Counted from the stretch's first letter, positions 1 through 64,000 are shown. The stretch: 64,000 nucleotides of DNA from Nitrososphaeria archaeon (GCA_027078545.1 JALWXN010000001.1:18347-82346), one strand, 5' to 3'. Numbers and translations: made by a program. Notes: generated by a model from the sequence alone, not told the origin.

Positions 1-347
1 TCGAGGAATATCCTCTTAGACGTGTTTATATCCCCTGTGTAGAGGATCTTCCCGCCTATTAGGAAGGAGCGGGAGCCTAGTATGTGGCCCGCGTCGAATA
101 CCTCTACGTCCCTAATGCTCTCCACCACGTTTCTATACCTGTATCCCCTGGCCCCTGCCAGGAGGAGGGTCTCCTTGGAGGCTAGTACCCTACCCCTTGG
201 CCTATGGGGTAGGTGGTCTATATGGGCGTGGGATATGAGGTTGTAGTCGGCCCCCACCCTCGAGGGGACCTTGTCGAGAGCATATTTAACGCCTTGATAC
301 TCTACTAGTATCCCCCCGCCCACCCTCCTTATCGATAGGTTGGCCAT
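1..347 (-). CDS. Metallo-beta-lactamase-fold hydrolase, N-terminal part (gene continues beyond the window start)
   Basis: Absent from the ORF track because it is truncated. Reverse-complement translation from the ATG at 347-345 reads MANLSIRRVGGGILVEYQGVKYALDKVPSRVGADYNLISHAHIDHLPHR..., which contains the HxHxDH zinc-ligand motif of the MBL fold. Confidence 0.6.
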   Translation of the reverse strand, partial: MANLSIRRVGGGILVEYQGVKYALDKVPSRVGADYNLISHAHIDHLPHRPRGRVLASKETLLLAGARGYRYRNVVESIRDVEVFDAGHILGSRSFLIGGKILYTGDINTSKRIFL

Positions 348-412
348 CCCCGCTCAAGTTAAAATAATTTGTATGGCGGGAAATTTTATGGTCATTGGGT
401 GGGGTGTAGGGT

Positions 413-1630
413 TTGACCACGATTAAGATTGGTATAATAGGTAAGACAAACACTGGTAAGACAACCTTCTTCAACGCTGCAACCCTTCTAAATGCTGAGG
501 TCCAGCCATACCCCTTCACCACGAAGGAGCCTAATACGGGTATTGCACATGTATCGTCGCCATGTGTCTGCCGAGAGTTCAACGTGAAGGATGAGCCTAG
601 GAACAGTATATGTATAAATGGGTTCCGCTTCTACCCTGTGGTGCTGCATGACTTGCCGGGCCTGATAAAGGGTTCGCATCTGGGGAAGGGGCTTGGAAAC
701 AGGTTCTTGACTGTTGCTGGGCAGTCCGACGCCCTCCTACACATTGTCGACGCCTCTGGGAGTATTGATGCCGAGGGTAATATCGTTGAGCCTGGGTATG
801 GAGACCCGCTGGGGGACTACTATGATATTGAGGAGGAGCTGGTGCTCTGGTACCATAAGATCATAGAGGGTAATAGGAGTACCATCGAGAAGTATGAGAA
901 GACCATGGGTATTGTGGAGGCCCTCTACATAGTGCTCAGTGGGATCAAGGTTAGTAGGGAGCATATTGAGAGGTCCCTCGCATTGACTGGGCTCCAGGAT
1001 AAGCCCTTCGCCGACTGGACTGATGATGAGAGTAGAAACTTCGCCTATACAATTAGGGAGATCTCTAAGCCGACGGTGGTTGTGGCTAACAAGATAGACT
1101 TGGAGGGTGCGGAGGAGAACTATCTGAGGCTTAGTAATAATCTTAAGGATGTGGTTGTTATCCCGGCCTCCGCCGACTCTGAACTTGCTTTGAGGAGGGC
1201 TCAGCAGAAGGGGCTCGTCGAGTATGTACCCGGTACTGAGGAGTTCAAGGTTGTGAAGCCTGACCTCCTCAGTGAGAAGCAGAAGAGGGCTCTGGAGTAT
1301 ATGGAGCGCTTCGTGTTCTCGAAGATCATGAGGACTGGTGTCCAGTTCGCCCTGAACACCCTGGTGTTCAAGGTGATGGGCTACAAGTTTGTATATCCTG
1401 TGGAGGATGTTGAGAGGCTCAGTGATAGGAGGGGCCGTGTACTGCCCGATGTTTTCCTCCTCCCCCGTGACGCTACTCTGGTGGATCTGGCGAATGCTAT
1501 TCATAGCGATCTGCCGAAGTATCTCCTCTACGGGATAGATGTCAGGACTGGTATCAAGCTTCCCAAGGACTATATCCTGCATGACAGGGATGTGATCCAC
1601 CTAGTCCTGGCTAGGCGGAGGGGTAGATGA
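413..1630 (+). CDS. Obg-family P-loop GTPase/ATPase, YchF/OLA1-like, with C-terminal TGS-like domain
   Basis: 405 aa with a TTG start. G1 motif 'GIIGKTNTGKTTFFNA', G3 'HDLPGL', G4 'ANKID'. Its stop overlaps the next gene's start (ATGA). Confidence 0.85.
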   Translation: MTTIKIGIIGKTNTGKTTFFNAATLLNAEVQPYPFTTKEPNTGIAHVSSPCVCREFNVKDEPRNSICINGFRFYPVVLHDLPGLIKGSHLGKGLGNRFLTVAGQSDALLHIVDASGSIDAEGNIVEPGYGDPLGDYYDIEEELVLWYHKIIEGNRSTIEKYEKTMGIVEALYIVLSGIKVSREHIERSLALTGLQDKPFADWTDDESRNFAYTIREISKPTVVVANKIDLEGAEENYLRLSNNLKDVVVIPASADSELALRRAQQKGLVEYVPGTEEFKVVKPDLLSEKQKRALEYMERFVFSKIMRTGVQFALNTLVFKVMGYKFVYPVEDVERLSDRRGRVLPDVFLLPRDATLVDLANAIHSDLPKYLLYGIDVRTGIKLPKDYILHDRDVIHLVLARRRGR

Positions 1631-2550
1631 AGATAGTATATGTTGGTGAGGAGCTCTTCAGATATGGCTTCCCACCACCCCACCCCCTCAATAGTCGGAG
1701 ATATATACCTTTCATCAGGGCTGTGGAGGCACTGATGGGTAAGGAGGGGGTCGTGTTTAGGAGGCCTCCTAGGAGGGGTGAGGAGGTCCTCCTCCGGTTC
1801 CATAGGAGGGAGTATGTCGAGACTGTTAGGGAGGCTTCTGAGAGGGGTTATGGACTGCTTGACCGTGGGGATACCCCGGCTTATAAGGGTGTCTTCGAGG
1901 TGGCCCTTGAAAGTGTATATGCCACTCTAGACGGTGTCCTGAGTACACTGGATGGCGGTGTGGCTGTTAATATTGCTGGTGGGTGGCACCACGCCTTCCC
2001 GGATAGGGCCTCGGGCTTCTGTATATTCAACGATATCGGGGTGGCGATTGAGAGTATTAGGGATCGTGTAGACAGGGTTATGTATATCGATATTGATGCC
2101 CATCATGGTGACGGGGTGTATTATCCCTATGAGGCTGACCCACAAGTCTATATTTTCGATGTCCACCAGGATCCTACCACCCTTTTCCCAGGGACGGGTT
2201 TTGAGTGGGAGCGTGGTAAGGGGGAGGCTGAGGGCACGAAGATTAATGTGGCGCTGCCCCCGGGTAGTGGTGGCGGGCCTCTGAGGAGGGCTGTTGATAA
2301 GTGTGTCTCCTGGATGGATGAGGTTTCTCCGGACTATATTATTCTCCAGGCGGGTATGGATGGTGTTGTGGGTGACCCCCTTACCCAGCTCGACTATCCT
2401 CTGGGGGACTATCTCTATGCGGTGGAGAGGATCCTTAGATACGCTGTGGATAGGGGTGTCGGTATAGTGATGCTGGGTGGGGGAGGGTATCAGCCGGAGC
2501 TCTTCGGGACTGTATGGGGAGGTATACTGATCCGCCTCTATACGGTGTAG
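1627..2550 (+). CDS. Histone deacetylase-family (AcuC/acetylpolyamine amidohydrolase-like) zinc deacetylase
   Basis: 307 aa. Contains 'GGWHHAFPDRASGFCIFND' and 'IDIDAHHGDGV', the catalytic His pair and Asp/His zinc ligands typical of class I/II HDAC-like enzymes. Confidence 0.85.
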   Translation: MKIVYVGEELFRYGFPPPHPLNSRRYIPFIRAVEALMGKEGVVFRRPPRRGEEVLLRFHRREYVETVREASERGYGLLDRGDTPAYKGVFEVALESVYATLDGVLSTLDGGVAVNIAGGWHHAFPDRASGFCIFNDIGVAIESIRDRVDRVMYIDIDAHHGDGVYYPYEADPQVYIFDVHQDPTTLFPGTGFEWERGKGEAEGTKINVALPPGSGGGPLRRAVDKCVSWMDEVSPDYIILQAGMDGVVGDPLTQLDYPLGDYLYAVERILRYAVDRGVGIVMLGGGGYQPELFGTVWGGILIRLYTV

Positions 2551-3525
2551 GTGGTGGATAGCATTATCAGGATGCTGAAGGAGTCTTCGGGTAAGGCCCA
2601 TATAGATGTCTATAGGCATGGAGGCTTCATCACCCGTATCGTCTTCGAGCTCCCCCATCACCTCGTCAGTAAGGTTGGTTGGGTGGACTTCCTCGTCGAG
2701 GATATCGACCTAGACCTGGTCTCCCATGTTGAGAAGGTCGTCCTCAGACGTCTATGGGGATTTAGACCCGTAGTGCTGGGGCTTGTCACACTCTTCAATC
2801 TCGAGAGGCCCATGGTACCGGGTGATAGGCTTGGAGTCAGCCTGATAGATGATACTCCCCTGGAGTATAGGGTGGCTGGGTACTCTCCCCTAGTCGATAT
2901 TGGATACTCCTACTCGAGGGTGATGCCGAGTAGGTGGAGGCCGGGCTTCACCTGTCTGGATGAGCCCCCATATCTTGGTCTGGGTATCAGGTATCTAAAC
3001 TATCCGGCATCGCTGATCGATGTAGATCTCCTCACCAGGCTTGGGGATGGGTTGGTTCTACTCCCGCCGAACCCGTTTGGCCTTGTCGAGACCCCTGTGG
3101 AGATGCTTGGTGGTGATGTGGAGGTTGGTGAGGCTGGTGGGGAGGTTGTGGAGAAGTATGCCAGGGTGTTGGGTGAGCTCGGCGTGGATACTGGGCTTCT
3201 AGTCCCAGTCATATATGGTGGGGATCAAGTCCTACGTGCAACCCTGATCCTGGTCTCTGGTGGGACGGCCCATCCGGTGGGGCTTGTCTATGAGGAGGGT
3301 GGATATGTGGTTGATCTCTCCTATGGATATAGAGGGTCTAAGCCGGTGGTGGTGTTTAAATGGGTGTGGAGGGATCCGCCTATGGATGGAGATGTCTTCA
3401 CGGTTAACCTGGGTGTGGGTAGGTATCCCCCTCCTGCCCATCAATATGTAGAGTATTGGCGGGGTGGGAGGCTCCTATGGTCATCCTCGTCTAGACGTGG
3501 ATTGGTGGATCTGGTTCTATGGTAG
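2551..3525 (+). CDS. Hypothetical protein
   Basis: 324-aa ORF with a GTG start directly after the HDAC stop, so probably in the same operon. No motif recognised. Confidence 0.5.
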   Translation: MVDSIIRMLKESSGKAHIDVYRHGGFITRIVFELPHHLVSKVGWVDFLVEDIDLDLVSHVEKVVLRRLWGFRPVVLGLVTLFNLERPMVPGDRLGVSLIDDTPLEYRVAGYSPLVDIGYSYSRVMPSRWRPGFTCLDEPPYLGLGIRYLNYPASLIDVDLLTRLGDGLVLLPPNPFGLVETPVEMLGGDVEVGEAGGEVVEKYARVLGELGVDTGLLVPVIYGGDQVLRATLILVSGGTAHPVGLVYEEGGYVVDLSYGYRGSKPVVVFKWVWRDPPMDGDVFTVNLGVGRYPPPAHQYVEYWRGGRLLWSSSSRRGLVDLVLW

Positions 3526-4314
3526 TGGTGAGGGCCACTCCCTCTTGATCCCCGCGAGATAGATCTTCTCGATTAGGTTTTCCACCGTCTCGTGTGTCAC
3601 GCCCATCTTTCTGAGGCTCTCCTCGTCGATTAGCCCTGAGGATGGGACTATCCTCGCGAGTAGGTTGTCAAGTGTGGAGATCCCGTCTAGGCCTAGTCTC
3701 TCAGCGGTTCTGGCTAGTCTGGGGTCTATCCTCAGCTTCGAGATTATTCCTTCCATGCCGAAGTAGGAGGCTATGATGGGTAGGTCGCTGTAGTAGGTCT
3801 TTATGAGTGGGTGGTAGTCGACGGCCCTCATCTCTATAGTGTCGAACTCGCCGAGTATCCACTGTGTATATGTATATCTCCCCAGTAGGAACTGCCTATT
3901 CTTATCCGCGATGGCCCTGGCCACTATGCTTGATAGGGAGTATGTTATCCCAGCACCTCCTGAGCCTGTAACCTCGGATAGGTATGCCCTCATAACTGTT
4001 GAGGCGTCCCTGATCCTGAGGTTTTTTATAACTATTCTCTTTGTCTTTGCCCACCTAGCCAGGTCTCTGGGTACTCCTACGGCTCTTCCGTGGGGGATGT
4101 AGAATGCTGATAGGCTTGTCTGTATCTGGCTAGCTATGGATGTGGCTGCCGCTAGGGTTACTGCCCCCTCCCAGCTGCCGTCGATGAGTACTGCTATGCC
4201 TCGTAGGCCATATTCATCCATATAGCTGAGTATATCCTCCCTTAGATCCCTTAGTAGATGTCTAACATCGTTTCTACTTGTGAGTCTCCTAGCCCCGCTG
4301 GTGGGGATGGACAT
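3517..4314 (-). CDS. NAD synthetase (NadE)-like protein with degenerate PP-loop
   Basis: 265 aa. The layout is collinear with NH3-dependent NadE as I recall it: 'GIAVLIDGSWEGAVTLAAA' sits where 'GvvlGlSGGvDS' is expected, and 'ARAIADKNRQFLLGRYTYTQW..DYHPLIKTYYSDL' where 'ARiRm..LY..A....lvvGT.NksE..GY.TkyGD..D..Pi..l.K' is expected. The stop of the adjacent NAPRTase gene is 1 nt away. Confidence 0.5.
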   Translation of the reverse strand: MSIPTSGARRLTSRNDVRHLLRDLREDILSYMDEYGLRGIAVLIDGSWEGAVTLAAATSIASQIQTSLSAFYIPHGRAVGVPRDLARWAKTKRIVIKNLRIRDASTVMRAYLSEVTGSGGAGITYSLSSIVARAIADKNRQFLLGRYTYTQWILGEFDTIEMRAVDYHPLIKTYYSDLPIIASYFGMEGIISKLRIDPRLARTAERLGLDGISTLDNLLARIVPSSGLIDEESLRKMGVTHETVENLIEKIYLAGIKREWPSPLP

Positions 4315-4315
4315 C

Positions 4316-5539
4316 TTAGTCTCCCCACCCGAGGGACTTGATCCTCTCGAGCTGTCTCAGTACCCTCTTCCTCACTATATGTGGCATCTCCTCCGGTGGT
4401 ATATCCTCCTGTAGTATCTTCTCACCATTCTTTATGGCTGTCACCAGCATCTTCTCCATCTCTCCCCCGCAGCGTGGGCATCTCCCCACCTTTCCGCTCC
4501 TTGGGAGTACTAGGTATTCATAGCATTCCCTGCATCTATAGACCTCCTTGACGCCGCTGAACTTACCCCTCTTGGCTATTGGCTTGTTGTTGAGCTGTAC
4601 TATGTCGAGGGCGAAGTCGACTATCTTGGCGTTTGAGAGGCTTGCTCCCACGCCGTATCCATCCACTGGTGCGTCTCCAAGCCTCTTCACGAGCTCGATA
4701 TCCACGCCTCCAGAGAGGAATATCTTTACGTCTCTGTATCCCCGTAGGTCTAGCTCCCACCTCACCTCCCTGATTATTGTGGCTATGTCACCCCTCCTTG
4801 AGCCAGGTGTGTCGAGCCTGACACCATCGAGTTTCTCGCCGAGTGTCTCGGCCGCCTTTATGGCTTCGGTCTTCTCGTCAGCGAATGTGTCTATCAGGGC
4901 TATCCTGGGTACGTCTCTCTCCACGTGTCTGTCGAAGGCTTTCCATGCCTCCTCCTGGCTCCCCATGATTATCACTAATGCGTGTGGCATGGTTCCCATC
5001 GGCTTCATCCCGAGTATCTTGGCGCTTAGTATGGAGGAGACCCCGTCGAACCCACCTATGTATGCGGCGTAGTCGAGCATCGGGGTTATTGCTGGGTGCA
5101 TCCTCCGGGCCCCGAATGCTAGGAGTGTCTTGTCCCATGCATGGTATCTTAGGTGGGCCGCGTATGTGGCTACCCCGGTGGCTTGGCTCAGTAGTCCTAG
5201 GAGTGGGGTCTCGTAGATGGCGAAGTCGATGTATCTGCCTGAGATGTATCCGATGGGTACGCGTATCCCGTTGTAGTCATATGGCTTGAAGAGGGTGCCC
5301 TCCGGCAGGATCCTGAGGGTTATGGGTAGCCCTTCTAAGAGGTTTATGGCTTCATACGTCCCGGCGAGTATGCCCCATGTGAATCCGTATGGTAGTCCTC
5401 CCGAGGTTATCTCCATATCGACTTGTGCCTCTCCCCTACCCTCCTTCTTTAGTATGTCTACTGTGCGGATGAAGTAGATGTCTGTCGTCCCACCCCTCTT
5501 GATCTCACTCTGGGTGGCTACTAGGAATCTCCTATCCAT
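4316..5539 (-). CDS. pncB: Nicotinate phosphoribosyltransferase (archaeal type with C-terminal zinc ribbon)
   Basis: 407 aa. N-terminus 'TDIYFIRTVDILKK', 'GTMPHALVI', 'RLDTPGSRRG', and a C-terminal 'CRECYEY...CPRCGG' zinc knuckle, as in archaeal type II PRTases. Confidence 0.8.
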   Translation of the reverse strand: MDRRFLVATQSEIKRGGTTDIYFIRTVDILKKEGRGEAQVDMEITSGGLPYGFTWGILAGTYEAINLLEGLPITLRILPEGTLFKPYDYNGIRVPIGYISGRYIDFAIYETPLLGLLSQATGVATYAAHLRYHAWDKTLLAFGARRMHPAITPMLDYAAYIGGFDGVSSILSAKILGMKPMGTMPHALVIIMGSQEEAWKAFDRHVERDVPRIALIDTFADEKTEAIKAAETLGEKLDGVRLDTPGSRRGDIATIIREVRWELDLRGYRDVKIFLSGGVDIELVKRLGDAPVDGYGVGASLSNAKIVDFALDIVQLNNKPIAKRGKFSGVKEVYRCRECYEYLVLPRSGKVGRCPRCGGEMEKMLVTAIKNGEKILQEDIPPEEMPHIVRKRVLRQLERIKSLGWGD

Positions 5540-5561
5540 CTGTATGCACCGCCTAGATATG

Positions 5562-7346
5562 TTAATTGGTCTCTAGGAAGTAATATTCGCCTATCTCCTT
5601 CTGGTACCTGTCGAGCCTGCTGTCTGGCTTGTTTATCCTTGGCCTCCCGCTATGCCTATCGCGCCTCAGGGTTACCCCTACCTCCTTGAGGAAGGTGTTC
5701 ATCGCGTCTATCTTGTCCATAGGCTTTGTTGCGTATCCCCTTCTCGATGGTTCTCCCTTGAATACTATTATCCTGTCGGAGACCGCGTCCACCATTATTA
5801 GGTCGTGGTCGATCACGGCTGCTGGTTTCCCGCTCAGCTTTATGAACTTGTTTATCGCGTTGGCGAGTACTAGTCTGTCCTCCACGTCTATGAAGGCTGA
5901 TGGCTCGTCTAGTAGGTAGAGGTCTGCCTCCATGAGTAGCGTGGCTGATACGTAGAGCTTCTGGAGCTCCCCTCCTGAGAGGTCCTTCACCCTCCTCTCT
6001 AGTAGCTTGTATAGGTTGAGGGGTTTGAGTAGGTTGTCTACTGCCTGTCCTGACAGTGCCTTTGACCCGACCTTCTCTAGGAGGAAGTCCTGGACTGTGC
6101 CTTCGTACTCCGGCCTTATGTACTGGGGCTTATATGCTATCCTACCCGGCCCCACTATTATTTCTCCCTCATCCGGCTCCAGCTCCCCCACCAGCATGCG
6201 GAAGAAGGTGGTCTTGCCGGTGGCGTTCTGGCCCACTACCCCGACTACCTCTCCATTGTATATCTCCCCATCCTCCACCTCTAGGTGGAACCCGTTGAGG
6301 GTCTTGCTCAGCCTTGTATACTTGAGTATTGGGGTCTCCTCCACCTTGTGGCTTGGCTGTGGCTTCTCGAAGACTATCTTCCTATCCCTGAACCTTATGT
6401 TGTCGCCGGGGATGTATCCGTCTAGGAATATGTTTATACCTGTCCTTACACTCTCGTTTCGGGTGAATATGCCGTAGGTGCCCGGCTCTCCATAGACTAC
6501 TGATACCTGGTCGCTTACATAGTCGAGGAAGGCTAGGTCGTGGTCGACGAGTACTACGTACTTTCCTCTCTGGGCTATCTCTGTTATTAGCCTGGCTATG
6601 GCCATCCTCTCGAAGACGTCGTTGAAGCTGCTGGGCTCGTCTATCAGGTATGCATCCGCATCTTTTAGGAGTGCTGCTGCTAGTACGAGTCTCTGCACCT
6701 CTCCTCCTGAGAGGTTCTTGACGTCTTTGTCGAGGCTGTTCCCAAGGTTCAGCCTCTCCACCATGTAGTCTATCTCGCCCGTCTCGTCGGCCTTCCTGAG
6801 TAGGTCTATAACCCTGCCCTTCACTATCCTGGGGGTTAGGTATACCTCCTGTGGCTTGTATGATACTCTTAGCCTACCGTCGTATAGGTCTTTGAAGTAG
6901 TAGTATAGCTGTGTCCCTGAGAGGTAGTCTAGGACTGCGTCTCTATCGGGCTCCTTCTCTAGGTTGCCCAGGTTTGGTATCAGCCTGCCTGACAATATCT
7001 TTATGGCTGTAGACTTCCCAGTCCCGTTCCTACCCACTATTCCGAGTACCTGGCCCTTTAGGGGTGTGGGTAGGCGGAAGAGTCTGAAGCCGTTTACGTC
7101 GTATTGGTGGATCAGGTCTGTCTCGAGCTGTTGTGGCAGGTTGACTATGGTTATTGCGTTGAAGGGGCATTTATTTACACATATTCCACAGCCTATGCAG
7201 AGGGGCTCGTTGATATATGGCTCCCCCTCTATGAACTCTACCGCCATTATACCCATCTTTACGGGTGGGCAGAACCTCTGGCATTCATGGTTACACTTGT
7301 CTGGGTTGCATATGTCCCGGTCTATTACGGCTACTCTTAGCACCAT
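5562..7346 (-). CDS. abce1: ABCE1 / RNase L inhibitor-type ribosome recycling ATPase
   Basis: 594 aa. N-terminal diferredoxin-like domain ('CNHECQRFCP', 'CIGCGICVNKCP') followed by two ABC domains ('GRNGTGKST', 'GQNATGKTT', 'LSGGE' twice). Confidence 0.95.
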   Translation of the reverse strand: MVLRVAVIDRDICNPDKCNHECQRFCPPVKMGIMAVEFIEGEPYINEPLCIGCGICVNKCPFNAITIVNLPQQLETDLIHQYDVNGFRLFRLPTPLKGQVLGIVGRNGTGKSTAIKILSGRLIPNLGNLEKEPDRDAVLDYLSGTQLYYYFKDLYDGRLRVSYKPQEVYLTPRIVKGRVIDLLRKADETGEIDYMVERLNLGNSLDKDVKNLSGGEVQRLVLAAALLKDADAYLIDEPSSFNDVFERMAIARLITEIAQRGKYVVLVDHDLAFLDYVSDQVSVVYGEPGTYGIFTRNESVRTGINIFLDGYIPGDNIRFRDRKIVFEKPQPSHKVEETPILKYTRLSKTLNGFHLEVEDGEIYNGEVVGVVGQNATGKTTFFRMLVGELEPDEGEIIVGPGRIAYKPQYIRPEYEGTVQDFLLEKVGSKALSGQAVDNLLKPLNLYKLLERRVKDLSGGELQKLYVSATLLMEADLYLLDEPSAFIDVEDRLVLANAINKFIKLSGKPAAVIDHDLIMVDAVSDRIIVFKGEPSRRGYATKPMDKIDAMNTFLKEVGVTLRRDRHSGRPRINKPDSRLDRYQKEIGEYYFLETN

Positions 7347-7441
7347 GTCTATCCACCCCCAATAATTATTCTAGGCCCCTCTCCCCCTGAGCCCCGTGTT
7401 CAAGACCCTTAATATATATCTATTCCTGGTAAATTAGTGGG

Positions 7442-8143
7442 GTGGTGTCCTGCCATATGAGTAGAGCAGGTGGTGTGACTACTAATCCTATCGATATGTT
7501 GAAGTGGAGCATCGACTGGATGGCTAGGGATAACAAGATATGGATATACCCTGTCCTCCTCTCCCTCATCTCCGGCCTACTCATCTATGCCCTGAGCATC
7601 GTCTTCCTACCCGCAGCGATCCTCCTACCATTCGCGATATTTGTATGGTGGCTCATAGTACTAGTGGTTAACCTGCTTATCCAGCTCGTCATATACGTCC
7701 TGATGGTCATCAGTGGTAAGATGTTTCTACAGGCCTTTACCGAGGGCTCTACAGACTTTGAGAGGGCTAAGAGGGAGGTCCAGTCCGCGATCGGCGCATA
7801 TATAGTCGTAGGTATAATAGCTGTGATCCTCGGCGCCCTCATCATAACTGCGCCGCTGGGTATTATGCTGGTTGTCTACTCCATCCTATACGATCCATCT
7901 AGGATCGCTGAGAACCTTGAGAGGGGCTTCAGGGCTATCATAGATAACCTCGCCCATGTACTTATCTTCATAATCATCTCTATAGTGGCTGGTGCCCTAC
8001 TATCCCTATCCGGCTCGTTGCTCTCGATACTCACCAACCCGTTGTCGACATTCCTGAACATTGCTGTGCTGGGTGCCTTCGTCTATCTCGCCGCTGAGTA
8101 TGAGGGTCTAGGTGGGGAGGAGGCTGGTCCTGAGGAGGTCTAA
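7442..8143 (+). CDS. Hypothetical multi-pass membrane protein
   Basis: 233 aa with several long hydrophobic segments. A TATA-like 'TTAATATATATC' at about 7409-7420 lies about 27 nt upstream of the GTG, consistent with a leaderless transcript. Confidence 0.5.
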   Translation: MVSCHMSRAGGVTTNPIDMLKWSIDWMARDNKIWIYPVLLSLISGLLIYALSIVFLPAAILLPFAIFVWWLIVLVVNLLIQLVIYVLMVISGKMFLQAFTEGSTDFERAKREVQSAIGAYIVVGIIAVILGALIITAPLGIMLVVYSILYDPSRIAENLERGFRAIIDNLAHVLIFIIISIVAGALLSLSGSLLSILTNPLSTFLNIAVLGAFVYLAAEYEGLGGEEAGPEEV

Positions 8144-8188
8144 GGCGTTATAACCCACATTCTCTATACTAGTCTGTCTTGGTGCGCT

Positions 8189-10813
8189 ATGGAGAGGGGG
8201 ATTACTAAGGAGGAGTTGTTGGCTGCTCTGGATCCTGACGTAGCCCGTTGGTTCTCGCGCTTCGAGGACCTGACTCCTCCCCAGAGGCTGGGTATACCCC
8301 ATATAATGGCGGGTAGGAATGTACTTATCACCTCCCCCACGGGTTCTGGCAAGACGTTGACGGCCTTCCTATACATCCTGAGCGAGCTATATAAGATGGC
8401 TAAGAGGGGCGAGCTTAGGGACACGGTATACGCCGTGTATGTCTCGCCCCTGAGGTCCCTCAATAATGATATACGTAGGAATCTTGAGACCCCGCTTAGA
8501 GAGATATCTGAGATGATATCCGCCGATGGCCGTGAGCCTCCTGAGATTAGGGTTGATATCAGGACTGGGGATACGACTCAGAGTGAGAGAAGCAGGATGC
8601 TCCGTAAGCCGCCCCATATACTCATCACTACACCGGAGTCTCTAGCCCTGATAATCACAGCCCCGAAGTTTAGGGAGAGGCTTAGGAGTGTTAGGTGGGT
8701 CATTATAGATGAGGTCCATAGCCTCTGTGAGAATAAGAGGGGTGTACACCTCGCCCTCTCCCTGGAGCGGCTGGAGGAGCTCGTTGATGGCCCGTTGAGG
8801 CGTATAGGCCTCTCCGCAACTATACATCCCTTGGATGAGGTGGCTAGGTATCTGGTTGGCTATAACGATGACGGGTCGCCCCGTGAATGCGTCATTGTCG
8901 ACGCCCGTTTCGTTAAGGAGATGGATCTCCGACTATACTCCCCGGTTAAGGATCTGATCTACACCGATAGTGAGGAGAAGAATAGGGCTCTCTATATGTT
9001 CCTCAAACGGGTTATCGATAGCCATAGGACAACTCTCATCTTCACCAATACGCGTAGCGGTGCTGAGAGGGTGGCGTACCACCTGGTGAAGTATGGGATC
9101 GTTAGGGAGGATGAGCTCGGTGTCCATCATAGTAGCCTCTCTAGGGAGGTTAGGTTTGATATTGAGGAGAAGCTTAAGAGGGGTGAGATACGCTGCGTAG
9201 TGACTAGTACGAGTCTGGAGCTGGGGATAGATATCGGCTATATAGACGCCGTTGTCCAGATAGGGTCTCCTAAGAGTATTAACAGGGGGCTCCAGAGGAT
9301 CGGTAGGAGTGGGCATAGCCTTGACCGTGTCTCGAAGGGGTATTTCGTTGCCCTGGATCTTGACGACCTGGCTGAGGATGGGGTCTTGATATCCGAGGCC
9401 TATAGGAGTAGGCTCGACCGTGTCTATATCCCTATGAAGCCCCTCGATGTTCTTGCTCAGCATATAGTTGGTATGGCCCTCGAGAGGAGGTGGCGTGTGG
9501 AGGATGCCTTTAGGGTTGTTAGGAGGGCCTATCCCTATCACGACCTATCGATGGAGGAGTTCCTAGACGTCCTCAGGTATCTAAGTGGTAGGTATGGGCT
9601 TGAGGACTATAGGGTGTATGGGAAGATCTGGTTCGACGAGGAGACTATGGAGTTTGGTAGGCGTGGCCGCTACCTGAGGCCTATCTACTTCATGAATATA
9701 GGCACTATACCCGAGAACATGAACCTCGTAGTGTATCATGGGAGGCGGAGGATCGGGTTGTTGGAGGAGGAGTTCGTCGAGCATCTGGATGTGGGTGACA
9801 TCTTCGTCCTCTCTGGTAGGACCTACCGCTTCCTCGGGGTTAAGGGTGATAAGGTATATGTAGAGCCCGCCGATGGTAGGAAGCCCACAGTCCCTACGTG
9901 GATCTCCGAGATGCTCCCCCTCTCCTTCGACCTGGGAGAGGCCCTATCGAGATATAGATATGTGATCTATAGGATGGTGAGTAGTGGGCATCGCGAGGGT
10001 GCCAGACGCTTCATAAAGCGGTTTATGAGGGCGGATGACTGGGCAGCGGATAACCTGGTCAGGTATATAGAGGCTCAGGCGGGTTATCTCAGGAGCCTCG
10101 GTGTAGATGTCTTCCACTCCCCTAGGGATATACTTGTTGAGAGGTATCTCGATAGGGGGGAGAACCTGCTATACCTGATCTTCCACGGCGTCTTCGGTAG
10201 GAGGGCTAACAGTGTCCTGGCGAAGGCCTATGCCTATAGGGCTAGGGAGGCGTTGGGGACTAGTGTGAAGGTCTTGGTGGATGACCATGGCTTCGGGATA
10301 GGCTATCCCAGTGAGCTTATGGATAGACTGGATGTCGAATGGCTTGTGAGGAGTATAAGGAGTGATGAGCTTAGGGATGTGGTCACAGCCTCGATAATGA
10401 GTAGCCACTATATCAGGCGGATATTTAGACACGTGGCTAACCGTGGGCTCATGATCCTCCGGTACTACAAGGGTAGGAAGACGAGGCTCACTAGGCAGCA
10501 GCTGAATAGTGAGGCGATCTTCGAGTTTGTCCGTAGGATCAGGGACTTCCCGCTCCTCAGGGAGGCTGTGAGGGAGGTCATCGAGGATAAGATGGACGTA
10601 GCTAGTGCCGAGTCTGTATTGAGGGATGTGGAGACTGGGAGGAGGCGCTTCGTGATACTACCCATTAGTGATGTGCCCTCCCCATTCGCCCATGGATTGC
10701 TCCTGAGGGGTATGGAGGACGTGGTCTTGATGGAGGATAGGGTTAAGATCCTCCAGAGGTTTTATAACATGCTGTGGCTTAAGATTGGTGGGAATGGCGA
10801 TAAAGCTGTATAG
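8189..10813 (+). CDS. lhr: Lhr-type superfamily 2 ATP-dependent DNA helicase
   Basis: 874 aa. Motif I 'TSPTGSGKT', motif II 'DEVH', 'SAT', 'TSTSLELGIDIG', 'QRIGRSGH', and a long Lhr-type C-terminal region. Confidence 0.9.
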   Translation: MERGITKEELLAALDPDVARWFSRFEDLTPPQRLGIPHIMAGRNVLITSPTGSGKTLTAFLYILSELYKMAKRGELRDTVYAVYVSPLRSLNNDIRRNLETPLREISEMISADGREPPEIRVDIRTGDTTQSERSRMLRKPPHILITTPESLALIITAPKFRERLRSVRWVIIDEVHSLCENKRGVHLALSLERLEELVDGPLRRIGLSATIHPLDEVARYLVGYNDDGSPRECVIVDARFVKEMDLRLYSPVKDLIYTDSEEKNRALYMFLKRVIDSHRTTLIFTNTRSGAERVAYHLVKYGIVREDELGVHHSSLSREVRFDIEEKLKRGEIRCVVTSTSLELGIDIGYIDAVVQIGSPKSINRGLQRIGRSGHSLDRVSKGYFVALDLDDLAEDGVLISEAYRSRLDRVYIPMKPLDVLAQHIVGMALERRWRVEDAFRVVRRAYPYHDLSMEEFLDVLRYLSGRYGLEDYRVYGKIWFDEETMEFGRRGRYLRPIYFMNIGTIPENMNLVVYHGRRRIGLLEEEFVEHLDVGDIFVLSGRTYRFLGVKGDKVYVEPADGRKPTVPTWISEMLPLSFDLGEALSRYRYVIYRMVSSGHREGARRFIKRFMRADDWAADNLVRYIEAQAGYLRSLGVDVFHSPRDILVERYLDRGENLLYLIFHGVFGRRANSVLAKAYAYRAREALGTSVKVLVDDHGFGIGYPSELMDRLDVEWLVRSIRSDELRDVVTASIMSSHYIRRIFRHVANRGLMILRYYKGRKTRLTRQQLNSEAIFEFVRRIRDFPLLREAVREVIEDKMDVASAESVLRDVETGRRRFVILPISDVPSPFAHGLLLRGMEDVVLMEDRVKILQRFYNMLWLKIGGNGDKAV

Positions 10814-11546
10814 GGGGCTATACATAGCGGATCCATGGCCAGCCGCATATATCGAGGATATGGACGCCCTCGTATTCTCAGATCTACACCTGGGTATTGA
10901 GGGTACGCTTGAGGAGGAGGGGGTCTTCCTACCCAGGGGTGTGAGTAGGGCTACCGCCGATATAGTCTTCTCGGCAATAGAGGATTATAGGCCGTCAACG
11001 GTCGTCTTCGACGGTGATCTTAAGCACTCCTTCGGGCTTCTTAAGACGAGTGAGTGGAGGGAGCTTAGGAGCTTCTTCGAGAGGCTTAGGGATGTGTATC
11101 GTCTCCAAGTGTATGTGGTGAGGGGGAACCATGACAACTATCTAGGTGTCCTGCTGGACCGGTTTGGATACAAGTTCTTCGAGAGGCTTGATGGTGAGTG
11201 GTATACTATTATCCATGGCCACGAGGATGTGGATCCAGATGAGCTTAGGGAGGTCGTGATACTTGGCCATGAGCATCCTAGCATCGTACTGAGGGACGAG
11301 GCTGGTGGTAAGTATAGGTTTAAATGCTTCCTATGGGGGGACTATGGGGAGAAGAAATTCCTCGTCCTACCCCCCGTATCCGAGTTGTCTGGGGGGAGTA
11401 ACTATGCGAGCTATGAGTTGATGAGGCCTATGTCGCCCATACTTAGGAGGTTTGATATGGGGGTGATGAGGCCCTACGCCATCGTTGTCGGTGAGGCTGT
11501 TATGGAGCTGCCTCCCCTTAGGGAGCTCGGCTCCGTGATGGGGTAA
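10794..11546 (+). CDS. Lhr-associated metallophosphoesterase (MPE)
   Basis: Calcineurin-like phosphoesterase motifs 'FSDLHLG', 'DGDLKH', 'GNHD', 'HGH', 'GHEH'. The ATG at 10794 is preferred over the track's TTG at 10785. It overlaps the lhr 3' end by 20 nt. Confidence 0.8.
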   Translation: MAIKLYRGLYIADPWPAAYIEDMDALVFSDLHLGIEGTLEEEGVFLPRGVSRATADIVFSAIEDYRPSTVVFDGDLKHSFGLLKTSEWRELRSFFERLRDVYRLQVYVVRGNHDNYLGVLLDRFGYKFFERLDGEWYTIIHGHEDVDPDELREVVILGHEHPSIVLRDEAGGKYRFKCFLWGDYGEKKFLVLPPVSELSGGSNYASYELMRPMSPILRRFDMGVMRPYAIVVGEAVMELPPLRELGSVMG

Positions 11547-11625
11547 GGTGATAACCTAGGGGGTCGTCGGAGTATATAGATACTATTCTAAAAAACCGGG
11601 CTGGAATACTATACCTAATCCACTG

Positions 11626-12672
11626 GTGAATACTATGAGGCCCACCAGGGAAGTGGGGATCTACGGCTATGGTGCGTATATCCCTAGGTACATCATAGAG
11701 AATAGGGATATAGCTGATCTCTGGGGGCGTGACGCCACTCCTATAAAGTCTAAGAGCTTTCCTAGCTACGACGAGGACACGATAACGATTGCCTATGAGG
11801 CCGCGTTGAGGGCTATAGAGTCCTCAGGCGCCGATCCATCTCTGATCGGGGCGGTCTTCATAGGGAGCGAGTCTAAGCCCTATGCTGTCAAGCCTTCGGG
11901 TACTGTGGTGGCGGAGGCCCTAGGCCTGGGTAGGAACATATTGTCGGCCGACTATGAATTCGCCTGTAAGGCTGGTACTGAGGCTATGCAGACTGTTTTT
12001 GGCCTTGTCTCCTCGGGTATGATCAGGATGGGTCTAGCTATAGGTGCTGATACTGCCCAGGGTAGGCCTGGTGATGAGCTTGAATATACTGCTGCAGCGG
12101 GTGGTGCAGCCTATATAATCTCAAGGGTTGAGGATGGTGTGTTGGCTAGGCTAGAGGCTTCCTACACATATGTCTCGGACACCCCCGACTTCTGGAGGAG
12201 GAGTCTGGAGGAGTATCCCCGTCATCTCTATAGGTTTACGGGTGAGCCGGCCTATTTCCACCACATCATGTCGAGTGTGAAGGGACTCTTCGAGGAGTAT
12301 GGCTACAGCCCCTCCGACTTTAAGTACGCGGTCTTCCACCAGCCAAACTATAAGTTCCCTACCCGTGTAGCCAAGAAGCTGGGCTTCACTATGGATCAGA
12401 TAAAGCCTGGGCTGGTGGTGGCCCTTGTAGGGAATACTTATAGCGGCTCGAGTCTACTTGGGCTTGCAGCCACCCTCGACGTGGCGGAGCCGGGTGACAA
12501 GATACTGCTCGCATCCTTCGGCTCCGGCGCTGGTAGTGACTCGATGGTCTTCGAGGTGACTGATCTCATTGAGGAGAGGAGGATGAGGCCCCCGGTCTCC
12601 AAGCTTATCTCTAGGATGATTCCGGGTGACTATGCGACCTATGCGATGTTTAGGGATATCCTGAGGAGGTGA
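11626..12672 (+). CDS. Archaeal hydroxymethylglutaryl-CoA synthase
   Basis: 348 aa. Thiolase-fold condensing enzyme with catalytic Cys context 'DYEFACKAGT', 'FHQPN' and 'GNTYSGS'. First gene of the conserved HMGCS/thiolase/DUF35 trio. Confidence 0.85.
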   Translation: MNTMRPTREVGIYGYGAYIPRYIIENRDIADLWGRDATPIKSKSFPSYDEDTITIAYEAALRAIESSGADPSLIGAVFIGSESKPYAVKPSGTVVAEALGLGRNILSADYEFACKAGTEAMQTVFGLVSSGMIRMGLAIGADTAQGRPGDELEYTAAAGGAAYIISRVEDGVLARLEASYTYVSDTPDFWRRSLEEYPRHLYRFTGEPAYFHHIMSSVKGLFEEYGYSPSDFKYAVFHQPNYKFPTRVAKKLGFTMDQIKPGLVVALVGNTYSGSSLLGLAATLDVAEPGDKILLASFGSGAGSDSMVFEVTDLIEERRMRPPVSKLISRMIPGDYATYAMFRDILRR

Positions 12673-13829
12673 GCCTCATGGGTATGCCTGTAATAGCTGG
12701 GTATGGCTTCACCCGGGTGGGTGAGCATTGGGATAGGGGTTTGAAGGACTTGTCGCTGGAGGCTATTGAGAAGGTCTTCGAGGGCATGTCCTCGGTTGAG
12801 ATAGATGCTATATATGTGGGGACGGCCCTCTCAGGGTTCTACGAGCTACAGCTCTCACTGGCTAGCCACATAGCAGACCTGATAGCGAGGTTCGACGCAT
12901 CTGTATCCAACTTCGAGGCTGGCGCGGCCTCCTCGGCCCAGGCTTTCTACAACGCCGCTCTCGGGATACTCTCTGGGATGTATAAGGCGGTCCTGGTTGG
13001 TGGTGTTGAGAAGATGAGTGATGAGCTTCCCGCCCCTAACTATAGGGGTGTCTCACTGGTGGAGGATAGTTTCCTCGTGAACTATTCGGGCATGACCGAG
13101 ATCGGTCTCCACGCCCTCCTAGCAAAGATGTATCTCTCGGAGTATGGCCTCGAGGAGCCATTGTACTCATACCTCCCGGTAAATGAGCATGAGAATGCGT
13201 CTAGGGCTGGGCATGCACAGTTTAGGAATAGGATTACGTATGACATGGTTAGGTCGGCATCGCCCGTCTCTGATCCCTTGACGATCTTCGATGTGACTGC
13301 TCCTGGGGATGGGGCGGCCTATATACTGTTGATGGATAGGGAGTATGCCGACTCGCTGGGGGTTGAGTATGTCAAGCTCCTTGGTATGGGTGCGGCTGGG
13401 CAGCCAGCCAATCTCTTTGACAGGGCCTCGCCCCTATTCTTCTCTGCCAGTTCGAGGGCTGTTGAGAAGGCTCTTGAGAAGGCTGGTGTGGAGACTGAGG
13501 ATATTGGTCTGCTGGAGATGTATAACCCCTCATCGATCTCGGGCGTCCTCGTCCTGGAGTCTCTAGGACTGGCCGATAAGGGTGGTGCTGGGAAGCTATT
13601 GGAGAGGGGATACTTCTCACTCTCTGGTGAGCTGCCTGTGAACACCTTCGGGGGTGCCAAGGCCAGGGGTGATCCTAAGGGTGCCACTGCTGCGTATCAG
13701 TTGGCCGAGGCCGCTATGCAGCTCCTTGGCAGGGCTGGTGATAACCAGGTTGATGGTGCTGAGTATGCCCTCGTCCACTCTATGGTGGGCCTGGATATAT
13801 CTGCATATGCCTTTGTCCTGGGGGTGTAG
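12669..13829 (+). CDS. Acetyl-CoA C-acetyltransferase (thiolase)
   Basis: 386 aa. Thiolase-like 'GAASSAQAF', 'VGGVEKMS' and C-terminal 'NTFGGAKARGDPKGATA'. Overlaps the upstream gene by 4 nt. Confidence 0.85.
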   Translation: MSLMGMPVIAGYGFTRVGEHWDRGLKDLSLEAIEKVFEGMSSVEIDAIYVGTALSGFYELQLSLASHIADLIARFDASVSNFEAGAASSAQAFYNAALGILSGMYKAVLVGGVEKMSDELPAPNYRGVSLVEDSFLVNYSGMTEIGLHALLAKMYLSEYGLEEPLYSYLPVNEHENASRAGHAQFRNRITYDMVRSASPVSDPLTIFDVTAPGDGAAYILLMDREYADSLGVEYVKLLGMGAAGQPANLFDRASPLFFSASSRAVEKALEKAGVETEDIGLLEMYNPSSISGVLVLESLGLADKGGAGKLLERGYFSLSGELPVNTFGGAKARGDPKGATAAYQLAEAAMQLLGRAGDNQVDGAEYALVHSMVGLDISAYAFVLGV

Positions 13830-13832
13830 GGG

Positions 13833-14216
13833 ATGACGGAGGTTAGTGACTGGAGGTTTAGGAGGTATAGGTATAGGCTTATAGGGAGTAGGTGTAGGGA
13901 GTGTGGTGAGACCTCATACCCTCCACGTAGGCGCTGCTCTAGGTGTGGAGGGGCTACCGAGGAGTATCAGCTGCCGAGGAGGGGTAGGGTGGTTCACTAC
14001 ACCCTGTTGAAGGCCCTCCCCACTAGGTATAACCATTATAGGCCGTATTTCCTCGCCGTCGTGGAGCTCAGTGATGGTACTAGGGTTATCGGTATGCTTA
14101 CCGATGTGGATGAGCCTAGTGAGGGTATGGAGGTCGAGGCTACCCTTAGGAAGCTCTATACCTATGGCGAAGATGGCAAGATCATCTATGGGGTGAAGTT
14201 TAGGCCGGTGCTCTAG
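13833..14216 (+). CDS. DUF35 OB-fold/zinc-ribbon protein (scaffold of the thiolase/HMGCS complex)
   Basis: 127 aa. Zinc ribbon 'CRECGETSYPPRRRCSRCGG' followed by an OB-like region. Position as third gene of the trio. Confidence 0.85.
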   Translation: MTEVSDWRFRRYRYRLIGSRCRECGETSYPPRRRCSRCGGATEEYQLPRRGRVVHYTLLKALPTRYNHYRPYFLAVVELSDGTRVIGMLTDVDEPSEGMEVEATLRKLYTYGEDGKIIYGVKFRPVL

Positions 14217-14827
14217 AGGTTCTCACCCATCTTCTTCTCCTCAAATTTTTTGAGGGCCCACCTGATCTTCCCTATTGTATCCCTCCTCCTAGCCACCTCT
14301 CCATGGTCTACAACCTCTATCCTTGTTACTATCCCGTCCTCATCCAGTATGTGGAAGGAGAACCTCTTGTCCTTCGGCCTCTTCCCCTCATCGATCTCCC
14401 TCATATCCTTGGACATCTCCTCGGTTAGGCGTGGCTCTAGGAAGCGTGTAACTAGTGTGTCGTCGACCCTGAAACCAAAGGACTTGTCTATCCTGACTAC
14501 CACTGCGTGTGGGTAGTGATCCACCCAGGCCACTGGTCTGCCCCTGCTTACCCATAGTATCTCTGTTCTGAGGGGCTTCTCCTGCTGTGGCTTGGTCTCG
14601 ATACTTGTCTCGGCCCACTCCGTCTTCATGGGTTCTCTTGGCTCCGGCCTCTCCGCGCCTAGTGGCTTTATCTTGTCTGCTGGTGAGAAGGACTTCTCGG
14701 TTATCATGTCCTCCAGAGCCTTGAGGAAGCGGTTTATCCTCCGGAGCTCCTCCTCCAGTTCCTCCCTACGCTTCTCTAGGTATTGGCGGAGCTCCTCTAC
14801 GTCGTCTATCCCAGCCATCTTGACCAT
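14213..14827 (-). CDS. Hypothetical protein with N-terminal coiled coil
   Basis: 204 aa. N-terminus 'EELRQYLEKRREELEEELRRINRFLKALEDM' has heptad character. TATA-like 'CCTATTTATCA' lies about 25-30 nt upstream on the minus strand. Confidence 0.5.
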   Translation of the reverse strand: MVKMAGIDDVEELRQYLEKRREELEEELRRINRFLKALEDMITEKSFSPADKIKPLGAERPEPREPMKTEWAETSIETKPQQEKPLRTEILWVSRGRPVAWVDHYPHAVVVRIDKSFGFRVDDTLVTRFLEPRLTEEMSKDMREIDEGKRPKDKRFSFHILDEDGIVTRIEVVDHGEVARRRDTIGKIRWALKKFEEKKMGENL

Positions 14828-14959
14828 ACAGTATTAGAGCATTATGTGGGTGATAAATAGGCATGCCAAGGGGTTAGGAGGGTTCTGTATAGGATATGGA
14901 TACTGTATAGCCTGGATCCAGGGCTTTATATAAAGGGAGGAGAGAGAAGGGTGCTGGTT

Positions 14960-15247
14960 CTAGGCGGTCTGCTCTAGGACTATCTCGATGGTTGAGACCT
15001 TCCTGGGAGGCTCGCCGACCTCCTCGGTGTCGATCTTGCAGCTGGTCACCTCTACCTTGCCGCCTAGGAGCCTCCTCTTCACTATCTGGGCTACGTCGAC
15101 AGCCTTGGAGATGGCCTTACCCCTGGCCTTGAGTACGACGACCTTGTTGCCGACGTCGAACTGGAGGAGCACTGCTAGGACGTAGTTCATCACTGACTTC
15201 TTCCCGATGAAGATTACGTTCTCACCCTCGGCGCTCATGGTGATCAC
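14960..15247 (-). CDS. albA: Chromatin protein Alba (Sso10b family)
   Basis: 95 aa. 'IFIGKKSVMNYVLAVLLQF..VVVLKARGKAISKAVDVAQIVKRR' and 'VSTIEIVL' match the Alba family. Confidence 0.9.
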   Translation of the reverse strand: MITMSAEGENVIFIGKKSVMNYVLAVLLQFDVGNKVVVLKARGKAISKAVDVAQIVKRRLLGGKVEVTSCKIDTEEVGEPPRKVSTIEIVLEQTA

Positions 15248-15307
15248 CGTTGATTGTTATGTATTTAGATAAGGGGGGAGGGTATATAAATGGTTCCCGT
15301 GAGGCGG

Positions 15308-15622
15308 CTAGATGTCTACCTCCCTATCCTCCATCTCGGCTAGGAGGAGCCACTTGACGGGTATGGGGTCGAAGTCGTCTCGGTATATAAGCTTCCTCTT
15401 TATCGAGAGTGGTAGGACCCCGCTCTCAAGCTCCTTTATGGCTATGTCTATACTCGTCATCCCCTTCTCAGCCTTTATGAAGGGCTCGGCTCCATAGTCT
15501 ATCTGTACAGCCCTTATACCTATTATCCTGGCCCGCTCATATGCGGTTAGCTTGGGCGGGCCGATTGTTATCAGGTCTTTATACCTTATCTTACGCTTCT
15601 TCTCTGTTGTCATCTCGGGCAT
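15308..15622 (-). CDS. rpoK: DNA-directed RNA polymerase subunit Rpo6 (RpoK)
   Basis: 104 aa. 'LTAYERARIIGIRAVQI..GA' is the Rpo6/RPB6 core motif. The true start may be the downstream ATG (MTTEKK...), given how close the TATA box is. Confidence 0.85.
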   Translation of the reverse strand: MPEMTTEKKRKIRYKDLITIGPPKLTAYERARIIGIRAVQIDYGAEPFIKAEKGMTSIDIAIKELESGVLPLSIKRKLIYRDDFDPIPVKWLLLAEMEDREVDI

Positions 15623-15682
15623 CGGAATAATTTATATAGGGACACTTTAAAAATGTTTTGACCCGGTGTATCAATAGGTTGT

Positions 15683-16063
15683 TTGGACATGCCCTCAGAT
15701 AACAGGACGATGTATAGAGTCGTTGTGGAGAATCTGGGGGAGGCTGTACTGGCGCTCGACAATGATAGGGGCTTCTCCATAATATCGGAGCTCGAGTTGA
15801 AGGGGGAGGTGCAGACCTACGCCGTGAGGAGGGGTGAGGTGGTGGTTATACCCCTGGGGGTGGAGAAGGGGCTCAGGGGTCTCCCAGGGGTCTTCACGGC
15901 TGGTAAGGTTCTCTACACACCTATTGACGATGGCTTCGCCATTGTTCTTGAGGACTTCAAGAGTCTGGAGCAGAACTATGTGGAGATAGGTGAGGTTGTG
16001 GAGGGCCTGGATCTGCTTCGGGGTTTGGAGGGGGTTAGGAGGGTTGTTGTTAAGCGGCTTTGA
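15683..16063 (+). CDS. Hypothetical protein (possible cyclophilin-like fold)
   Basis: 126 aa. The only hint is 'IGEVVEGLDLLRGLEG', which resembles the cyclophilin 'fG.VveGmdvv..ie' segment. Weak evidence. Confidence 0.4.
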   Translation: MDMPSDNRTMYRVVVENLGEAVLALDNDRGFSIISELELKGEVQTYAVRRGEVVVIPLGVEKGLRGLPGVFTAGKVLYTPIDDGFAIVLEDFKSLEQNYVEIGEVVEGLDLLRGLEGVRRVVVKRL

Positions 16064-16358
16064 CTGGTACGTATACCTCTAGCTCCCGGTTCTTGAGCTC
16101 CAGCCGTATAAGCCCCTGGTTCTCAAGCTCCTTCAGGAATCTCCTGGCCTCGCTTATCTTTATCTCGGCCTTCCTCGAGACCATGGAGGGTGTTACGTAT
16201 TTAGAGCTCTTGATGAAGCCTATCAGCTCCTTCCTAGTCGCCTCGTCTATAATCACTCCATACTCAACCTTCCTGACCTCCTCCTTCTCACTCCTCCTCT
16301 TCTTGCCTTCGAGCATCTTCTTGAGCTTACTTATTGTCGGCTTTTTCTGTCCACCCAT
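16050..16358 (-). CDS. rps25e: 30S ribosomal protein S25e
   Basis: 102 aa. Lys-rich N-terminus followed by a winged-helix part 'KYVTPSMVSRKAEIKISEARRFLKELENQGLI'. Confidence 0.9.
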   Translation of the reverse strand: MGGQKKPTISKLKKMLEGKKRRSEKEEVRKVEYGVIIDEATRKELIGFIKSSKYVTPSMVSRKAEIKISEARRFLKELENQGLIRLELKNRELEVYVPVKAA

Positions 16359-16466
16359 CTATACCACCCTATCTACACCCTATAGGGGCTTTGGGTATAG
16401 ATAAATAGGAATAATGTTGGTTTGTGGGTAGGGACAATATCGGTAAAAAGGTTGGTCCAGGCCTAT

Positions 16467-16559
16467 CTACCTGAACTCTGGCCTGAACTTGAAGTACCAT
16501 GTGGCATGTATTGCCGACATGCCTATCTCGAGCTTCTCGATCTCCTTCTTCATCCTCAT
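16467..16559 (-). CDS. Candidate 30-codon small ORF (MRMKKEIEKLEIGMSAIHATWYFKFRPEFR)
   Basis: Below the ORF-track cutoff. It is preceded on the minus strand by 'AAAAGTTTATAAATAGG' (BRE/TATA-like, 16587-16603) about 30-40 nt upstream, and by 'GGAGGAGGTG' immediately before the ATG. Confidence 0.25.
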   Translation of the reverse strand: MRMKKEIEKLEIGMSAIHATWYFKFRPEFR

Positions 16560-16586
16560 CACCTCCTCCTGACTCTGGATAAGTAA

Positions 16587-16603
16587 CCTATTTATAAACT
16601 TTT
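16587..16603 (-). promoter_or_regulatory. BRE/TATA-like promoter element
   Basis: The minus strand reads AAAAGTTTATAAATAGG, positioned about 30-40 nt upstream of the small-ORF ATG at 16559. Confidence 0.4.
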
Positions 16604-16646
16604 CTGTTGTGACGGGCCGTTCTAGATGTATGTAATCCGGGGGTTT

Positions 16647-18413
16647 CTACTCCACCCCTATCCTGCGCTGCCTCTTATACATCTCGATCACTTCCTCCTC
16701 CGTAGTTGCGTCCTCCGGCCTCTTGTCCAGCCTATACCTGCCTGTGAAGCGTGGGAATCTGAGGGCTAGGCCTACTCCCTCCTCTATCTTGTTGTATGCG
16801 CATGTATGTAGTGGGCTGAGGGTTATCTCCGCGGCTGTTATCTCTAGGACTATGGCTGGCTCTACCCACTTGTCGGGCTCCATCTTAGCCTCTACCCTGG
16901 CCGGCTTCTTATCCCTTAGGTATGGCTTTAACAGCTTGTTCATCTCAACTATGTCCTCGTCCTTGAAGCCTGTCCCTACTTTGCATATCGTTTTGAATAC
17001 GTCGTTCTCATGGTCGTATACAGCCATTAGGAAGCTGCTTAGGACCCCTGCCTTCCTGCCCCGACCGTAGAGCCCACCTACGACTACTAGGTCTAGGGTG
17101 TCTGTCAGTTCTGATCTGTAGTCCCTCTTGAGCTTTATCCATAGCCATCCCCTGGCCCCTGCCTGGTAGATAGAGTCGGGGCCGGTGCTCTTTATCATGA
17201 GCCCCTCCAGTCCCTGCTCCACGGATAGGTGGAAGAAGTCCCAGAGCTCCTTCACAGTCTTTGGGTATGTTATGTCTGAGGGGGCTATGTTCTCGTTGGT
17301 CTTGACGACCTCCTCCAGCCTCTTCCTCCTCTCTGGGAAGGTCTTGTTCATCAGGCTCTCTCCGTCGTATATAATGTCGAAGACTCTTAGGGAGACGGGT
17401 ATCTCCTTGGCTACTTGGTGGATGTCGTGCTTCCTCTTCCTCCTCATAAGTTCTTGGAAGGGTCTGAACTCGCCTGTCTCAGGGTCGATGGCCACTGCCT
17501 CCCCCTCTAGTATGCCTACCTCTAGGTCGACGTATCTCCTCACGACCTCTACTACGTCGGGGAATTGGTGGGTTATTCTCTCGAGCCTCCTGCTGAATAT
17601 CTCTATCTCGCCGTTGGGTAGGATGTGGATCTGCATCCTCTCCCCGTCGTATTTGAACTCCGCCGCTAGTCTCCCCCTGGTCTTCTCCCACGCCTCCTCT
17701 GGGCTCCTGACCCTCTCCGCCAGCATGGGCCTTACCGGTATGCCTGGCGTGACGTCCACCTTGTCGATTCCTTCCCAGCCCTCGGTGAAGAGGATCCTGG
17801 TTATCTCCCCGATGTCGGGTAGCCTGTTGTAGGCCCTCTCTATGCGGGGCTTCATCTCCCTGCTTCCCTTTGCATTGGCGAGTGCCTCGAGTATCGTCAT
17901 GTCAGCCACTCCTAGACGCATGTTCCCGTCGGCCAGCCTAGCTATGTACCGGGCCTCTAATGGGGTGGCGTCGACCAGGAGGCTTGTCAGGAGCTTGACC
18001 CTAGTCTCTATAGCCCCCTCCCCCTGTACCTTGGAGATCTTCTTGAAGGTCTGGTAGACCCTCTTCACCGTGAGCTCCTGTGTCAGGAATACCATCTGCC
18101 TCTTCCTCTTCATCATCTCCTCCGCCACTAGGCCTACGTCGCCGAGCTCGTTCAGCTTCTTCTCGACCACCTTCGTGTCGTACCCAGCGGCCTTGGCTAT
18201 GGCCCTGGTTATCAGCTTCTCGCTTAGCCCGAGCTCCCCACCCTTGTATGGAGGCTCGATCTCCCCGAGTAGGATATAGGAGATGTATGCGGCCTCCTCC
18301 GGATCATTAATAGTCCTATATAGCTCGGTAAGGATATTCACCATCTCTATCCTTCCAGTGGTCTTCTCAACCCTGAGGAGGTACCTAGCCAGGTCTTCGA
18401 ACTTCATGGACAA
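16647..18413 (-). CDS. lig: ATP-dependent DNA ligase
   Basis: 588 aa. Adenylation motif I 'EFKYDGERMQIH', 'EGEAVA', 'EGLMIK', 'WLWIKLKRDY', and a C-terminal OB domain. Confidence 0.95.
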   Translation of the reverse strand: MSMKFEDLARYLLRVEKTTGRIEMVNILTELYRTINDPEEAAYISYILLGEIEPPYKGGELGLSEKLITRAIAKAAGYDTKVVEKKLNELGDVGLVAEEMMKRKRQMVFLTQELTVKRVYQTFKKISKVQGEGAIETRVKLLTSLLVDATPLEARYIARLADGNMRLGVADMTILEALANAKGSREMKPRIERAYNRLPDIGEITRILFTEGWEGIDKVDVTPGIPVRPMLAERVRSPEEAWEKTRGRLAAEFKYDGERMQIHILPNGEIEIFSRRLERITHQFPDVVEVVRRYVDLEVGILEGEAVAIDPETGEFRPFQELMRRKRKHDIHQVAKEIPVSLRVFDIIYDGESLMNKTFPERRKRLEEVVKTNENIAPSDITYPKTVKELWDFFHLSVEQGLEGLMIKSTGPDSIYQAGARGWLWIKLKRDYRSELTDTLDLVVVGGLYGRGRKAGVLSSFLMAVYDHENDVFKTICKVGTGFKDEDIVEMNKLLKPYLRDKKPARVEAKMEPDKWVEPAIVLEITAAEITLSPLHTCAYNKIEEGVGLALRFPRFTGRYRLDKRPEDATTEEEVIEMYKRQRRIGVE

Positions 18414-18491
18414 AACATATTTGGCTATGGCGAACCTAATATAGTAGTCTAGAATCCGTGATGCCTGGTTTCTTAAGGGAGAGATATAAGG

Positions 18492-19784
18492 GTGGGCTGG
18501 TGGTTTAATTTGGGAGTGATGAGTGTCGAATGGGGGTTGATGATAGCGTCCATAATAATATTCATAGGCTTCATAGGCTCTGTCCTACTAAATAGGCATA
18601 ACATCCCAGACGCTATCTTCCTGATTATACTGGGTTATGTATTGGGACCTGGTCTGGGACTTGTCGATATAGAAATCCTCAAGGGGGCGGCACCCTACAT
18701 AGGGGCAGTTGCCCTGATCTCAATCATGTTTGAGAGCAGTTTTGGGATAAATATTCGGGAGTTGTTTGCGTCTGCGAAGCCTGCCCTGATACTCGCCTTC
18801 GGCGGATTTGCCCTGTCTACCCTGGCGACTACTCTTCTCTTATACTATGTCATAGGCTTCTACCCTGACAATATCCTGATGAGTCTTCTTGTGGGCACTA
18901 TCATAGGTGGTGGTAGTGGTGCTATCATCGTAAGCGTTATACAGAGGATAAGCGTTCCTACCAAGGTACAGGTCACCCTGAGTATAGAGTCTGTTCTAAC
19001 CGATGTTCTCGTCATCATATTTACAGAGACGGTTCTACTAATCATCACGCTACAAATGCTTCAGAATGGGGTTACCCTAGACCTCAGAAATGTAGGAGGG
19101 AGCATAGCATCAAGCTTCTCCATAAGCGTTGTCCTTGGAGTTCTAGCTGGTTGGATACTGGCTAATCTTTTGGATAGGTTTAAGAAGGAGAAGCATGTCT
19201 ATACGATGACAATTGCCTATCTTATCCTAATTTATGTAGCCACCCAGAGCCTCAACGGTAGCGGTGCCATTGCTGTGCTCACATGTGGTATTGTCCTGAC
19301 GAACTTTAGGCATATACCGTTTCTCTTCGAGAAGAGGAGTCCGGAGAGCCTCACCTACCAGCTCTACTCACTAGAATCTATGCACTCAGAGCTTACCCTA
19401 CTGCTTAAGATCTTCTTCTTCGTGGAGGTAGGAATAATCATGAATATTAGGGATCTATGGACGATCGTCATATCCCTACTCCTATCGGTAATTCTGTTTC
19501 TAGTTAGATTCCCCGTCTCCCTTCTTGTCGCTAAGAGCCTCAATTTCGGTGAGGCTAGCCTTGTACCCGCCGAGATAATATCCTTCTCATATGCCAGAGG
19601 TTTAGCAGCTGCTGTCATGGCTGTTAGGGTTCAGAATGAGTTTGAACTAGTGTTTGGAGAGCTTTTTTCAGAAGCTGTGGAGTTTATCCTGCAGGTTACA
19701 TCGGGTGTGATCCTCTTCACTAATCTATTCTTTACCGTTGGCATAGCGCTCCTGAGGAATAAGGTTAGGGAGTTCTACTACTGA
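18492..19784 (+). CDS. Cation:proton antiporter (CPA1/NhaP-like Na+/H+ exchanger)
   Basis: 430 aa with about 11-12 hydrophobic helices. 'FLIILGYVLGP', 'ALISIMFESSF' and 'ESVLTDVLVI' resemble Na+/H+ exchanger family motifs. GC is noticeably lower than in neighbouring genes. Confidence 0.75.
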   Translation: MGWWFNLGVMSVEWGLMIASIIIFIGFIGSVLLNRHNIPDAIFLIILGYVLGPGLGLVDIEILKGAAPYIGAVALISIMFESSFGINIRELFASAKPALILAFGGFALSTLATTLLLYYVIGFYPDNILMSLLVGTIIGGGSGAIIVSVIQRISVPTKVQVTLSIESVLTDVLVIIFTETVLLIITLQMLQNGVTLDLRNVGGSIASSFSISVVLGVLAGWILANLLDRFKKEKHVYTMTIAYLILIYVATQSLNGSGAIAVLTCGIVLTNFRHIPFLFEKRSPESLTYQLYSLESMHSELTLLLKIFFFVEVGIIMNIRDLWTIVISLLLSVILFLVRFPVSLLVAKSLNFGEASLVPAEIISFSYARGLAAAVMAVRVQNEFELVFGELFSEAVEFILQVTSGVILFTNLFFTVGIALLRNKVREFYY

Positions 19785-19785
19785 G

Positions 19786-19790
19786 TTTTT
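19786..19790 (+). terminator. Oligo-T tract downstream of the antiporter gene
   Basis: A T5 run begins 2 nt after the TGA stop. Archaeal termination commonly occurs at oligo-T tracts. Confidence 0.35.
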
Positions 19791-19834
19791 CATCTAACCT
19801 CACGATATTGGAAAAAGATGTTTGGGGGTTCGGG

Positions 19835-20404
19835 CTAGGTATACTCTATTAGTCCTGCGTCGATAAGCTTCTTCTGGAGCTTCTTCACCGCCCTGTACAC
19901 CTCCTCCTCGCTCCTCGCACCTGTACATACTATTTTTCCGCTGGAGAAGAGGAGTATCACGACGTTTGGGTCGTCCATCCTATATATGAGGCCTGGGAAC
20001 TCCTCGGGCTCGTAGATGGTGAACTCTAGCTCGTAGGCGGCTCCCTCGAGGTCTATGTATCCCTTCAGGTTTCCCGATGCGACTACATTCTCTATCTTTA
20101 CCTCGGGCTTCACCCCTGTGAGTATGCCCTTCTCCTCAAACTGTTTTATAAGCTTGTTTACAGCCTGTTTGACTGCTGACTCGGTCTTCGCCCCTGTTAT
20201 TACCATGTTTCCTGAGCCGAATATGAGTATCGCGGTCCTAGGCCTGTCTAGCCTATAGACTAGTCCGGGGAATCTCCTGGGGTCATACTCCGCCTGTGGT
20301 ATCTTCTCGAGGATCTTGCGCAGGTTGATATCCTGTCCAAGCTTCACGGTAGCCACTACATTCACTATTTGTACATCCGGCTCGACAGGAACGTCATCCG
20401 CCAT
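19835..20404 (-). CDS. tbp: TATA-box binding protein
   Basis: 189 aa with two direct TBP repeats: 'IVNVVATVKLGQDINL..FPGLVYRL..P..A.LIFGSGNMVITGAK' and 'IENVVASGNLKG..DLE..FPGLIYRM..P..V.LLFSSGKIVCTGAR'. Confidence 0.95.
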   Translation of the reverse strand: MADDVPVEPDVQIVNVVATVKLGQDINLRKILEKIPQAEYDPRRFPGLVYRLDRPRTAILIFGSGNMVITGAKTESAVKQAVNKLIKQFEEKGILTGVKPEVKIENVVASGNLKGYIDLEGAAYELEFTIYEPEEFPGLIYRMDDPNVVILLFSSGKIVCTGARSEEEVYRAVKKLQKKLIDAGLIEYT

Positions 20405-20413
20405 TTAAAAACA

Positions 20414-20440
20414 CCTTTATAAAGGTATATTAACCCGTCA
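20414..20440 (-). promoter_or_regulatory. tbp promoter region (TATA-like elements)
   Basis: The minus strand reads GGTTAATATACCTTTATAAAGG. The 'TTAATATA' element is centred about 27 nt upstream of the ATG, consistent with a leaderless mRNA. Confidence 0.45.
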
Positions 20441-20458
20441 CGGGGTTAATAATCTAAT

Positions 20459-21043
20459 CTATTCTTCCTCCTCCACCTCGGCCTCTATACAATCGTAGAC
20501 CTGGAACTCCTCCACCTCCTCCTCTTCCTTCCTCTTCAGATAATCCCTATACTCCAGGTAGATCATGGCGAGAACTATGAGTAGTATAATTCCGTAGCGC
20601 ATTAGGGGTGAGGATGTGAATATCCTTGTTATTATACCGAGTTGGGGTATGACGAAGACAACCCTGCCGATTATATACTCATCTGTCAATGTCCATGGGT
20701 CGTTGAGATTATTGTTATCCCCCTTGGTTATGAAGCCTCTCTCCCCATTTGGGAGGATGATTATGTCGACTACTCGGTGAACTATCGGTACTGGGCCTCC
20801 AGTGGGGTTTCTAAACACTATTATGTCTCCTACCTCGATATCGTCTGGATCTACACCTACAACCACTATTATGTCGTTTACCTTTAGGGTTGGCTCCATA
20901 CTCCTCGAGATGACGACCATGAAGGGTGTCTCGGTACCTAACACGGCTTTGAATACTGTTGGGAGGCCGAAGACTATGAATATTGTGATTATGAGTATGG
21001 CGGCTATCCTTATAGCTAGGCCCTTGTCTACCTGTCTCTCCAT
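20459..21043 (-). CDS. Signal peptidase I, archaeal Sec11/SPC21 type
   Basis: 194 aa. N-terminal TM helix, catalytic Ser context 'VISRSMEPTLKVNDIIVV', 'HRVV', 'TKGDNN', a C-terminal TM helix and an acidic tail. Confidence 0.8.
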   Translation of the reverse strand: MERQVDKGLAIRIAAILIITIFIVFGLPTVFKAVLGTETPFMVVISRSMEPTLKVNDIIVVVGVDPDDIEVGDIIVFRNPTGGPVPIVHRVVDIIILPNGERGFITKGDNNNLNDPWTLTDEYIIGRVVFVIPQLGIITRIFTSSPLMRYGIILLIVLAMIYLEYRDYLKRKEEEEVEEFQVYDCIEAEVEEEE

Positions 21044-21044
21044 C

Positions 21045-21341
21045 TCATGCTCCCTTTATGATGGTCAGGGCTATTGAGAGGAATAGTAGTCCCCAGCCCA
21101 GTATGAGGATTATCTTGAAATACTTCTTCACTGACTCGATCATGACTAGGAGTATGTAGATTGCTGTTATGCTTATTAGGAAGGTTATTATGTCGCCGTA
21201 CATAACTGCTATCTCGGGCGCCTCCTTGAAGAGTGTGTTCTCAAGGATGAATGTTATTATGTCCCTGATGAAGTAGTATATGGCATATAGGAAGTTGATG
21301 AGGGCCTCTGTAGTTATGGGGAATGTTGGTGCCTCGGCCAC
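21045..21341 (-). CDS. Small hypothetical membrane protein
   Basis: 98 aa with about three hydrophobic helices. Its stop lies 1 nt from the signal peptidase start. Confidence 0.45.
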   Translation of the reverse strand: MAEAPTFPITTEALINFLYAIYYFIRDIITFILENTLFKEAPEIAVMYGDIITFLISITAIYILLVMIESVKKYFKIILILGWGLLFLSIALTIIKGA

Positions 21342-21377
21342 TACGGATCACCCTTAAAGAGATAATAATCTCTTCTT

Positions 21378-21932
21378 CTAGTCAATTAAAGCTTCTTTCG
21401 GCTCCTCATAGAAGCGTCCAAACATGTAGAGCAGGGCTATCAGGCCGACTATCCCCGTCACCACCCTGAGCCTCAGAACCCAGTTGGGCATCTCAAGTGG
21501 TTTAAAGGTGACCTCCACCACAGCCTCACTAGAATTCACGAGCCTGAATTCCGCGGCATAATTGGCGTTGATACTCGCAGTCACCACTCTTTTATAGCTC
21601 CCCTCCTCAAGCACCTTTGTACCGTCGATTATCCTGTAGCGTGTTATTGCGGGGTTGAACTCGCTCCTCAGGTTTGGCTTAAGTATGTATGCCTTCATGA
21701 CATATGCGACCCTCCCCCTCTCCACGTCGAGTAAAACCTCGATCTTGTCGCCACTCTCTAGCTGGATAACCGCCAACCCCTCCTGGTTCAAGGGGCTTCT
21801 ATCGTTGAGTGTAATGGTTTCTGTCTTTGTGAACAGTATGTTGACCACTTGGGGGGCTAGGAGGAAGAGGATGATACTGGCTATACCTGCAAAGATAACT
21901 ATCTTGTCTAGAGTTGAGAGGCGCCTCATCAT
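21378..21932 (-). CDS. Hypothetical bitopic membrane protein
   Basis: 184 aa. N- and C-terminal TM helices flank a beta-rich domain. First gene of the three-gene minus-strand cluster. Confidence 0.45.
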   Translation of the reverse strand: MMRRLSTLDKIVIFAGIASIILFLLAPQVVNILFTKTETITLNDRSPLNQEGLAVIQLESGDKIEVLLDVERGRVAYVMKAYILKPNLRSEFNPAITRYRIIDGTKVLEEGSYKRVVTASINANYAAEFRLVNSSEAVVEVTFKPLEMPNWVLRLRVVTGIVGLIALLYMFGRFYEEPKEALID

Positions 21933-22026
21933 CTCTTACCGACTATTATAATGCTGTGTCTAGGGATAAGACGGTGTGTTTAGACGTGTATGTGTGGCTC
22001 AACCTTGAAATATAAAGGGTCGTACC

Positions 22027-23124
22027 GTGATATTTTTAGAAGTAGTAGCCGCAGGTGGTGTGATGGCGGTCGTTAGATACCTCGCCTTTAGAATTGTGAA
22101 TGCCCTCATCATACTGTTCCTAGTCCTGCTCATCACAGCGGTAATGATGAATGAGTATGTCGAGGATCAGATCAGGACTGATATCAGGGAGAGGGCATAC
22201 CAGGAGATATATAGGAATCCTCAGTATGCCCAGTGGACTGAGGAGCAGAAGCAGAGGGCTGTACAGGAACGTATAAAGTTTTATGAGAGGCAGTATGGTC
22301 TTGACCAGCCCTACTATGTTAGGGTGTTATACCGGACCGTAGACGCGATGATGTTCAACTTTGGTAACGCGATGGTTCTGAAGAGTGCCGGTGGATCGCC
22401 GGTGGTGTCCGACATTATTCTTGAGGCGTTGCCGAGGACTATCCTACTGTTCACCACTGGTACTATCATCACGATCGTCATAGGCATATTACTGGGTATT
22501 AAGGCGGCTACTAAAGTAGGCTCACTGCTAGATAGAACGATATCGACATTCGCGATGTTCACATACAGCCTACCCATGTGGTGGGTGGGCATGATCTTCA
22601 TCTTCTACTTCTCATACACATTAGGTATATTCCCATCAGGAGGTATGGTTAGTATACCCCCTCCTGAGGAGCCTATGGCATATGCCCTAGATGTCCTGTA
22701 TCACTTGGCCCTGCCGCTGATAGTCTTCGTCTTCGTAAACTTCGGTGGCTGGAGCTACGCAACTAGGAGTATCGTGCTCAACGTCTTGACCGAGGACTTC
22801 GTGAACACGGCCAGGGCCAAGGGTGTGCCTGAGAGGAAGATTCTCTATGGCCATGTCCTAAGGACGGCTAGTCCGCCTATCGTTACCTCGACGACCCTGG
22901 CCATTCTCGGCTCGATAGGCGGCGCTATTATCACGGAGGCTGTATTCAACTGGCCGGGTATTGGTAGGCTCTTCTACCAAGCCATCCTCAATGGTGATAT
23001 GCCTGTAGTAATTGGTCTGACCTACATATCCACCTTCCTCTACGTCTTCGCCATACTGGCTCTGGACTTTGCGTATGCCCTGCTAGACCCGAGGATCAAG
23101 GTCGGTGTGGGAGGCGGTAGATAG
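22027..23124 (+). CDS. Peptide/oligopeptide ABC transporter permease (DppB/OppB-like)
   Basis: 365 aa. Contains the EAA-loop region 'EDFVNTARAKGVPERKILYGHVLRTA'. Confidence 0.9.
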   Translation: MIFLEVVAAGGVMAVVRYLAFRIVNALIILFLVLLITAVMMNEYVEDQIRTDIRERAYQEIYRNPQYAQWTEEQKQRAVQERIKFYERQYGLDQPYYVRVLYRTVDAMMFNFGNAMVLKSAGGSPVVSDIILEALPRTILLFTTGTIITIVIGILLGIKAATKVGSLLDRTISTFAMFTYSLPMWWVGMIFIFYFSYTLGIFPSGGMVSIPPPEEPMAYALDVLYHLALPLIVFVFVNFGGWSYATRSIVLNVLTEDFVNTARAKGVPERKILYGHVLRTASPPIVTSTTLAILGSIGGAIITEAVFNWPGIGRLFYQAILNGDMPVVIGLTYISTFLYVFAILALDFAYALLDPRIKVGVGGGR

Positions 23125-24539
23125 TGTATGGGATGGGTATTAAGGACATAGTATCGGAGTTCCTGCGTTTCAAGAGTGGGCTGATCGGCGTCTTCCTCCT
23201 ACTAATCATTGTAGGGATGGCTATCGCTGCCCCGGTAATCAGTGATGAAGAGGCGGGTTACCGCTGGTATGACATCGAGTGGTGGACAGAGAAGAACATC
23301 CCTAAGGGTGTCCCACCTGAGTGGATAGGTATTATCGAGGGTAGGGAGTATGCATCTACCACTGAGTTTACGTATACCATACCTAGTAGGGATGGCTTCA
23401 GATTTACCTTCAACATATCGTATGACATGACGGCGGACGTCCCGCCCTCGGACATAATCCTATATATAAACGTGTCGAAGGCTGAGGGTGCTGCGGATGA
23501 GGAGTATATCGTGATCATGAGTATCTATAGGCCTGACGGCACAAAGATCGACCGTGTCCTCGACCTGACCACAGCGGCTCCCTTGGCTAAGATTACGATC
23601 TCCACAGATGATAGGGCTAGATCCACGATAGTGACCTTCATGAAGAAATATGATCCTGAAAACTTCGAGGATATCACGTCTCGTGGCCTCCTGGAGGTTA
23701 TAGATATTGTTAAGATCTTATTCTCGGAGGCTCAGGAGGATGTTCTTCTAGAGAAGGCGCCTCCTCTTAAGGGGGAGTATAAGTTTGAGATCACCCTCTT
23801 CAGGAGAAGTACCAATGTAACCTTTAACGAGGCTAAGCTGGTGGTTCTAGGCTCTGCATACGGTATCTTCGGGACTGACAGTTTCGGAAGGGATATCTTT
23901 GTGGGTATTATCTGGGGGGCTAGGATAGCTCTCGTCCTAGGCCTCGTCGTAGCTATAGTCAGCGTCTTGATAGGGGTTGTCTATGGAACGGTTAGTGCAT
24001 ATGTGGGTGGATGGACGGATGAGGTCCTCCAGCGTATACAGGAGTTCGCAATCTCAATCCCCCTCCTACCACTACTCCTGATCCTGGCATACACCTTTAA
24101 GCCCACGATATGGAACCTTATACTTCTGCTCATAGTATTCTCGTGGCCAGGCCCTGTAAAGACTATCCGCAGCATGGCCCTGCAGATACGTGAGCAGCTC
24201 TATATAACGGCTGCTAAGGCGGTAGGTGCCTCGACCTCTAGGATAGTGCTTAGATATATCCTTCCACAGATACTGCCATACACCTTCGCACTGGTGGCCT
24301 TCGCCGTCCCAGGAGCTATCCTGACCGAGGCCGGTGTAAGCTTCCTACTAGGTGCACAGGGTACGCTGGAGATTACCTGGGGACGTATACTGAGTGACGC
24401 TGAGAGGAAGAGCGCGGTTCTCACTGGTATGTGGTGGTGGGTCCTCCCGCCAGGCCTCATGATAGCCATATCTGGCCTGGCCTTCGTCTTGATAGGCACT
24501 GCTCTGGATCGTGTCCTCAACCCGAGACTGCTCAGGTGA
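23124..24539 (+). CDS. Peptide ABC transporter permease (DppC/OppC-like) with a large extracytoplasmic insertion after TM1
   Basis: 471 aa. About 200 aa of non-membrane sequence follow the first TM helix. The C-terminal half has the BPD permease core with 'LYITAAKAVGASTSRIVLRYILPQ'. Confidence 0.9.
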   Translation: MYGMGIKDIVSEFLRFKSGLIGVFLLLIIVGMAIAAPVISDEEAGYRWYDIEWWTEKNIPKGVPPEWIGIIEGREYASTTEFTYTIPSRDGFRFTFNISYDMTADVPPSDIILYINVSKAEGAADEEYIVIMSIYRPDGTKIDRVLDLTTAAPLAKITISTDDRARSTIVTFMKKYDPENFEDITSRGLLEVIDIVKILFSEAQEDVLLEKAPPLKGEYKFEITLFRRSTNVTFNEAKLVVLGSAYGIFGTDSFGRDIFVGIIWGARIALVLGLVVAIVSVLIGVVYGTVSAYVGGWTDEVLQRIQEFAISIPLLPLLLILAYTFKPTIWNLILLLIVFSWPGPVKTIRSMALQIREQLYITAAKAVGASTSRIVLRYILPQILPYTFALVAFAVPGAILTEAGVSFLLGAQGTLEITWGRILSDAERKSAVLTGMWWWVLPPGLMIAISGLAFVLIGTALDRVLNPRLLR

Positions 24540-24546
24540 TCTGGCC

Positions 24547-25506
24547 ATGTCGTCCGACCTAGCACTGGATGTGAGGGATCTAAAGGTATACTACTACACC
24601 TATGCAGGTGTAGTGAAGGCAGTGGAGGGTGTCTCCTTCCAGCTCCGGAAGGGTGAGACCCTCGGGCTGGCCGGTGAGTCTGGGTGTGGCAAGAGTACGC
24701 TGGGCTTCTCTTTGATGAACCTAGTCCCCCCGCCCGGCAGGATAGCTGGTGGGAGCATCTACCTAGACGGTATGGATATCGCGAAGATGAGTGAGGAGGA
24801 GCTTAGGAGGAAGATTAGGTGGAAGAAGATCAGCATGGTCTTCCAGGGGGCTATGAACGCATTGACACCAGTATACAAGATTGGTGACCAGCTGGCCGAG
24901 CCCCTCATGGTCCATAAGGGGCTGGAGAAGAATGAGGCTATAGAGGAGGCCAAGAAGATCCTCCCCAAGGTCGGCCTCGACCCAGAGATTGTGAATAGGT
25001 ATCCACATGAGCTTAGCGGTGGGATGAAGCAGCGTGTAATGATTGCTATGGCCCTTGTCCTGAGGCCGGAGGTCGTCATAGCTGATGAGCCTACAACGGC
25101 TCTAGACGTGATTGTCCAGGCCCAGATCCTCAACCTCCTGAAGAGCCTTAAGAAGGAATTCAACATCAGCTTGATACTCATCTCGCACGACCTGAGTATC
25201 ATGGCTGAGGTGGTTGAGAGGCTAGCGATAATGTATGCAGGTAAGATGGTGGAGATAGGCTCCAGCGATGAGCTCTTCGCGGATCCCAAGCATCCCTATA
25301 CTCAGGGCCTCCTAAAGAGTATCCCCAAACTGACTGAGAAGGGCCTCCACTACATCCCTGGAACGCCTCCAGACCTTAGGAACCCGCCCCAGGGATGTAG
25401 GTTCGCCGATAGGTGTCCATTCGTATTTGATAAGTGTAGGCGGGAGGAGCCCCCGATGTTCAAGGTGGGGGAGACCCAGTATGCCGCGTGCTGGCTATAT
25501 GAGTAG
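24547..25506 (+). CDS. Peptide ABC transporter ATP-binding protein (DppD/OppD-like)
   Basis: Walker A 'GESGCGKST', signature 'LSGGMKQR', Walker B 'VIADEPTTALD', and a C-terminal oligopeptide-type extension 'HPYTQGLL...CRFADRCP'. The ATG at 24547 is preferred over the track start at 24511. Confidence 0.9.
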   Translation: MSSDLALDVRDLKVYYYTYAGVVKAVEGVSFQLRKGETLGLAGESGCGKSTLGFSLMNLVPPPGRIAGGSIYLDGMDIAKMSEEELRRKIRWKKISMVFQGAMNALTPVYKIGDQLAEPLMVHKGLEKNEAIEEAKKILPKVGLDPEIVNRYPHELSGGMKQRVMIAMALVLRPEVVIADEPTTALDVIVQAQILNLLKSLKKEFNISLILISHDLSIMAEVVERLAIMYAGKMVEIGSSDELFADPKHPYTQGLLKSIPKLTEKGLHYIPGTPPDLRNPPQGCRFADRCPFVFDKCRREEPPMFKVGETQYAACWLYE

Positions 25507-25518
25507 GAGGTGGGCATC

Positions 25519-26637
25519 ATGACAAAGGAGTTCACCCCCCAGGACTATGTGAAGGAGCTTGGCGAGGATGATCTCCTCGCTGTGAGGGACCTTGTGAAAT
25601 ACTTCCCTATACGCCGCTCCGTCATCGACGTGATAGCTAGGCGTAGGCAGAAATTTGTAAGGGCTGTTGACCACATCTCATTCGACATAAAGAAGGGTGT
25701 GATCTTCTCCCTCGTAGGTGAGTCAGGCTGTGGTAAGACCACCACGGGAATGACGCTTGTACGTCTATACGACCCTACCTCTGGCCACATATTCTTCAAG
25801 GTTGATGAGGAGACGAGGAAGAAGCTAGACGACATCTCCGGTGGCAGGATAAAGTTCTACGATGGATACGTGGACCTTGCACAGGTGCCTAGTAAGTGGA
25901 TGAAGCCGCTCAGGACGAAGCTCCAGATCATCTTCCAAGACCCATACTCCTCACTCAACCCTGCATATAGGATTAGGGACATATTGATGGAGCCCCTCAT
26001 AATACATGGCATAGGTGACAGCCCTGAGGAGAGGTATGAGATCATACTGAAGGCCCTTGAGGCGGTTAAGCTTGTCCCCGCCGAGGATATTGCGAACCGC
26101 TTCCCCCACATGCTCAGCGGTGGCCAGAGGCAGCGTGTAAACATTGCGAAGGCCCTACTCCTAAACCCCTCATTCGTGGTTGCTGATGAGCCTATAGCCA
26201 TGATAGACGTCTCGCTCAGGGCTGAGGTTCTACTCTCGATCCTAGACCTCAAGGAGAAGTTCGGTGTCAGCGTCCTATTCATCACACACGACCTGACCAT
26301 AGCCTATAACATCAGCGACTATATCGGGGTGATGTATCTAGGTAAGCTGGTGGAGCTGGGCTCGGCCGAGCAGATCATTAAAAACCCGCTACACCCGTAT
26401 ACACAGGCATTGGTAGCGGCTATACCCATCCCAGACCCAAAGAGGAGGCACATCATAAAGGACATAAGGATCAAGGGCGAGATCACGAGTGCGGTCAACG
26501 TACCCCCTGGCTGCCGCTTCCACCCGAGATGCGTTGCCTTCGACGAGCATCCCGAGGTTCAGGCTAGGTGTAAAGCCGAGGAACCCAGGCTTATAGAGGT
26601 AGAGAAGGGCCACTACGTCGCTTGCCACCTCTACTAA
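25519..26637 (+). CDS. Peptide ABC transporter ATP-binding protein (DppF/OppF-like)
   Basis: Walker A 'GESGCGKTT', 'LSGGQRQR', 'VVADEPIAMID', 'HPYTQALV...CRFHPRC'. The ATG at 25519 lies 7 nt after 'GGAGGTG'. Confidence 0.9.
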   Translation: MTKEFTPQDYVKELGEDDLLAVRDLVKYFPIRRSVIDVIARRRQKFVRAVDHISFDIKKGVIFSLVGESGCGKTTTGMTLVRLYDPTSGHIFFKVDEETRKKLDDISGGRIKFYDGYVDLAQVPSKWMKPLRTKLQIIFQDPYSSLNPAYRIRDILMEPLIIHGIGDSPEERYEIILKALEAVKLVPAEDIANRFPHMLSGGQRQRVNIAKALLLNPSFVVADEPIAMIDVSLRAEVLLSILDLKEKFGVSVLFITHDLTIAYNISDYIGVMYLGKLVELGSAEQIIKNPLHPYTQALVAAIPIPDPKRRHIIKDIRIKGEITSAVNVPPGCRFHPRCVAFDEHPEVQARCKAEEPRLIEVEKGHYVACHLY

Positions 26638-26718
26638 CTGGCTAACCAGCAACTAAAATCCTTTTTCCACATATTCCTAAAAATGAGGTTTTACACTGGA
26701 TTTCCACGGGTTTTGGGG

Positions 26719-26763
26719 CTTTAAGATATATAAAGCCTGTGTCCGTGTATAATTTGTGAGGTG
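26719..26763 (+). promoter_or_regulatory. Promoter (TATA) and Shine-Dalgarno sequence for the substrate-binding protein gene
   Basis: 'CTTTAAGATATATAAAGCC' at 26719-26737, then 'GTGAGGTG' at 26756-26763, 8 nt before the ATG at 26772. Confidence 0.5.
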
Positions 26764-26771
26764 TTACTTCT

Positions 26772-29699
26772 ATGAATAGGGCAGCATGGTCCATAGTACT
26801 CGCTATTCTACTCGTGTTGCCGGTGTTCTTCATCCAGGCACCAGTATATGCCCAGGAGAGGCCGGGGCCACCTGCAGACAAGGTTCTCGTAGAGGTTAGG
26901 CTGACGCAGGATGTCGGTCTAGCAGACGTAGCTGCTGGTAAGGCAGACATATTCATGTGGGGTGTCTCACCAGCGACGCTGGCCCAGCTCTCAGAGGCTC
27001 TGAGGCAGAACCTTAAGACCTACCAGTCAAGGTCCTCATTCTGGTCATATGTCTTCAACCCTGTGGAGAGCCCTGAGCTGGGTCCAGGCATAGTGAACAC
27101 GACATCCGGTGAGGTACACTTCAACCCATTCGCTATCAGGGAAGTAAGGTTCGCCATGAACTACGCCCTTAACAGGAAGTTCCTGATCGACGAGATCCTG
27201 CTGGGCGGCGGTGAGCCGATGTACTCACCAGTGATGGTCAGCAACCCGTTCCACGTGTGGGTTGAGCCATTCATCAGGGAGTTCGGCTTCACCGAGGAGG
27301 GCAACCTAGAGCTTGCAAAGCAGATGGTTGACGCAGCCCTTACAGAGGTGGCTAACCAGCTAGAGGGTACAGGATATACCTTGGAGAAGGTCACTGATCC
27401 AGAGTCCCCAGCAGGGTTCTGGTGGAAGTTTAGCGGTCCAGGCGTGCCTGGCGGTGAGGAGATTGTAACTGTGAAGTTCATAGTAAGGGTTGAGGATGAG
27501 AGGAGAGAGGGTGGTAGGGCCTTCGCCTCATGGATAGAGCAGACAGGTATAAAGGTTGAGATCGCCGAGACTGAGAGGAGGCTCGCCATCAGCACGGTAT
27601 ACATTACAAACCCAAGGGACTATAGGTGGAACATCTATACCGAGGGCTGGATATCGCTCTCGGACTTCCCATACATTGAGCTCGATGCAGTATTCTTCTA
27701 CTCATCGACCTTCGGCTTCGTACCTGCATTCCCACTGGAGGACTGGATAGTATATAGGAACGAGACAATTGACGAGCTATCCTTCCAGCTGGTTCAGGGT
27801 ACACTCCCAGATAAGGAGTCCTATGAGCAGACAGTGAAGACTCTTATCAAGATGGGTATGCAGGAGTCTGTCAGGGTATTCGCCGTTAACACGATCGAGT
27901 ATTGGGCAGCCAGCGCAGACCTGACCAACGTGATACCTGGATTCGTAACTGGTCCGGCTAACATGTGGTTCTACAGGACGGCGACTACTGAGGACGGTAT
28001 CATTAGGCTTCTAGAGTATTCTGCCCAGGGTCAGCTATTCCTGACGGTGTGGAACCCAGTTCTAGGTTTCCAGGGTTACTACGCAGAGATTATAAGGGCG
28101 GCTGTTAGGGACTACGGTATATTCCCACACCCGAGGCTAGGTGAGCCAACAGCTGTGAGGGCTGACTTCGTGGTTGAGAAGCAGTTCGATATAGTGGAGG
28201 GTACACTAGTGCCTCAGTACCCAGTGCCGGCAACGGCATTGGTGTTCGACCCAGTGGCTGAGGAGTGGGTAGAGATTGGTGAGGAGACTACATCGCTGGT
28301 CAAGATAACGTACAACTTCAAGTTCAGCAAGTTCCACGACGGCACAATGATGGGTATAGCTGATGTCATGGCTGCACTGGCCTTCACATATGAGTGGGCT
28401 AGCATGGACTTTGAGGGCGACCCGTTCTACGACAGCTCAATAGATAGTGGCGCTACACCATTCCTAGAGACAATTAAGGGTATAGAGATAATTAACGAGA
28501 CTGCTATAGCTGTATATGCTGACTATTATCACCCGTACTCCGACGGAGCAATTGCAATGAACTATGACTTCTTTACAGACCTACCGGTGCAGATCTGGGA
28601 TGCTATGGAGTACGTAGTAGTGGCCAATGGCCCAGCAACTGGTACAGACTACTACTGGGAGGATGTTGAGCCAGAGGTCGGTCTGGACCTGATTAGTGCG
28701 TCCCACGCAGAGGACATCAAGGCTGCTATGGAGAACCTACTTAACGAGGGCTGGACCGTAGAGGTAAATGGCAGCGTCGTGAGGCAGATAGACGCTCCAT
28801 ACGTATCGCCATACGCAGCACCATGGCTAACGGCTGACGAGGCTGCTGAAAGGTTCCAGAACTCGATAGCCTTCATCGAGGAGTTTGGCCACGCATACAT
28901 TAGCAACGGTCCATTCATGATCGAGCAGTATAGGCCTGAGGAGAGGTTCATGGAGCTAACAGCCTTCAGGGATGAGTCCTATCCATTCACTGAGCAGCAG
29001 TTCCTAGAGCAGTTCTCAGTTGCCTTCCTAAGGATCGACGCTGTAGAGGTGCCTGACGACATGTTCGTCGGTGAGGACATACCAGTAACAGTCTACCTGA
29101 CCTACGTAGAGACATTCCCGAACGAGATCGCAGTACCAGCATCACAGGGTGAGGTCATTGTAAAGCTATTGACTCTAGACGGTGAGGAGATAGCTGCTGC
29201 AAGGGCCAGTCTAATAGAGCCAGGTAGGTTCGACGCCATACTGCCAGGTGCCAGGACAAGAGGCATAGCCCCAGGAGTATACCAGATAGAGGTATTCGCA
29301 ACATTCGGTGGCCTATATGGATGGAAGCAGGTCATCACTGTAGAGCTCCAGCCCAACCCGACACAGACGAGGCTAGATGAGATAACTGACAGGCTCAACG
29401 GCCTGTCAGAGGCCTTGGCACAGCTCTCTGACAACCTAGCCAACGCACTTAACAGCGTAAGCGAGGCCCTAGGCGAGATAGACACAGCCATCTCCGGCCT
29501 AGGCGACCAGCTAGGCAACCTTGGTGACCAGCTAGACAACCAGGCACAGACTCAGACGCAGCAGTTCAACGACCTACAGAACTCGCTAGACGAGCTGTCA
29601 CAGAAGCTAGACGCACTATCAATGGTGACGACGCTGCTGATACTGATAGTGATACTGCAGCTAGCATCCATCGGACTCTTCTTCATCAAGAGGAAGTAG
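26772..29699 (+). CDS. Family 5 (peptide/oligosaccharide) ABC substrate-binding protein with C-terminal coiled-coil stalk and TM anchor
   Basis: 975 aa. Signal peptide 'MNRAAWSIVLAILLVLPVFFIQAPVYAQ', a long SBP_bac_5-like body, a heptad-like C-terminal region 'LNGLSEALAQLSDNLANALNSVSEALGEIDTAISGLGDQLGNLGDQLDN...', and a terminal TM 'VTTLLILIVILQLASIGLFFI' followed by KRK. Confidence 0.8.
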   Translation: MNRAAWSIVLAILLVLPVFFIQAPVYAQERPGPPADKVLVEVRLTQDVGLADVAAGKADIFMWGVSPATLAQLSEALRQNLKTYQSRSSFWSYVFNPVESPELGPGIVNTTSGEVHFNPFAIREVRFAMNYALNRKFLIDEILLGGGEPMYSPVMVSNPFHVWVEPFIREFGFTEEGNLELAKQMVDAALTEVANQLEGTGYTLEKVTDPESPAGFWWKFSGPGVPGGEEIVTVKFIVRVEDERREGGRAFASWIEQTGIKVEIAETERRLAISTVYITNPRDYRWNIYTEGWISLSDFPYIELDAVFFYSSTFGFVPAFPLEDWIVYRNETIDELSFQLVQGTLPDKESYEQTVKTLIKMGMQESVRVFAVNTIEYWAASADLTNVIPGFVTGPANMWFYRTATTEDGIIRLLEYSAQGQLFLTVWNPVLGFQGYYAEIIRAAVRDYGIFPHPRLGEPTAVRADFVVEKQFDIVEGTLVPQYPVPATALVFDPVAEEWVEIGEETTSLVKITYNFKFSKFHDGTMMGIADVMAALAFTYEWASMDFEGDPFYDSSIDSGATPFLETIKGIEIINETAIAVYADYYHPYSDGAIAMNYDFFTDLPVQIWDAMEYVVVANGPATGTDYYWEDVEPEVGLDLISASHAEDIKAAMENLLNEGWTVEVNGSVVRQIDAPYVSPYAAPWLTADEAAERFQNSIAFIEEFGHAYISNGPFMIEQYRPEERFMELTAFRDESYPFTEQQFLEQFSVAFLRIDAVEVPDDMFVGEDIPVTVYLTYVETFPNEIAVPASQGEVIVKLLTLDGEEIAAARASLIEPGRFDAILPGARTRGIAPGVYQIEVFATFGGLYGWKQVITVELQPNPTQTRLDEITDRLNGLSEALAQLSDNLANALNSVSEALGEIDTAISGLGDQLGNLGDQLDNQAQTQTQQFNDLQNSLDELSQKLDALSMVTTLLILIVILQLASIGLFFIKRK

Positions 29700-29715
29700 C
29701 CCACCCAACCCCTCC

Positions 29716-29739
29716 TTTTTAAAACCCTCCAAAATTTTT
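29716..29739 (+). terminator. Two oligo-T tracts after the SBP gene
   Basis: T5 at 29716-29720 and T5 at 29735-29739, each followed by the direct repeat 'AAAACCCTCC' (29721-29730 and 29742-29751). Confidence 0.4.
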
Positions 29740-29820
29740 ATAAAACCCTCCTGACGGATACATAACTCCTCCTAGAGATATCAAACCCTTTATGAGGGCA
29801 TACAACCAACATATAATGGT

Positions 29821-30969
29821 ATGTCTAGAGGCGGTGGTAGCTTTGCACGATACTTGGTAGCTATATATCTATCGACCCTCATCATAGGGCTCCTCCTCAC
29901 TTATTGGGTGGCCAAGTCGGAGGTGGATTCCGCTGTATCTGGTGTAGAGATAGAGGTGCTCGCAAAGATATATAGCCTATCCTACCAGGCGGAGAACATT
30001 ACCCAGCCAAAATTCAATAACTTGACTCGGGAGTTGTTGGGTCTCGAGCCCGAGAGGCTCTACGGCTTCCTATATATTGCCCAGCCGGAGACTAGTTGGG
30101 TCTATAGGGCTGGATACATAAACATATTCCTATTCTTCGGTGGGTTTGACAGTAGGTATTTCGCCGGGTTCTCCATCCCCAGGATACAGTTCTTCCTAGC
30201 AACACCTGATTATGACGAGCTGGGAATCGATGAGCCTGGTGATGGTGAGGTATTGATTGTTCTGGATGAGAGGTATAGGCTTAGGGATGACCCTATCTTT
30301 GAGGTGGTACTTGATGAGAGTTGGCTGGCTCTGTACTATCCAAGTGTATTGTCAATAAACCTGACCTACACCACAATATTCATGGATACGGAGCCCCTGA
30401 GAAGAGCACTAGGGATACCCGAGGAGGTTGGGTATGATGGTGAGACATATGACTTCACAAGGACGCCGCCGATCTATCTATTGGTGAACCTGAAGACCTA
30501 TGCAGACATCCTCGATGTTACATACCCCGTTATCTCGGGAGAGGTGCTTAGGGCGGAGTGGGTGCTGAGCGGCTTCGAGACATATGTAGAGGCGGCCTCC
30601 AAACCAGTCTCTCTCAGGGAGCGGATCATTAATGTCGTGTACTCCCTTGGGATAGAGGATGTGGAGGTAGTCTTGCTAAATATTGATGAGCTTGATAGGG
30701 CTGCTAGGCCAGCCAATCTCTACTCCCTATATGGGATCATATTCCTTGTGGTGGCTACAATCCCCGCCTTATACCTCGGCAGACGTTATAGGCGTAGAAG
30801 AGCCGGTCTAGACGGCTACGCAGTGATGGTGTATCTACTCATCCTGATCATCCTTATAGCCGTTCTGAGGATCCAGTACTACGTTAACCTTGTGACACTA
30901 CTCCTATACGCTACACTACCCATACTCGTCTCCCTCTACATCAGCCTTAAATCTAGGCGGCGCATATGA
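29821..30969 (+). CDS. Hypothetical membrane protein with a large extracytoplasmic domain
   Basis: 382 aa. N-terminal TM helix, about 280 aa of soluble region, then about three C-terminal TM helices separated by an Arg-rich loop. Confidence 0.5.
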   Translation: MSRGGGSFARYLVAIYLSTLIIGLLLTYWVAKSEVDSAVSGVEIEVLAKIYSLSYQAENITQPKFNNLTRELLGLEPERLYGFLYIAQPETSWVYRAGYINIFLFFGGFDSRYFAGFSIPRIQFFLATPDYDELGIDEPGDGEVLIVLDERYRLRDDPIFEVVLDESWLALYYPSVLSINLTYTTIFMDTEPLRRALGIPEEVGYDGETYDFTRTPPIYLLVNLKTYADILDVTYPVISGEVLRAEWVLSGFETYVEAASKPVSLRERIINVVYSLGIEDVEVVLLNIDELDRAARPANLYSLYGIIFLVVATIPALYLGRRYRRRRAGLDGYAVMVYLLILIILIAVLRIQYYVNLVTLLLYATLPILVSLYISLKSRRRI

Positions 30970-31015
30970 AGATATCTTAATCTCCGGGAAGTGGGGAGGG
31001 TGGGTTTGGAGATCC

Positions 31016-32857
31016 ATGTCTAAGAAGGTCTCTCTGAAGAGGGAGATAGGTCTACTCGGCTCCTTCTCCATGGGCTTCGCAGATGTTGGTGCAGATGTCT
31101 TCCTAGCCATAGGTATAGTTGCACTATATGCAGCCGGTTTCTCACCACTAGCATTCTTAATAGCCTCTATATGCTACATAACGACTGGCCTAGTCTATGC
31201 GGAGCTCAGTGAGCTATATCCCTATGCAGGTGGCGCACAGGTATATGGAACTAAGGCGGGTGGTGATGCTTTAGGATTTCTGATGGGATGGGCAATACTT
31301 CTTGACTATGTCTTGAACATCGCCCTATTCTCCATAGCCTCTGCTGGATACCTCTCATTTATACTCCCCAACCTCAGAGAAGAAATTAGTTTTCTGGGTT
31401 TGGAGCTTAGTGGTGTAGGCGTAACTGCCTTCAGCATCGTGATTTTTCTGATAATCCTTAACATTATAGGTATTAAAGAGTCTAGTGATTTCAACGTAGT
31501 ACTCGTTCTTGTAACCATAGCTACTGAGTTGGCGGTGCTTAGCCTTGGATACCTATACGCATTCGATTTAGACCGTTTCTTTGAACAGTTGAACTATTTT
31601 GGAAATCCAGAGGGAGTGAAGTATGTCTCCTACACAGGACTTCTAGATGTACGGACAGAGAACTTCCTATATGGCGTCACCCTCGCCATGAGTAGCTACA
31701 TAGGAATTGAATCAATAGCACAGGCGGCTGAGGAGACTAGGAATCCTTGGAAACATCTCCACAGAGCTTTTAAAATTGGGATTGTAGCAGTCGTCTTTTT
31801 CACCCTCGCCTTTTCAATCCTAGGTTTGGGGGTTCTGGGCTGGGAAGTTCTTGCCGAGGAGGCATATAACCCGATAGCATCTATAGCTAGTAAGGTTCCA
31901 GTTATTGGTGGGATATTCTCACTAAGTGTAGCCTTCGTGGCGTTTGCTATAAACATGGTATCTACAAATACGGGTGTCATCGGTGTTTCTCGTGTAGTAT
32001 ATAGCATGTCCAGATTCAAGATGCTGCCCAAGGTGTTTAGTAGGTTACACCCCACTAGGGCCACTCCATATGTTAGCATCATAGTCTTTAGTTTGATAGG
32101 TGGATCCCTAGCCCTAACGGGGGAAATACACTTTGTAGCCAGTCTCTACAACTTTGGTGCTTTGCTAAGCTACTTCTTAGTAAACCTTAGTCATATAAGG
32201 CTGAGGAAGATAGATAAAGAGGCTTACAGACACTGGAAGACACCACTCAACATAAAGATAAAAGGTGTAGAGTATAGCCTCGTATCGATCGTTGGGTTGG
32301 TATCTACAGGTGTTCTTTTCAGTCTTGTCGTCATCTACCACCCAGATGGAAGGATACTAGGGTTTACTTGGATGTTCATCGGAGCCCTGCTCTATGTAGC
32401 TTACAGAAAGGCGAAGGGCTGGGGCGTCTTTGAAAGGAGAAGCGTGGAAGAGATACCACCAGCAACCCCACACCTTAGAACAGCAGTAATAGTGAAGCCT
32501 GGGGTGGATCCGAGAAGAGTATTAGCCGCCATAGAAACACAGCTTCCAAGGATACATAGAATATTTCTCATTGGCCACTTGGATATACCTAGTGGTGGTG
32601 GAAAGGTGGCTGTCGATTTGGCTAAGGAGTTTGACAGGGAGCTGGAAACTTTAGAGAGACTTCTAAGAGAGGCTGGATATCTCGTGGAGCACCGTATATT
32701 CGTTGGTGGGGAGGATGGGCTTATGAGGCTTCTAAGCGACTTATCAGTGGATCAGGCGGCCTTCATAGCGCCTAAGAGGGTGTTTAGGAAGGCTGGGCGC
32801 TGGGGCCTGCTACGCCTCCCCGCTGGTGTCGAGCCTATCTACCTATATATAGACTAG
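31016..32857 (+). CDS. APC-superfamily amino acid/polyamine permease fused to a C-terminal cytoplasmic (USP-like) domain
   Basis: 613 aa. The N-terminal 'LLGSFSMGFADVGADVFLAIG' and about 12 TM helices are typical of the APC family. The roughly 150-aa C-terminal soluble tail has an alpha/beta pattern. Confidence 0.8.
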   Translation: MSKKVSLKREIGLLGSFSMGFADVGADVFLAIGIVALYAAGFSPLAFLIASICYITTGLVYAELSELYPYAGGAQVYGTKAGGDALGFLMGWAILLDYVLNIALFSIASAGYLSFILPNLREEISFLGLELSGVGVTAFSIVIFLIILNIIGIKESSDFNVVLVLVTIATELAVLSLGYLYAFDLDRFFEQLNYFGNPEGVKYVSYTGLLDVRTENFLYGVTLAMSSYIGIESIAQAAEETRNPWKHLHRAFKIGIVAVVFFTLAFSILGLGVLGWEVLAEEAYNPIASIASKVPVIGGIFSLSVAFVAFAINMVSTNTGVIGVSRVVYSMSRFKMLPKVFSRLHPTRATPYVSIIVFSLIGGSLALTGEIHFVASLYNFGALLSYFLVNLSHIRLRKIDKEAYRHWKTPLNIKIKGVEYSLVSIVGLVSTGVLFSLVVIYHPDGRILGFTWMFIGALLYVAYRKAKGWGVFERRSVEEIPPATPHLRTAVIVKPGVDPRRVLAAIETQLPRIHRIFLIGHLDIPSGGGKVAVDLAKEFDRELETLERLLREAGYLVEHRIFVGGEDGLMRLLSDLSVDQAAFIAPKRVFRKAGRWGLLRLPAGVEPIYLYID

Positions 32858-32875
32858 TGGGGGAAGTGGTATTGT

Positions 32876-33112
32876 ATGAAGGCGATTGTCCTGATCGTGG
32901 TTGAGCCGAATAAGCTTGACCATGTATGTAAGGAGCTGAGTAAGATAGAGGAGGTTGTGAAGGTCTACGAGATAACCGGGGAGTTCGACGTATTCATAGA
33001 GGTGGATATGGAGGATGTACAGAGCTTTAGACGCCTCCTCAAGGATAAGATTATGAAGATCAGTGGTGTCCGCATGACCCAGAGCAGCATAGTCATAGGT
33101 GAGTGGAAGTAG
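32876..33112 (+). CDS. Stand-alone Lrp/AsnC-type ligand-binding (RAM) domain protein
   Basis: 78 aa. 'VKVYEITGEFDVFIEVDMEDVQSFRRLLKDKIMKISGV' matches the AsnC_trans_reg/RAM fold, and there is no HTH. Confidence 0.7.
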   Translation: MKAIVLIVVEPNKLDHVCKELSKIEEVVKVYEITGEFDVFIEVDMEDVQSFRRLLKDKIMKISGVRMTQSSIVIGEWK

Positions 33113-33114
33113 TG

Positions 33115-33528
33115 ATGCGCCTCCTCATCCCAGTAGGGCTATACACATCCCCATACCCATATCTACACCTCCCGAAGATCGTGGGGCCGCAGGAGGTGGA
33201 GGCGACGGTATTCACAGCGATCCCCATACCCCAGGTAACTAGTCTGGACCATGTGCGTGAGGAGGAGCTTGAGATCATAAAGAAGTATCAGGATAAGCTA
33301 CGGGAGATCGGGGGTGTGTTGAGGGATCTGGGCTACACTGTGACGGAGAAGATCGTCTTCGCCCGTGACGTCGCCGAGGCTATATACCAAGAGTCTATCG
33401 AGACTCCATACGACCTCATAGTCCTGGTTAAGAGGAAGAAGCCGCCACGCTTCCTAGGCAGGAGTGTGAGCAGGTCACTTATACATAGGGTTGACAAGCC
33501 ACTCCTAATCCTGACCATGGAGGACTAG
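33115..33528 (+). CDS. Universal stress protein (UspA) family protein
   Basis: About 137 aa. N-terminal 'MRLLIPV' strand and C-terminal 'DLIVLVKRKK...GRSVSRSLIHRVDKPLLIL', typical of the USP fold. The ATG at 33115 is preferred. Confidence 0.65.
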   Translation: MRLLIPVGLYTSPYPYLHLPKIVGPQEVEATVFTAIPIPQVTSLDHVREEELEIIKKYQDKLREIGGVLRDLGYTVTEKIVFARDVAEAIYQESIETPYDLIVLVKRKKPPRFLGRSVSRSLIHRVDKPLLILTMED

Positions 33529-33531
33529 GCC

Positions 33532-34116
33532 GTGGATCTGGGGCTACACCCCACACGCCTAGTAGTCCTCCTAGCTATGCATACAGGGAGGGAGTGGGAG
33601 AGGCTGGCCCATCTATACGGCTTGACCGAGGCTGAGCTTAGGCGTCTCCACGGTATGAAGGATCTCCTCGGGGATGACGAGGCCTTCTACAGGGTTGTTG
33701 AGGCTCTACTGGCACAGGGATACGTGGATGACGTGGCCCGAGTACTTACGTGGAGGGGCTTCGAGAGGCTTACAGCCTACATACTTAGGAGCTATGGATA
33801 TAGGGTGGAGTTGAATGTTAGGCTGGGGCGTAGGGAGATCGATGTCCTAGGTAGGGGTAGGGGCCACACGCTATGTATAGACTGTAAACAGTGGGATAGG
33901 CCATTGATACCCTCTGCCGCTAGGAGGATACTCGAGGATCTAAAGACTAAGTGTGGGGAGCTGGGGGATATAAGTGGTAGGAGGATACCCCTAATAGTCT
34001 CGCTCAGGATGAGGAGGCCACTTATCATTAAGGGGATTGGGGCTGCGCTGCCCCTCGTGGCTCTGCCAGAGTTTCTAGGGGAGCTGCCCGTGATGCTTGG
34101 GACTGGTGAGCTTTAG
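33532..34116 (+). CDS. PD-(D/E)XK nuclease-fold protein (Mrr_cat/restriction-endonuclease-like domain)
   Basis: 194 aa. 'FERLTAYILRSYGYRVELNVRLGRREIDVLGRGRGHTLCIDCKQW' shows the E...D...(D/E)xK arrangement. Confidence 0.5.
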   Translation: MDLGLHPTRLVVLLAMHTGREWERLAHLYGLTEAELRRLHGMKDLLGDDEAFYRVVEALLAQGYVDDVARVLTWRGFERLTAYILRSYGYRVELNVRLGRREIDVLGRGRGHTLCIDCKQWDRPLIPSAARRILEDLKTKCGELGDISGRRIPLIVSLRMRRPLIIKGIGAALPLVALPEFLGELPVMLGTGEL

Positions 34117-34121
34117 AGGGG

Positions 34122-34295
34122 CTACCTAGCGAGTACCCTGTTACCCATATCCCTCCTAACCTTCTCGAGGACTGTGAAGTTGCATTTGGGGCATTTGAGG
34201 AAGCTCTGCTGTGAGATTACAGCCGCTGTGAAGACGCTTCCACATTTTAGGCAGCGGTAGCGGATACTCTTGGTATCCAGCTTAATATTCCTCAT
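34122..34295 (-). CDS. rpoP: DNA-directed RNA polymerase subunit Rpo12 (RpoP)-like zinc-ribbon protein
   Basis: Not in the ORF track (57 aa). Translation: MRNIKLDTKSIRYRCLKCGSVFTAAVISQQSFLKCPKCNFTVLEKVRRDMGNRVLAR. The 'YRCxKCG...(18)...CPxCxxxVLxKxR' pattern matches Rpo12/RPABC4. Confidence 0.55.
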   Translation of the reverse strand: MRNIKLDTKSIRYRCLKCGSVFTAAVISQQSFLKCPKCNFTVLEKVRRDMGNRVLAR

Positions 34296-34299
34296 GGCA

Positions 34300-34335
34300 A
34301 GTAGAATTTATATTGACCCACCTATTTAAAGATGC
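34300..34335. promoter_or_regulatory. Divergent promoter region between the rpoP-like gene and the epimerase gene
   Basis: AT-rich 'AATTTATATT' (34305-34314) and 'CCTATTTAAAG' (34321-34331). The latter lies about 31 nt from the minus-strand ATG (34295) and about 38 nt from the plus-strand ATG (34364). Confidence 0.4.
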
Positions 34336-34363
34336 TAGGCCCTGGGCTGAGGTGCGCCTCGAG

Positions 34364-35497
34364 ATGCCATCTATAGCTATATTCACCCCCACCCGCTCCT
34401 CAATAATCCTCCTATCGAGGGTCTATAGGGAGCTTATCGAGTCTACAGACATATCCATCCTCCACTATGATGTGGTGGAGGAGCATGGATGGTTTGAGAA
34501 GGGGCTTCAATACGTATCCCTAGAGTATGACAAGCCTAGGAGGGTTATTAGGTACCGGGATATGGAGGCCCTTACAAATGAGGTTAGGGAGGTTGTTGAG
34601 AGGGATGAGCCGGACCTAGCTGTACTGGCTGGCTACTCACCAGCCACCAAGACGATTCTAGACACATTGGCCAGCATGGATGTGAAGACTGTGCATCTAG
34701 AGTCGGGTCTGAGGACCTATACAGAGTCTGAGGAGGAGTATCTCAGGCAGTACATCGACTGGCACAGCACCGTGAACCTCACACCTGGGAGGCAGTACTA
34801 TGAGAACCTTGTGAGGGAGGGGTTCCCACGTGAACAGCTATACAACGTCGGCTCCCCCATTGTGGACGCCGTGTTGACGAATATCTCTAGGGCTGAGAGG
34901 CTCAGCAGCATACTCGAGGAGATCGGGCTTGAGAAGAGGCGTTACATACTGGCCTACACCGGCTCCCACGACCCTTCACGCTTCTTGGAGGCTGTTGGGG
35001 AGGCGTCCCTCAAGTGGGATATAGACGTCGTGATACCACTGGCTAAGTGGCAGAAGAAGAGGCTTATCGATATGGGGCTCTACTACGAGTCGATGACCAA
35101 GTACCTCGTCATACCGATAGAGATCCAGGACTATCTGGACCATCTAAGCCTGATAAACAACTCGAGGCATGTAGTGACCGACTCTCCCGAGCTGGCCCTA
35201 GAATCCTCGGTACTTAGGAGGGGGGTGACCCTGATAACCGGGTCTCCAGACCTATATAACCTCGTGGATCGTGGGGTCGCTACTACAGCCTCTATAGACG
35301 AGTTGTCGAGCATCCCTGTGGAGAGGCTTGGGAGGAGGCGTGGGCTAGACGTCTCCAAGGTCTTCGGAGGTGGGGAGAGCCACCTCAGGATCGTGGATGC
35401 AGTGAAGGGCTTTATAGATGCGAGGCTAACCAGGCCGGTGTGGCGCGGCCCAAGGTATAGCCACGGCGGTGGGGAGGGTGTGGAGCTAGGGGTCTAG
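34364..35497 (+). CDS. UDP-N-acetylglucosamine 2-epimerase (WecB/Epimerase_2 family)-like protein
   Basis: 'VHLESGLRTY' matches the 'HVEAGLRT' motif, and 'NVGSPIVDAV' matches 'vtGn..iDa'. The ATG at 34364 (MPSIAIFTPTR...) is preferred because the TATA element lies inside the track's upstream extension. Confidence 0.65.
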   Translation: MPSIAIFTPTRSSIILLSRVYRELIESTDISILHYDVVEEHGWFEKGLQYVSLEYDKPRRVIRYRDMEALTNEVREVVERDEPDLAVLAGYSPATKTILDTLASMDVKTVHLESGLRTYTESEEEYLRQYIDWHSTVNLTPGRQYYENLVREGFPREQLYNVGSPIVDAVLTNISRAERLSSILEEIGLEKRRYILAYTGSHDPSRFLEAVGEASLKWDIDVVIPLAKWQKKRLIDMGLYYESMTKYLVIPIEIQDYLDHLSLINNSRHVVTDSPELALESSVLRRGVTLITGSPDLYNLVDRGVATTASIDELSSIPVERLGRRRGLDVSKVFGGGESHLRIVDAVKGFIDARLTRPVWRGPRYSHGGGEGVELGV

Positions 35498-35500
35498 ACG

Positions 35501-36211
35501 GTGCGTCTGATGCCCAGGAGACTAGTGGTTATACCCACCTATAGGGAGGCTGATAACCTGCCAAGCCTCCTAGAGGCCATATTGAGCCAGCCAATAGAGC
35601 TGGACATCTACGTCGTGGATGATGATAGTAGGGATGGGACGGAGGAGATTCTGAGGCGCTACAGGGAGGGGTATGGGGATAGGGTGGGATACGTTATAAG
35701 GAGGGATGAGAGGGGGTTCGCATCAGCCCTCTACACGGGCTATAGATATGGCTATGATACGGGCTACGACTACGTCGCCCAGATGGATGCCGATCTCCAG
35801 CACGACCCCCAATACCTCCCGAGCCTATTCGGGAAGGCGGAGGAGGGCCTCGACCTAGTAGTTGCTTCACGATACGTGGAGGGCGGCGGTATAGAGGGGT
35901 GGCCACTAACCAGGAGGATTATCAGCTGGGGTGCCAATACATATGCCCGGATAGTCCTAGGCCTCCCGATCAGGGATGTGACGAGTGGATACAGGGTCTT
36001 TAGTAGGGAGGCAATATCCACCCTCCTGGGACATAGGCCTAGGTCACGGGGCTTCATGATCCAGGTGGAGACCGCCTATATACTCCATAGGGCTGGGCAT
36101 AGGCTTGGTGAGGTTCCATTCATATTCAGGAGTAGGAGGGCGGGTAGGAGCAAGCTGGGGATTGGCATGATCCTGGAGTTCTTTATTAATGTACTCAGGC
36201 TTAGAATATAG
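35501..36211 (+). CDS. GT2 glycosyltransferase, dolichyl/polyprenyl-phosphate mannose (or glucose) synthase-like
   Basis: 236 aa. 'VVIPTYREADNLPSLL', 'VVDDDSRDGT', 'QMDADLQHDP', 'SGYRVF'. Confidence 0.85.
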   Translation: MRLMPRRLVVIPTYREADNLPSLLEAILSQPIELDIYVVDDDSRDGTEEILRRYREGYGDRVGYVIRRDERGFASALYTGYRYGYDTGYDYVAQMDADLQHDPQYLPSLFGKAEEGLDLVVASRYVEGGGIEGWPLTRRIISWGANTYARIVLGLPIRDVTSGYRVFSREAISTLLGHRPRSRGFMIQVETAYILHRAGHRLGEVPFIFRSRRAGRSKLGIGMILEFFINVLRLRI

Positions 36212-36217
36212 CTTGGA

Positions 36218-37039
36218 ATGGAGGTCTCCCTAGGATTTATCCAGCCTAGGCTTAGGTTTGGGGATCTAGACTGGAACATGAGCCGTATAGATAGGCTGGC
36301 CCAGGCACTGGACTCCCCCGACCTAATAGTCCTACCCGAGCTCACATATACCGGGTACCTCTTCCGCTCAAGGGAGGAGGCGTTGGAACTGGGCAGGAGG
36401 TTCTGGGAGACCAGTTTGGAACATCTTCTTAGGCTGAGCGATAGGCTGTCAGCCACTGTGGTGGCTGGGGTTGCCGAGCCCGGTGGTGATAGGCTCTACA
36501 ACTCGGCGGTGGTAGCGTCTAAGGGCGAGTTGCTGGGGATATATAGGAAGATACACCTCTTCAACGAGGAGAAGACCTGGTTCGATCCTGGTGATAGGCC
36601 GCCCAGCATCTTCGACGTGGGGTTCAGGCTCGGTGTTATGATATGCTTCGACTGGGCATTCCCAGAGGTTGCACGTAGCCTCGCCCTCCAGGGTGCGGAT
36701 GTGATAGCCCATCCAAGCAACCTAGTCTTCGACTATGCCTATACAGCAACCCTTGTAAGGGCTAGGGAGAACTCTGTCTATATAGTCACGGCTAATAGGG
36801 TGGGTATGGATGACCGTGGGGATAAGAGGCTCCTCTTCAAGGGGATGAGCCAGATAGCCTCGCCTGATATGGAGCCTATCTATAGGGCTAGGCCCTACAC
36901 TGAGGAGGCGTACACCGCTATAGTGGATCTTGGGAGGGCTAGGGATAAATGGATAACTAGGAGGAACCACTTATTGAGGGATCGTAGGCCGGAGCTATAC
37001 CTACTAGGCGGGGAGGAGCTGGAGAGGGAGGAGGCGTGA
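36218..37039 (+). CDS. Carbon-nitrogen hydrolase (nitrilase superfamily)
   Basis: 273 aa. Glu-Lys-Cys triad contexts 'LPELTYTGY', 'YRKIHLF', 'MICFDWAFPE'. Confidence 0.85.
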   Translation: MEVSLGFIQPRLRFGDLDWNMSRIDRLAQALDSPDLIVLPELTYTGYLFRSREEALELGRRFWETSLEHLLRLSDRLSATVVAGVAEPGGDRLYNSAVVASKGELLGIYRKIHLFNEEKTWFDPGDRPPSIFDVGFRLGVMICFDWAFPEVARSLALQGADVIAHPSNLVFDYAYTATLVRARENSVYIVTANRVGMDDRGDKRLLFKGMSQIASPDMEPIYRARPYTEEAYTAIVDLGRARDKWITRRNHLLRDRRPELYLLGGEELEREEA

Positions 37040-38316
37040 ATATAGACAGCCTCTTCGGCGGCGGCCCTGTCCTTGATGGTTTCGTGAAGCCTAGGCTCTA
37101 CAGCGAGAGTATATGTGTCAGGTGTAGGGGGAGGGATCTACTCTGTGGGAAGCCTGTATGCCCAGTCATACTGGAGTATAGGGCGTTGATGGAGAGCTAT
37201 AGGGAGCTGTATAGAGAGGATATCTATGGGGCGAGCCCACCAAGCGTGTTCATAGGTAGGATGGGGTATCCAAAGGTCTCGATGGGTGTCCTCACACCTC
37301 CCGAGACTGGTGACACCTCTATCTACGACTATCCCGAGAGGTGGCACAGCCTAGGCCTAGAGGATATTCTCCGTCTGAGGAGTAGGCTGGTCCTGGGCTG
37401 GAGGAGGGTGGATAAGCACCTCCCAAGGAGGGGTGACAGGCTATACCACGACATCCTAGACCTAGCGATAGCACGTAGGAGCCCAGAGGTGGAGATCCGG
37501 CTCGAGAAACGCCCCGTCAGGGTCATGGTTATAGACGAGGATATAACGCCCTTCGGCCCTAGGGCCCCGGTCAAGAGCCTCTCACTGGGGAGCCTGAAGA
37601 TAGACTATCGTATCGAGAAGAGGGTGGGCGATACCGATCTACCGGCTGAGGAGGGTGTTGTCGAGCTGTACCGCTCCGGTGTCGAGGTCAGTAGGATCAT
37701 CAGGGTCTTCAGCATGGGGGGCCTTGGGAGGAGGGGTAGACGTGTACTCGTACCTACTAGGTGGTCGATAACGGCTGTCGACGATATCATTGGGAGGTGG
37801 CTCTACAGGAGGGTTAGGCGCTACCCAGAGATAGATACCTACCTAGTCTATGAGAAGGACTTCCTGGAGAATAGGTATGTAGCTCTCCTAATACCTGGTC
37901 CATGGATGTACGAGTTTATGGAGGCCTGGTACCCAGGGACCTTCTGGAACCGTCTAGGGACTAGGGTGGTTGTAGAGGGATCAGCAGAGTTTGGGAGGCC
38001 TAGGAGGGAGTATGCAGATATAGGTGGCTGCTACTACGCCTCACGCCTAGCCACCCTCGAGTATCTCGACAGGATTGGTAGGCAGGCATCGGTAGTGATC
38101 TTTAGGGAGGCGTATCCAGGCTATGTCTTCCCAGTTGGCGTGTGGAGTGTACGTGAAAGTGTCCGTATGCTCTTCAGGGAGAGACCCTTGAGGTTTGAGT
38201 CTCTAGAGGAGGCCCTCAACCATGTGTTCAGTAGGCTTAGGACGCCTAGGGATATGTGGAGGAGTGAGGTCATAGACTTCTGGACTAGGCAGAGGCGTCT
38301 AGGTGATTATCTTTGA
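37036..38316 (+). CDS. Nre-family (DUF650/DUF651) putative DNA repair protein with C-terminal PIP box
   Basis: 426 aa. N-terminal Cys cluster 'CVRCRGRDLLCGKPVCPV' as in archaeal Nre proteins. The last 8 residues, 'QRRLGDYL', fit the PCNA-interacting motif Qxx(L/I/M)xx(F/Y)(F/Y/L). Confidence 0.7.
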   Translation: MNIDSLFGGGPVLDGFVKPRLYSESICVRCRGRDLLCGKPVCPVILEYRALMESYRELYREDIYGASPPSVFIGRMGYPKVSMGVLTPPETGDTSIYDYPERWHSLGLEDILRLRSRLVLGWRRVDKHLPRRGDRLYHDILDLAIARRSPEVEIRLEKRPVRVMVIDEDITPFGPRAPVKSLSLGSLKIDYRIEKRVGDTDLPAEEGVVELYRSGVEVSRIIRVFSMGGLGRRGRRVLVPTRWSITAVDDIIGRWLYRRVRRYPEIDTYLVYEKDFLENRYVALLIPGPWMYEFMEAWYPGTFWNRLGTRVVVEGSAEFGRPRREYADIGGCYYASRLATLEYLDRIGRQASVVIFREAYPGYVFPVGVWSVRESVRMLFRERPLRFESLEEALNHVFSRLRTPRDMWRSEVIDFWTRQRRLGDYL

Positions 38317-39158
38317 CCCCGGTATATAGGGAGAGGATCAGGGGTAGCTACTACCTCCATAGGACGCCCCTCCCCGAGATGGATTATAGCATAAACCCGT
38401 ACTTCGGGTGTGAGGGGGGCTGTAGATACTGCTACTCCATCCAGTACTTCAAGATACGTGGGGTGGACTATGACTGGGGAGAGTATATAGAGGCTAAGAT
38501 GTACCTCCCCCGTGAGCTGGCTAAGAAGCTGGATAGGTTCGAGAGGGGGGCGGTCATAGGGATAGGAACCTATATAGATCCCTACCAGCCACTGGAGGCC
38601 AGGACGAGGCTCACCAGGAGGGTTATCAAGGTCCTAAGGTGGAGGCGGGATCTACACCTATCGATACAGACGAGGTATCCCCTAGTCCTCAGGGATCTAG
38701 ACCTCATAGCTGCTGGCCCAGCGGATGTAGGTACTTCTGCACCGTCCTACGACAAGATGTTCTGGAGGGTTCTTGAGCCTAGGACCCCTGCCCCCTGGGC
38801 TAGGGTAGCAATGCTGGGAAGGTTCTCTGAGAGGGGTGTGGAGACATGGGTCTACTACGCCCCGGTTATGCCCCGGCTCAACGACGATCCTGCCATGTTC
38901 GAGGAGGTTGTTATCGACGCGGTTAACAGGGGGGTCGAGACTATATACACGGATATTCTACGCTTCAAGGTGGGTGTGAGGGAGCGTCTACTGAGGGCCC
39001 TGGAGGATTATAGGCCGGATCTGGTGGGGCTCTATAGGGGGCTTGGTAGGAGGGAGCTCTACCAATGGTATAGGGAGGTGGTGAGGAGGTTCTCCGAGAT
39101 TGCTGGGAGATATGGGGTGAAATATATAGATGCTGAGCCGATGATGTTCCGTACATAG
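38313..39158 (+). CDS. Radical SAM protein, SplB/'DNA repair photolyase' (COG1533)-like
   Basis: 281 aa. CxxxCxxC cluster motif 'CEGGCRYCY' near the N-terminus. The TTG start overlaps the Nre stop (TTGA). Confidence 0.75.
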   Translation: MTPVYRERIRGSYYLHRTPLPEMDYSINPYFGCEGGCRYCYSIQYFKIRGVDYDWGEYIEAKMYLPRELAKKLDRFERGAVIGIGTYIDPYQPLEARTRLTRRVIKVLRWRRDLHLSIQTRYPLVLRDLDLIAAGPADVGTSAPSYDKMFWRVLEPRTPAPWARVAMLGRFSERGVETWVYYAPVMPRLNDDPAMFEEVVIDAVNRGVETIYTDILRFKVGVRERLLRALEDYRPDLVGLYRGLGRRELYQWYREVVRRFSEIAGRYGVKYIDAEPMMFRT

Positions 39159-39218
39159 GCTGGGTATACCGACCCCCTTAAATCGCCGTATAACTACATA
39201 TCTTTTGGTAGATCTGCT

Positions 39219-40109
39219 ATGGAGTGGATGGTTCTCCAGGCCGTTATAGATATTGGTAGCCTAATACTCGCGATAGTAATCATCATATTCCTGGCGATAT
39301 TGATAAGGGCCTCGATAAGGGTGGTTAGGGAGTATGAGAGGATCGTTGTTTTCAGGCTTGGTAGGGCTATCGGTGTGAAGGGGCCTGGCCTAGTCTTCCT
39401 CATACCCTTCATCGACGTCCCTGTAAAGGTGGATCTTAGGGAGCAGTATATCGAGGTGACTAAGCAGACATGTATCACTAAGGACAACGCACCCGTCGAT
39501 ATAGACTTCCTCATATACTTCAAGGTCGTGGACCCGCTGGAGAGTGTGCTGAACGTTAGGGACTTCAAGGGTGCGGCCACCGGCGTGGCGACTACTACTC
39601 TTAGGGCTGTGATAGGAGATATCGAGCTGGACTCTGTACTGGCTAAGAGGGAGGAGATAAACAATATCCTAAGGGTGAAGCTTGACGAGGTGACCCAGAA
39701 ATGGGGTGTCAAGGTAACGCTGGTTGAGATTAGGGAGATTACTCCTCCGAGGGAGGTGCAGGACGCGATGATTAGGCAGATGAGTGCGGAGCGTAACAGG
39801 AGGGCCATGGTAACCGAGGCGGAGGGTAAGAAGGAGTCTGCGATCAAGGTGGCTGAGGGTGAGCGTCAGAGCGCTATTCTGAGGGCTGAGGGTGAGAGGC
39901 AGGCGATGATCCTGAGGGCCGAGGGATATGCACTGGCCCTAGCCAAGATATTGGAGGTGGCCCGTGAACTGGATGAGAACACGATGATCCTCCAGTACCT
40001 AGATACTCTAAAGGAGGTGGCGAGGGGAGAGTCTACAAAGATAGTACTCCCGATGGAGGTGACGAAGCTCATAGAGGATGTGAAGAAGTTTCTAGAGAAG
40101 AGGGGTTAG
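39219..40109 (+). CDS. SPFH/Band 7 stomatin-family protein
   Basis: 296 aa. N-terminal TM helix, 'VREYERIVVFRLGR', 'TKDNAPVDIDFLIYFKVVDP', and a C-terminal Ala/Glu-rich coiled coil 'EGERQSAILRAEGERQAMILRAEG'. Confidence 0.9.
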   Translation: MEWMVLQAVIDIGSLILAIVIIIFLAILIRASIRVVREYERIVVFRLGRAIGVKGPGLVFLIPFIDVPVKVDLREQYIEVTKQTCITKDNAPVDIDFLIYFKVVDPLESVLNVRDFKGAATGVATTTLRAVIGDIELDSVLAKREEINNILRVKLDEVTQKWGVKVTLVEIREITPPREVQDAMIRQMSAERNRRAMVTEAEGKKESAIKVAEGERQSAILRAEGERQAMILRAEGYALALAKILEVARELDENTMILQYLDTLKEVARGESTKIVLPMEVTKLIEDVKKFLEKRG

Positions 40110-40114
40110 CCCCT

Positions 40115-41356
40115 ATGGCTAGGGCCCCAGCCCTCCTAACCCTAGTCTTTATACTTGCATTGACAGGTGTGTGGGGCCAGCCCTCCGAGCCTATAAAGGT
40201 GATCGTGGTAGATGGGACGATAGACGGTGGGTATGGAGACCTTGTGGGTAGGCATCTATATACGTCGGACCCCGGTGAGCCGGTCATCATCTACCTGAGG
40301 ACTAATGGTGGGTATCTTAAGCCTACCCAGGACATTGTGACGGCCATACTAGAGTCGGGTGCCAATGTGACTGTCTTCGTCCCCAAGGGTGGCTTCGCCT
40401 TCTCAGCGGGGGTGTATATCTCGCTCTCGGCTGAGACGCTGGCGATGGGCCCGGGCTCGTCGATAGGCTCGGCGGAGCCTAGGGATCTATCTGGTAACGT
40501 GGATCCGAAGGTTCTGAATGCTATGGTGGCCTGGATAGAGAGTATTGCGGAGGCCCGTGGTAGGAACGTGACAGCTGCTAGGCTAATGGTGCTTGAGAAC
40601 CTTAACCTACCGGCTGAGGAGGCTGTACGCCTAGGCGTCGCCGATCTACTGGTGGGTGATCTGGCGGGGCTCCTAGACATACTTGGGCTCTCCGGCAGGC
40701 CCGTGGAGTATGTTGAGAAGGATGTCCGTAGCCACCTCCTAGCAATGTTGACAGACCCATTCATCCTAGGCATACTCCTCAACATAGCCGCCCTACTCAT
40801 CCTGATCGAGCTCTTCAACCCGACCTATATAGGCATGGTGGTGGCGGCCGCCCTCCTAGTCATGGCCTTCCTAGGCCTAGGCATCCTAGGGGCAGACTCC
40901 ACGGCGGTTATACTCATGTTGATCGGGGCCTTCGCGATTGTTATGGAGACGTGGTTCGGGGAGGGGGAGCTCGCCGTGGCTGGGGCAGTCATGACGATCC
41001 TGGGGATACTCCTCCTCTACCGGGGGGAGTACTTCATATGGACCCTAAATATGAGGCTCCTCGTGATAGGTGGGATGATACTCCTAATAGCTGGTGTTGG
41101 CTTCTTCGGCTTCTACCTCCACAAGATTAGGGAGACCCTCGCTATGAGGGAGAGCCCCCTGGAGAAGAGTAGGCTGGTTGGTATGAGGGGGGTGGCTAAG
41201 TCGGATATAGTGCCTGGTAAGCCGGGGATCGTACACGTCGCTGGTGATGACTGGACGGCTAGGTCCGACGTATACATTCCAAAGGATGCTGAGGTTGTTG
41301 TGGAGAGGGTTGATGGCCTGATCCTCTGGGTCAGGCCTGCCGAGGAGGCTGGCTGA
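40115..41356 (+). CDS. NfeD-type membrane-bound ClpP-class serine protease (stomatin operon partner)
   Basis: 413 aa. Signal/TM segment, a ClpP-like domain with 'AFSAGVYISLSA', a multi-TM middle region, and a C-terminal NfeD OB-like domain 'GIVHVAGDDWTARSD'. The gene order parallels the stomatin/STOPP protease pair known from Pyrococcus horikoshii. Confidence 0.85.
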   Translation: MARAPALLTLVFILALTGVWGQPSEPIKVIVVDGTIDGGYGDLVGRHLYTSDPGEPVIIYLRTNGGYLKPTQDIVTAILESGANVTVFVPKGGFAFSAGVYISLSAETLAMGPGSSIGSAEPRDLSGNVDPKVLNAMVAWIESIAEARGRNVTAARLMVLENLNLPAEEAVRLGVADLLVGDLAGLLDILGLSGRPVEYVEKDVRSHLLAMLTDPFILGILLNIAALLILIELFNPTYIGMVVAAALLVMAFLGLGILGADSTAVILMLIGAFAIVMETWFGEGELAVAGAVMTILGILLLYRGEYFIWTLNMRLLVIGGMILLIAGVGFFGFYLHKIRETLAMRESPLEKSRLVGMRGVAKSDIVPGKPGIVHVAGDDWTARSDVYIPKDAEVVVERVDGLILWVRPAEEAG

Positions 41357-42509
41357 GGCCTAGCCTCTCAACCAGCTGGGCTACCTCGTCCTCCGCCTCC
41401 TCGAAGTACTGTATAACTATCTGCTCATCCCCCCTTAGCCTATAGCCCTTGACCGGTGGGTTGAGGTACCAGTAGCCACCGACCTTTATCGCCAGTATAT
41501 CCACCCCGAGCTTTGTGAGGCCTAGGTCGGCCAGCTCCTTCCCGGCCAGCTCCCTAGGGATCCTCAGGAGCCTATACCTCTCATCGGTGGTCTCGAGTAT
41601 CGTCTCTATGATGGGGTGTGGCGGTATACCCATCCTTAGGCTGTAGGTCATGTCTAGCGCGGCGTCTCCAAGGTATTCACAGGAGTCTATAAACTCTATG
41701 AGGGCGAGCTTCTCCTTATCACTTATTCCGCTATCTGCTATGACGCCTGTCTTTAGATCCTTCGTCACCTGGTCTATCCCATCCTCTAGAGACTCTAGCT
41801 CCTGGGCAAGCTCCTCCGAGCCTGTGAAGAGGGCTCCATAGGCCAGGTCAACCATGAACTCGCTTAGGTTCTTCACGTAGAGTATGCCCTCCAGCTTCTC
41901 GGGATCCAGCCTCACACCTCCGCCGCCCCTCTCACCATGCATCGAGATGATCCTCCTGATAGTCTCGGCCAATCCCTTGATGTAGATGACGTCCCCCTCC
42001 CTGAGAACCACGTCCTCCCCGGGTGAGAGTATGTAGTCGTCACCCCTCCTAATGGCTACTACGTCGAATATCTCGCCTACTATGTCGTAGGCCCTCTCTA
42101 TAGACCCGTCTTTGAAGGGGCTGTCCCCCGTGATCCGGAGTGTGTAGACGAAGTTTGTCCTGCTGTTCCTCATAACATAGTCTCCCAGCTCTATCCTCAG
42201 CCTGTCATGGGTGAGCTCTGATATGTCCTTCGCCACCTCGCTTATCTTGTCTACTGCTGAGGCCATGTCGAAGACTGAGAGCATCCTCTCGGCGTCCTCC
42301 CTATCCCTGGTGGCTAGTGCCGCCTGCATTATCAATAGGCTCCTCAGATAGTCCACCCTATCGTCTAGGTGGCTTATCTCCCTGTAGAGGGAGGGGTCTC
42401 CGAAGAATAGGCTGCAGTAGGATAGGCTCATAATTAGCTGTGAAAGGTCTTTGAGCTCTCTTAGGAGCTCCGCCACTGGTTTGGGGCTGTATCCTAGCCT
42501 CCTACCCAA
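41331..42509 (-). CDS. Regulatory protein with PhoU-like helical repeats and TrkA-C (RCK_C) domains
   Basis: 392 aa with two repeats of a helical segment followed by a TrkA_C-like beta domain ('LSPGEDVVLREGDVIYIKG', 'LRGDEQIVIQYFEE'). This type of gene commonly neighbours MgtE-like permease genes in archaea. Confidence 0.65.
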   Translation of the reverse strand: MGRRLGYSPKPVAELLRELKDLSQLIMSLSYCSLFFGDPSLYREISHLDDRVDYLRSLLIMQAALATRDREDAERMLSVFDMASAVDKISEVAKDISELTHDRLRIELGDYVMRNSRTNFVYTLRITGDSPFKDGSIERAYDIVGEIFDVVAIRRGDDYILSPGEDVVLREGDVIYIKGLAETIRRIISMHGERGGGGVRLDPEKLEGILYVKNLSEFMVDLAYGALFTGSEELAQELESLEDGIDQVTKDLKTGVIADSGISDKEKLALIEFIDSCEYLGDAALDMTYSLRMGIPPHPIIETILETTDERYRLLRIPRELAGKELADLGLTKLGVDILAIKVGGYWYLNPPVKGYRLRGDEQIVIQYFEEAEDEVAQLVERLGLSQPPRQA

Positions 42510-42669
42510 CTTCTACACCCTCGCCATATGAATCTATGGCTACAATAATAATTTGGTGTCCACGGCTTATAGCAGGGCCTGGATGTCTTGGATGGCTATT
42601 GCCATGTAGATCGGGGCTTGATGGAGGGGGGCGGCGTGTCCAGTATGCCTATATGTATCGAGTTCTGGG

Positions 42670-43794
42670 GTGGCCTGCTTGGATAGGGGGGAGTTTCTCC
42701 AGGGCTTGGCATCCTTCTCCGCCTCCCTCCTCAACATCGTCTCCGGCCTCCTACTCTACATATACAGCCCCGGGCTGGACCAGGGGCTGGTCATCATCCT
42801 TCCTATGATGCTCAGCTTCCGTGGAGCCTTGACAGGGATCTTTAGCGGGGGGTATTCCTCGGGCCTCCACCTAGGTAGTATGTATCCCGGTCTCAGGCGT
42901 AACACACCAGTATTTTATGGCCACCTCATGGCGGTCATGATCGATAGCTATATAGTCGTCCTACTATCCACGGTGGCGGGCTCAGCTGCTGAGTATATAC
43001 TCACGGGGTCTACAGACCCGGCTAGGATCTTCTTGATAACGAGCTACGTCGTGATCCTTAGCATGGCTTTGACACTCCCCTTCAACGTGGTTCTTGGGGC
43101 GGTGATCTTTAGGAGGGGTTGGAACCCTGATATCATGCTCTACCCAGTGGCTAGCAACTTCTCCGACATCGTGACCAGCCTCCTACTAGTCTCTGTGACC
43201 CTGATGCCTCCGACCACTCTCTGGCTCCTCTCCAGCCTATCCCTACTGCTCTACACCCTCCTGGCTATTAGGCTGTACTCCTATTCCGATACAGGGGTTG
43301 TTAGGAGGGGTGTGGCGGAGTCCCTCCTCTCCCTCCTCATGGTGGCCCTCTCCTCTGGCTTGGGCGGGTTTATGCTTGGGGGGTTCTGGGAGGCGCTAAT
43401 GGATAGGCCATATATCTACATGGTCGTCCCAGCCATCCTAAGCCTCGTCGGGAGCTTCGCCGCCGCCCTCGCCTCGAGGGCGACCACCCTGCTACACCTA
43501 GGGGAGTATATAGGTTCCCTAGGCGTGGTCTCTAGGCTTGTCGCCCCACTATTAACATCCGCAGCGGTAGTGGCTGGGCTCAGCGTCTCACCTGTCCTTC
43601 TTGTGGCCCATCCCCTGGAGCCTCTACGCCTCCTCCTCTCATCGATCATAGCGATGACCCTGCTTGGAGTCTTCTCCCTAGTCCTGTCGATAGCTGTCTT
43701 TATGCGTGGCCTCGATCCCGACAACCTGGTTATCCCTGTGGTCACCTCACTATCCGACCTGGCGGCTATTGCCACTCTTATCCTCGTCTCCTAA
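42670..43794 (+). CDS. Divalent-cation (MgtE/SLC41-like) transporter membrane protein
   Basis: 374 aa. It has an internal duplication of a multi-TM module, each copy ending with 'NPD(I/N)..(Y/I)PV..(S/T)..D(I/L)': 'GWNPDIMLYPVASNFSDIVT' and 'GLDPDNLVIPVVTSLSDLAA', as in MgtE transmembrane domains. Confidence 0.65.
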   Translation: MACLDRGEFLQGLASFSASLLNIVSGLLLYIYSPGLDQGLVIILPMMLSFRGALTGIFSGGYSSGLHLGSMYPGLRRNTPVFYGHLMAVMIDSYIVVLLSTVAGSAAEYILTGSTDPARIFLITSYVVILSMALTLPFNVVLGAVIFRRGWNPDIMLYPVASNFSDIVTSLLLVSVTLMPPTTLWLLSSLSLLLYTLLAIRLYSYSDTGVVRRGVAESLLSLLMVALSSGLGGFMLGGFWEALMDRPYIYMVVPAILSLVGSFAAALASRATTLLHLGEYIGSLGVVSRLVAPLLTSAAVVAGLSVSPVLLVAHPLEPLRLLLSSIIAMTLLGVFSLVLSIAVFMRGLDPDNLVIPVVTSLSDLAAIATLILVS

Positions 43795-43834
43795 CCCCTC
43801 CTCAATGCTTTTAAGCCCTGTCCATATAATATAT

Positions 43835-44827
43835 ATGGAAATGTCCCAGAGCAGCGTGATAAAGATCCCGGAGAGGATTGTTAACCAGCTGTTGAAGGCC
43901 CATTATGGTGTGTATAACCACTCGACGGTGGAGGTATGCCACTGGACTAAGAAGAGTGTTAAGAATGAGGGTGTATGCTACAAGAGGGTCTTCTACGGTA
44001 TAGATAGCCATAGATGTATAGAGTTCAGCCCAGCCGGGATGATGTGTACAATGAAGTGTATATTCTGCTGGAGGCCCATGGAGTTTATGAAGAAGGTTGA
44101 TATGGGGTTTGACGAGGTCGACGACCCCATATCCATAATGGATGGGTTGATGCGGGAGAGGAGTAGGCTGATGAGTGGCTATCCCGGCATGCCGGGGGTG
44201 GACTTCAGGAAGTTGGAGGAGTCTAGGGAGCCTACGCACTATGCTATCTCGCTCTCGGGTGAGCCCACCCTCTACCCCCGCCTACCCGAGCTTATAAAGT
44301 ATCTGAAGAGCCTCCCATCAACAAGGTCTATCTACATAGTCTCCAACGGTCTCCAGCCAGACATGATTAAGAGGATGATGGATGAGGATGCACTGCCTAC
44401 ACAGCTATACATCTCGATGTCGGCCCCTAATGAGGAGGTTATGAGGAGGGTGGATAAGCCGCTCTACCCAGATGCCTGGAAGAGGTATATGAGGACGTTG
44501 GAGCTTCTGAGCGAGGCTGATACGAGGACTGTTATCAGGATGACTATGATTAAGGATGTGAATGCCCTAGACGAGTATGTCCCCGAGTATGTGGAGCTCC
44601 TAGAGATAGCTAATCCACACTTCATAGAGGTTAAGAGCTATATGCATCTGGGCTACTCGACTAAGAGGCTTAGGAAGTCGAACATGATGAGTATTGAGGA
44701 GATACGTAGATATGCGAGGAAGATTCTTAGGAAGCTCGACGGCTTCAGATACATGGATGACTATCCACCCTCGAGGATAGCCGTCCTACAGAACATGGTT
44801 AGATATGTGGATCGCTGGATACCCTGA
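43835..44827 (+). CDS. taw1: tRNA 4-demethylwyosine synthase (Taw1/TYW1), radical SAM
   Basis: 'HYGVYNHSTVEVCHWTKK' and 'CYKRVFYGIDSHRCIEFSP' (the auxiliary cluster region), plus the radical SAM motif 'CTMKCIFC'. The ATG at 43835 is preferred, since the track's upstream extension overlaps the preceding gene and an 'ATATAATATATA' element. Confidence 0.85.
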   Translation: MEMSQSSVIKIPERIVNQLLKAHYGVYNHSTVEVCHWTKKSVKNEGVCYKRVFYGIDSHRCIEFSPAGMMCTMKCIFCWRPMEFMKKVDMGFDEVDDPISIMDGLMRERSRLMSGYPGMPGVDFRKLEESREPTHYAISLSGEPTLYPRLPELIKYLKSLPSTRSIYIVSNGLQPDMIKRMMDEDALPTQLYISMSAPNEEVMRRVDKPLYPDAWKRYMRTLELLSEADTRTVIRMTMIKDVNALDEYVPEYVELLEIANPHFIEVKSYMHLGYSTKRLRKSNMMSIEEIRRYARKILRKLDGFRYMDDYPPSRIAVLQNMVRYVDRWIP

Positions 44828-44877
44828 CAAGGAAAAACTAAATATATTTCATGGGTCATGAATTATCCACGGTGTAG

Positions 44878-46686
44878 ATGTCCTGGGACGTGGATGAGTT
44901 TAGGAGGGGGATCCAGTTCCTCGAGAACCGGTTTAGAACCTCATTGGAGAGGGTGGAGGGCCGGGTAGATACATCACGACTCACCAGGAAGTTGGATGAA
45001 GAGGCTGCGAAGGACTATCTATATAGGCTGTGGGGCGAGGGCGAGTATACAGCGATAGGTATAGACGGTAGTATGGATCACTCGGTGGCGCTGGACATCA
45101 TAACGATGTTTATAGCAGTCGCCACTGCGGAGGCCAGGTTCACTGTTAGCCGTGACGGTATAGGGGTAAGCCTCGACGAGTCGGACATCTCTGCTAGGGA
45201 GAGTATCTATAAGGTTGTGCCCTACTCGTTGGAGGATTCTGTGGAGGCCAGTGGCTTCGGCTCAGCCCTGGAGGAGAGGTCTGTAAAGGGGACTATAGAG
45301 AGCATCCCCAACGCTGTTATGACTCTGGGTGAGTTCTACATAGCTAGGAAGTCGCTGGAGAGGGAGGATGTTAAGATCGTCTTCCTAGACAGGCCCATAG
45401 CCAGCACCTATGGTCCATACTCCAGGAATCTGAGGGAGCGTCTGGATAGGGATTGGGACTGGGTATTCATAGACGAGGATGTTATGGGTGGAGAGGCTAT
45501 CCAGCCGATCGATATCTACCTCACGCTACACATAGGTCCTAGGCCGGGATTCCTTGGGCTCCAGTATATACCCGGCCAGAAGCTGGCCTATGTAGTCGAC
45601 CGTATGCTGAGCCTGGCGGATGAGGATGGCATGGTTGATCTTAGGGAGCTTGGGAGGGTGATACCTACATTCCCCGGTATCGATAAGATTCTTAAACGTC
45701 TGGAGAGGAATCTGGGGAAGGAGCTATTCAACATGTTGGTTGAGGATGTGATGCATACCAGACTTGTCCTGGCAAGTGGTGTGAAGGACTACTGGACCCG
45801 TGTATCTAGGGTGTGCGACGAGTTTCTAGGTGAGCTATTCGGGGGTGGGGAGGTGGAGCACCCCCTATATGTGAAGGGTAGGCCTGTAACGGTGGCTGAT
45901 CTAAGCCTCATAGGTATAGTGGAGATCTATAGGCTGGCCGAGATTGTTAGGGAGACGGATAAGCTGGTTATCGGGATGGGTAAGGATACTGCGGTTACAG
46001 ATATAATACGGTCAGTAGCCCCATATCTAGGCGGTCTCAGGGAGGCTGAGCAGCTGACCAGGATCGCCAGGACGGATAGGAACCTATTCACATTGATATC
46101 CGCTAGGCAGCCTGAAGACCTACCAATACCCTGGAGATCGGTTGGATATGATAATGCTTTCTCGGCACTGGTATACAGAACGAGTCTAGAGGCCCCACGG
46201 GGCGGTATGCCTCCGCCACGCCTCCTGATAAGACAGTATTTCCAGCTTAGGGAGTGGGTAAAAGGTGGTGTCCGGATGAGGAGTCCGATATTCTTCTTCG
46301 ACAGGTTCTACCTGCCCCATGAGCCCGATAACCAGTTTGTCAAGAAAATTGAGATAATCTTCAGGAAGAGGCGGCCTACAAAGGAGAGAAGGGAGGCTGT
46401 AGACATATATATAGAGGATGGGGAGGGAGGCGTAAACCCCCTCGACAACACGATCCTCTACATCATCTCAAGGTTTGACAAGCCCCTCCCTCTGGAGGCG
46501 GCTGGACATAACTACCTCCTATTCCTAGCCGATAAGGAGGTGAAGCGGATGATCCGGGTTATTAGGGATAGGGTATCCCGCCTGATGGAGGGTAGGATCT
46601 ACAGTATTATGAGGGAGTCGAAGACATTCATGCTCCCATGGAGGTTTAGGGAGTTCCGTGCAAGGATTGAGCATAGGAGGCGGTAG
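44878..46686 (+). CDS. NurA-superfamily nuclease-like protein, unusually large
   Basis: 602 aa. Spaced NurA-like hallmarks: 'YTAIGIDGSMD' (Asp motif I), 'KIVFLDRPI', 'VIGMGKDTAVTD', 'PLEAAGHNYLLFLADKEVK'. A TATA-like 'CTAAATATATTT' lies about 30 nt upstream. Confidence 0.55.
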   Translation: MSWDVDEFRRGIQFLENRFRTSLERVEGRVDTSRLTRKLDEEAAKDYLYRLWGEGEYTAIGIDGSMDHSVALDIITMFIAVATAEARFTVSRDGIGVSLDESDISARESIYKVVPYSLEDSVEASGFGSALEERSVKGTIESIPNAVMTLGEFYIARKSLEREDVKIVFLDRPIASTYGPYSRNLRERLDRDWDWVFIDEDVMGGEAIQPIDIYLTLHIGPRPGFLGLQYIPGQKLAYVVDRMLSLADEDGMVDLRELGRVIPTFPGIDKILKRLERNLGKELFNMLVEDVMHTRLVLASGVKDYWTRVSRVCDEFLGELFGGGEVEHPLYVKGRPVTVADLSLIGIVEIYRLAEIVRETDKLVIGMGKDTAVTDIIRSVAPYLGGLREAEQLTRIARTDRNLFTLISARQPEDLPIPWRSVGYDNAFSALVYRTSLEAPRGGMPPPRLLIRQYFQLREWVKGGVRMRSPIFFFDRFYLPHEPDNQFVKKIEIIFRKRRPTKERREAVDIYIEDGEGGVNPLDNTILYIISRFDKPLPLEAAGHNYLLFLADKEVKRMIRVIRDRVSRLMEGRIYSIMRESKTFMLPWRFREFRARIEHRRR

Positions 46687-46688
46687 AT

Positions 46689-46811
46689 ATGGTAGGGGTA
46701 GGCATGGAGAATGAAACCCTGTTCGACGAGTTGGACGATAAGTTCGACGCTAGGATCGCGTACTACACCGTGCAGAACCCTACTGATAAGGAGGGGAAGA
46801 TGGGTGTCTAG
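46689..46811 (+). CDS. Candidate 40-codon acidic ORF, or a detached N-terminal extension of the downstream ATPase
   Basis: MVGVGMENETLFDELDDKFDARIAYYTVQNPTDKEGKMGV. It starts 2 nt after the NurA-like stop. It is in the same reading frame as the HerA-like ORF and is separated from it only by a TAG at 46809-46811. Confidence 0.2.
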   Translation: MVGVGMENETLFDELDDKFDARIAYYTVQNPTDKEGKMGV

Positions 46812-46829
46812 GAGGGCCTTGCATATATA

Positions 46830-48455
46830 GTGGCGCCCTTCCAGATCGAGGTTTTTGACAGGCTACACGACCCAATCCTCATAGGTGTTGAGAGGAGGTA
46901 TAATGGAGAGGACTGGTTCATAATATTCGACGTAGCTGATATTATGCCGCTACACATGGAGATGGGGAGTGTTGGGGTATCCCTACCCTATAAGCTCCAG
47001 GAATATGTCCTGGAGAATATTGAGGAGAGCTGGTTCCACGAGGATGGGAATAACTGGATGGCTGTCCGGGCGGTGAACACTGGCTACCTGATAAACAGGG
47101 ATAGGGTGGTGATGAGGAAGCTCTTGACACCCCTCGCGGGTAGTAGGGCGCACCTCCTATCGGCATCGACCTATCAATACCTCGTTAATAAGGAGGGCAG
47201 CTATACAGTGGAGGTCGGCAGGGTGAAGGGGTATGGCGTCCCGGCCAGGATAGATATAAGCACCCTACATAGATACCATACAGGGATATTTGGCTACACC
47301 GGTACGGGGAAGTCCAACCTAACCTCCAACCTCCTCAGGAAGATTATGGATACCGTGGATGACCTAGTAGCCGTGGTCCTAGACATTACGGGGGAGTACC
47401 CGATAAACATCATCGATATGCTTGAGAGGTATGGGGTGATCTATCTAGACCCCTCCACACCTATAGACAGTTTTAGGGAGACGGTGGTCTATCCGGAGAC
47501 CCTCCAGCAGAGGATGGCTGGGGAGGGGCTGGATCCCAGGATTGTACGGGATATACTCATGAAGATCCCCACCAAGAAGCTCTACCTAGAGGATGATGAG
47601 GTGACGATAGAGTCGGTGATCGGTGAGATCAACTCGGTTCTGCGTGATGCTGATAAGCTTACCCTGGATGGGCGTGTAAAGCTTATGGAGCTTGTGAGGA
47701 GCCTCTACGAGATGGATAGGAGGATGGATCTGAAGACCTTCAAGGAGAAGTATGGAGATATGTATCAACACGTCCTAGATACCCTGAGAGAGGTGGCTAA
47801 TCCGCTAAACCAGAGAAGTACCGTGAGGATCAAGCTTGAATCACTAATTGCGTTGATCGAGGAGCCTCCAGAGCAGGTTGAGAGGGATTATGAGACTATC
47901 AGGAAGTTTGCCCGTCGGATCCTATATCATGGGGAGGAGCGGCTCTACCTCCTCTACATACCGGAGGACTTCTTGGCGAGGGAGTATATAGCCAGGCTGA
48001 TCGACGAGATCTTCCTCCTGAAGAAGACGGCCGGCCTGGGTAGGAAGGTGTTGTTCGTGGTTGATGAGGCGCATGAATTCATATCCCGTGAGACTAGGGG
48101 TGCTAGGAACATGGATCGTTCTAACCTTGCTCTTGAGAAGCTCTTTAGGCAGGGGAGGAAGTATGGGGTTGGTGGCTGGATAGTGACCCAGCGTGTCGCC
48201 CATCTAAACACGAGTATTATGCAGCAGCTCCACACATACTTCGTCTCCACCCTGCCCAGGACATATGACAGGTCTGTAGTTGCTGACGCCTTCTCCATCA
48301 GTAAGTCGATCATAGATAAGGTGCAGGCTTATGATATGGGGGAGTGGCTATTCATGAGTCATGTAGCCACTAAGTATAAGAACATACCTGTCGAGGTTAG
48401 GACCGATAATAATGAGGACTATGTCTTGGACTGGTTACTAAGCAAGAAGGCATGA
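46830..48455 (+). CDS. HerA/FtsK-superfamily (DUF87-type) hexameric ATPase-like protein
   Basis: 541 aa. Walker A '[14 protein letters not shown]', Walker B '[11 protein letters not shown]', '[12 protein letters not shown]', and a beta-rich N-terminus consistent with a HAS barrel. Confidence 0.75.
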
Positions 48456-48575
48456 GAGCCATGTTATTAGACCTGGCTAGACCCCATTGGAAAACATTTG
48501 GTATATATCCGCTTTTTATAGACATATATCCTAAGACCTTTAAAACTTATATATTTTCAGAGACGTGATAAGTAT

Positions 48576-49013
48576 ATGCCCCCCGATGTATGTGTAACTG
48601 GAGCGGGGGGGGGGCAGGGAGTATTGAGGGATGAGCCTATGCCCGAGAATAAGGATCCTGTTTCTAATCCGTCTTCCTTGGTGGAGAAGGTGCGTGTCCT
48701 ACTTGACCAAGCTGAGTGTGTCGAGTACAGGCCGGGGTCTGTCTGCCGCGTTATCAGGCTGGGCTCCAGCGAGCTGGATGAGGACTATTCCTATTACCTG
48801 GCGTACTATGAGGATGATGGCTCGATAACGGTTACTCTGAAGAAGCATAAGAACCAGTCGAACTCCTTCGCTGTCTTCAAGATTACGGATAAGATTCTGG
48901 AGCTGGAGACTAAGGATAGTTTCCTGGAGAGGATGGGGAAGATATATGATATCCTTGCTGGCCTAGCGAGTAGGATTGGTGTAAAAAAGGAGTTTGAGGG
49001 TGATCTTATCTAG
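48576..49013 (+). CDS. Hypothetical protein
   Basis: 145 aa. An AT-rich promoter region lies upstream. There is an alternative in-frame ATG at 48639 (MPENKDP...). A G10 tract sits at 48605-48614, between the two candidate starts. Confidence 0.45.
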   Translation: MPPDVCVTGAGGGQGVLRDEPMPENKDPVSNPSSLVEKVRVLLDQAECVEYRPGSVCRVIRLGSSELDEDYSYYLAYYEDDGSITVTLKKHKNQSNSFAVFKITDKILELETKDSFLERMGKIYDILAGLASRIGVKKEFEGDLI

Positions 49014-49015
49014 GG

Positions 49016-51637
49016 CTAGGCTACTACGCAGGCCGACCATCCACACTCTAGACATGTTATACAGCCCTCGGCATGGCTCAGCATCTTGCTGCCACATTCT
49101 GGGCAGGTCTCATACTTGTGGCTGGTCTTTGTCCCGCCGTCCTCCTCGCCGGTGGTTATCTGGAGTGTTGGCTGCTTCGGCCTGGTCTCCTCGCCCATGT
49201 TGGGCCTCTCTATGCCTAGCTTCTCTAGGAGTTCTAGGGTCTTGTTCTGGACCACTACCATGTATCTACCCGTCCTCTGGCTAGGTGTTACGAGTACCTG
49301 TACACTCTTGCTCCCGTCTCTGTAGATGGTTATACCCTTTACTCCTAGGCGGTAGCTGAATAGGTATGCCTTCTCGACGTCGTCCACCGATACCCATGAG
49401 GGCATGTTTATCGTCTTGCTTATCGACTCGGTTATCCATAGCCCTGCCTCATACTGCATCCTTATGTGGTCCCACCAGGGTATGTCGTAGGCTACTGGGA
49501 ATGTCTTCTTCAGGTCTTCTGGTACGTCGTTGAGGCCCTGTAGACTCCCGCCGTTGTCGGCTATCTTCTTGAGGAGCTGCTCGTCGTAGAGGCCCCTCTC
49601 CTTCAGCTGCCTCTCGAACTCTATATCGGTGTAGAAGAATACTCCTACCGATACTCTCTTCTCATATACTAGGGCGAATATCGGCTCTATCCCTGAGGAT
49701 ACGTCTACTATCATTGAGATCGAGCCTGTAGGTGCGATGGTGGTTACGCCCACGTTCCTCACTCCATACTTCATTATCTCGTTCCTAAGGGAGTCCCAGT
49801 CTAGTGTCCAGAGCTCCCTCCTGTAGAAGCCCGCAACCGGCATCTCTCCCTCCTTGTAGCTGCTCTTATCGTATAGTGGGTATGTCCCCCTCGTCCTGGC
49901 TCTCTCGACACTCTTCTTTAGGGCGTAGTATGTGAGGTGCTCGGTTATCTTCCTGGTGAACTCGAATCCCTCCTCGCTGTTGTAGGGTATTCCTAGGGCT
50001 GCTAATGTGTCTGCCAGTCCCATTATCCCTAGGCCTACCCTCCTAAGATTGTTGGTCACCTCCTCGATCTTCTTGATTGGGTATTTATTGACATCTATCA
50101 CATTGTCTAGGAACTCGTAGGCCTCCTCTATCGTCTTGTGGTATGCGTCCCAGTCGAACCATGCCTTCCCATTCTCGTCGAACCTTACGAAGGCGTATAG
50201 GTTTATGCTGCCTAGGTTGCAGCTCTCATATGGGTATAGGGGCTCCTCGGAGCATGGGTTTGTACTCCTTATTAGGCCTAGTGACTTCTTCATCACGTTG
50301 TGGGCGTTTATCCTGTCGAGGAAGAGTAGGCCTGGGTCTCCAGTCTTCCAGGCGTACTCGGCTATCATCCTGAATAGCTGCCTCGCCCTCACCTTCCTTA
50401 CCTTCTCCCCGTTCCTCGGGTTTATAAGCTCGTACTCCCCGTCCTCATCAAGCCTACGCATAAACTCGTCGTTTAGCATTACGGATATGTTGAAGTTCTC
50501 TAGGACACCCTCCTTCTCCTTTGAGGTTATGAACTTCTCTATGTCTGGGTGCCACACCTCTAGTATACCCATGTTGGCGCCTCTCCTCTTGCCTCCCTGC
50601 TTTATCACGTCTGTTATCGTGTCTATGATCCTCATGAAGGATACTGGTCCGCTGGCTACTCCTGATGTGGATGATACTATGTCTCCCTCTGGCCTCAGCT
50701 TACTGTAGTTTATGCCTACTCCCCCGCCGCTCTTGAATATCATGGCTGCGTCCTTGGCCGCGTCCATTATGCTCTCTAGGTCGTCCTCCATGTCTAGTAC
50801 GAAGCATGCTGATAGCTGTCCAAGCCTCGTGCCTGCGTTGAAGAGTGTCGGGCTGTTGGGTATGAACCTCTTACTTACCATTAGGTTGTAGTACTGGAGA
50901 TACTTGTCTAGATATTTCTGGTGCCATCCAGACTCCAGCTTCTCGAGGAACTCGCTCCACGAAATCTTCATCTTGCCCTGGCTGTTCAGCCTGTCGTATA
51001 GGCTCTTCATCCTGTCTAGGTGGTACTTGTTCCATGTGACCTTCTCACCGTCGGGTAGGGTGAATCCATACTTGCCTTCGTAGAGCTCTGGGTCGAAGTC
51101 CTCTCTTGGGAAGGGCTGGTTGCCGCCTTCTAGGCTGAAGATCTCTGGGTCGTAGAGGAGGTCTGCTATGACGATGTCCATGGCCACTCTCTGGAACATC
51201 TGTTTGGGTGACTCGATTATCCTGCCCTCCTCATCCTTCAGGAGGTATCTGCTGGCTAGGAGCCTTATGGCGTTTAGGCTTAGGCTCTTATCGACCTCGT
51301 CCAGCTTCTCCTTACCCAGTATGAGCATCTTCTCCCGCCTTATCCTCTCCCTCTCCTTCCTGTAGAGTATGTAGGCCTTCGCCACCTCGTAGAGGTCGTG
51401 CTTGACTAGGCTGAGCTCGACTATGTCCTGGATCTCCTCCACAGTGGGTATCCCGCCGTCTCCATACTTCTCGTCCAGGATCTTTAGGACGAGCTCTACG
51501 ACCTTCCTATGCTTCTTGGGGTCGTACTGCTTAACAGCCTTCATAGCCTTCATTACTGCGTTCTCAATCCTCTTAACGTCGAAGTCCACTACCCTGCCGT
51601 CCCGCTTCACAACCTTCGAGACCCTGATGCGCATCAT
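49016..51637 (-). CDS. nrdJ: Class II (adenosylcobalamin-dependent) ribonucleotide reductase with N-terminal ATP-cone and C-terminal zinc ribbon
   Basis: 873 aa. ATP-cone '[20 protein letters not shown]', '[10 protein letters not shown]', active-site '[10 protein letters not shown]', and C-terminal '[26 protein letters not shown]'. The length and collinearity argue against an intein. Confidence 0.95.
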
Positions 51638-51868
51638 GTCTGCTCCACCTCATTGAAACGTGAAGGTGACGCTGAGGGTGGTTGAAATACCCTCCTAAGT
51701 AAATATGGGCTTGATCAGGGATATAACGTGTTTATAGGCCTCTGTTGTTGCCGTGTTACGTTTTTCAGGGTAATAGGCACACGTCGATACTGAAATTTTC
51801 ATCCAGCTGTTATAGGGTTTTTAAATGATTTCCAGGCTGTACGGGAATCGTGTGTGACCGGATACAGA

Positions 51869-53197
51869 TCACCCTATCAGCCCAGCCTTGAGTATTGCTT
51901 CGTATACCTTCCTGCTCCTCGTGATCATTGAGGCCGCCCTTTCCCATAGTTCCTGTCTGCTCGGCTTCTCCCTTGCTACTCCTTGTTTAATACTCTGTAA
52001 TGCGGCTGCTACTGCCATTCTTGGGTATACCTCCCATTCATCCATCCTTGGGACTATGTATTCCTCATGTATACCCTTCTCCTCTGCGAATCTCGCTATC
52101 TCCTGGGCGGCTGCTATGCACATCTCGTCCGTCACCGTCTTTGCCCTGACGTCTAGGACTCCCCTGAATATTCCTGGGAATCCTAGGCTGTTGTTGATCT
52201 GGTTTGGGAAGTCTGATCTGCCTGTTGCCACTATCCTTGCCCCTGCCTCCTTGGCGTCCCATGGCCATATCTCTGGTATGGGGTTGGCCGTCGCGAATAC
52301 TATTGGGTCGTCCGCCATTAGGCGTATCCACTCCTTCTTGATGGTGTCTGGCCCTGGCTTCGAGGCGCCTATAACTACATCGGCTCCTCTGAAGGCGTCC
52401 TCCACCTTCTCGATATGCTCTGGGTTGGTCATCTCTGCCAGCCTGTATTTCCATGGGTTCTTCTCCACCTCTAGGATGTCCCTCCTCCCCGCGTGGATCA
52501 CTCCCTTGCTGTCTACTAGGTACATCTTCTTTGGGTCTGCCCCTGCAAGTATCAATACCTCAGCAGCCTTTGTATTGGCTGCCCCGACACCGAATAGGAC
52601 TATCTTTACCTGGCTCAGCTTCTTACCCACTATCTTCAGGGCGTTTATCAGGCCTGCCAGTATGACTGTGGCTGTCCCCTGCTGGTCGTCGTGCCAGACA
52701 GGTATCTCGAGCCTCTTCCTCGCCTCCTCCAGTATGTAGAAGCATTTCGGCTTCTCGATGTCCTCTAGGTTTATCCCTCCGAGGCTCGGCTCCAAGGCCT
52801 TTAGTATGTCTAGGAACCTGTCCGGATCCCTGGCGTCTAGTGCTATTGGGAAGGCGTCTACCCCTCCTAGGTATTTGAACAGTAGGGCCTTACCCTCCAT
52901 AACCGGTAGTGAGGCCTCGGGCCCTATGTTTCCTAGGCCCAGTACTCTTGAGCCGTCTGTTATGACTCCTACTGTGTTCCACCTGTTTGTGTAGTCGAAG
53001 GACTTGTCGGGGTCTTGTGCTATTATCTTTGATACTGCGGCTACCCCTGGTGTGTACCATATGTCGAAGTCGCTTAGGCTCTTGATCGAGCATTTAGGTA
53101 TAATCTCTATCTTCCCCCCATACTTCTTGTGTAGCTCGGGGGCTATTCGGCCGGGCCTCTCGGCCTTCTCCATCAACTCCCTTATCTTCTCATCCAT
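51869..53197 (-). CDS. NAD(P)-dependent malic enzyme (oxaloacetate-decarboxylating malate dehydrogenase)
   Basis: 442 aa. 'WYTPGVA', 'VITDGSRVLGLGNIGP', 'INLEDI', 'HDDQQGTA', and the Rossmann motif 'LFGVGAAN'. Confidence 0.9.
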   Translation of the reverse strand: MDEKIRELMEKAERPGRIAPELHKKYGGKIEIIPKCSIKSLSDFDIWYTPGVAAVSKIIAQDPDKSFDYTNRWNTVGVITDGSRVLGLGNIGPEASLPVMEGKALLFKYLGGVDAFPIALDARDPDRFLDILKALEPSLGGINLEDIEKPKCFYILEEARKRLEIPVWHDDQQGTATVILAGLINALKIVGKKLSQVKIVLFGVGAANTKAAEVLILAGADPKKMYLVDSKGVIHAGRRDILEVEKNPWKYRLAEMTNPEHIEKVEDAFRGADVVIGASKPGPDTIKKEWIRLMADDPIVFATANPIPEIWPWDAKEAGARIVATGRSDFPNQINNSLGFPGIFRGVLDVRAKTVTDEMCIAAAQEIARFAEEKGIHEEYIVPRMDEWEVYPRMAVAAALQSIKQGVAREKPSRQELWERAASMITRSRKVYEAILKAGLIG

Positions 53198-53283
53198 CTA
53201 TATGCACCGTATAGAAGCTAGATATACACCTCTATTGTATGGGGTGCTTGTATAAATAGTATAGGCTGGGCCGGGACAACTGG

Positions 53284-53772
53284 TTAGGCCTTACCCATAT
53301 GTATCCTGGCTATGAAGTCTTCTAGGCTGCTGCTGTTGATGAGGGTCTCGAGGGCCTCCATGGGGCCGAGCCTGTCCACTGCCTCCTGGAAGGCTTCTAG
53401 GAGGAGGGTCTGTCTATAGGTGCTGGGGCCGCATCCCCTGGCTCTCCAGAAGATGTTCGACGCCTCTTCCAGCCTCTTCCCCAGGTATATGAGGTAGGCT
53501 ATGGCTACTGTCCCAGTCCTTCCACATCCTGCTCGGCAGTGGAGGTATACCTTCTCCCCCCTGGATCTGGCCTCGTCTATCTCCTTTATGGCTAGGCCTA
53601 TGTTCCTGACCGGCTCCACGTCGAAGTCTGTTATGTGTAGACACCTCTCCCTGGGCTTGTTGGGAGCTGTGGGCTTCGCCCCACAGTCTAGTGAGACTAT
53701 CCTGTCCACCTCTATGTCTAGGAGTATCTTGCCTGGCCCCACGTAAAGCCCTGGCACGAGCTCTACTGGCAT
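53284..53772 (-). CDS. Dual-specificity/protein-tyrosine phosphatase (CX5R)
   Basis: 162 aa with the active-site motif 'VYLHCRAGCGRTGTV'. Confidence 0.8.
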   Translation of the reverse strand: MPVELVPGLYVGPGKILLDIEVDRIVSLDCGAKPTAPNKPRERCLHITDFDVEPVRNIGLAIKEIDEARSRGEKVYLHCRAGCGRTGTVAIAYLIYLGKRLEEASNIFWRARGCGPSTYRQTLLLEAFQEAVDRLGPMEALETLINSSSLEDFIARIHMGKA

Positions 53773-53825
53773 GTTAAAAAGTAGGGGCTGTAAATCTAAT
53801 AATGGCTTAAAGGGCTTGGCCAGGG

Positions 53826-54053
53826 GTGTGGCTGGTGAGGAAGGTCTCTATAGAGATTCCGGAGACTCTTTATAGGAGGCTCGAGGCCCTAGCAGGGAGG
53901 ATAGGCGCTGGGTCTGTGTATGAGCTTGTTGTGGATCTCCTGAGGGAGGGTGTCTCCCGGCTGGAGGAGGATCTGGACTCTGGGCATGAGCTTAGTGAGG
54001 AGGAGGTTAGCCGTATCAGGGAGAGGCTTAGGAGCCTCGGGTATCTAGACTAG
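53826..54053 (+). CDS. Ribbon-helix-helix (CopG/MetJ-like) protein with conserved C-terminal 'LRSLGYL' tail, copy 1
   Basis: 75 aa. The likely true start is the GTG at 53835, giving MRKVSIEIPETLYRRLEALAG.... It shows a beta-strand plus two-helix pattern and is a paralogue of 62662..62868. It ends 10 nt before sat. Confidence 0.6.
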   Translation: MWLVRKVSIEIPETLYRRLEALAGRIGAGSVYELVVDLLREGVSRLEEDLDSGHELSEEEVSRIRERLRSLGYLD

Positions 54054-54063
54054 GTGTCTACCT

Positions 54064-55212
54064 ATGGTTAGCCGTCCCCATGGGGGTAGGCTGGTCAGGA
54101 GGGTCCTGCCTAGGGATAGGTTGGAGGATATCCTCCGGGATAGTAGGGGGCTGCACCAGCTGGATGTTGATGACACTATCTATAGGGATCTCGAGAACAT
54201 AGGGTATGGCGTCTATAGCCCCTTGACAGGCTTCCTCGATAGTGTGGAGCTCGAGAGTGTCCTGCTTACCATGAGGCTGTCCAACGACCTTCCCTGGACA
54301 ATCCCTATAGTACTGGATATCGATGAGGAGGCAAGAAGGTCGATAGGTATTGGCGATACGGTCCTACTTAGGTATGGTGGACAGCCCGTGGGGCTCCTCA
54401 TGGTTGAGGAGGTCTACCGTTACGACAAGAGGCTATATGCGGAGAAGGTGTTCAAGACTACTGACCCGGCTCACCCAGGTGTCGCTAGGGTGATGTCTAT
54501 GGGGGACTACTTGGTAGGCGGGTCTGTCGAGTATATCCCGATGGTTAGGGATGGCTATGAGGACTACTTCCTCACACCTATGGAGACCCGTGTACTCTTC
54601 AGGGAGAGGGGCTGGGAGACTGTTGTTGCCTTCCAGACTAGGAATGTCCCACACCTTGGGCATGAATATGTCCAGAAGACCGCCCTAACCTTTGTCGACG
54701 GCCTCTTCATAAACCCTGTGATCGGTAGGAAGAAGAGGGGGGACTTTAGGGATGAGGTTATCCTCGAGGCTTATAAGACGCTTATAAACAGGTTCTACCC
54801 GAGGGGCTCCGTAGTCATGAGTATCGTTAGATATGCTATGCGCTACGCAGGGCCCCGTGAGGCTATCCACCACGCGGTTATGAGGAAGAATTTTGGGGCT
54901 ACCCACTTCATAGTTGGTAGGGATCATGCCGGGGTGGGTAACTACTATGGGAGGTATGAGGCCCAGGAGATCTTCTCAGAGTTCCCCGACCTAGGTATTA
55001 CCCCGCTCTTCTTCAGGGAGTTCTTCTACTGTAGGGGGTGTGGAGGAATGTCCAACGAGAAAATATGCCCACATGATAGGGATCTCAGGATCTATATCAG
55101 TGGTACGAGGATTAGGGAGAGCCTCTCGCGGGGCGTCGTTCCGCCTGGGGAGATGATGCGTAGGGAGGTGGCTGAGACGATACTCTCCTTCGAGAACCCC
55201 TTCGTGGAGTAG
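54064..55212 (+). CDS. sat: Sulfate adenylyltransferase (ATP sulfurylase)
   Basis: 382 aa. 'FQTRNVPHLGHEY' (HxxH), 'GRDHAGVG', and an N-terminal PUA-like domain. Confidence 0.9.
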   Translation: MVSRPHGGRLVRRVLPRDRLEDILRDSRGLHQLDVDDTIYRDLENIGYGVYSPLTGFLDSVELESVLLTMRLSNDLPWTIPIVLDIDEEARRSIGIGDTVLLRYGGQPVGLLMVEEVYRYDKRLYAEKVFKTTDPAHPGVARVMSMGDYLVGGSVEYIPMVRDGYEDYFLTPMETRVLFRERGWETVVAFQTRNVPHLGHEYVQKTALTFVDGLFINPVIGRKKRGDFRDEVILEAYKTLINRFYPRGSVVMSIVRYAMRYAGPREAIHHAVMRKNFGATHFIVGRDHAGVGNYYGRYEAQEIFSEFPDLGITPLFFREFFYCRGCGGMSNEKICPHDRDLRIYISGTRIRESLSRGVVPPGEMMRREVAETILSFENPFVE

Positions 55213-55249
55213 TATCGAGTCTTTATCCCCCTAGCCAGGCTATACATAG

Positions 55250-56281
55250 ATGGGTGTCTCGATAATGGATATGCCCAGTGAGATTAGGGAGAGGCTTGGC
55301 GGGAGTAGGGCCCTACTAGCCTTCCACTGGGATGCAGATGGAATCTCCTCGGCAGCCCTCCTACTGGATGTCCTGGGGCTGGATGCCGTGCTCTACACAC
55401 CAGTTATAGGGCTGTATAGACTTGTCCCCGAGGACCTCCCCAGGGATATAGATGTAGATGCATTGGTGGTGGCTGATATGGGTGTATCCACAAAGGCTAT
55501 CGAAGGGGTGGCGGAGTATCTAGGCGTCCCCGGCTACGTGTTTGACCATCACCATAGGGAGCCCTCGGATAGGCTGTTTATAGCCAGGTATATCGATGGG
55601 TATGGAGACCTATATCCCTCCGCCTCAATGGTCATCACTGATGCCCTTGGGATAGAGCCTAACACGTTGACTATCCTTGGCATAGCGGGGGATCTCGAGG
55701 AGGGTGTTAGGGAGTCTAGGTACTATGGTGTTGTTGAGAGGGTTGCAAGTAGGTATGGCTTGAGACCTAAAGACTTTATAGAGATATCCCGGCTTGTGGA
55801 CACCAACTACCTATTCCTCGATAGGGCTGGTGTGATAGAGGCCGTCCATGCCCTGAGGGAGTATAGGGAGGATCCCAAGGCGCTACTGGCGAGGGATGAC
55901 TGGAGGGCTAGGCTCGAGGAGTTTATGGGTGAGTTGGAGCGTCTCGCTAGGGTGGAGCTGGAGGAGGTCGATGGGATACTCTTCCGGGAGCTGGATAGTA
56001 GGCTGTACATAGTTTCTAAGCTTGGTAGGATGCTGAGTAGGAGGAACCCCGATAAATATGTCCTACTAGGTGTGCCGCGGATGGCCAATGGCTATAGCCA
56101 GGTATACCTCAGGACTGGGAGGGGGGACGTGGATCTTAGGCCCCTGATCGAGAGGCTGAGGGGTATGGGTCTCTATGCAGGGGGGAAGAGGAATGTCTTG
56201 GGCGCCGTTGTCGAGCCTGGTAAATATAGGGCTGTCCTGGGCGAAATATTTAGGTATCTAGGTGTCCCAGATGTCGTGTGA
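55250..56281 (+). CDS. DHH/DHHA1-family phosphoesterase (NrnA-like; candidate pAp phosphatase)
   Basis: 343 aa. 'AFHWDADGISSAA', 'VADMG', 'FDHHH', and a C-terminal 'GGKRNVLGAV' in the position of the DHHA1 GGGH motif. Confidence 0.7.
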   Translation: MGVSIMDMPSEIRERLGGSRALLAFHWDADGISSAALLLDVLGLDAVLYTPVIGLYRLVPEDLPRDIDVDALVVADMGVSTKAIEGVAEYLGVPGYVFDHHHREPSDRLFIARYIDGYGDLYPSASMVITDALGIEPNTLTILGIAGDLEEGVRESRYYGVVERVASRYGLRPKDFIEISRLVDTNYLFLDRAGVIEAVHALREYREDPKALLARDDWRARLEEFMGELERLARVELEEVDGILFRELDSRLYIVSKLGRMLSRRNPDKYVLLGVPRMANGYSQVYLRTGRGDVDLRPLIERLRGMGLYAGGKRNVLGAVVEPGKYRAVLGEIFRYLGVPDVV

Positions 56282-56807
56282 TAAGGGGTTCGTCGTATGG
56301 TTCACCGGTATACCCGGCTCGGGTAAGACTACACTGGCTAGGATGCTTAGGGAGAGGCTGTCGAGCATGGGTCTATGCGTGGAGCACCTGGATGGGGATG
56401 AGGTTAGGCCTTGGCTGAGCCCCGAGGCGGGCTTCTCCCGTGAGGATAGGCTTAGGCATCTGAGGAGGGTGGCCTTCGTTACACACCTCCTGAGTAGGAA
56501 TGGGGTGGTGGTGCTCGCCTCCTTCGTCTCCCCGTATAGGGAGGCTAGGGATCTGGCGAGGGAGCTGAATGGGGATAGGTTTGTGGAGGTCTATGTGAAG
56601 TGTCCGGTGGAGGTGGCTGTTGAGAGGGATCCCAAGGGCCTCTACAGGAAGGCTCTCAAGGGTGAGATTAAGAACATGACTGGTATCCAGGACGTCTATG
56701 AGGAGCCGCCTAACCCCGAGGTCGTGGTGGAGACTGATAGGGAGACCCCCGAGGAGAGTCTAGAGAAGATACTCGGTTTCCTAAGGAGTAGGGGCTTCAT
56801 AGGATGA
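56262..56807 (+). CDS. cysC: Adenylylsulfate (APS) kinase
   Basis: 181 aa. P-loop 'FTGIPGSGKTTLA', 'LDGDEVR', 'GFSREDRLRHLRRVAFV', 'FVSPYREARD'. The likely start is the ATG at 56271. It overlaps the end of the DHH gene. Confidence 0.9.
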   Translation: MSQMSCDKGFVVWFTGIPGSGKTTLARMLRERLSSMGLCVEHLDGDEVRPWLSPEAGFSREDRLRHLRRVAFVTHLLSRNGVVVLASFVSPYREARDLARELNGDRFVEVYVKCPVEVAVERDPKGLYRKALKGEIKNMTGIQDVYEEPPNPEVVVETDRETPEESLEKILGFLRSRGFIG

Positions 56808-58372
56808 GTAGTAGGCGTATATTGCTGCTTGGGTGGGACGGGGTTCCGCCAGGCCTTATTAGGGAGCTTGTAGAGACCGGTAATACGCCTAATCTTTCAG
56901 AGGTGTTTGGGGAGGGGCGGTTCGGCGAGGTTGTAGCCCCCCTACCCATTGTGACTCCTGCGAGCTGGTACTCTGCATTTACGGGTGTGGAGCCATATAG
57001 GCATGGTATTCCCCACTTCGTCGTGATAGATAGGGAGTATAGGCTTAGATACATGTCTATATCCGACCTCAGGGTCGAGGCTATCTGGGATGTCCTCGGT
57101 AGGCATGGTGTGGAGGGGCTCTATCTAAACCTCCCGGTCTCCACACCCGCGCCGAGGGTAACTGGGTTGTGGATAGGGGGTGAGCAGATCTATAGAGAGG
57201 TTAGGGAGGCAGACGTATATCCATCCGAACTCGTTAGAGAGCTTAGGACCCTGGGCTACATGGTTGGATACCCAAACATATCGACGGATCCCGGTAGCTA
57301 TGTATCCGGCCTACTTATGGCTGAGTCGAGGCGACTAGACGTATTTACACGCCTGATGGATAGGCGTCAATGGGGGTTGTCAATCTACATAGCATACTCC
57401 CCCGACATAGTTCTACACGCCTTTTACGGGATGGATGGTTATCGGGAACATATCTATAGATGTTTCGAGGAGCTGGATCGATGGCTAGGGACACTCCTCA
57501 ACCGTCTTGATAAGGAGGACATACTTGTCTTGATGTCTGATCATGGCCATGGATACAAGAATGGGTATATAAATCTCCTGGCGCTACTCAGGAGCATGGG
57601 GTTATTGGCGACCCGTAGGCCTAAAGGGTTGAGGATGAACTGGGTCCGGAGGGTAGGCCTGGTCAGGAGGATATGGTGGAGGCTCCCTGACCGTATGAGG
57701 AGGTGGATAGGGAGGTATGTACTGGGTAACATAGTGGTTCTCGACACACCCTCAAGGATCTCTGGAGCTAGTATAGACTGGGATGTGACAAAGGCCTTCC
57801 CCCAGGTGGATATAGGGGGTATCAAGATGCATAGGGCGGATCTCTTCCCCCGTGGCGTCTTGGATAGGGGTGAGGCATATGAGCTGGCCGTCAAGATTGT
57901 CGAGGAGCTTAGGAGAGTCGACTTCGGAGGCTCCCCCATATTCGGGGATGTCGTCCTCAACTTCAACGATGATCCGTTGACGCCAGACATATATCTAGAG
58001 CCCAGGGATGATCTCTGGTTCAAGTCTAGGGTTGAGGATGAGCTCATAATCCAGAACAGGCCTGATAGGTATCTCTCTCCGACCCGGATAGATGTGGCTG
58101 GTGATAGGGCGTCGTACCATGTTAGGAATGGATTTATCCTTGTATATGGCGAGGATATAGAGCCAGGTGACGCTGGTATCATTAGGATGGTGGATGTTAT
58201 GCCGACGGTTCTACATATGATGGGCCTACCGATACCTACGGGGCTGGATGGAGGTGTAGCAGAGTCTATTCTTACTAGGGAAGCTATTAATAGGGATGTA
58301 AAGTATGAGAGGAGTCTTAGAAGGGATCTTCGTGCAAGATCCCGTTCCCTTAGGAGGAGGCTCAAGAGGTAG
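56804..58372 (+). CDS. Alkaline-phosphatase-superfamily protein (type I phosphodiesterase/nucleotide pyrophosphatase family), paralogue 1
   Basis: 522 aa. 'LLGWDGVPPG' (metal Asp), 'IVTPASWYSAFTG' (nucleophile Thr context T.P......TG), 'LMSDHGHG'. Overlaps cysC through an ATGA. Confidence 0.7.
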   Translation: MSSRRILLLGWDGVPPGLIRELVETGNTPNLSEVFGEGRFGEVVAPLPIVTPASWYSAFTGVEPYRHGIPHFVVIDREYRLRYMSISDLRVEAIWDVLGRHGVEGLYLNLPVSTPAPRVTGLWIGGEQIYREVREADVYPSELVRELRTLGYMVGYPNISTDPGSYVSGLLMAESRRLDVFTRLMDRRQWGLSIYIAYSPDIVLHAFYGMDGYREHIYRCFEELDRWLGTLLNRLDKEDILVLMSDHGHGYKNGYINLLALLRSMGLLATRRPKGLRMNWVRRVGLVRRIWWRLPDRMRRWIGRYVLGNIVVLDTPSRISGASIDWDVTKAFPQVDIGGIKMHRADLFPRGVLDRGEAYELAVKIVEELRRVDFGGSPIFGDVVLNFNDDPLTPDIYLEPRDDLWFKSRVEDELIIQNRPDRYLSPTRIDVAGDRASYHVRNGFILVYGEDIEPGDAGIIRMVDVMPTVLHMMGLPIPTGLDGGVAESILTREAINRDVKYERSLRRDLRARSRSLRRRLKR

Positions 58373-58375
58373 TTT

Positions 58376-59764
58376 GTGATGAGGAGGCGTCTAGTTGTCT
58401 TTGGTCTGGATGCCGCTGCTCCTGAGCTGGTATTCAATAAGTTTCTGGATTACCTACCCAATTTCCGGAGGGTTATCGAGAGGTCTGTACATGGTAGGCT
58501 TAGGAGCTGTGACCCGCCTATAACTGTCCCGGCCTGGATGGTTATGATGACTGGTAGGGAGCCTGGGGAGCTTGGGCTCTATGGGTTTAGGCATAGGAGT
58601 GGCTATAGCTACACCGAGTATGAACTCCCGAGTAGCAGGTCTATCAGGAGGCCCCGTGTATGGGATGTCCTTGGTGCTGAGGGGCTTAGGAGCTTCGTGA
58701 TGGGTGTCCCACCCTCCTATCCACCGTATAGGGTTAATGGGTGGCTTATCTCATGCTTCTTGACTCCAGATGATAGTGTCCAGTTCACCCATCCCCTCCC
58801 CCTTAAGTATGAGGTTAAGAGGCTTGTTGGTAGGTATGTCTTCGACGTTCCTTTTAGGAGGGAGGATAGGGACTGGGTTCTGGATAGGATCCATGAGATG
58901 ACGGATATACATGAGAAGGTTGCCCTTGAGATGCTTGTGAGGAAGCCTTGGGACTTCTTCATGTATATGGAGATTGGTCTCGACAGGGTTCAGCACGCCT
59001 TCTGGAAGTATATGGATAGGGGTCATAGGAGGTTTGAGGAGCATCCCCGCTTCTCAAGGGCTATACTCGAGTACTATGTCAGGCTGGACAGGATACTGGG
59101 TGAGATCATTAGGAGGGCTGGGGACGCTGATATATTGATAGTCTCGGACCACGGTGCGAAGAGGATGGATGGGGCCTTCGCTATCAATGACTGGCTGGTG
59201 GAGCAGGGCTATCTAAAGCTTAGGGGGGATGTGGAGCCAGGCACGAGGATCTCGAGGGCAGATGTGGACTGGGGGGAGACGATTGCATGGGGATGGGGCG
59301 GCTACTATAGCCGTATATTCCTTAATGTCGAGGGGCGTGAGGAGATGGGCGTAGTCTCGAGGGAGGAGTATGAAGATGTTCTTAGGGAGCTCTCTAGGAA
59401 GATCCTGGGTATCAGGGGGCCTGATGGCGAGGCGTGGCGTAACGTTGTCTATAGGCCTGTGGAGATCTATCGGGAGGTTAATGGTAACCCCCCTGATCTG
59501 ATGGTCTACTTCGATGATCTCTACTGGAGGGCGGCTGGTACGATGGGCTATGAGACGCCCTACCTGGAGGAGAATGATACTGGGCCTGACGACGCCGTCC
59601 ATGACTATGACGGGATCTTCATATGGTATAACAGGGGTAGCGGTGTGGAGAGGGACGCCTCTATCTACGATGTCTTCCCAACCATCCTTAGGTTCTATGG
59701 CTTGGAGCCGCCAGAGGATATACGTGGGGAGGTTGTGGAGGAAGTCTTTAGGGGGCAGGGCTAG
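58376..59764 (+). CDS. Alkaline-phosphatase-superfamily protein (type I phosphodiesterase/nucleotide pyrophosphatase family), paralogue 2
   Basis: 462 aa. 'VFGLDAAAPE', 'PITVPAWMVMMTG', 'IVSDHGAK'. Collinear with the upstream paralogue, with a 3-nt intergenic gap. Confidence 0.7.
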   Translation: MMRRRLVVFGLDAAAPELVFNKFLDYLPNFRRVIERSVHGRLRSCDPPITVPAWMVMMTGREPGELGLYGFRHRSGYSYTEYELPSSRSIRRPRVWDVLGAEGLRSFVMGVPPSYPPYRVNGWLISCFLTPDDSVQFTHPLPLKYEVKRLVGRYVFDVPFRREDRDWVLDRIHEMTDIHEKVALEMLVRKPWDFFMYMEIGLDRVQHAFWKYMDRGHRRFEEHPRFSRAILEYYVRLDRILGEIIRRAGDADILIVSDHGAKRMDGAFAINDWLVEQGYLKLRGDVEPGTRISRADVDWGETIAWGWGGYYSRIFLNVEGREEMGVVSREEYEDVLRELSRKILGIRGPDGEAWRNVVYRPVEIYREVNGNPPDLMVYFDDLYWRAAGTMGYETPYLEENDTGPDDAVHDYDGIFIWYNRGSGVERDASIYDVFPTILRFYGLEPPEDIRGEVVEEVFRGQG

Positions 59765-60908
59765 GTATTACCGCCCCACTCTCCACAAGCCTCTCGATCT
59801 CATCCTCGCTGTATCCGAGCATGGATAGGATCTCCCGGTAGTGCTGGCTCAGCCGTGGTGGGGGTATCTGTGTATAGATCCTCCTACCATCGATCCTCAT
59901 CGGTGGCTTGAGATAGGCCCTGCCACCGGGGTCTCTCCCCAGGGCCCCGGCCTCCTCGAGGTATCCACTCCTAACCATCTCGACCACCCTGTTGACGGGG
60001 GCCGTGGGTACACCTGCACTGCTTAGCTTCTCGAGGGCCTCCTCGAGGCTTAGCCTTGATATCTTCTCCCCTATCTCGCGGTCCACGTACTCCCTGTTCT
60101 CCACCCTATCCGGGTTGTGTCTACACCTGGGGTCTCCAAGTAGGTGTTCTAGGCCTAGTGCCCTGCAGAGCCTCTCGAATAGGTTGTCGTTAGCCGCTGC
60201 CACTGCTATCCATCTCCCATCCCTGGTTTGGTATGCCCTGTAGGGGACTATGGATGGATGTCCTGAGCCGTGTCTACCAGGCTCTATCCCGGCGTGGAGG
60301 GCTGAGTATACTAGGTAGGACATGGAGTATATCATGGAGTCCATGAGGGAGACCTCTATCATGGTGGGCCTTCTATTCCTTCGGAGTGCGTCGAGTATCG
60401 ATACTGCTGCGTATAGCCCGGTGAAGATATCGGCTATGGCGAAGCCTACACGGGTGGGCTCCTCCCCCTCGTTGCCGGTGGCCATCATTATTCCTGAGTA
60501 TGCCTGTATAATCAGGTCGTAGGCCGGCTGCCTAGCTAGTTTCGTGTCTGGGCTGTATCCCCTTATGACGCAGTAGACTATCCTGGGATTCACCTCCCTG
60601 ACCCTATCGTAGCCTAGGCCCAGCCTCTCGGCGACTCCATCCCTATAGTTGTGGATCAATACGTCTGCCCATCTAACCAGTCTTTCGATGACCTCTCTAC
60701 CCCCTTCATTCTTCATGTCTATCGCTATGCTCCTCTTCCCTCTGTTGATGCTGTAGAAGTATGTCGAGACACCATTCACGATTGGTGTGTATAGCCTCGT
60801 CTCGTCACCCCATGGAGGCTCGACCTTGACTACCTCAGCTCCCAGCTCTGCTAGGACCATCGTGGCGAAGGGGCCTGCCAATACCCTGCTCATGTCGAGT
60901 ATCCTCAT
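59748..60908 (-). CDS. Family III CoA-transferase (CaiB/BaiF/Frc-like)
   Basis: 386 aa. 'RILDMSRVLAGPFATMVLAELGAEVVKVEPP' and the catalytic Asp context 'GFAIADIFTG'. Confidence 0.85.
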   Translation of the reverse strand: MRILDMSRVLAGPFATMVLAELGAEVVKVEPPWGDETRLYTPIVNGVSTYFYSINRGKRSIAIDMKNEGGREVIERLVRWADVLIHNYRDGVAERLGLGYDRVREVNPRIVYCVIRGYSPDTKLARQPAYDLIIQAYSGIMMATGNEGEEPTRVGFAIADIFTGLYAAVSILDALRRNRRPTMIEVSLMDSMIYSMSYLVYSALHAGIEPGRHGSGHPSIVPYRAYQTRDGRWIAVAAANDNLFERLCRALGLEHLLGDPRCRHNPDRVENREYVDREIGEKISRLSLEEALEKLSSAGVPTAPVNRVVEMVRSGYLEEAGALGRDPGGRAYLKPPMRIDGRRIYTQIPPPRLSQHYREILSMLGYSEDEIERLVESGAVIPSPAP

Positions 60909-60982
60909 AATACCTGTTATTCCTCCCGAGGGGTATTTGACGAATCCCTTAATGAACCAGTTATGTACTCCCTATTCTAGGT

Positions 60983-62653
60983 GTGTCTGGGATGAGGGTG
61001 TCGCAAAATCTGTTGAGGCTGATGGATGAGAGTATTGACCGTGGATGGTTCGACGTGGCAGAGGTGTCGGGCATAATCGGTGGCAGGGAGAAGACGCTCT
61101 CCACATTAATTGAGGGGTATGTCCTGGGCCTATTCAACTATAGGGGTGAGACTGTCTTCGAGCTTAGGAGGGAGGGGCTGGAGCTGCTGAATATATGGGG
61201 CTTCCTGGGTAGGCCAGAGGCTGATCCATGGATAGACACTAGGGTATACAGCATGCTCAGGACCCTCTTGATGAGGCCTGGTGGGATACCTGAGGACTGG
61301 GTAGGCCTCCTTGAGGAGAGGGGTCTAGCCACTGGTGATGAGCTCTCCCAGTATGCGGCTGAGCTACTCTCCCTCATGGATAGGCTCGAGAAGACTATAT
61401 TCCTGACCACCGGCTTCGCAGGGCTATTCACCACGTTTCCCGACGGCCCCGCTGAGAGGGTTAGGTTCCCCCAGGGATGGGAGCTCGCCGAGGCCATGTC
61501 CCTACTCGTAGCCTCTATACCTAATGGCCTCTACCTAGGCCTCACAGAGGCTGGTAGGACGCTTAAGAGGGCATTGAGGAACCTGGCTATACCCAGGGGT
61601 ATACCGGTGGTTGTTAATAGGCGTATCCTGGAGGGTCTGGAGAGGCTGGAGGCCAGTGAGAAGATCCCTGACGACCTTCTCCAGCTCCTGATAAGTCTCG
61701 ACTATGTATCTGGCCTTGGACGGCTCGAGTATAGGGGTAGGATGGTTCTCAGGGCGTATAGGCTGGTTAGGAGCCCACCTGTCAATAGGCCGATGGCGAT
61801 GACTGCTGAGGAGGAGCAGCTTCTGAGGGGTGTGGTGATTACGTGGAGGGAGAGGATGGATAAGACGAATGTATATGCTACTAAGGAGAGGATTGCTAAG
61901 AACCTAGGTGTGGAGTGGACGGGCGACCTTGGGCTTAGCCTGAAGCATCTAGAGAGCCTGGGCCTGGTGGAGGAGTACTATGAGGATGGGAAGGAGGAGT
62001 ATAGGCCGACGAAGGAGGGTGAGGAGTTGTCTGGGCTGCCCGGCCTGGGTGAGGGCACGAGTGTCGAGGCCGTCTCCTCCGTGGCGAAGACCGTATCTGC
62101 ACTGTCCCCCAGTGAGGAGTGGGTCTCCGAGGCCCTCTCCAGAGGCATTCTTGGTGGGCAGGGGCCTACGAAGAAGGGTGAGATGCTCTATAGGGCTGGG
62201 TACTATGCGAGGAGGCCCTTCCTAACCAGGGATGAGGCTATAGCCCTGAGGCAGATGCCTGAGAGGAAGAGTGTGGATAAGTCCTACCTAGTCGGTAGGG
62301 GGGTGGATGAGAAGGGTATTAATAGGCTGGTAACGCGTGGATTGATAGAGCTCCTCCCCGACGGTAGGTATGTGATAACTGATGCAGGCCTCCTGCTCAA
62401 GACTGCCCTGGTAGCTGTCTCGCCGGGTATAGCCACGCCTGTCTATCCGACGCTGGTCAAGGTCTTGGAGGCGATCGATAGCCTCAACACGGATGATCCT
62501 GTCGAGATAATTAAGAGTACGAAGCTCTCGGTAGATGCTGTGAAGACAGCGTTGATCATCGGTAGGAACGCGAAGTATATAGGGCGTTCCGGTAAGGAGT
62601 TGACCCAGGCTGGAAAGGCGTTGTTGCAGGCGGCTAAGCTACTGGCCAGCTAG
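60983..62653 (+). CDS. Hypothetical protein built from about eight winged-helix-like repeats
   Basis: 556 aa with recurrent '(hydrophobic)-G-(L/I/Y)-(V/I/L)...(5-12 aa)...(L/P/I)T.(A/E/K)G..L' modules. See the corresponding finding. Confidence 0.5.
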   Translation: MSGMRVSQNLLRLMDESIDRGWFDVAEVSGIIGGREKTLSTLIEGYVLGLFNYRGETVFELRREGLELLNIWGFLGRPEADPWIDTRVYSMLRTLLMRPGGIPEDWVGLLEERGLATGDELSQYAAELLSLMDRLEKTIFLTTGFAGLFTTFPDGPAERVRFPQGWELAEAMSLLVASIPNGLYLGLTEAGRTLKRALRNLAIPRGIPVVVNRRILEGLERLEASEKIPDDLLQLLISLDYVSGLGRLEYRGRMVLRAYRLVRSPPVNRPMAMTAEEEQLLRGVVITWRERMDKTNVYATKERIAKNLGVEWTGDLGLSLKHLESLGLVEEYYEDGKEEYRPTKEGEELSGLPGLGEGTSVEAVSSVAKTVSALSPSEEWVSEALSRGILGGQGPTKKGEMLYRAGYYARRPFLTRDEAIALRQMPERKSVDKSYLVGRGVDEKGINRLVTRGLIELLPDGRYVITDAGLLLKTALVAVSPGIATPVYPTLVKVLEAIDSLNTDDPVEIIKSTKLSVDAVKTALIIGRNAKYIGRSGKELTQAGKALLQAAKLLAS

Positions 62654-62661
62654 CACGTTAT

Positions 62662-62868
62662 TTATAGGTATCCAAGGCTCCTCAGATTATCCTTTATCTT
62701 CTCCTCCTCCTCGGGGCTGTAGCTCCTCTCCTCCCCGCCCAGCGTCTCCTTGATAATGAATTCTAGGAGGTCCTCCACACTCTTGAATTCCCCGCCGCTC
62801 TCCTCGACTGTCTTCTTCAGTAGCTCGTAGGACTCCCTTGAGATCTCGATGCTGACCTTCTCAGACAC
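62662..62868 (-). CDS. Ribbon-helix-helix protein with C-terminal 'LRSLGYL' tail, copy 2
   Basis: 68 aa with a GTG start: MSEKVSIEISRESYELLKKTVEESGGEFKSVEDLLEFIIKETL...EEEEKIKDNLRSLGYL. Paralogue of 53826..54053. Confidence 0.6.
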   Translation of the reverse strand: MSEKVSIEISRESYELLKKTVEESGGEFKSVEDLLEFIIKETLGGEERSYSPEEEEKIKDNLRSLGYL

Positions 62869-62884
62869 TGCTCCCCACCAAGAT

Positions 62885-62911
62885 ATAGATAATGCCTCGC
62901 AGCATAGATAA
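62885..62911. repeat. Direct repeat ATAGATAA (two copies, 19-nt period) in the promoter of RHH copy 2
   Basis: ATAGATAA occurs at 62885-62892 and 62904-62911 (TTATCTAT on the gene's strand). The proximal copy overlaps the TATA-like element about 17-25 nt upstream of the GTG. Confidence 0.4.
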
Positions 62912-62953
62912 GGCCCCTAGATATATAGCTGCCAAGCCCAATACATTCAACGG

Positions 62954-63011
62954 GATGACGACTACCTCCGAGCCTGATCACCCACGAAGTGATGAGAAGG
63001 CATTTGTCCGA
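62954..63011 (+). ncRNA. Candidate C/D-box sRNA (2'-O-methylation guide)
   Basis: gAUGACGA (C-like, 62954-62961), a 12-nt spacer, CUGA (D', 62974-62977), an 11-nt spacer, GUGAUGA (C', 62989-62995), a 12-nt spacer, then CCGA (D-like, 63008-63011). It lies in a 224-nt intergenic region. The external boxes are non-canonical. Confidence 0.3.
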
Positions 63012-63092
63012 CCAACTCTATGCGATATGTATCGATACACTTGATCGGTGGCTCCATCTTTTTAACCCCTACATGAGTCATTACTATATTGT

Positions 63093-63635
63093 ATGGCCAC
63101 CGCGGCTAGGGTGCTGGGTGGTCTGGGCTTCATATTCTCAGCTATTACTGACATGTTGGTTCTGAGCATCTTCCTCTCCTATCTGGCGATGATCACTTAT
63201 CCCATTAGTATACTACTGCGTGGCGTAGCCTGGATCCTGCTCTCCGGGAGTCTGAAGAATAGGTTCTATGCCGCTGTGGGTATACTTGTGATGTTCCTCG
63301 GCGCATTGTTCTTCCTATCACTGCTGGGTGGAGGGGATCTGCTGGAGGCTGGGCCCAGCGAGCTCTTCATCCCGGTCGTTATATGGGCTGTATACTCGTT
63401 GATCGAGTTCTCCGCCTATCTCAGGCTGAGGATCTATTCAAAGGTCTTTCTGGGAGCCATGATCAGTATAGTAGGTATAGCCGTTCTACTACTCGGCGTG
63501 ACCCTCCCGGCTACGAGTGACGAGATGTATCAGTATCTCCAGGCTGGGCTGGTCCCACTGATAATCTCCGCGTTGATGGCGTCGATAGGCTTCTTCAGCC
63601 TAAGGATTCGTGGGGACGAGGGTATAGTGATGTAG
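63093..63635 (+). CDS. Hypothetical multi-pass membrane protein
   Basis: 180 aa with about five or six hydrophobic helices. Confidence 0.5.
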   Translation: MATAARVLGGLGFIFSAITDMLVLSIFLSYLAMITYPISILLRGVAWILLSGSLKNRFYAAVGILVMFLGALFFLSLLGGGDLLEAGPSELFIPVVIWAVYSLIEFSAYLRLRIYSKVFLGAMISIVGIAVLLLGVTLPATSDEMYQYLQAGLVPLIISALMASIGFFSLRIRGDEGIVM

Positions 63636-63711
63636 CGCCTCTTTAATACACCTGTTCAAACCTATTTAGTTAGTAGGCCTTGGCGGCTCTTCTAATCATG
63701 AGGTTGTAAAG

Positions 63712-64000
63712 ATGAGGCTCCACATAGCTCTTATGCTGATGCTTCTGCTACTCCTCGTGGCACCGATATACGGTGTGGAGGTGTACAGGATCTACGACGA
63801 GGAGGGTATAGACCCGGAGAGGATCGGGGTTCCACTGCCTGATGTGAATGATCCAGTGGCGAGGGACTTAGTGGATATAAGGGAGGCCTGGGTGGAGGTA
63901 GAGGGGGACAGGGTTAGCTTCTCCATCAGGGTGGCCTCCACGATCCTGCCTGACCAGCTACCCGAGGAATCCCCCTACGACATAACATATACGGCGCAGG
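63712..64000 (+). CDS. Secreted/exported hypothetical protein, N-terminal part (runs off window end)
   Basis: ATG at 63712. Signal-peptide-like 'MRLHIALMLMLLLLLVAPIYG', followed by a hydrophilic sequence. Truncated by the window end. Confidence 0.5.
   Translation, partial: MRLHIALMLMLLLLLVAPIYGVEVYRIYDEEGIDPERIGVPLPDVNDPVARDLVDIREAWVEVEGDRVSFSIRVASTILPDQLPEESPYDITYTAQ

Follow-up and report, generated by a model that had tools for sequence, protein, structure and literature searches.

A complete PAPS factory with no known use for PAPS is encoded by many anaerobic and thermophilic archaea, as well as by some bacteria, and which target is sulfated in such archaea, and by which enzyme, is an acknowledged question (PMC10322725). 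The operon analyzed here raises this question in a clean, minimal case, without being a new kind of system. It lies in a 64,000-nucleotide stretch of DNA from a Nitrososphaeria archaeon (the window), where six co-directional open reading frames on the + strand form one tight operon, in the order and at the coordinates reported in a preliminary description of this DNA. The operon and associated features are:

53773..53825, no strand assigned: divergent intergenic region of 53 nt, between a DSP/PTP-like gene and the RHH gene
53826..54053, + strand: RHH leader, CopG/RHH-like, 75 aa
54064..55212, + strand: sat, ATP sulfurylase (PF01747, PUA_2, NF003166)
55250..56281, + strand: DHH/DHHA1 phosphoesterase, archaeal PAP-phosphatase type, match to 8A8K
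56262..56807, + strand: cysC, APS kinase (PF01583, TIGR00455)
56804..58372, + strand: AlkP1, 522 aa, NPP-fold, PF01663
58376..59764, + strand: AlkP2, 462 aa, NPP-fold, PF01663
62662..62868, - strand: RHH2, second small tail-bearing paralogue, ending in EEEEKIKDNLRSLGYL

The spacers given in that description (10, 37 and 3 nt) were all reproduced, as was the ATGA at which cysC and AlkP1 overlap, and the motifs it had claimed (HLGH, GRDHAG, DHHH, TPASWYSAFTG, TVPAWMVMMTG and SDHG) are readable in the translations. A second overlap, between the DHH gene and cysC, spans 20 nt, with cysC starting at GTG, and recurs in a relative (locus L082). Upstream of the operon, the divergent intergenic region is rich in A/T (TTAAAAAG, TAAATCTAATAAT, CTTAAAGG) and is presumed to be the putative operon promoter region.

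A cassette of this kind (TON_1705/1706) was reportedly described in T. onnurineus by Lee et al. in 2009 (J Bacteriol 191:3415). The arrangement is not new, as a copG-ATPS-pApase-NPP-APSK cluster has already been published (PMC8268124). That cassette was described in Pyrococcus yayanosii in 2021 (PYCH_17520-17570) and is also found in F. placidus (Ferp_2428-2433), A. boonei, A. pernix and I. hospitalis (PMC8268124); in T. onnurineus the cluster comprises TON_1704-1707 (PMC4463584). The cluster of Thermococcales and F. placidus contains the same five components as the present operon, likewise co-directional and tightly packed. Published clusters follow the order sat-DHH-NPP-cysC, whereas here cysC precedes the NPP-like gene (sat-DHH-cysC-AlkP1-AlkP2); the closest relatives (L002-L004) likewise have cysC first. 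Further differences from the published clusters are the insertion of AlkP1, a distant second NPP-fold paralogue, the lack of any TauE homologue in this genome at E<1e-8, where published clusters have an adjacent TauE permease, and a second tail-bearing RHH paralogue downstream. With its six genes, the operon repeats the described archaeal PAPS cassette and adds one paralogue to it.

Assignment of the PAPS-forming enzymes is straightforward. Sat matches PF01747 (1.5e-87), PUA_2 (7.5e-50) and NF003166 (516.8 bits, cut-off 387), and would convert sulfate and ATP to APS and PPi; CysC matches PF01583 (1.1e-57) and TIGR00455 (218 bits, cut-off 138.7), and would convert APS and ATP to PAPS and ADP. 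The DHH protein scores 24.9 bits with PF01368, under the cut-off of 28.1. Its residues 18-337 align over the full length with residues 18-332 of the M. thermolithotrophicus PAP phosphatase MtPAPP (PDB 8A8K, E=3.6e-23), including the metal motifs HWDxD, D, DHH and GD, and homologues have been characterised biochemically as PAP phosphatases (PMC10322725; PMC8268124). The initial identification of an NrnA-type pAp phosphatase is right inasmuch as this full-length MtPAPP homologue is a candidate pApase, but it belongs to a distinct archaeal pApase branch and not to NrnA proper. An enzyme of the MtPAPP type would clear the by-product pAp, yielding AMP and Pi.

Whether PAPS is reduced or transferred was addressed by surveying the 1.24-Mb genome, which is 92% complete. 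The absence of reductases from the window, noted previously, holds for the whole genome: no NIR_SIR domain (sulfite reductase) was found, and a lone PAPS_reduct-like match was rejected as CysH, being a TtuA/NcsA tRNA thiolase. With neither cysH nor sulfite reductase in this 92% of the genome, PAPS is apparently made as a donor and not for assimilation, as had been proposed, and we infer a non-assimilatory purpose of the operon. It is very improbable that the operon instead feeds assimilatory sulfate reduction via unrecognised reductases or ones encoded in the 8% of the genome that is missing from the assembly. Incomplete assembly leaves some room for this reading, PMC8268124 and PMC4463584 both file the cluster under “assimilatory sulfate reduction”, and in M. 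thermolithotrophicus an atypical PAPS reductase is used together with ATPS, APSK and PAPP (PMC10322725). Like the present operon, the locus of that organism (ATPS, APSK, MtPAPP, an APSR-like PAPS reductase and Fsr) encodes ATPS, APSK and a DHH PAP phosphatase of the same exonuclease-derived family, but M. thermolithotrophicus possesses PAPS and sulfite reductases, whereas the genome studied here is devoid of both and its operon encodes an NPP-fold protein instead. Also against assimilation, sulfite reductase is missing from 41 of 51 AlkP2-bearing genomes, class-mates that do assimilate have sat beside a true cysH and no AlkP2, and M. infernus, which has the genes, does not grow on sulfate (PMC10322725).

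The statement that no canonical sulfotransferase is encoded extends from the six operon proteins to the entire genome (Sulfotransfer_1/_3; PF00685, PF13469). Sulfatase-like proteins (PF00884) likewise gave no match anywhere in the genome; AlkP1 and AlkP2 match PF01663 only, and the A1 profile reached the arylsulfatase 6HHM at E=4.9e-4 only. Sulfite reductase, Sulfotransfer_1/3 and sulfatase-like proteins are all missing from 16 of 51 cassette genomes, the present one among them, so that the PAPS-spending step in these has no assigned enzyme, unless this is an AlkP protein. In the 1.24-Mb genome the only unassigned PAPS-linked enzymes are three NPP-fold proteins, which makes AlkP2 and AlkP1 direct biochemical targets.

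Both proteins score well above the PF01663 cut-off of 23 bits (AlkP1 77, AlkP2 157). AF2 models (pLDDT 87 for AlkP1, 90.9 for AlkP2) were compared with known structures by Foldseek, yielding Xac NPP and ENPP1 as the best folds for AlkP1 and an ENPP1/3-like fold for AlkP2. They share with Xanthomonas NPP and ENPP1/3 (PF01663) the same fold at a TM of about 0.5-0.6, the Thr nucleophile and the six Asp/His metal ligands. Unlike these NPPs, to which they are merely 10-16% identical, AlkP1 and AlkP2 are cytoplasmic, lack a signal peptide and carry large family-specific inserts, with an invariant WGWGGYY motif in AlkP2 and a basic insert plus tail in AlkP1. A PDB sequence search with the AlkP2 profile returned marginal matches only. 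Residues D12, T50, D203, H207, D258, H259 and H409 are invariant in 20 AlkP2 homologues. Across archaeal phyla, and in some bacteria, homologues of AlkP2 show 45-74% identity. The F. placidus protein P0105, encoded between DHH and cysC, is an AlkP2 orthologue (53% identical); PYCH_17550 and TON_1705 are the presumptive counterparts in P. yayanosii and T. onnurineus, assigned by gene position or order and annotation only. AlkP2 is the fourth, invariant enzyme of the cassette, cytoplasmic and NPP-folded, with two predicted metals and a Thr nucleophile.

AlkP1 is of a different character. The two proteins had been called tandem paralogues, and they are adjacent members of PF01663, but not a recent duplicate: they are 26% identical, over the N-terminal 288 residues only. 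Closer to AlkP1 is a third paralogue in the same genome, AlkP1b (41% identity, C4:794409-796058). AlkP1b is surrounded by OTCase, resolvase, DUF2589 and PIN genes, two unknown ORFs and a CRISPR array, a neighborhood offering no functional clue. The catalytic set of AlkP1 is complete (D12/T51/D201/H205/D246/H247/H439) and present also in its relatives; in addition, AlkP1 has an insert at about residues 270-320 that is basic and rich in Trp, and its C-terminal helix is basic as well. With about 7 close homologues only, its distribution is narrow. AlkP1 is a fast-evolving, lineage-specific add-on to the cassette, one of a class of longer AlkP proteins with a tail that are found repeatedly in the vicinity of such cassettes.

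Conservation beside sat and/or cysC, on which the preliminary description had made its functional proposal depend, was found for AlkP2 across many phyla (71/80 loci), but for AlkP1 in the closest relatives only, where it is again part of the operon (in the same position in L082); AlkP1-type paralogues are missing from 67 of the 80 AlkP2 loci. Within 3.5 kb and on the same strand, sat accompanies AlkP2 in 58 of these loci, cysC in 63 and both in 51; in L008 sat/cysC lie near AlkP2 on the opposite strand. Among 301 genomes of the phylum, AlkP2 tracks the operon-type cysC (34/36; Fisher p=4e-37, phylogenetic kinship ignored) and not sat alone, since 65 of them have sat without AlkP2. A single real gene fusion was found, joining AlkP2 to CysC (L044). 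Candidate Sat-AlkP2 fusions were rejected, the long frames being two same-frame genes with one stop between them, or stop-to-stop artefacts. Genes for sugar-nucleotide enzymes and glycosyltransferases are over-represented among the neighbors of AlkP2 (SDR epimerase/dehydratase 32, UDP-Glc dehydrogenase 15, GT2 13, RmlA 9, counted over loci), and the F. placidus cluster (RHH-sat-DHH-AlkP2-cysC-TauE) adjoins AglB and glycosyltransferases.

The explanation that we place just on the probable side is that the operon is the known archaeal sulfate-activation cassette making PAPS for sulfation, with AlkP2 as its NPP-fold member and AlkP1 as an add-on. PAPS would be spent on sulfation of some cellular acceptor and not on reduction to sulfide. 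The counterpart TON_1705 is reported as an inorganic pyrophosphatase (PMC4463584), and a weak one, with a kcat of 2.1 s-1 and a Km of 18.8 uM on PPi (PMC9653972, Table 1). As PPi hydrolysis is the sole activity measured for a counterpart, it is taken as the demonstrated chemistry of AlkP2. Hydrolysis of PPi by AlkP2 would pull the unfavourable Sat step, although its physiological role is unsettled. No family-I pyrophosphatase (PF00719) was matched in this genome, nor is this domain present in AlkP2, leaving room for a pyrophosphatase role of AlkP2 here; PF00719 is also missing from 33 of 51 AlkP2-bearing genomes of the cross-phylum set, this genome included. In the phylum sample, however, PF00719 is present in 24 of 39 AlkP2 carriers and 116 of 262 non-carriers, hence no anticorrelation. 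The distribution of PF00719 is thus not decisive as to a replacement of ordinary PPase by AlkP2, but the missing anticorrelation, the tracking of cysC and a fusion to CysC rather than to Sat count against the pyrophosphatase reading. The role itself comes from one reported in-vitro study of TON_1705, whose kcat is ~10^4-fold below that of the family-I PPase of the same organism (PMC9653972).

An alternative is that AlkP2 itself spends PAPS, as an NPP-fold, two-metal sulfotransferase with a Thr nucleophile, in which case a strongly cationic site for binding phosphosulfate would hydrolyse PPi as a side reaction. The same tracking of operon-type cysC rather than sat, the CysC fusion and the 16 cassette genomes devoid of the consumers searched for are in line with such a role, as are the AglB and glycosyltransferase genes in F. 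placidus and the sugar-nucleotide genes of many loci. In most carriers, moreover, a far faster family-I PPase would make AlkP2 redundant as a pyrophosphatase (PMC9653972), and archaea equipped with ATPS, APSK and PAPP yet lacking a reductive pathway have been postulated to use a “non-canonical sulfo-transferase” (PMC10322725). Precedent for the sulfotransferase idea of the preliminary description comes from Halobacterium salinarum, in which Agl30 (VNG1056C) and Agl31 (VNG1057C), AlkP-superfamily proteins of a glycosylation cluster needed for sugar sulfation, behave genetically as N-glycan sulfotransferases (PMC11980604). Agl30 and Agl31 are, however, of the sulfatase branch (closest structures 5G2U and 6HHM), whereas AlkP1 and AlkP2 are PF01663 proteins without a PF00884 match. 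The 45-74% identity of AlkP2 across phyla, as high as that of sat and cysC, is more easily reconciled with a universal small substrate than with acceptors peculiar to each lineage. Attack in NPP chemistry is normally on phosphorus and not on sulfur, and to our knowledge a sulfo-Thr intermediate is without precedent; both count against this role, as does the Km of 18.8 uM measured for PPi with a counterpart (PMC9653972). We consider a sulfotransferase function of AlkP2 itself rather unlikely on this evidence. Within the favored explanation, AlkP1 is the more plausible candidate for an acceptor-specific partner in this genome.

It is improbable that AlkP2 and/or AlkP1 are NPP-type hydrolases of APS, PAPS or pAp that control sulfonucleotide levels or serve as a reserve for the DHH enzyme. 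Such an activity would agree with the NPP fold and complete catalytic set, with the binding of AMP-type nucleotides by eukaryotic NPPs (PDB matches), and with the presence of the DHH gene in only 14 of 80 AlkP2 loci, so that another pAp-clearing enzyme could be needed. Yet hydrolysis of APS or PAPS within the operon making them would be futile, AlkP2 and the specific DHH pApase occur together in this operon and at 13 further loci, and PAP hydrolysis in T. onnurineus is assigned to TON_1706, not TON_1705 (PMC4463584; PMC8268124).

A broader proposal takes the small RHH proteins into account. The RHH leader, whose true start is possibly the GTG at 53835, terminates in a conserved acidic tail (EEEVSRIRERLRSLGYLD), and most of the 80 AlkP2 loci have a tail-bearing homologue of it upstream of sat. 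Support for the RHH fold is weak: the family profile matches the NikR RHH domain at E=0.0026, and PF01402 is hit by 4 of 16 members of the family. In P. yayanosii the corresponding gene carries the annotation copG (PMC8268124). The leader is presumably a regulator of the cassette. An acidic ...RLxxLGY(L/I)(D/E) tail is common to RHH leader proteins and many AlkP1-like paralogues. AlkP2-type and/or AlkP1-type proteins may constitute a new class of NPP-fold, PAPS-dependent sulfotransferases, with the acidic tail as a docking element that would bring clients or the regulator to the enzymes making PAPS, a proposal that we put forward tentatively and regard as doubtful on balance. The identification of archaeal sulfotransferases has only just begun (PMC11980604). 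If AlkP1 or AlkP2 were a sulfotransferase, it would represent a new structural class and account for the presence of the cassette in hundreds of species; were AlkP2 merely a pyrophosphatase, the finding would be an ordinary one. The second tail-bearing protein, RHH2, is encoded directly 3' of AlkP2 in two relatives (L002 and L082); in this genome a CoA-transferase gene and a DUF505 gene are inserted between AlkP2 and RHH2.

Translation of the window recovered the six co-directional plus-strand ORFs of the preliminary description, with the gaps of 10, 37 and 3 nt and the cysC/AlkP1 ATGA overlap reported there; DHH and cysC overlap by 20 nt, with cysC starting at GTG. Four proteins, Sat, CysC, AlkP1 and AlkP2, were identified clearly by Pfam and NCBIfam.

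Genes of the cassette and related paralogues
53826-54053, plus strand: RHH leader
54064-55212, plus strand: sat (PF01747, 1.5e-87; NF003166, 517 bits)
55250-56281, plus strand: DHH protein
56262-56807, plus strand: cysC (PF01583, 1.1e-57; TIGR00455 score exceeding the cut-off)
56804-58372, plus strand: AlkP1 (PF01663, 77 bits)
58376-59764, plus strand: AlkP2 (PF01663, 157 bits)
62662-62868, minus strand: RHH2, a second tail-bearing RHH gene
C4:794409-796058: AlkP1b, third NPP-fold paralogue of the genome (41% identity to AlkP1)

The DHH protein scores below the Pfam cut-off; its end-to-end alignment with 8A8K, the characterised PAP phosphatase of Methanothermococcus thermolithotrophicus (E=3.6e-23), in which the metal-binding motifs are in register, supports its earlier description as pAp-phosphatase-like. 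The RHH leader found no match in its own Pfam search; PF01402 is touched by 4 of 16 relatives, and the family profile matches the NikR RHH domain (E=0.0026). Alignment with relatives suggests a start at GTG 53835 (MRKVSIEIPE...) rather than 53826. AlkP1 and AlkP2 share 26% identity, confined to the N-terminal 288 residues, which marks them as old paralogues instead of recent tandem duplicates.

AlkP2 belongs to a large family retaining 45-74% identity across phyla, including Thermoproteota, Bathyarchaeia, several Asgard lineages, Archaeoglobi, Thermoplasmatota, DPANN, Aminicenantes and others. Residues D12, T50, D203, H207, D258, H259 and H409 are invariant in the homologue alignment and constitute the NPP Thr nucleophile and six metal ligands; the AF2 model (pLDDT 90.9) has ENPP1/3 and Xanthomonas NPP as nearest folds (TM ~0.6, identity 12-16%). 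Synteny was scored at 80 AlkP2 loci from one-genome-per-species data, counting same-strand neighbours within 3.5 kb. sat is found near AlkP2 at 58 loci, cysC at 63 and both at 51; at least one of them accompanies AlkP2 at 70 loci, plus one divergent case (L008), bearing out the linkage of AlkP2 with sat and cysC seen in the window. The commonest order is RHH-sat-(DHH)-AlkP2-cysC, with a DHH gene at 14 of 80 loci and additional distant AlkP paralogues at 13. The cassette is thus widespread, and AlkP2 is its invariant fourth enzyme. Sugar-nucleotide and glycan genes recur in its neighbourhood: SDR epimerase/dehydratase (32 loci), UDP-glucose dehydrogenase (15), GT2 (13) and RmlA (9), besides TauE permease (12). 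In cultured Ferroglobus placidus (CP001899.1, 2077198-2090571), the cassette RHH-sat-DHH-AlkP2-cysC-TauE is flanked by aglB (STT3 oligosaccharyltransferase) and three glycosyltransferase genes (GT2/GT22/GT4). HEPN/nucleotidyltransferase pairs lie on both sides of it.

The window's module is a variant form of a known cassette. Jin et al. 2021 (PMC8268124) described a cluster of copG, ATP sulfurylase, DHH pApase, "type I phosphodiesterase/nucleotide pyrophosphatase", APS kinase and TauE, which they found in P. yayanosii, F. placidus, A. boonei, A. pernix and I. hospitalis. No sulfotransferase or sulfite-reducing enzyme could be recognised, they noted, and for the NPP-like protein they "speculate" on a role in breaking down PPi. 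Unlike that cluster, the window has cysC before the NPP gene, an extra AlkP paralogue inserted, a second RHH and no TauE. For T. onnurineus, PMC4463584 (citing Lee et al. 2009) lists TON_1704 as APSK, TON_1705 as pyrophosphatase, TON_1706 as PAP phosphatase and TON_1707 as ATPS, and PMC9653972 quotes for TON_1705 a kcat of 2.1 s-1 and a Km of 18.8 uM, with an optimum at pH 9.5, and for the organism's family-I PPase a kcat of 3x10^4 s-1. Gene order, annotation and the verified member from F. placidus lead us to infer that TON_1705 and PYCH_17550 are AlkP2 equivalents.

PPi hydrolysis, the sole experimental datum bearing on AlkP2, would help the unfavourable Sat step, and we tentatively retain the helper role proposed in the literature as our working assignment for AlkP2 within the overall explanation, while regarding it as quite possibly wrong. 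Such a role is possible in the window's genome, since family-I soluble pyrophosphatase (PF00719) is absent from this 92%-complete assembly (family I being the PPase type searched for). Four observations argue against it being the whole story. Of 301 genomes spread across the phylum, 39 carry AlkP2, 102 carry sat and 36 carry a high-scoring CysC of the operon type (174 bits or more; the window's scores 195). AlkP2 is present in 34 of these 36 (Fisher p=4e-37, uncorrected for phylogeny), sat is unaccompanied by AlkP2 in 65 genomes, and in 43 class-mates (including L089-L093) sat adjoins a genuine cysH (PAPS_reduct, 168 bits) and AlkP2 is absent; it is thus PAPS synthesis that AlkP2 accompanies, and not the adenylylation of sulfate in itself. 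Nor does it anticorrelate with ordinary family-I PPase (24/39 carriers versus 116/262 non-carriers). The kcat quoted for TON_1705 is low, and the single natural fusion at the 80 loci joins AlkP2 to CysC, with none joining Sat to AlkP2. This fusion (L044 5260-7197, Nitrosopumilaceae MAG DASSAF010000061.1) is a 646-aa single frame of AlkP2 (residues 6-465) and APS kinase (476-641), possibly an assembly artefact. The class-mates, which resemble Nitrosopumilaceae, carry a lower-scoring cysC ~20 kb from sat; their sat-cysH layout contrasts cleanly with that of the window, as assimilatory versus PAPS-donor. Two genomes have operon-type cysC yet lack AlkP2; in one of them (G303:C1:930000-947000), RHH-sat adjoins a 638-aa fusion of PAPS_reduct and ferredoxin and a 258-aa protein whose Sulfotransfer_3 match is confined to the N-terminal, PAPS-binding portion of that domain.

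By homology to assayed enzymes, which supports both steps well, Sat and CysC would produce PAPS and the DHH enzyme would clear pAp. The window's assembly (1.24 Mb, 11 contigs, 92% complete) contains no sulfite reductase domain, no true CysH (its single, weak PAPS_reduct match is a TtuA/NcsA tRNA thiolase), no match to Sulfotransfer_1 or Sulfotransfer_3 and no sulfatase-family protein. Across 51 AlkP2-bearing genomes from many phyla, sulfite reductase is absent from 41, both canonical sulfotransferase families from 37 and sulfatase-like proteins from 26; all of these are missing from 16, among them the window's genome and two from DPANN. The lack of a reductive route, in this genome as in most carriers, and the glycan-gene neighbourhoods together point to PAPS serving as a sulfuryl donor, in keeping with the non-assimilatory module first proposed.

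The preliminary description also put forward the AlkP proteins as candidate sulfotransferases, which we treat as a testable hypothesis, not a finding. Jespersen et al. 2023 (PMC10322725), who characterised the DHH PAP phosphatase, raised the possibility of a "non-canonical sulfo-transferase" in methanogens keeping ATPS, APSK and PAPP, and genetic evidence shows Agl30 and Agl31, sulfatase-like alkaline-phosphatase-superfamily proteins, to sulfate the Halobacterium N-glycan (Zaretsky et al. 2025, PMC11980604). For AlkP2 itself we consider this activity somewhat less probable than the helper role: conservation equal to that of sat and cysC suits a universal small substrate better than diverse acceptors, and sulfuryl transfer via Thr on an NPP site has no known precedent.

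We regard AlkP1-type paralogues, where present, as the more natural acceptor-specific candidates. What is unusual in the window is AlkP1, with AlkP2 and AlkP1b one of three NPP-fold proteins in the genome. It has ~7 close homologues (40-93% identity), the next tier being distant (21-27%). The closest relatives of the genome are MAGs labelled Thermoprotei SZUA-1514, Geothermarchaeota and Nitrososphaeria; AlkP1 keeps its operon position in relative L082, is absent from the next relative, L002, and a 40% homologue stands alone elsewhere. The predicted NPP fold (pLDDT 87) retains the full catalytic set, and carries a strongly basic, Trp-rich insert (~residues 270-320, low-confidence in the model) and a basic C-terminal helix. 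Near cassettes, long paralogues akin to AlkP1 (~510-565 aa) turn up repeatedly; of the 13 genomes in which a full-length match was seen, 9 bear the cassette, against a base rate of 36/301, an enrichment but not a strict link.

A near-invariant acidic tail, F(T/S)xEEEEK(I/V)KERL(R/K)xLGY(I/L)(D/E), ends every RHH leader protein (both RHH genes of the window; loci L002-L081), from Thermoproteota to Aminicenantes, across archaeal and bacterial phyla. It is also C-terminal in distant AlkP1 homologues (P0128-P0132) and in extra AlkP paralogues (L055:16131-17810, L063:3603-5291 and three in L078), and a similar C-terminus is seen in some CysC proteins; AlkP1 and close relatives carry the basic helix in place of the tail. 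Judged from these sequences, the simplest reading is a putative shared docking peptide.

Divergent from the RHH gene lies a 162-aa DSP/PTP-like phosphatase gene (53284-53772, minus strand; HCRAGCGRTG P-loop; PF00782, 2.9e-11), whose position is kept in L002 and L082; a weaker homologue lies upstream of the L060 cassette. Between AlkP2 and RHH2, the stretch 59748-62653 holds two genes, one for a family-III CoA-transferase, on the minus strand with a stop that overlaps the AlkP2 end by 17 nt, and one for a DUF505 protein; both look inserted, because RHH2 directly follows AlkP2 in L002 and L082. About 1.3 kb from AlkP1b, a 3.4-kb stretch (L099 ~4370-7590; G000:C4, ~789,870-793,090) has no ORFs of at least 90 aa and no Rfam match; GTTAAAACCAGACTAGGAAGGGTTGAAAG recurs there about every 71 nt, which makes a CRISPR array probable, and PIN and resolvase genes adjoin the stretch.
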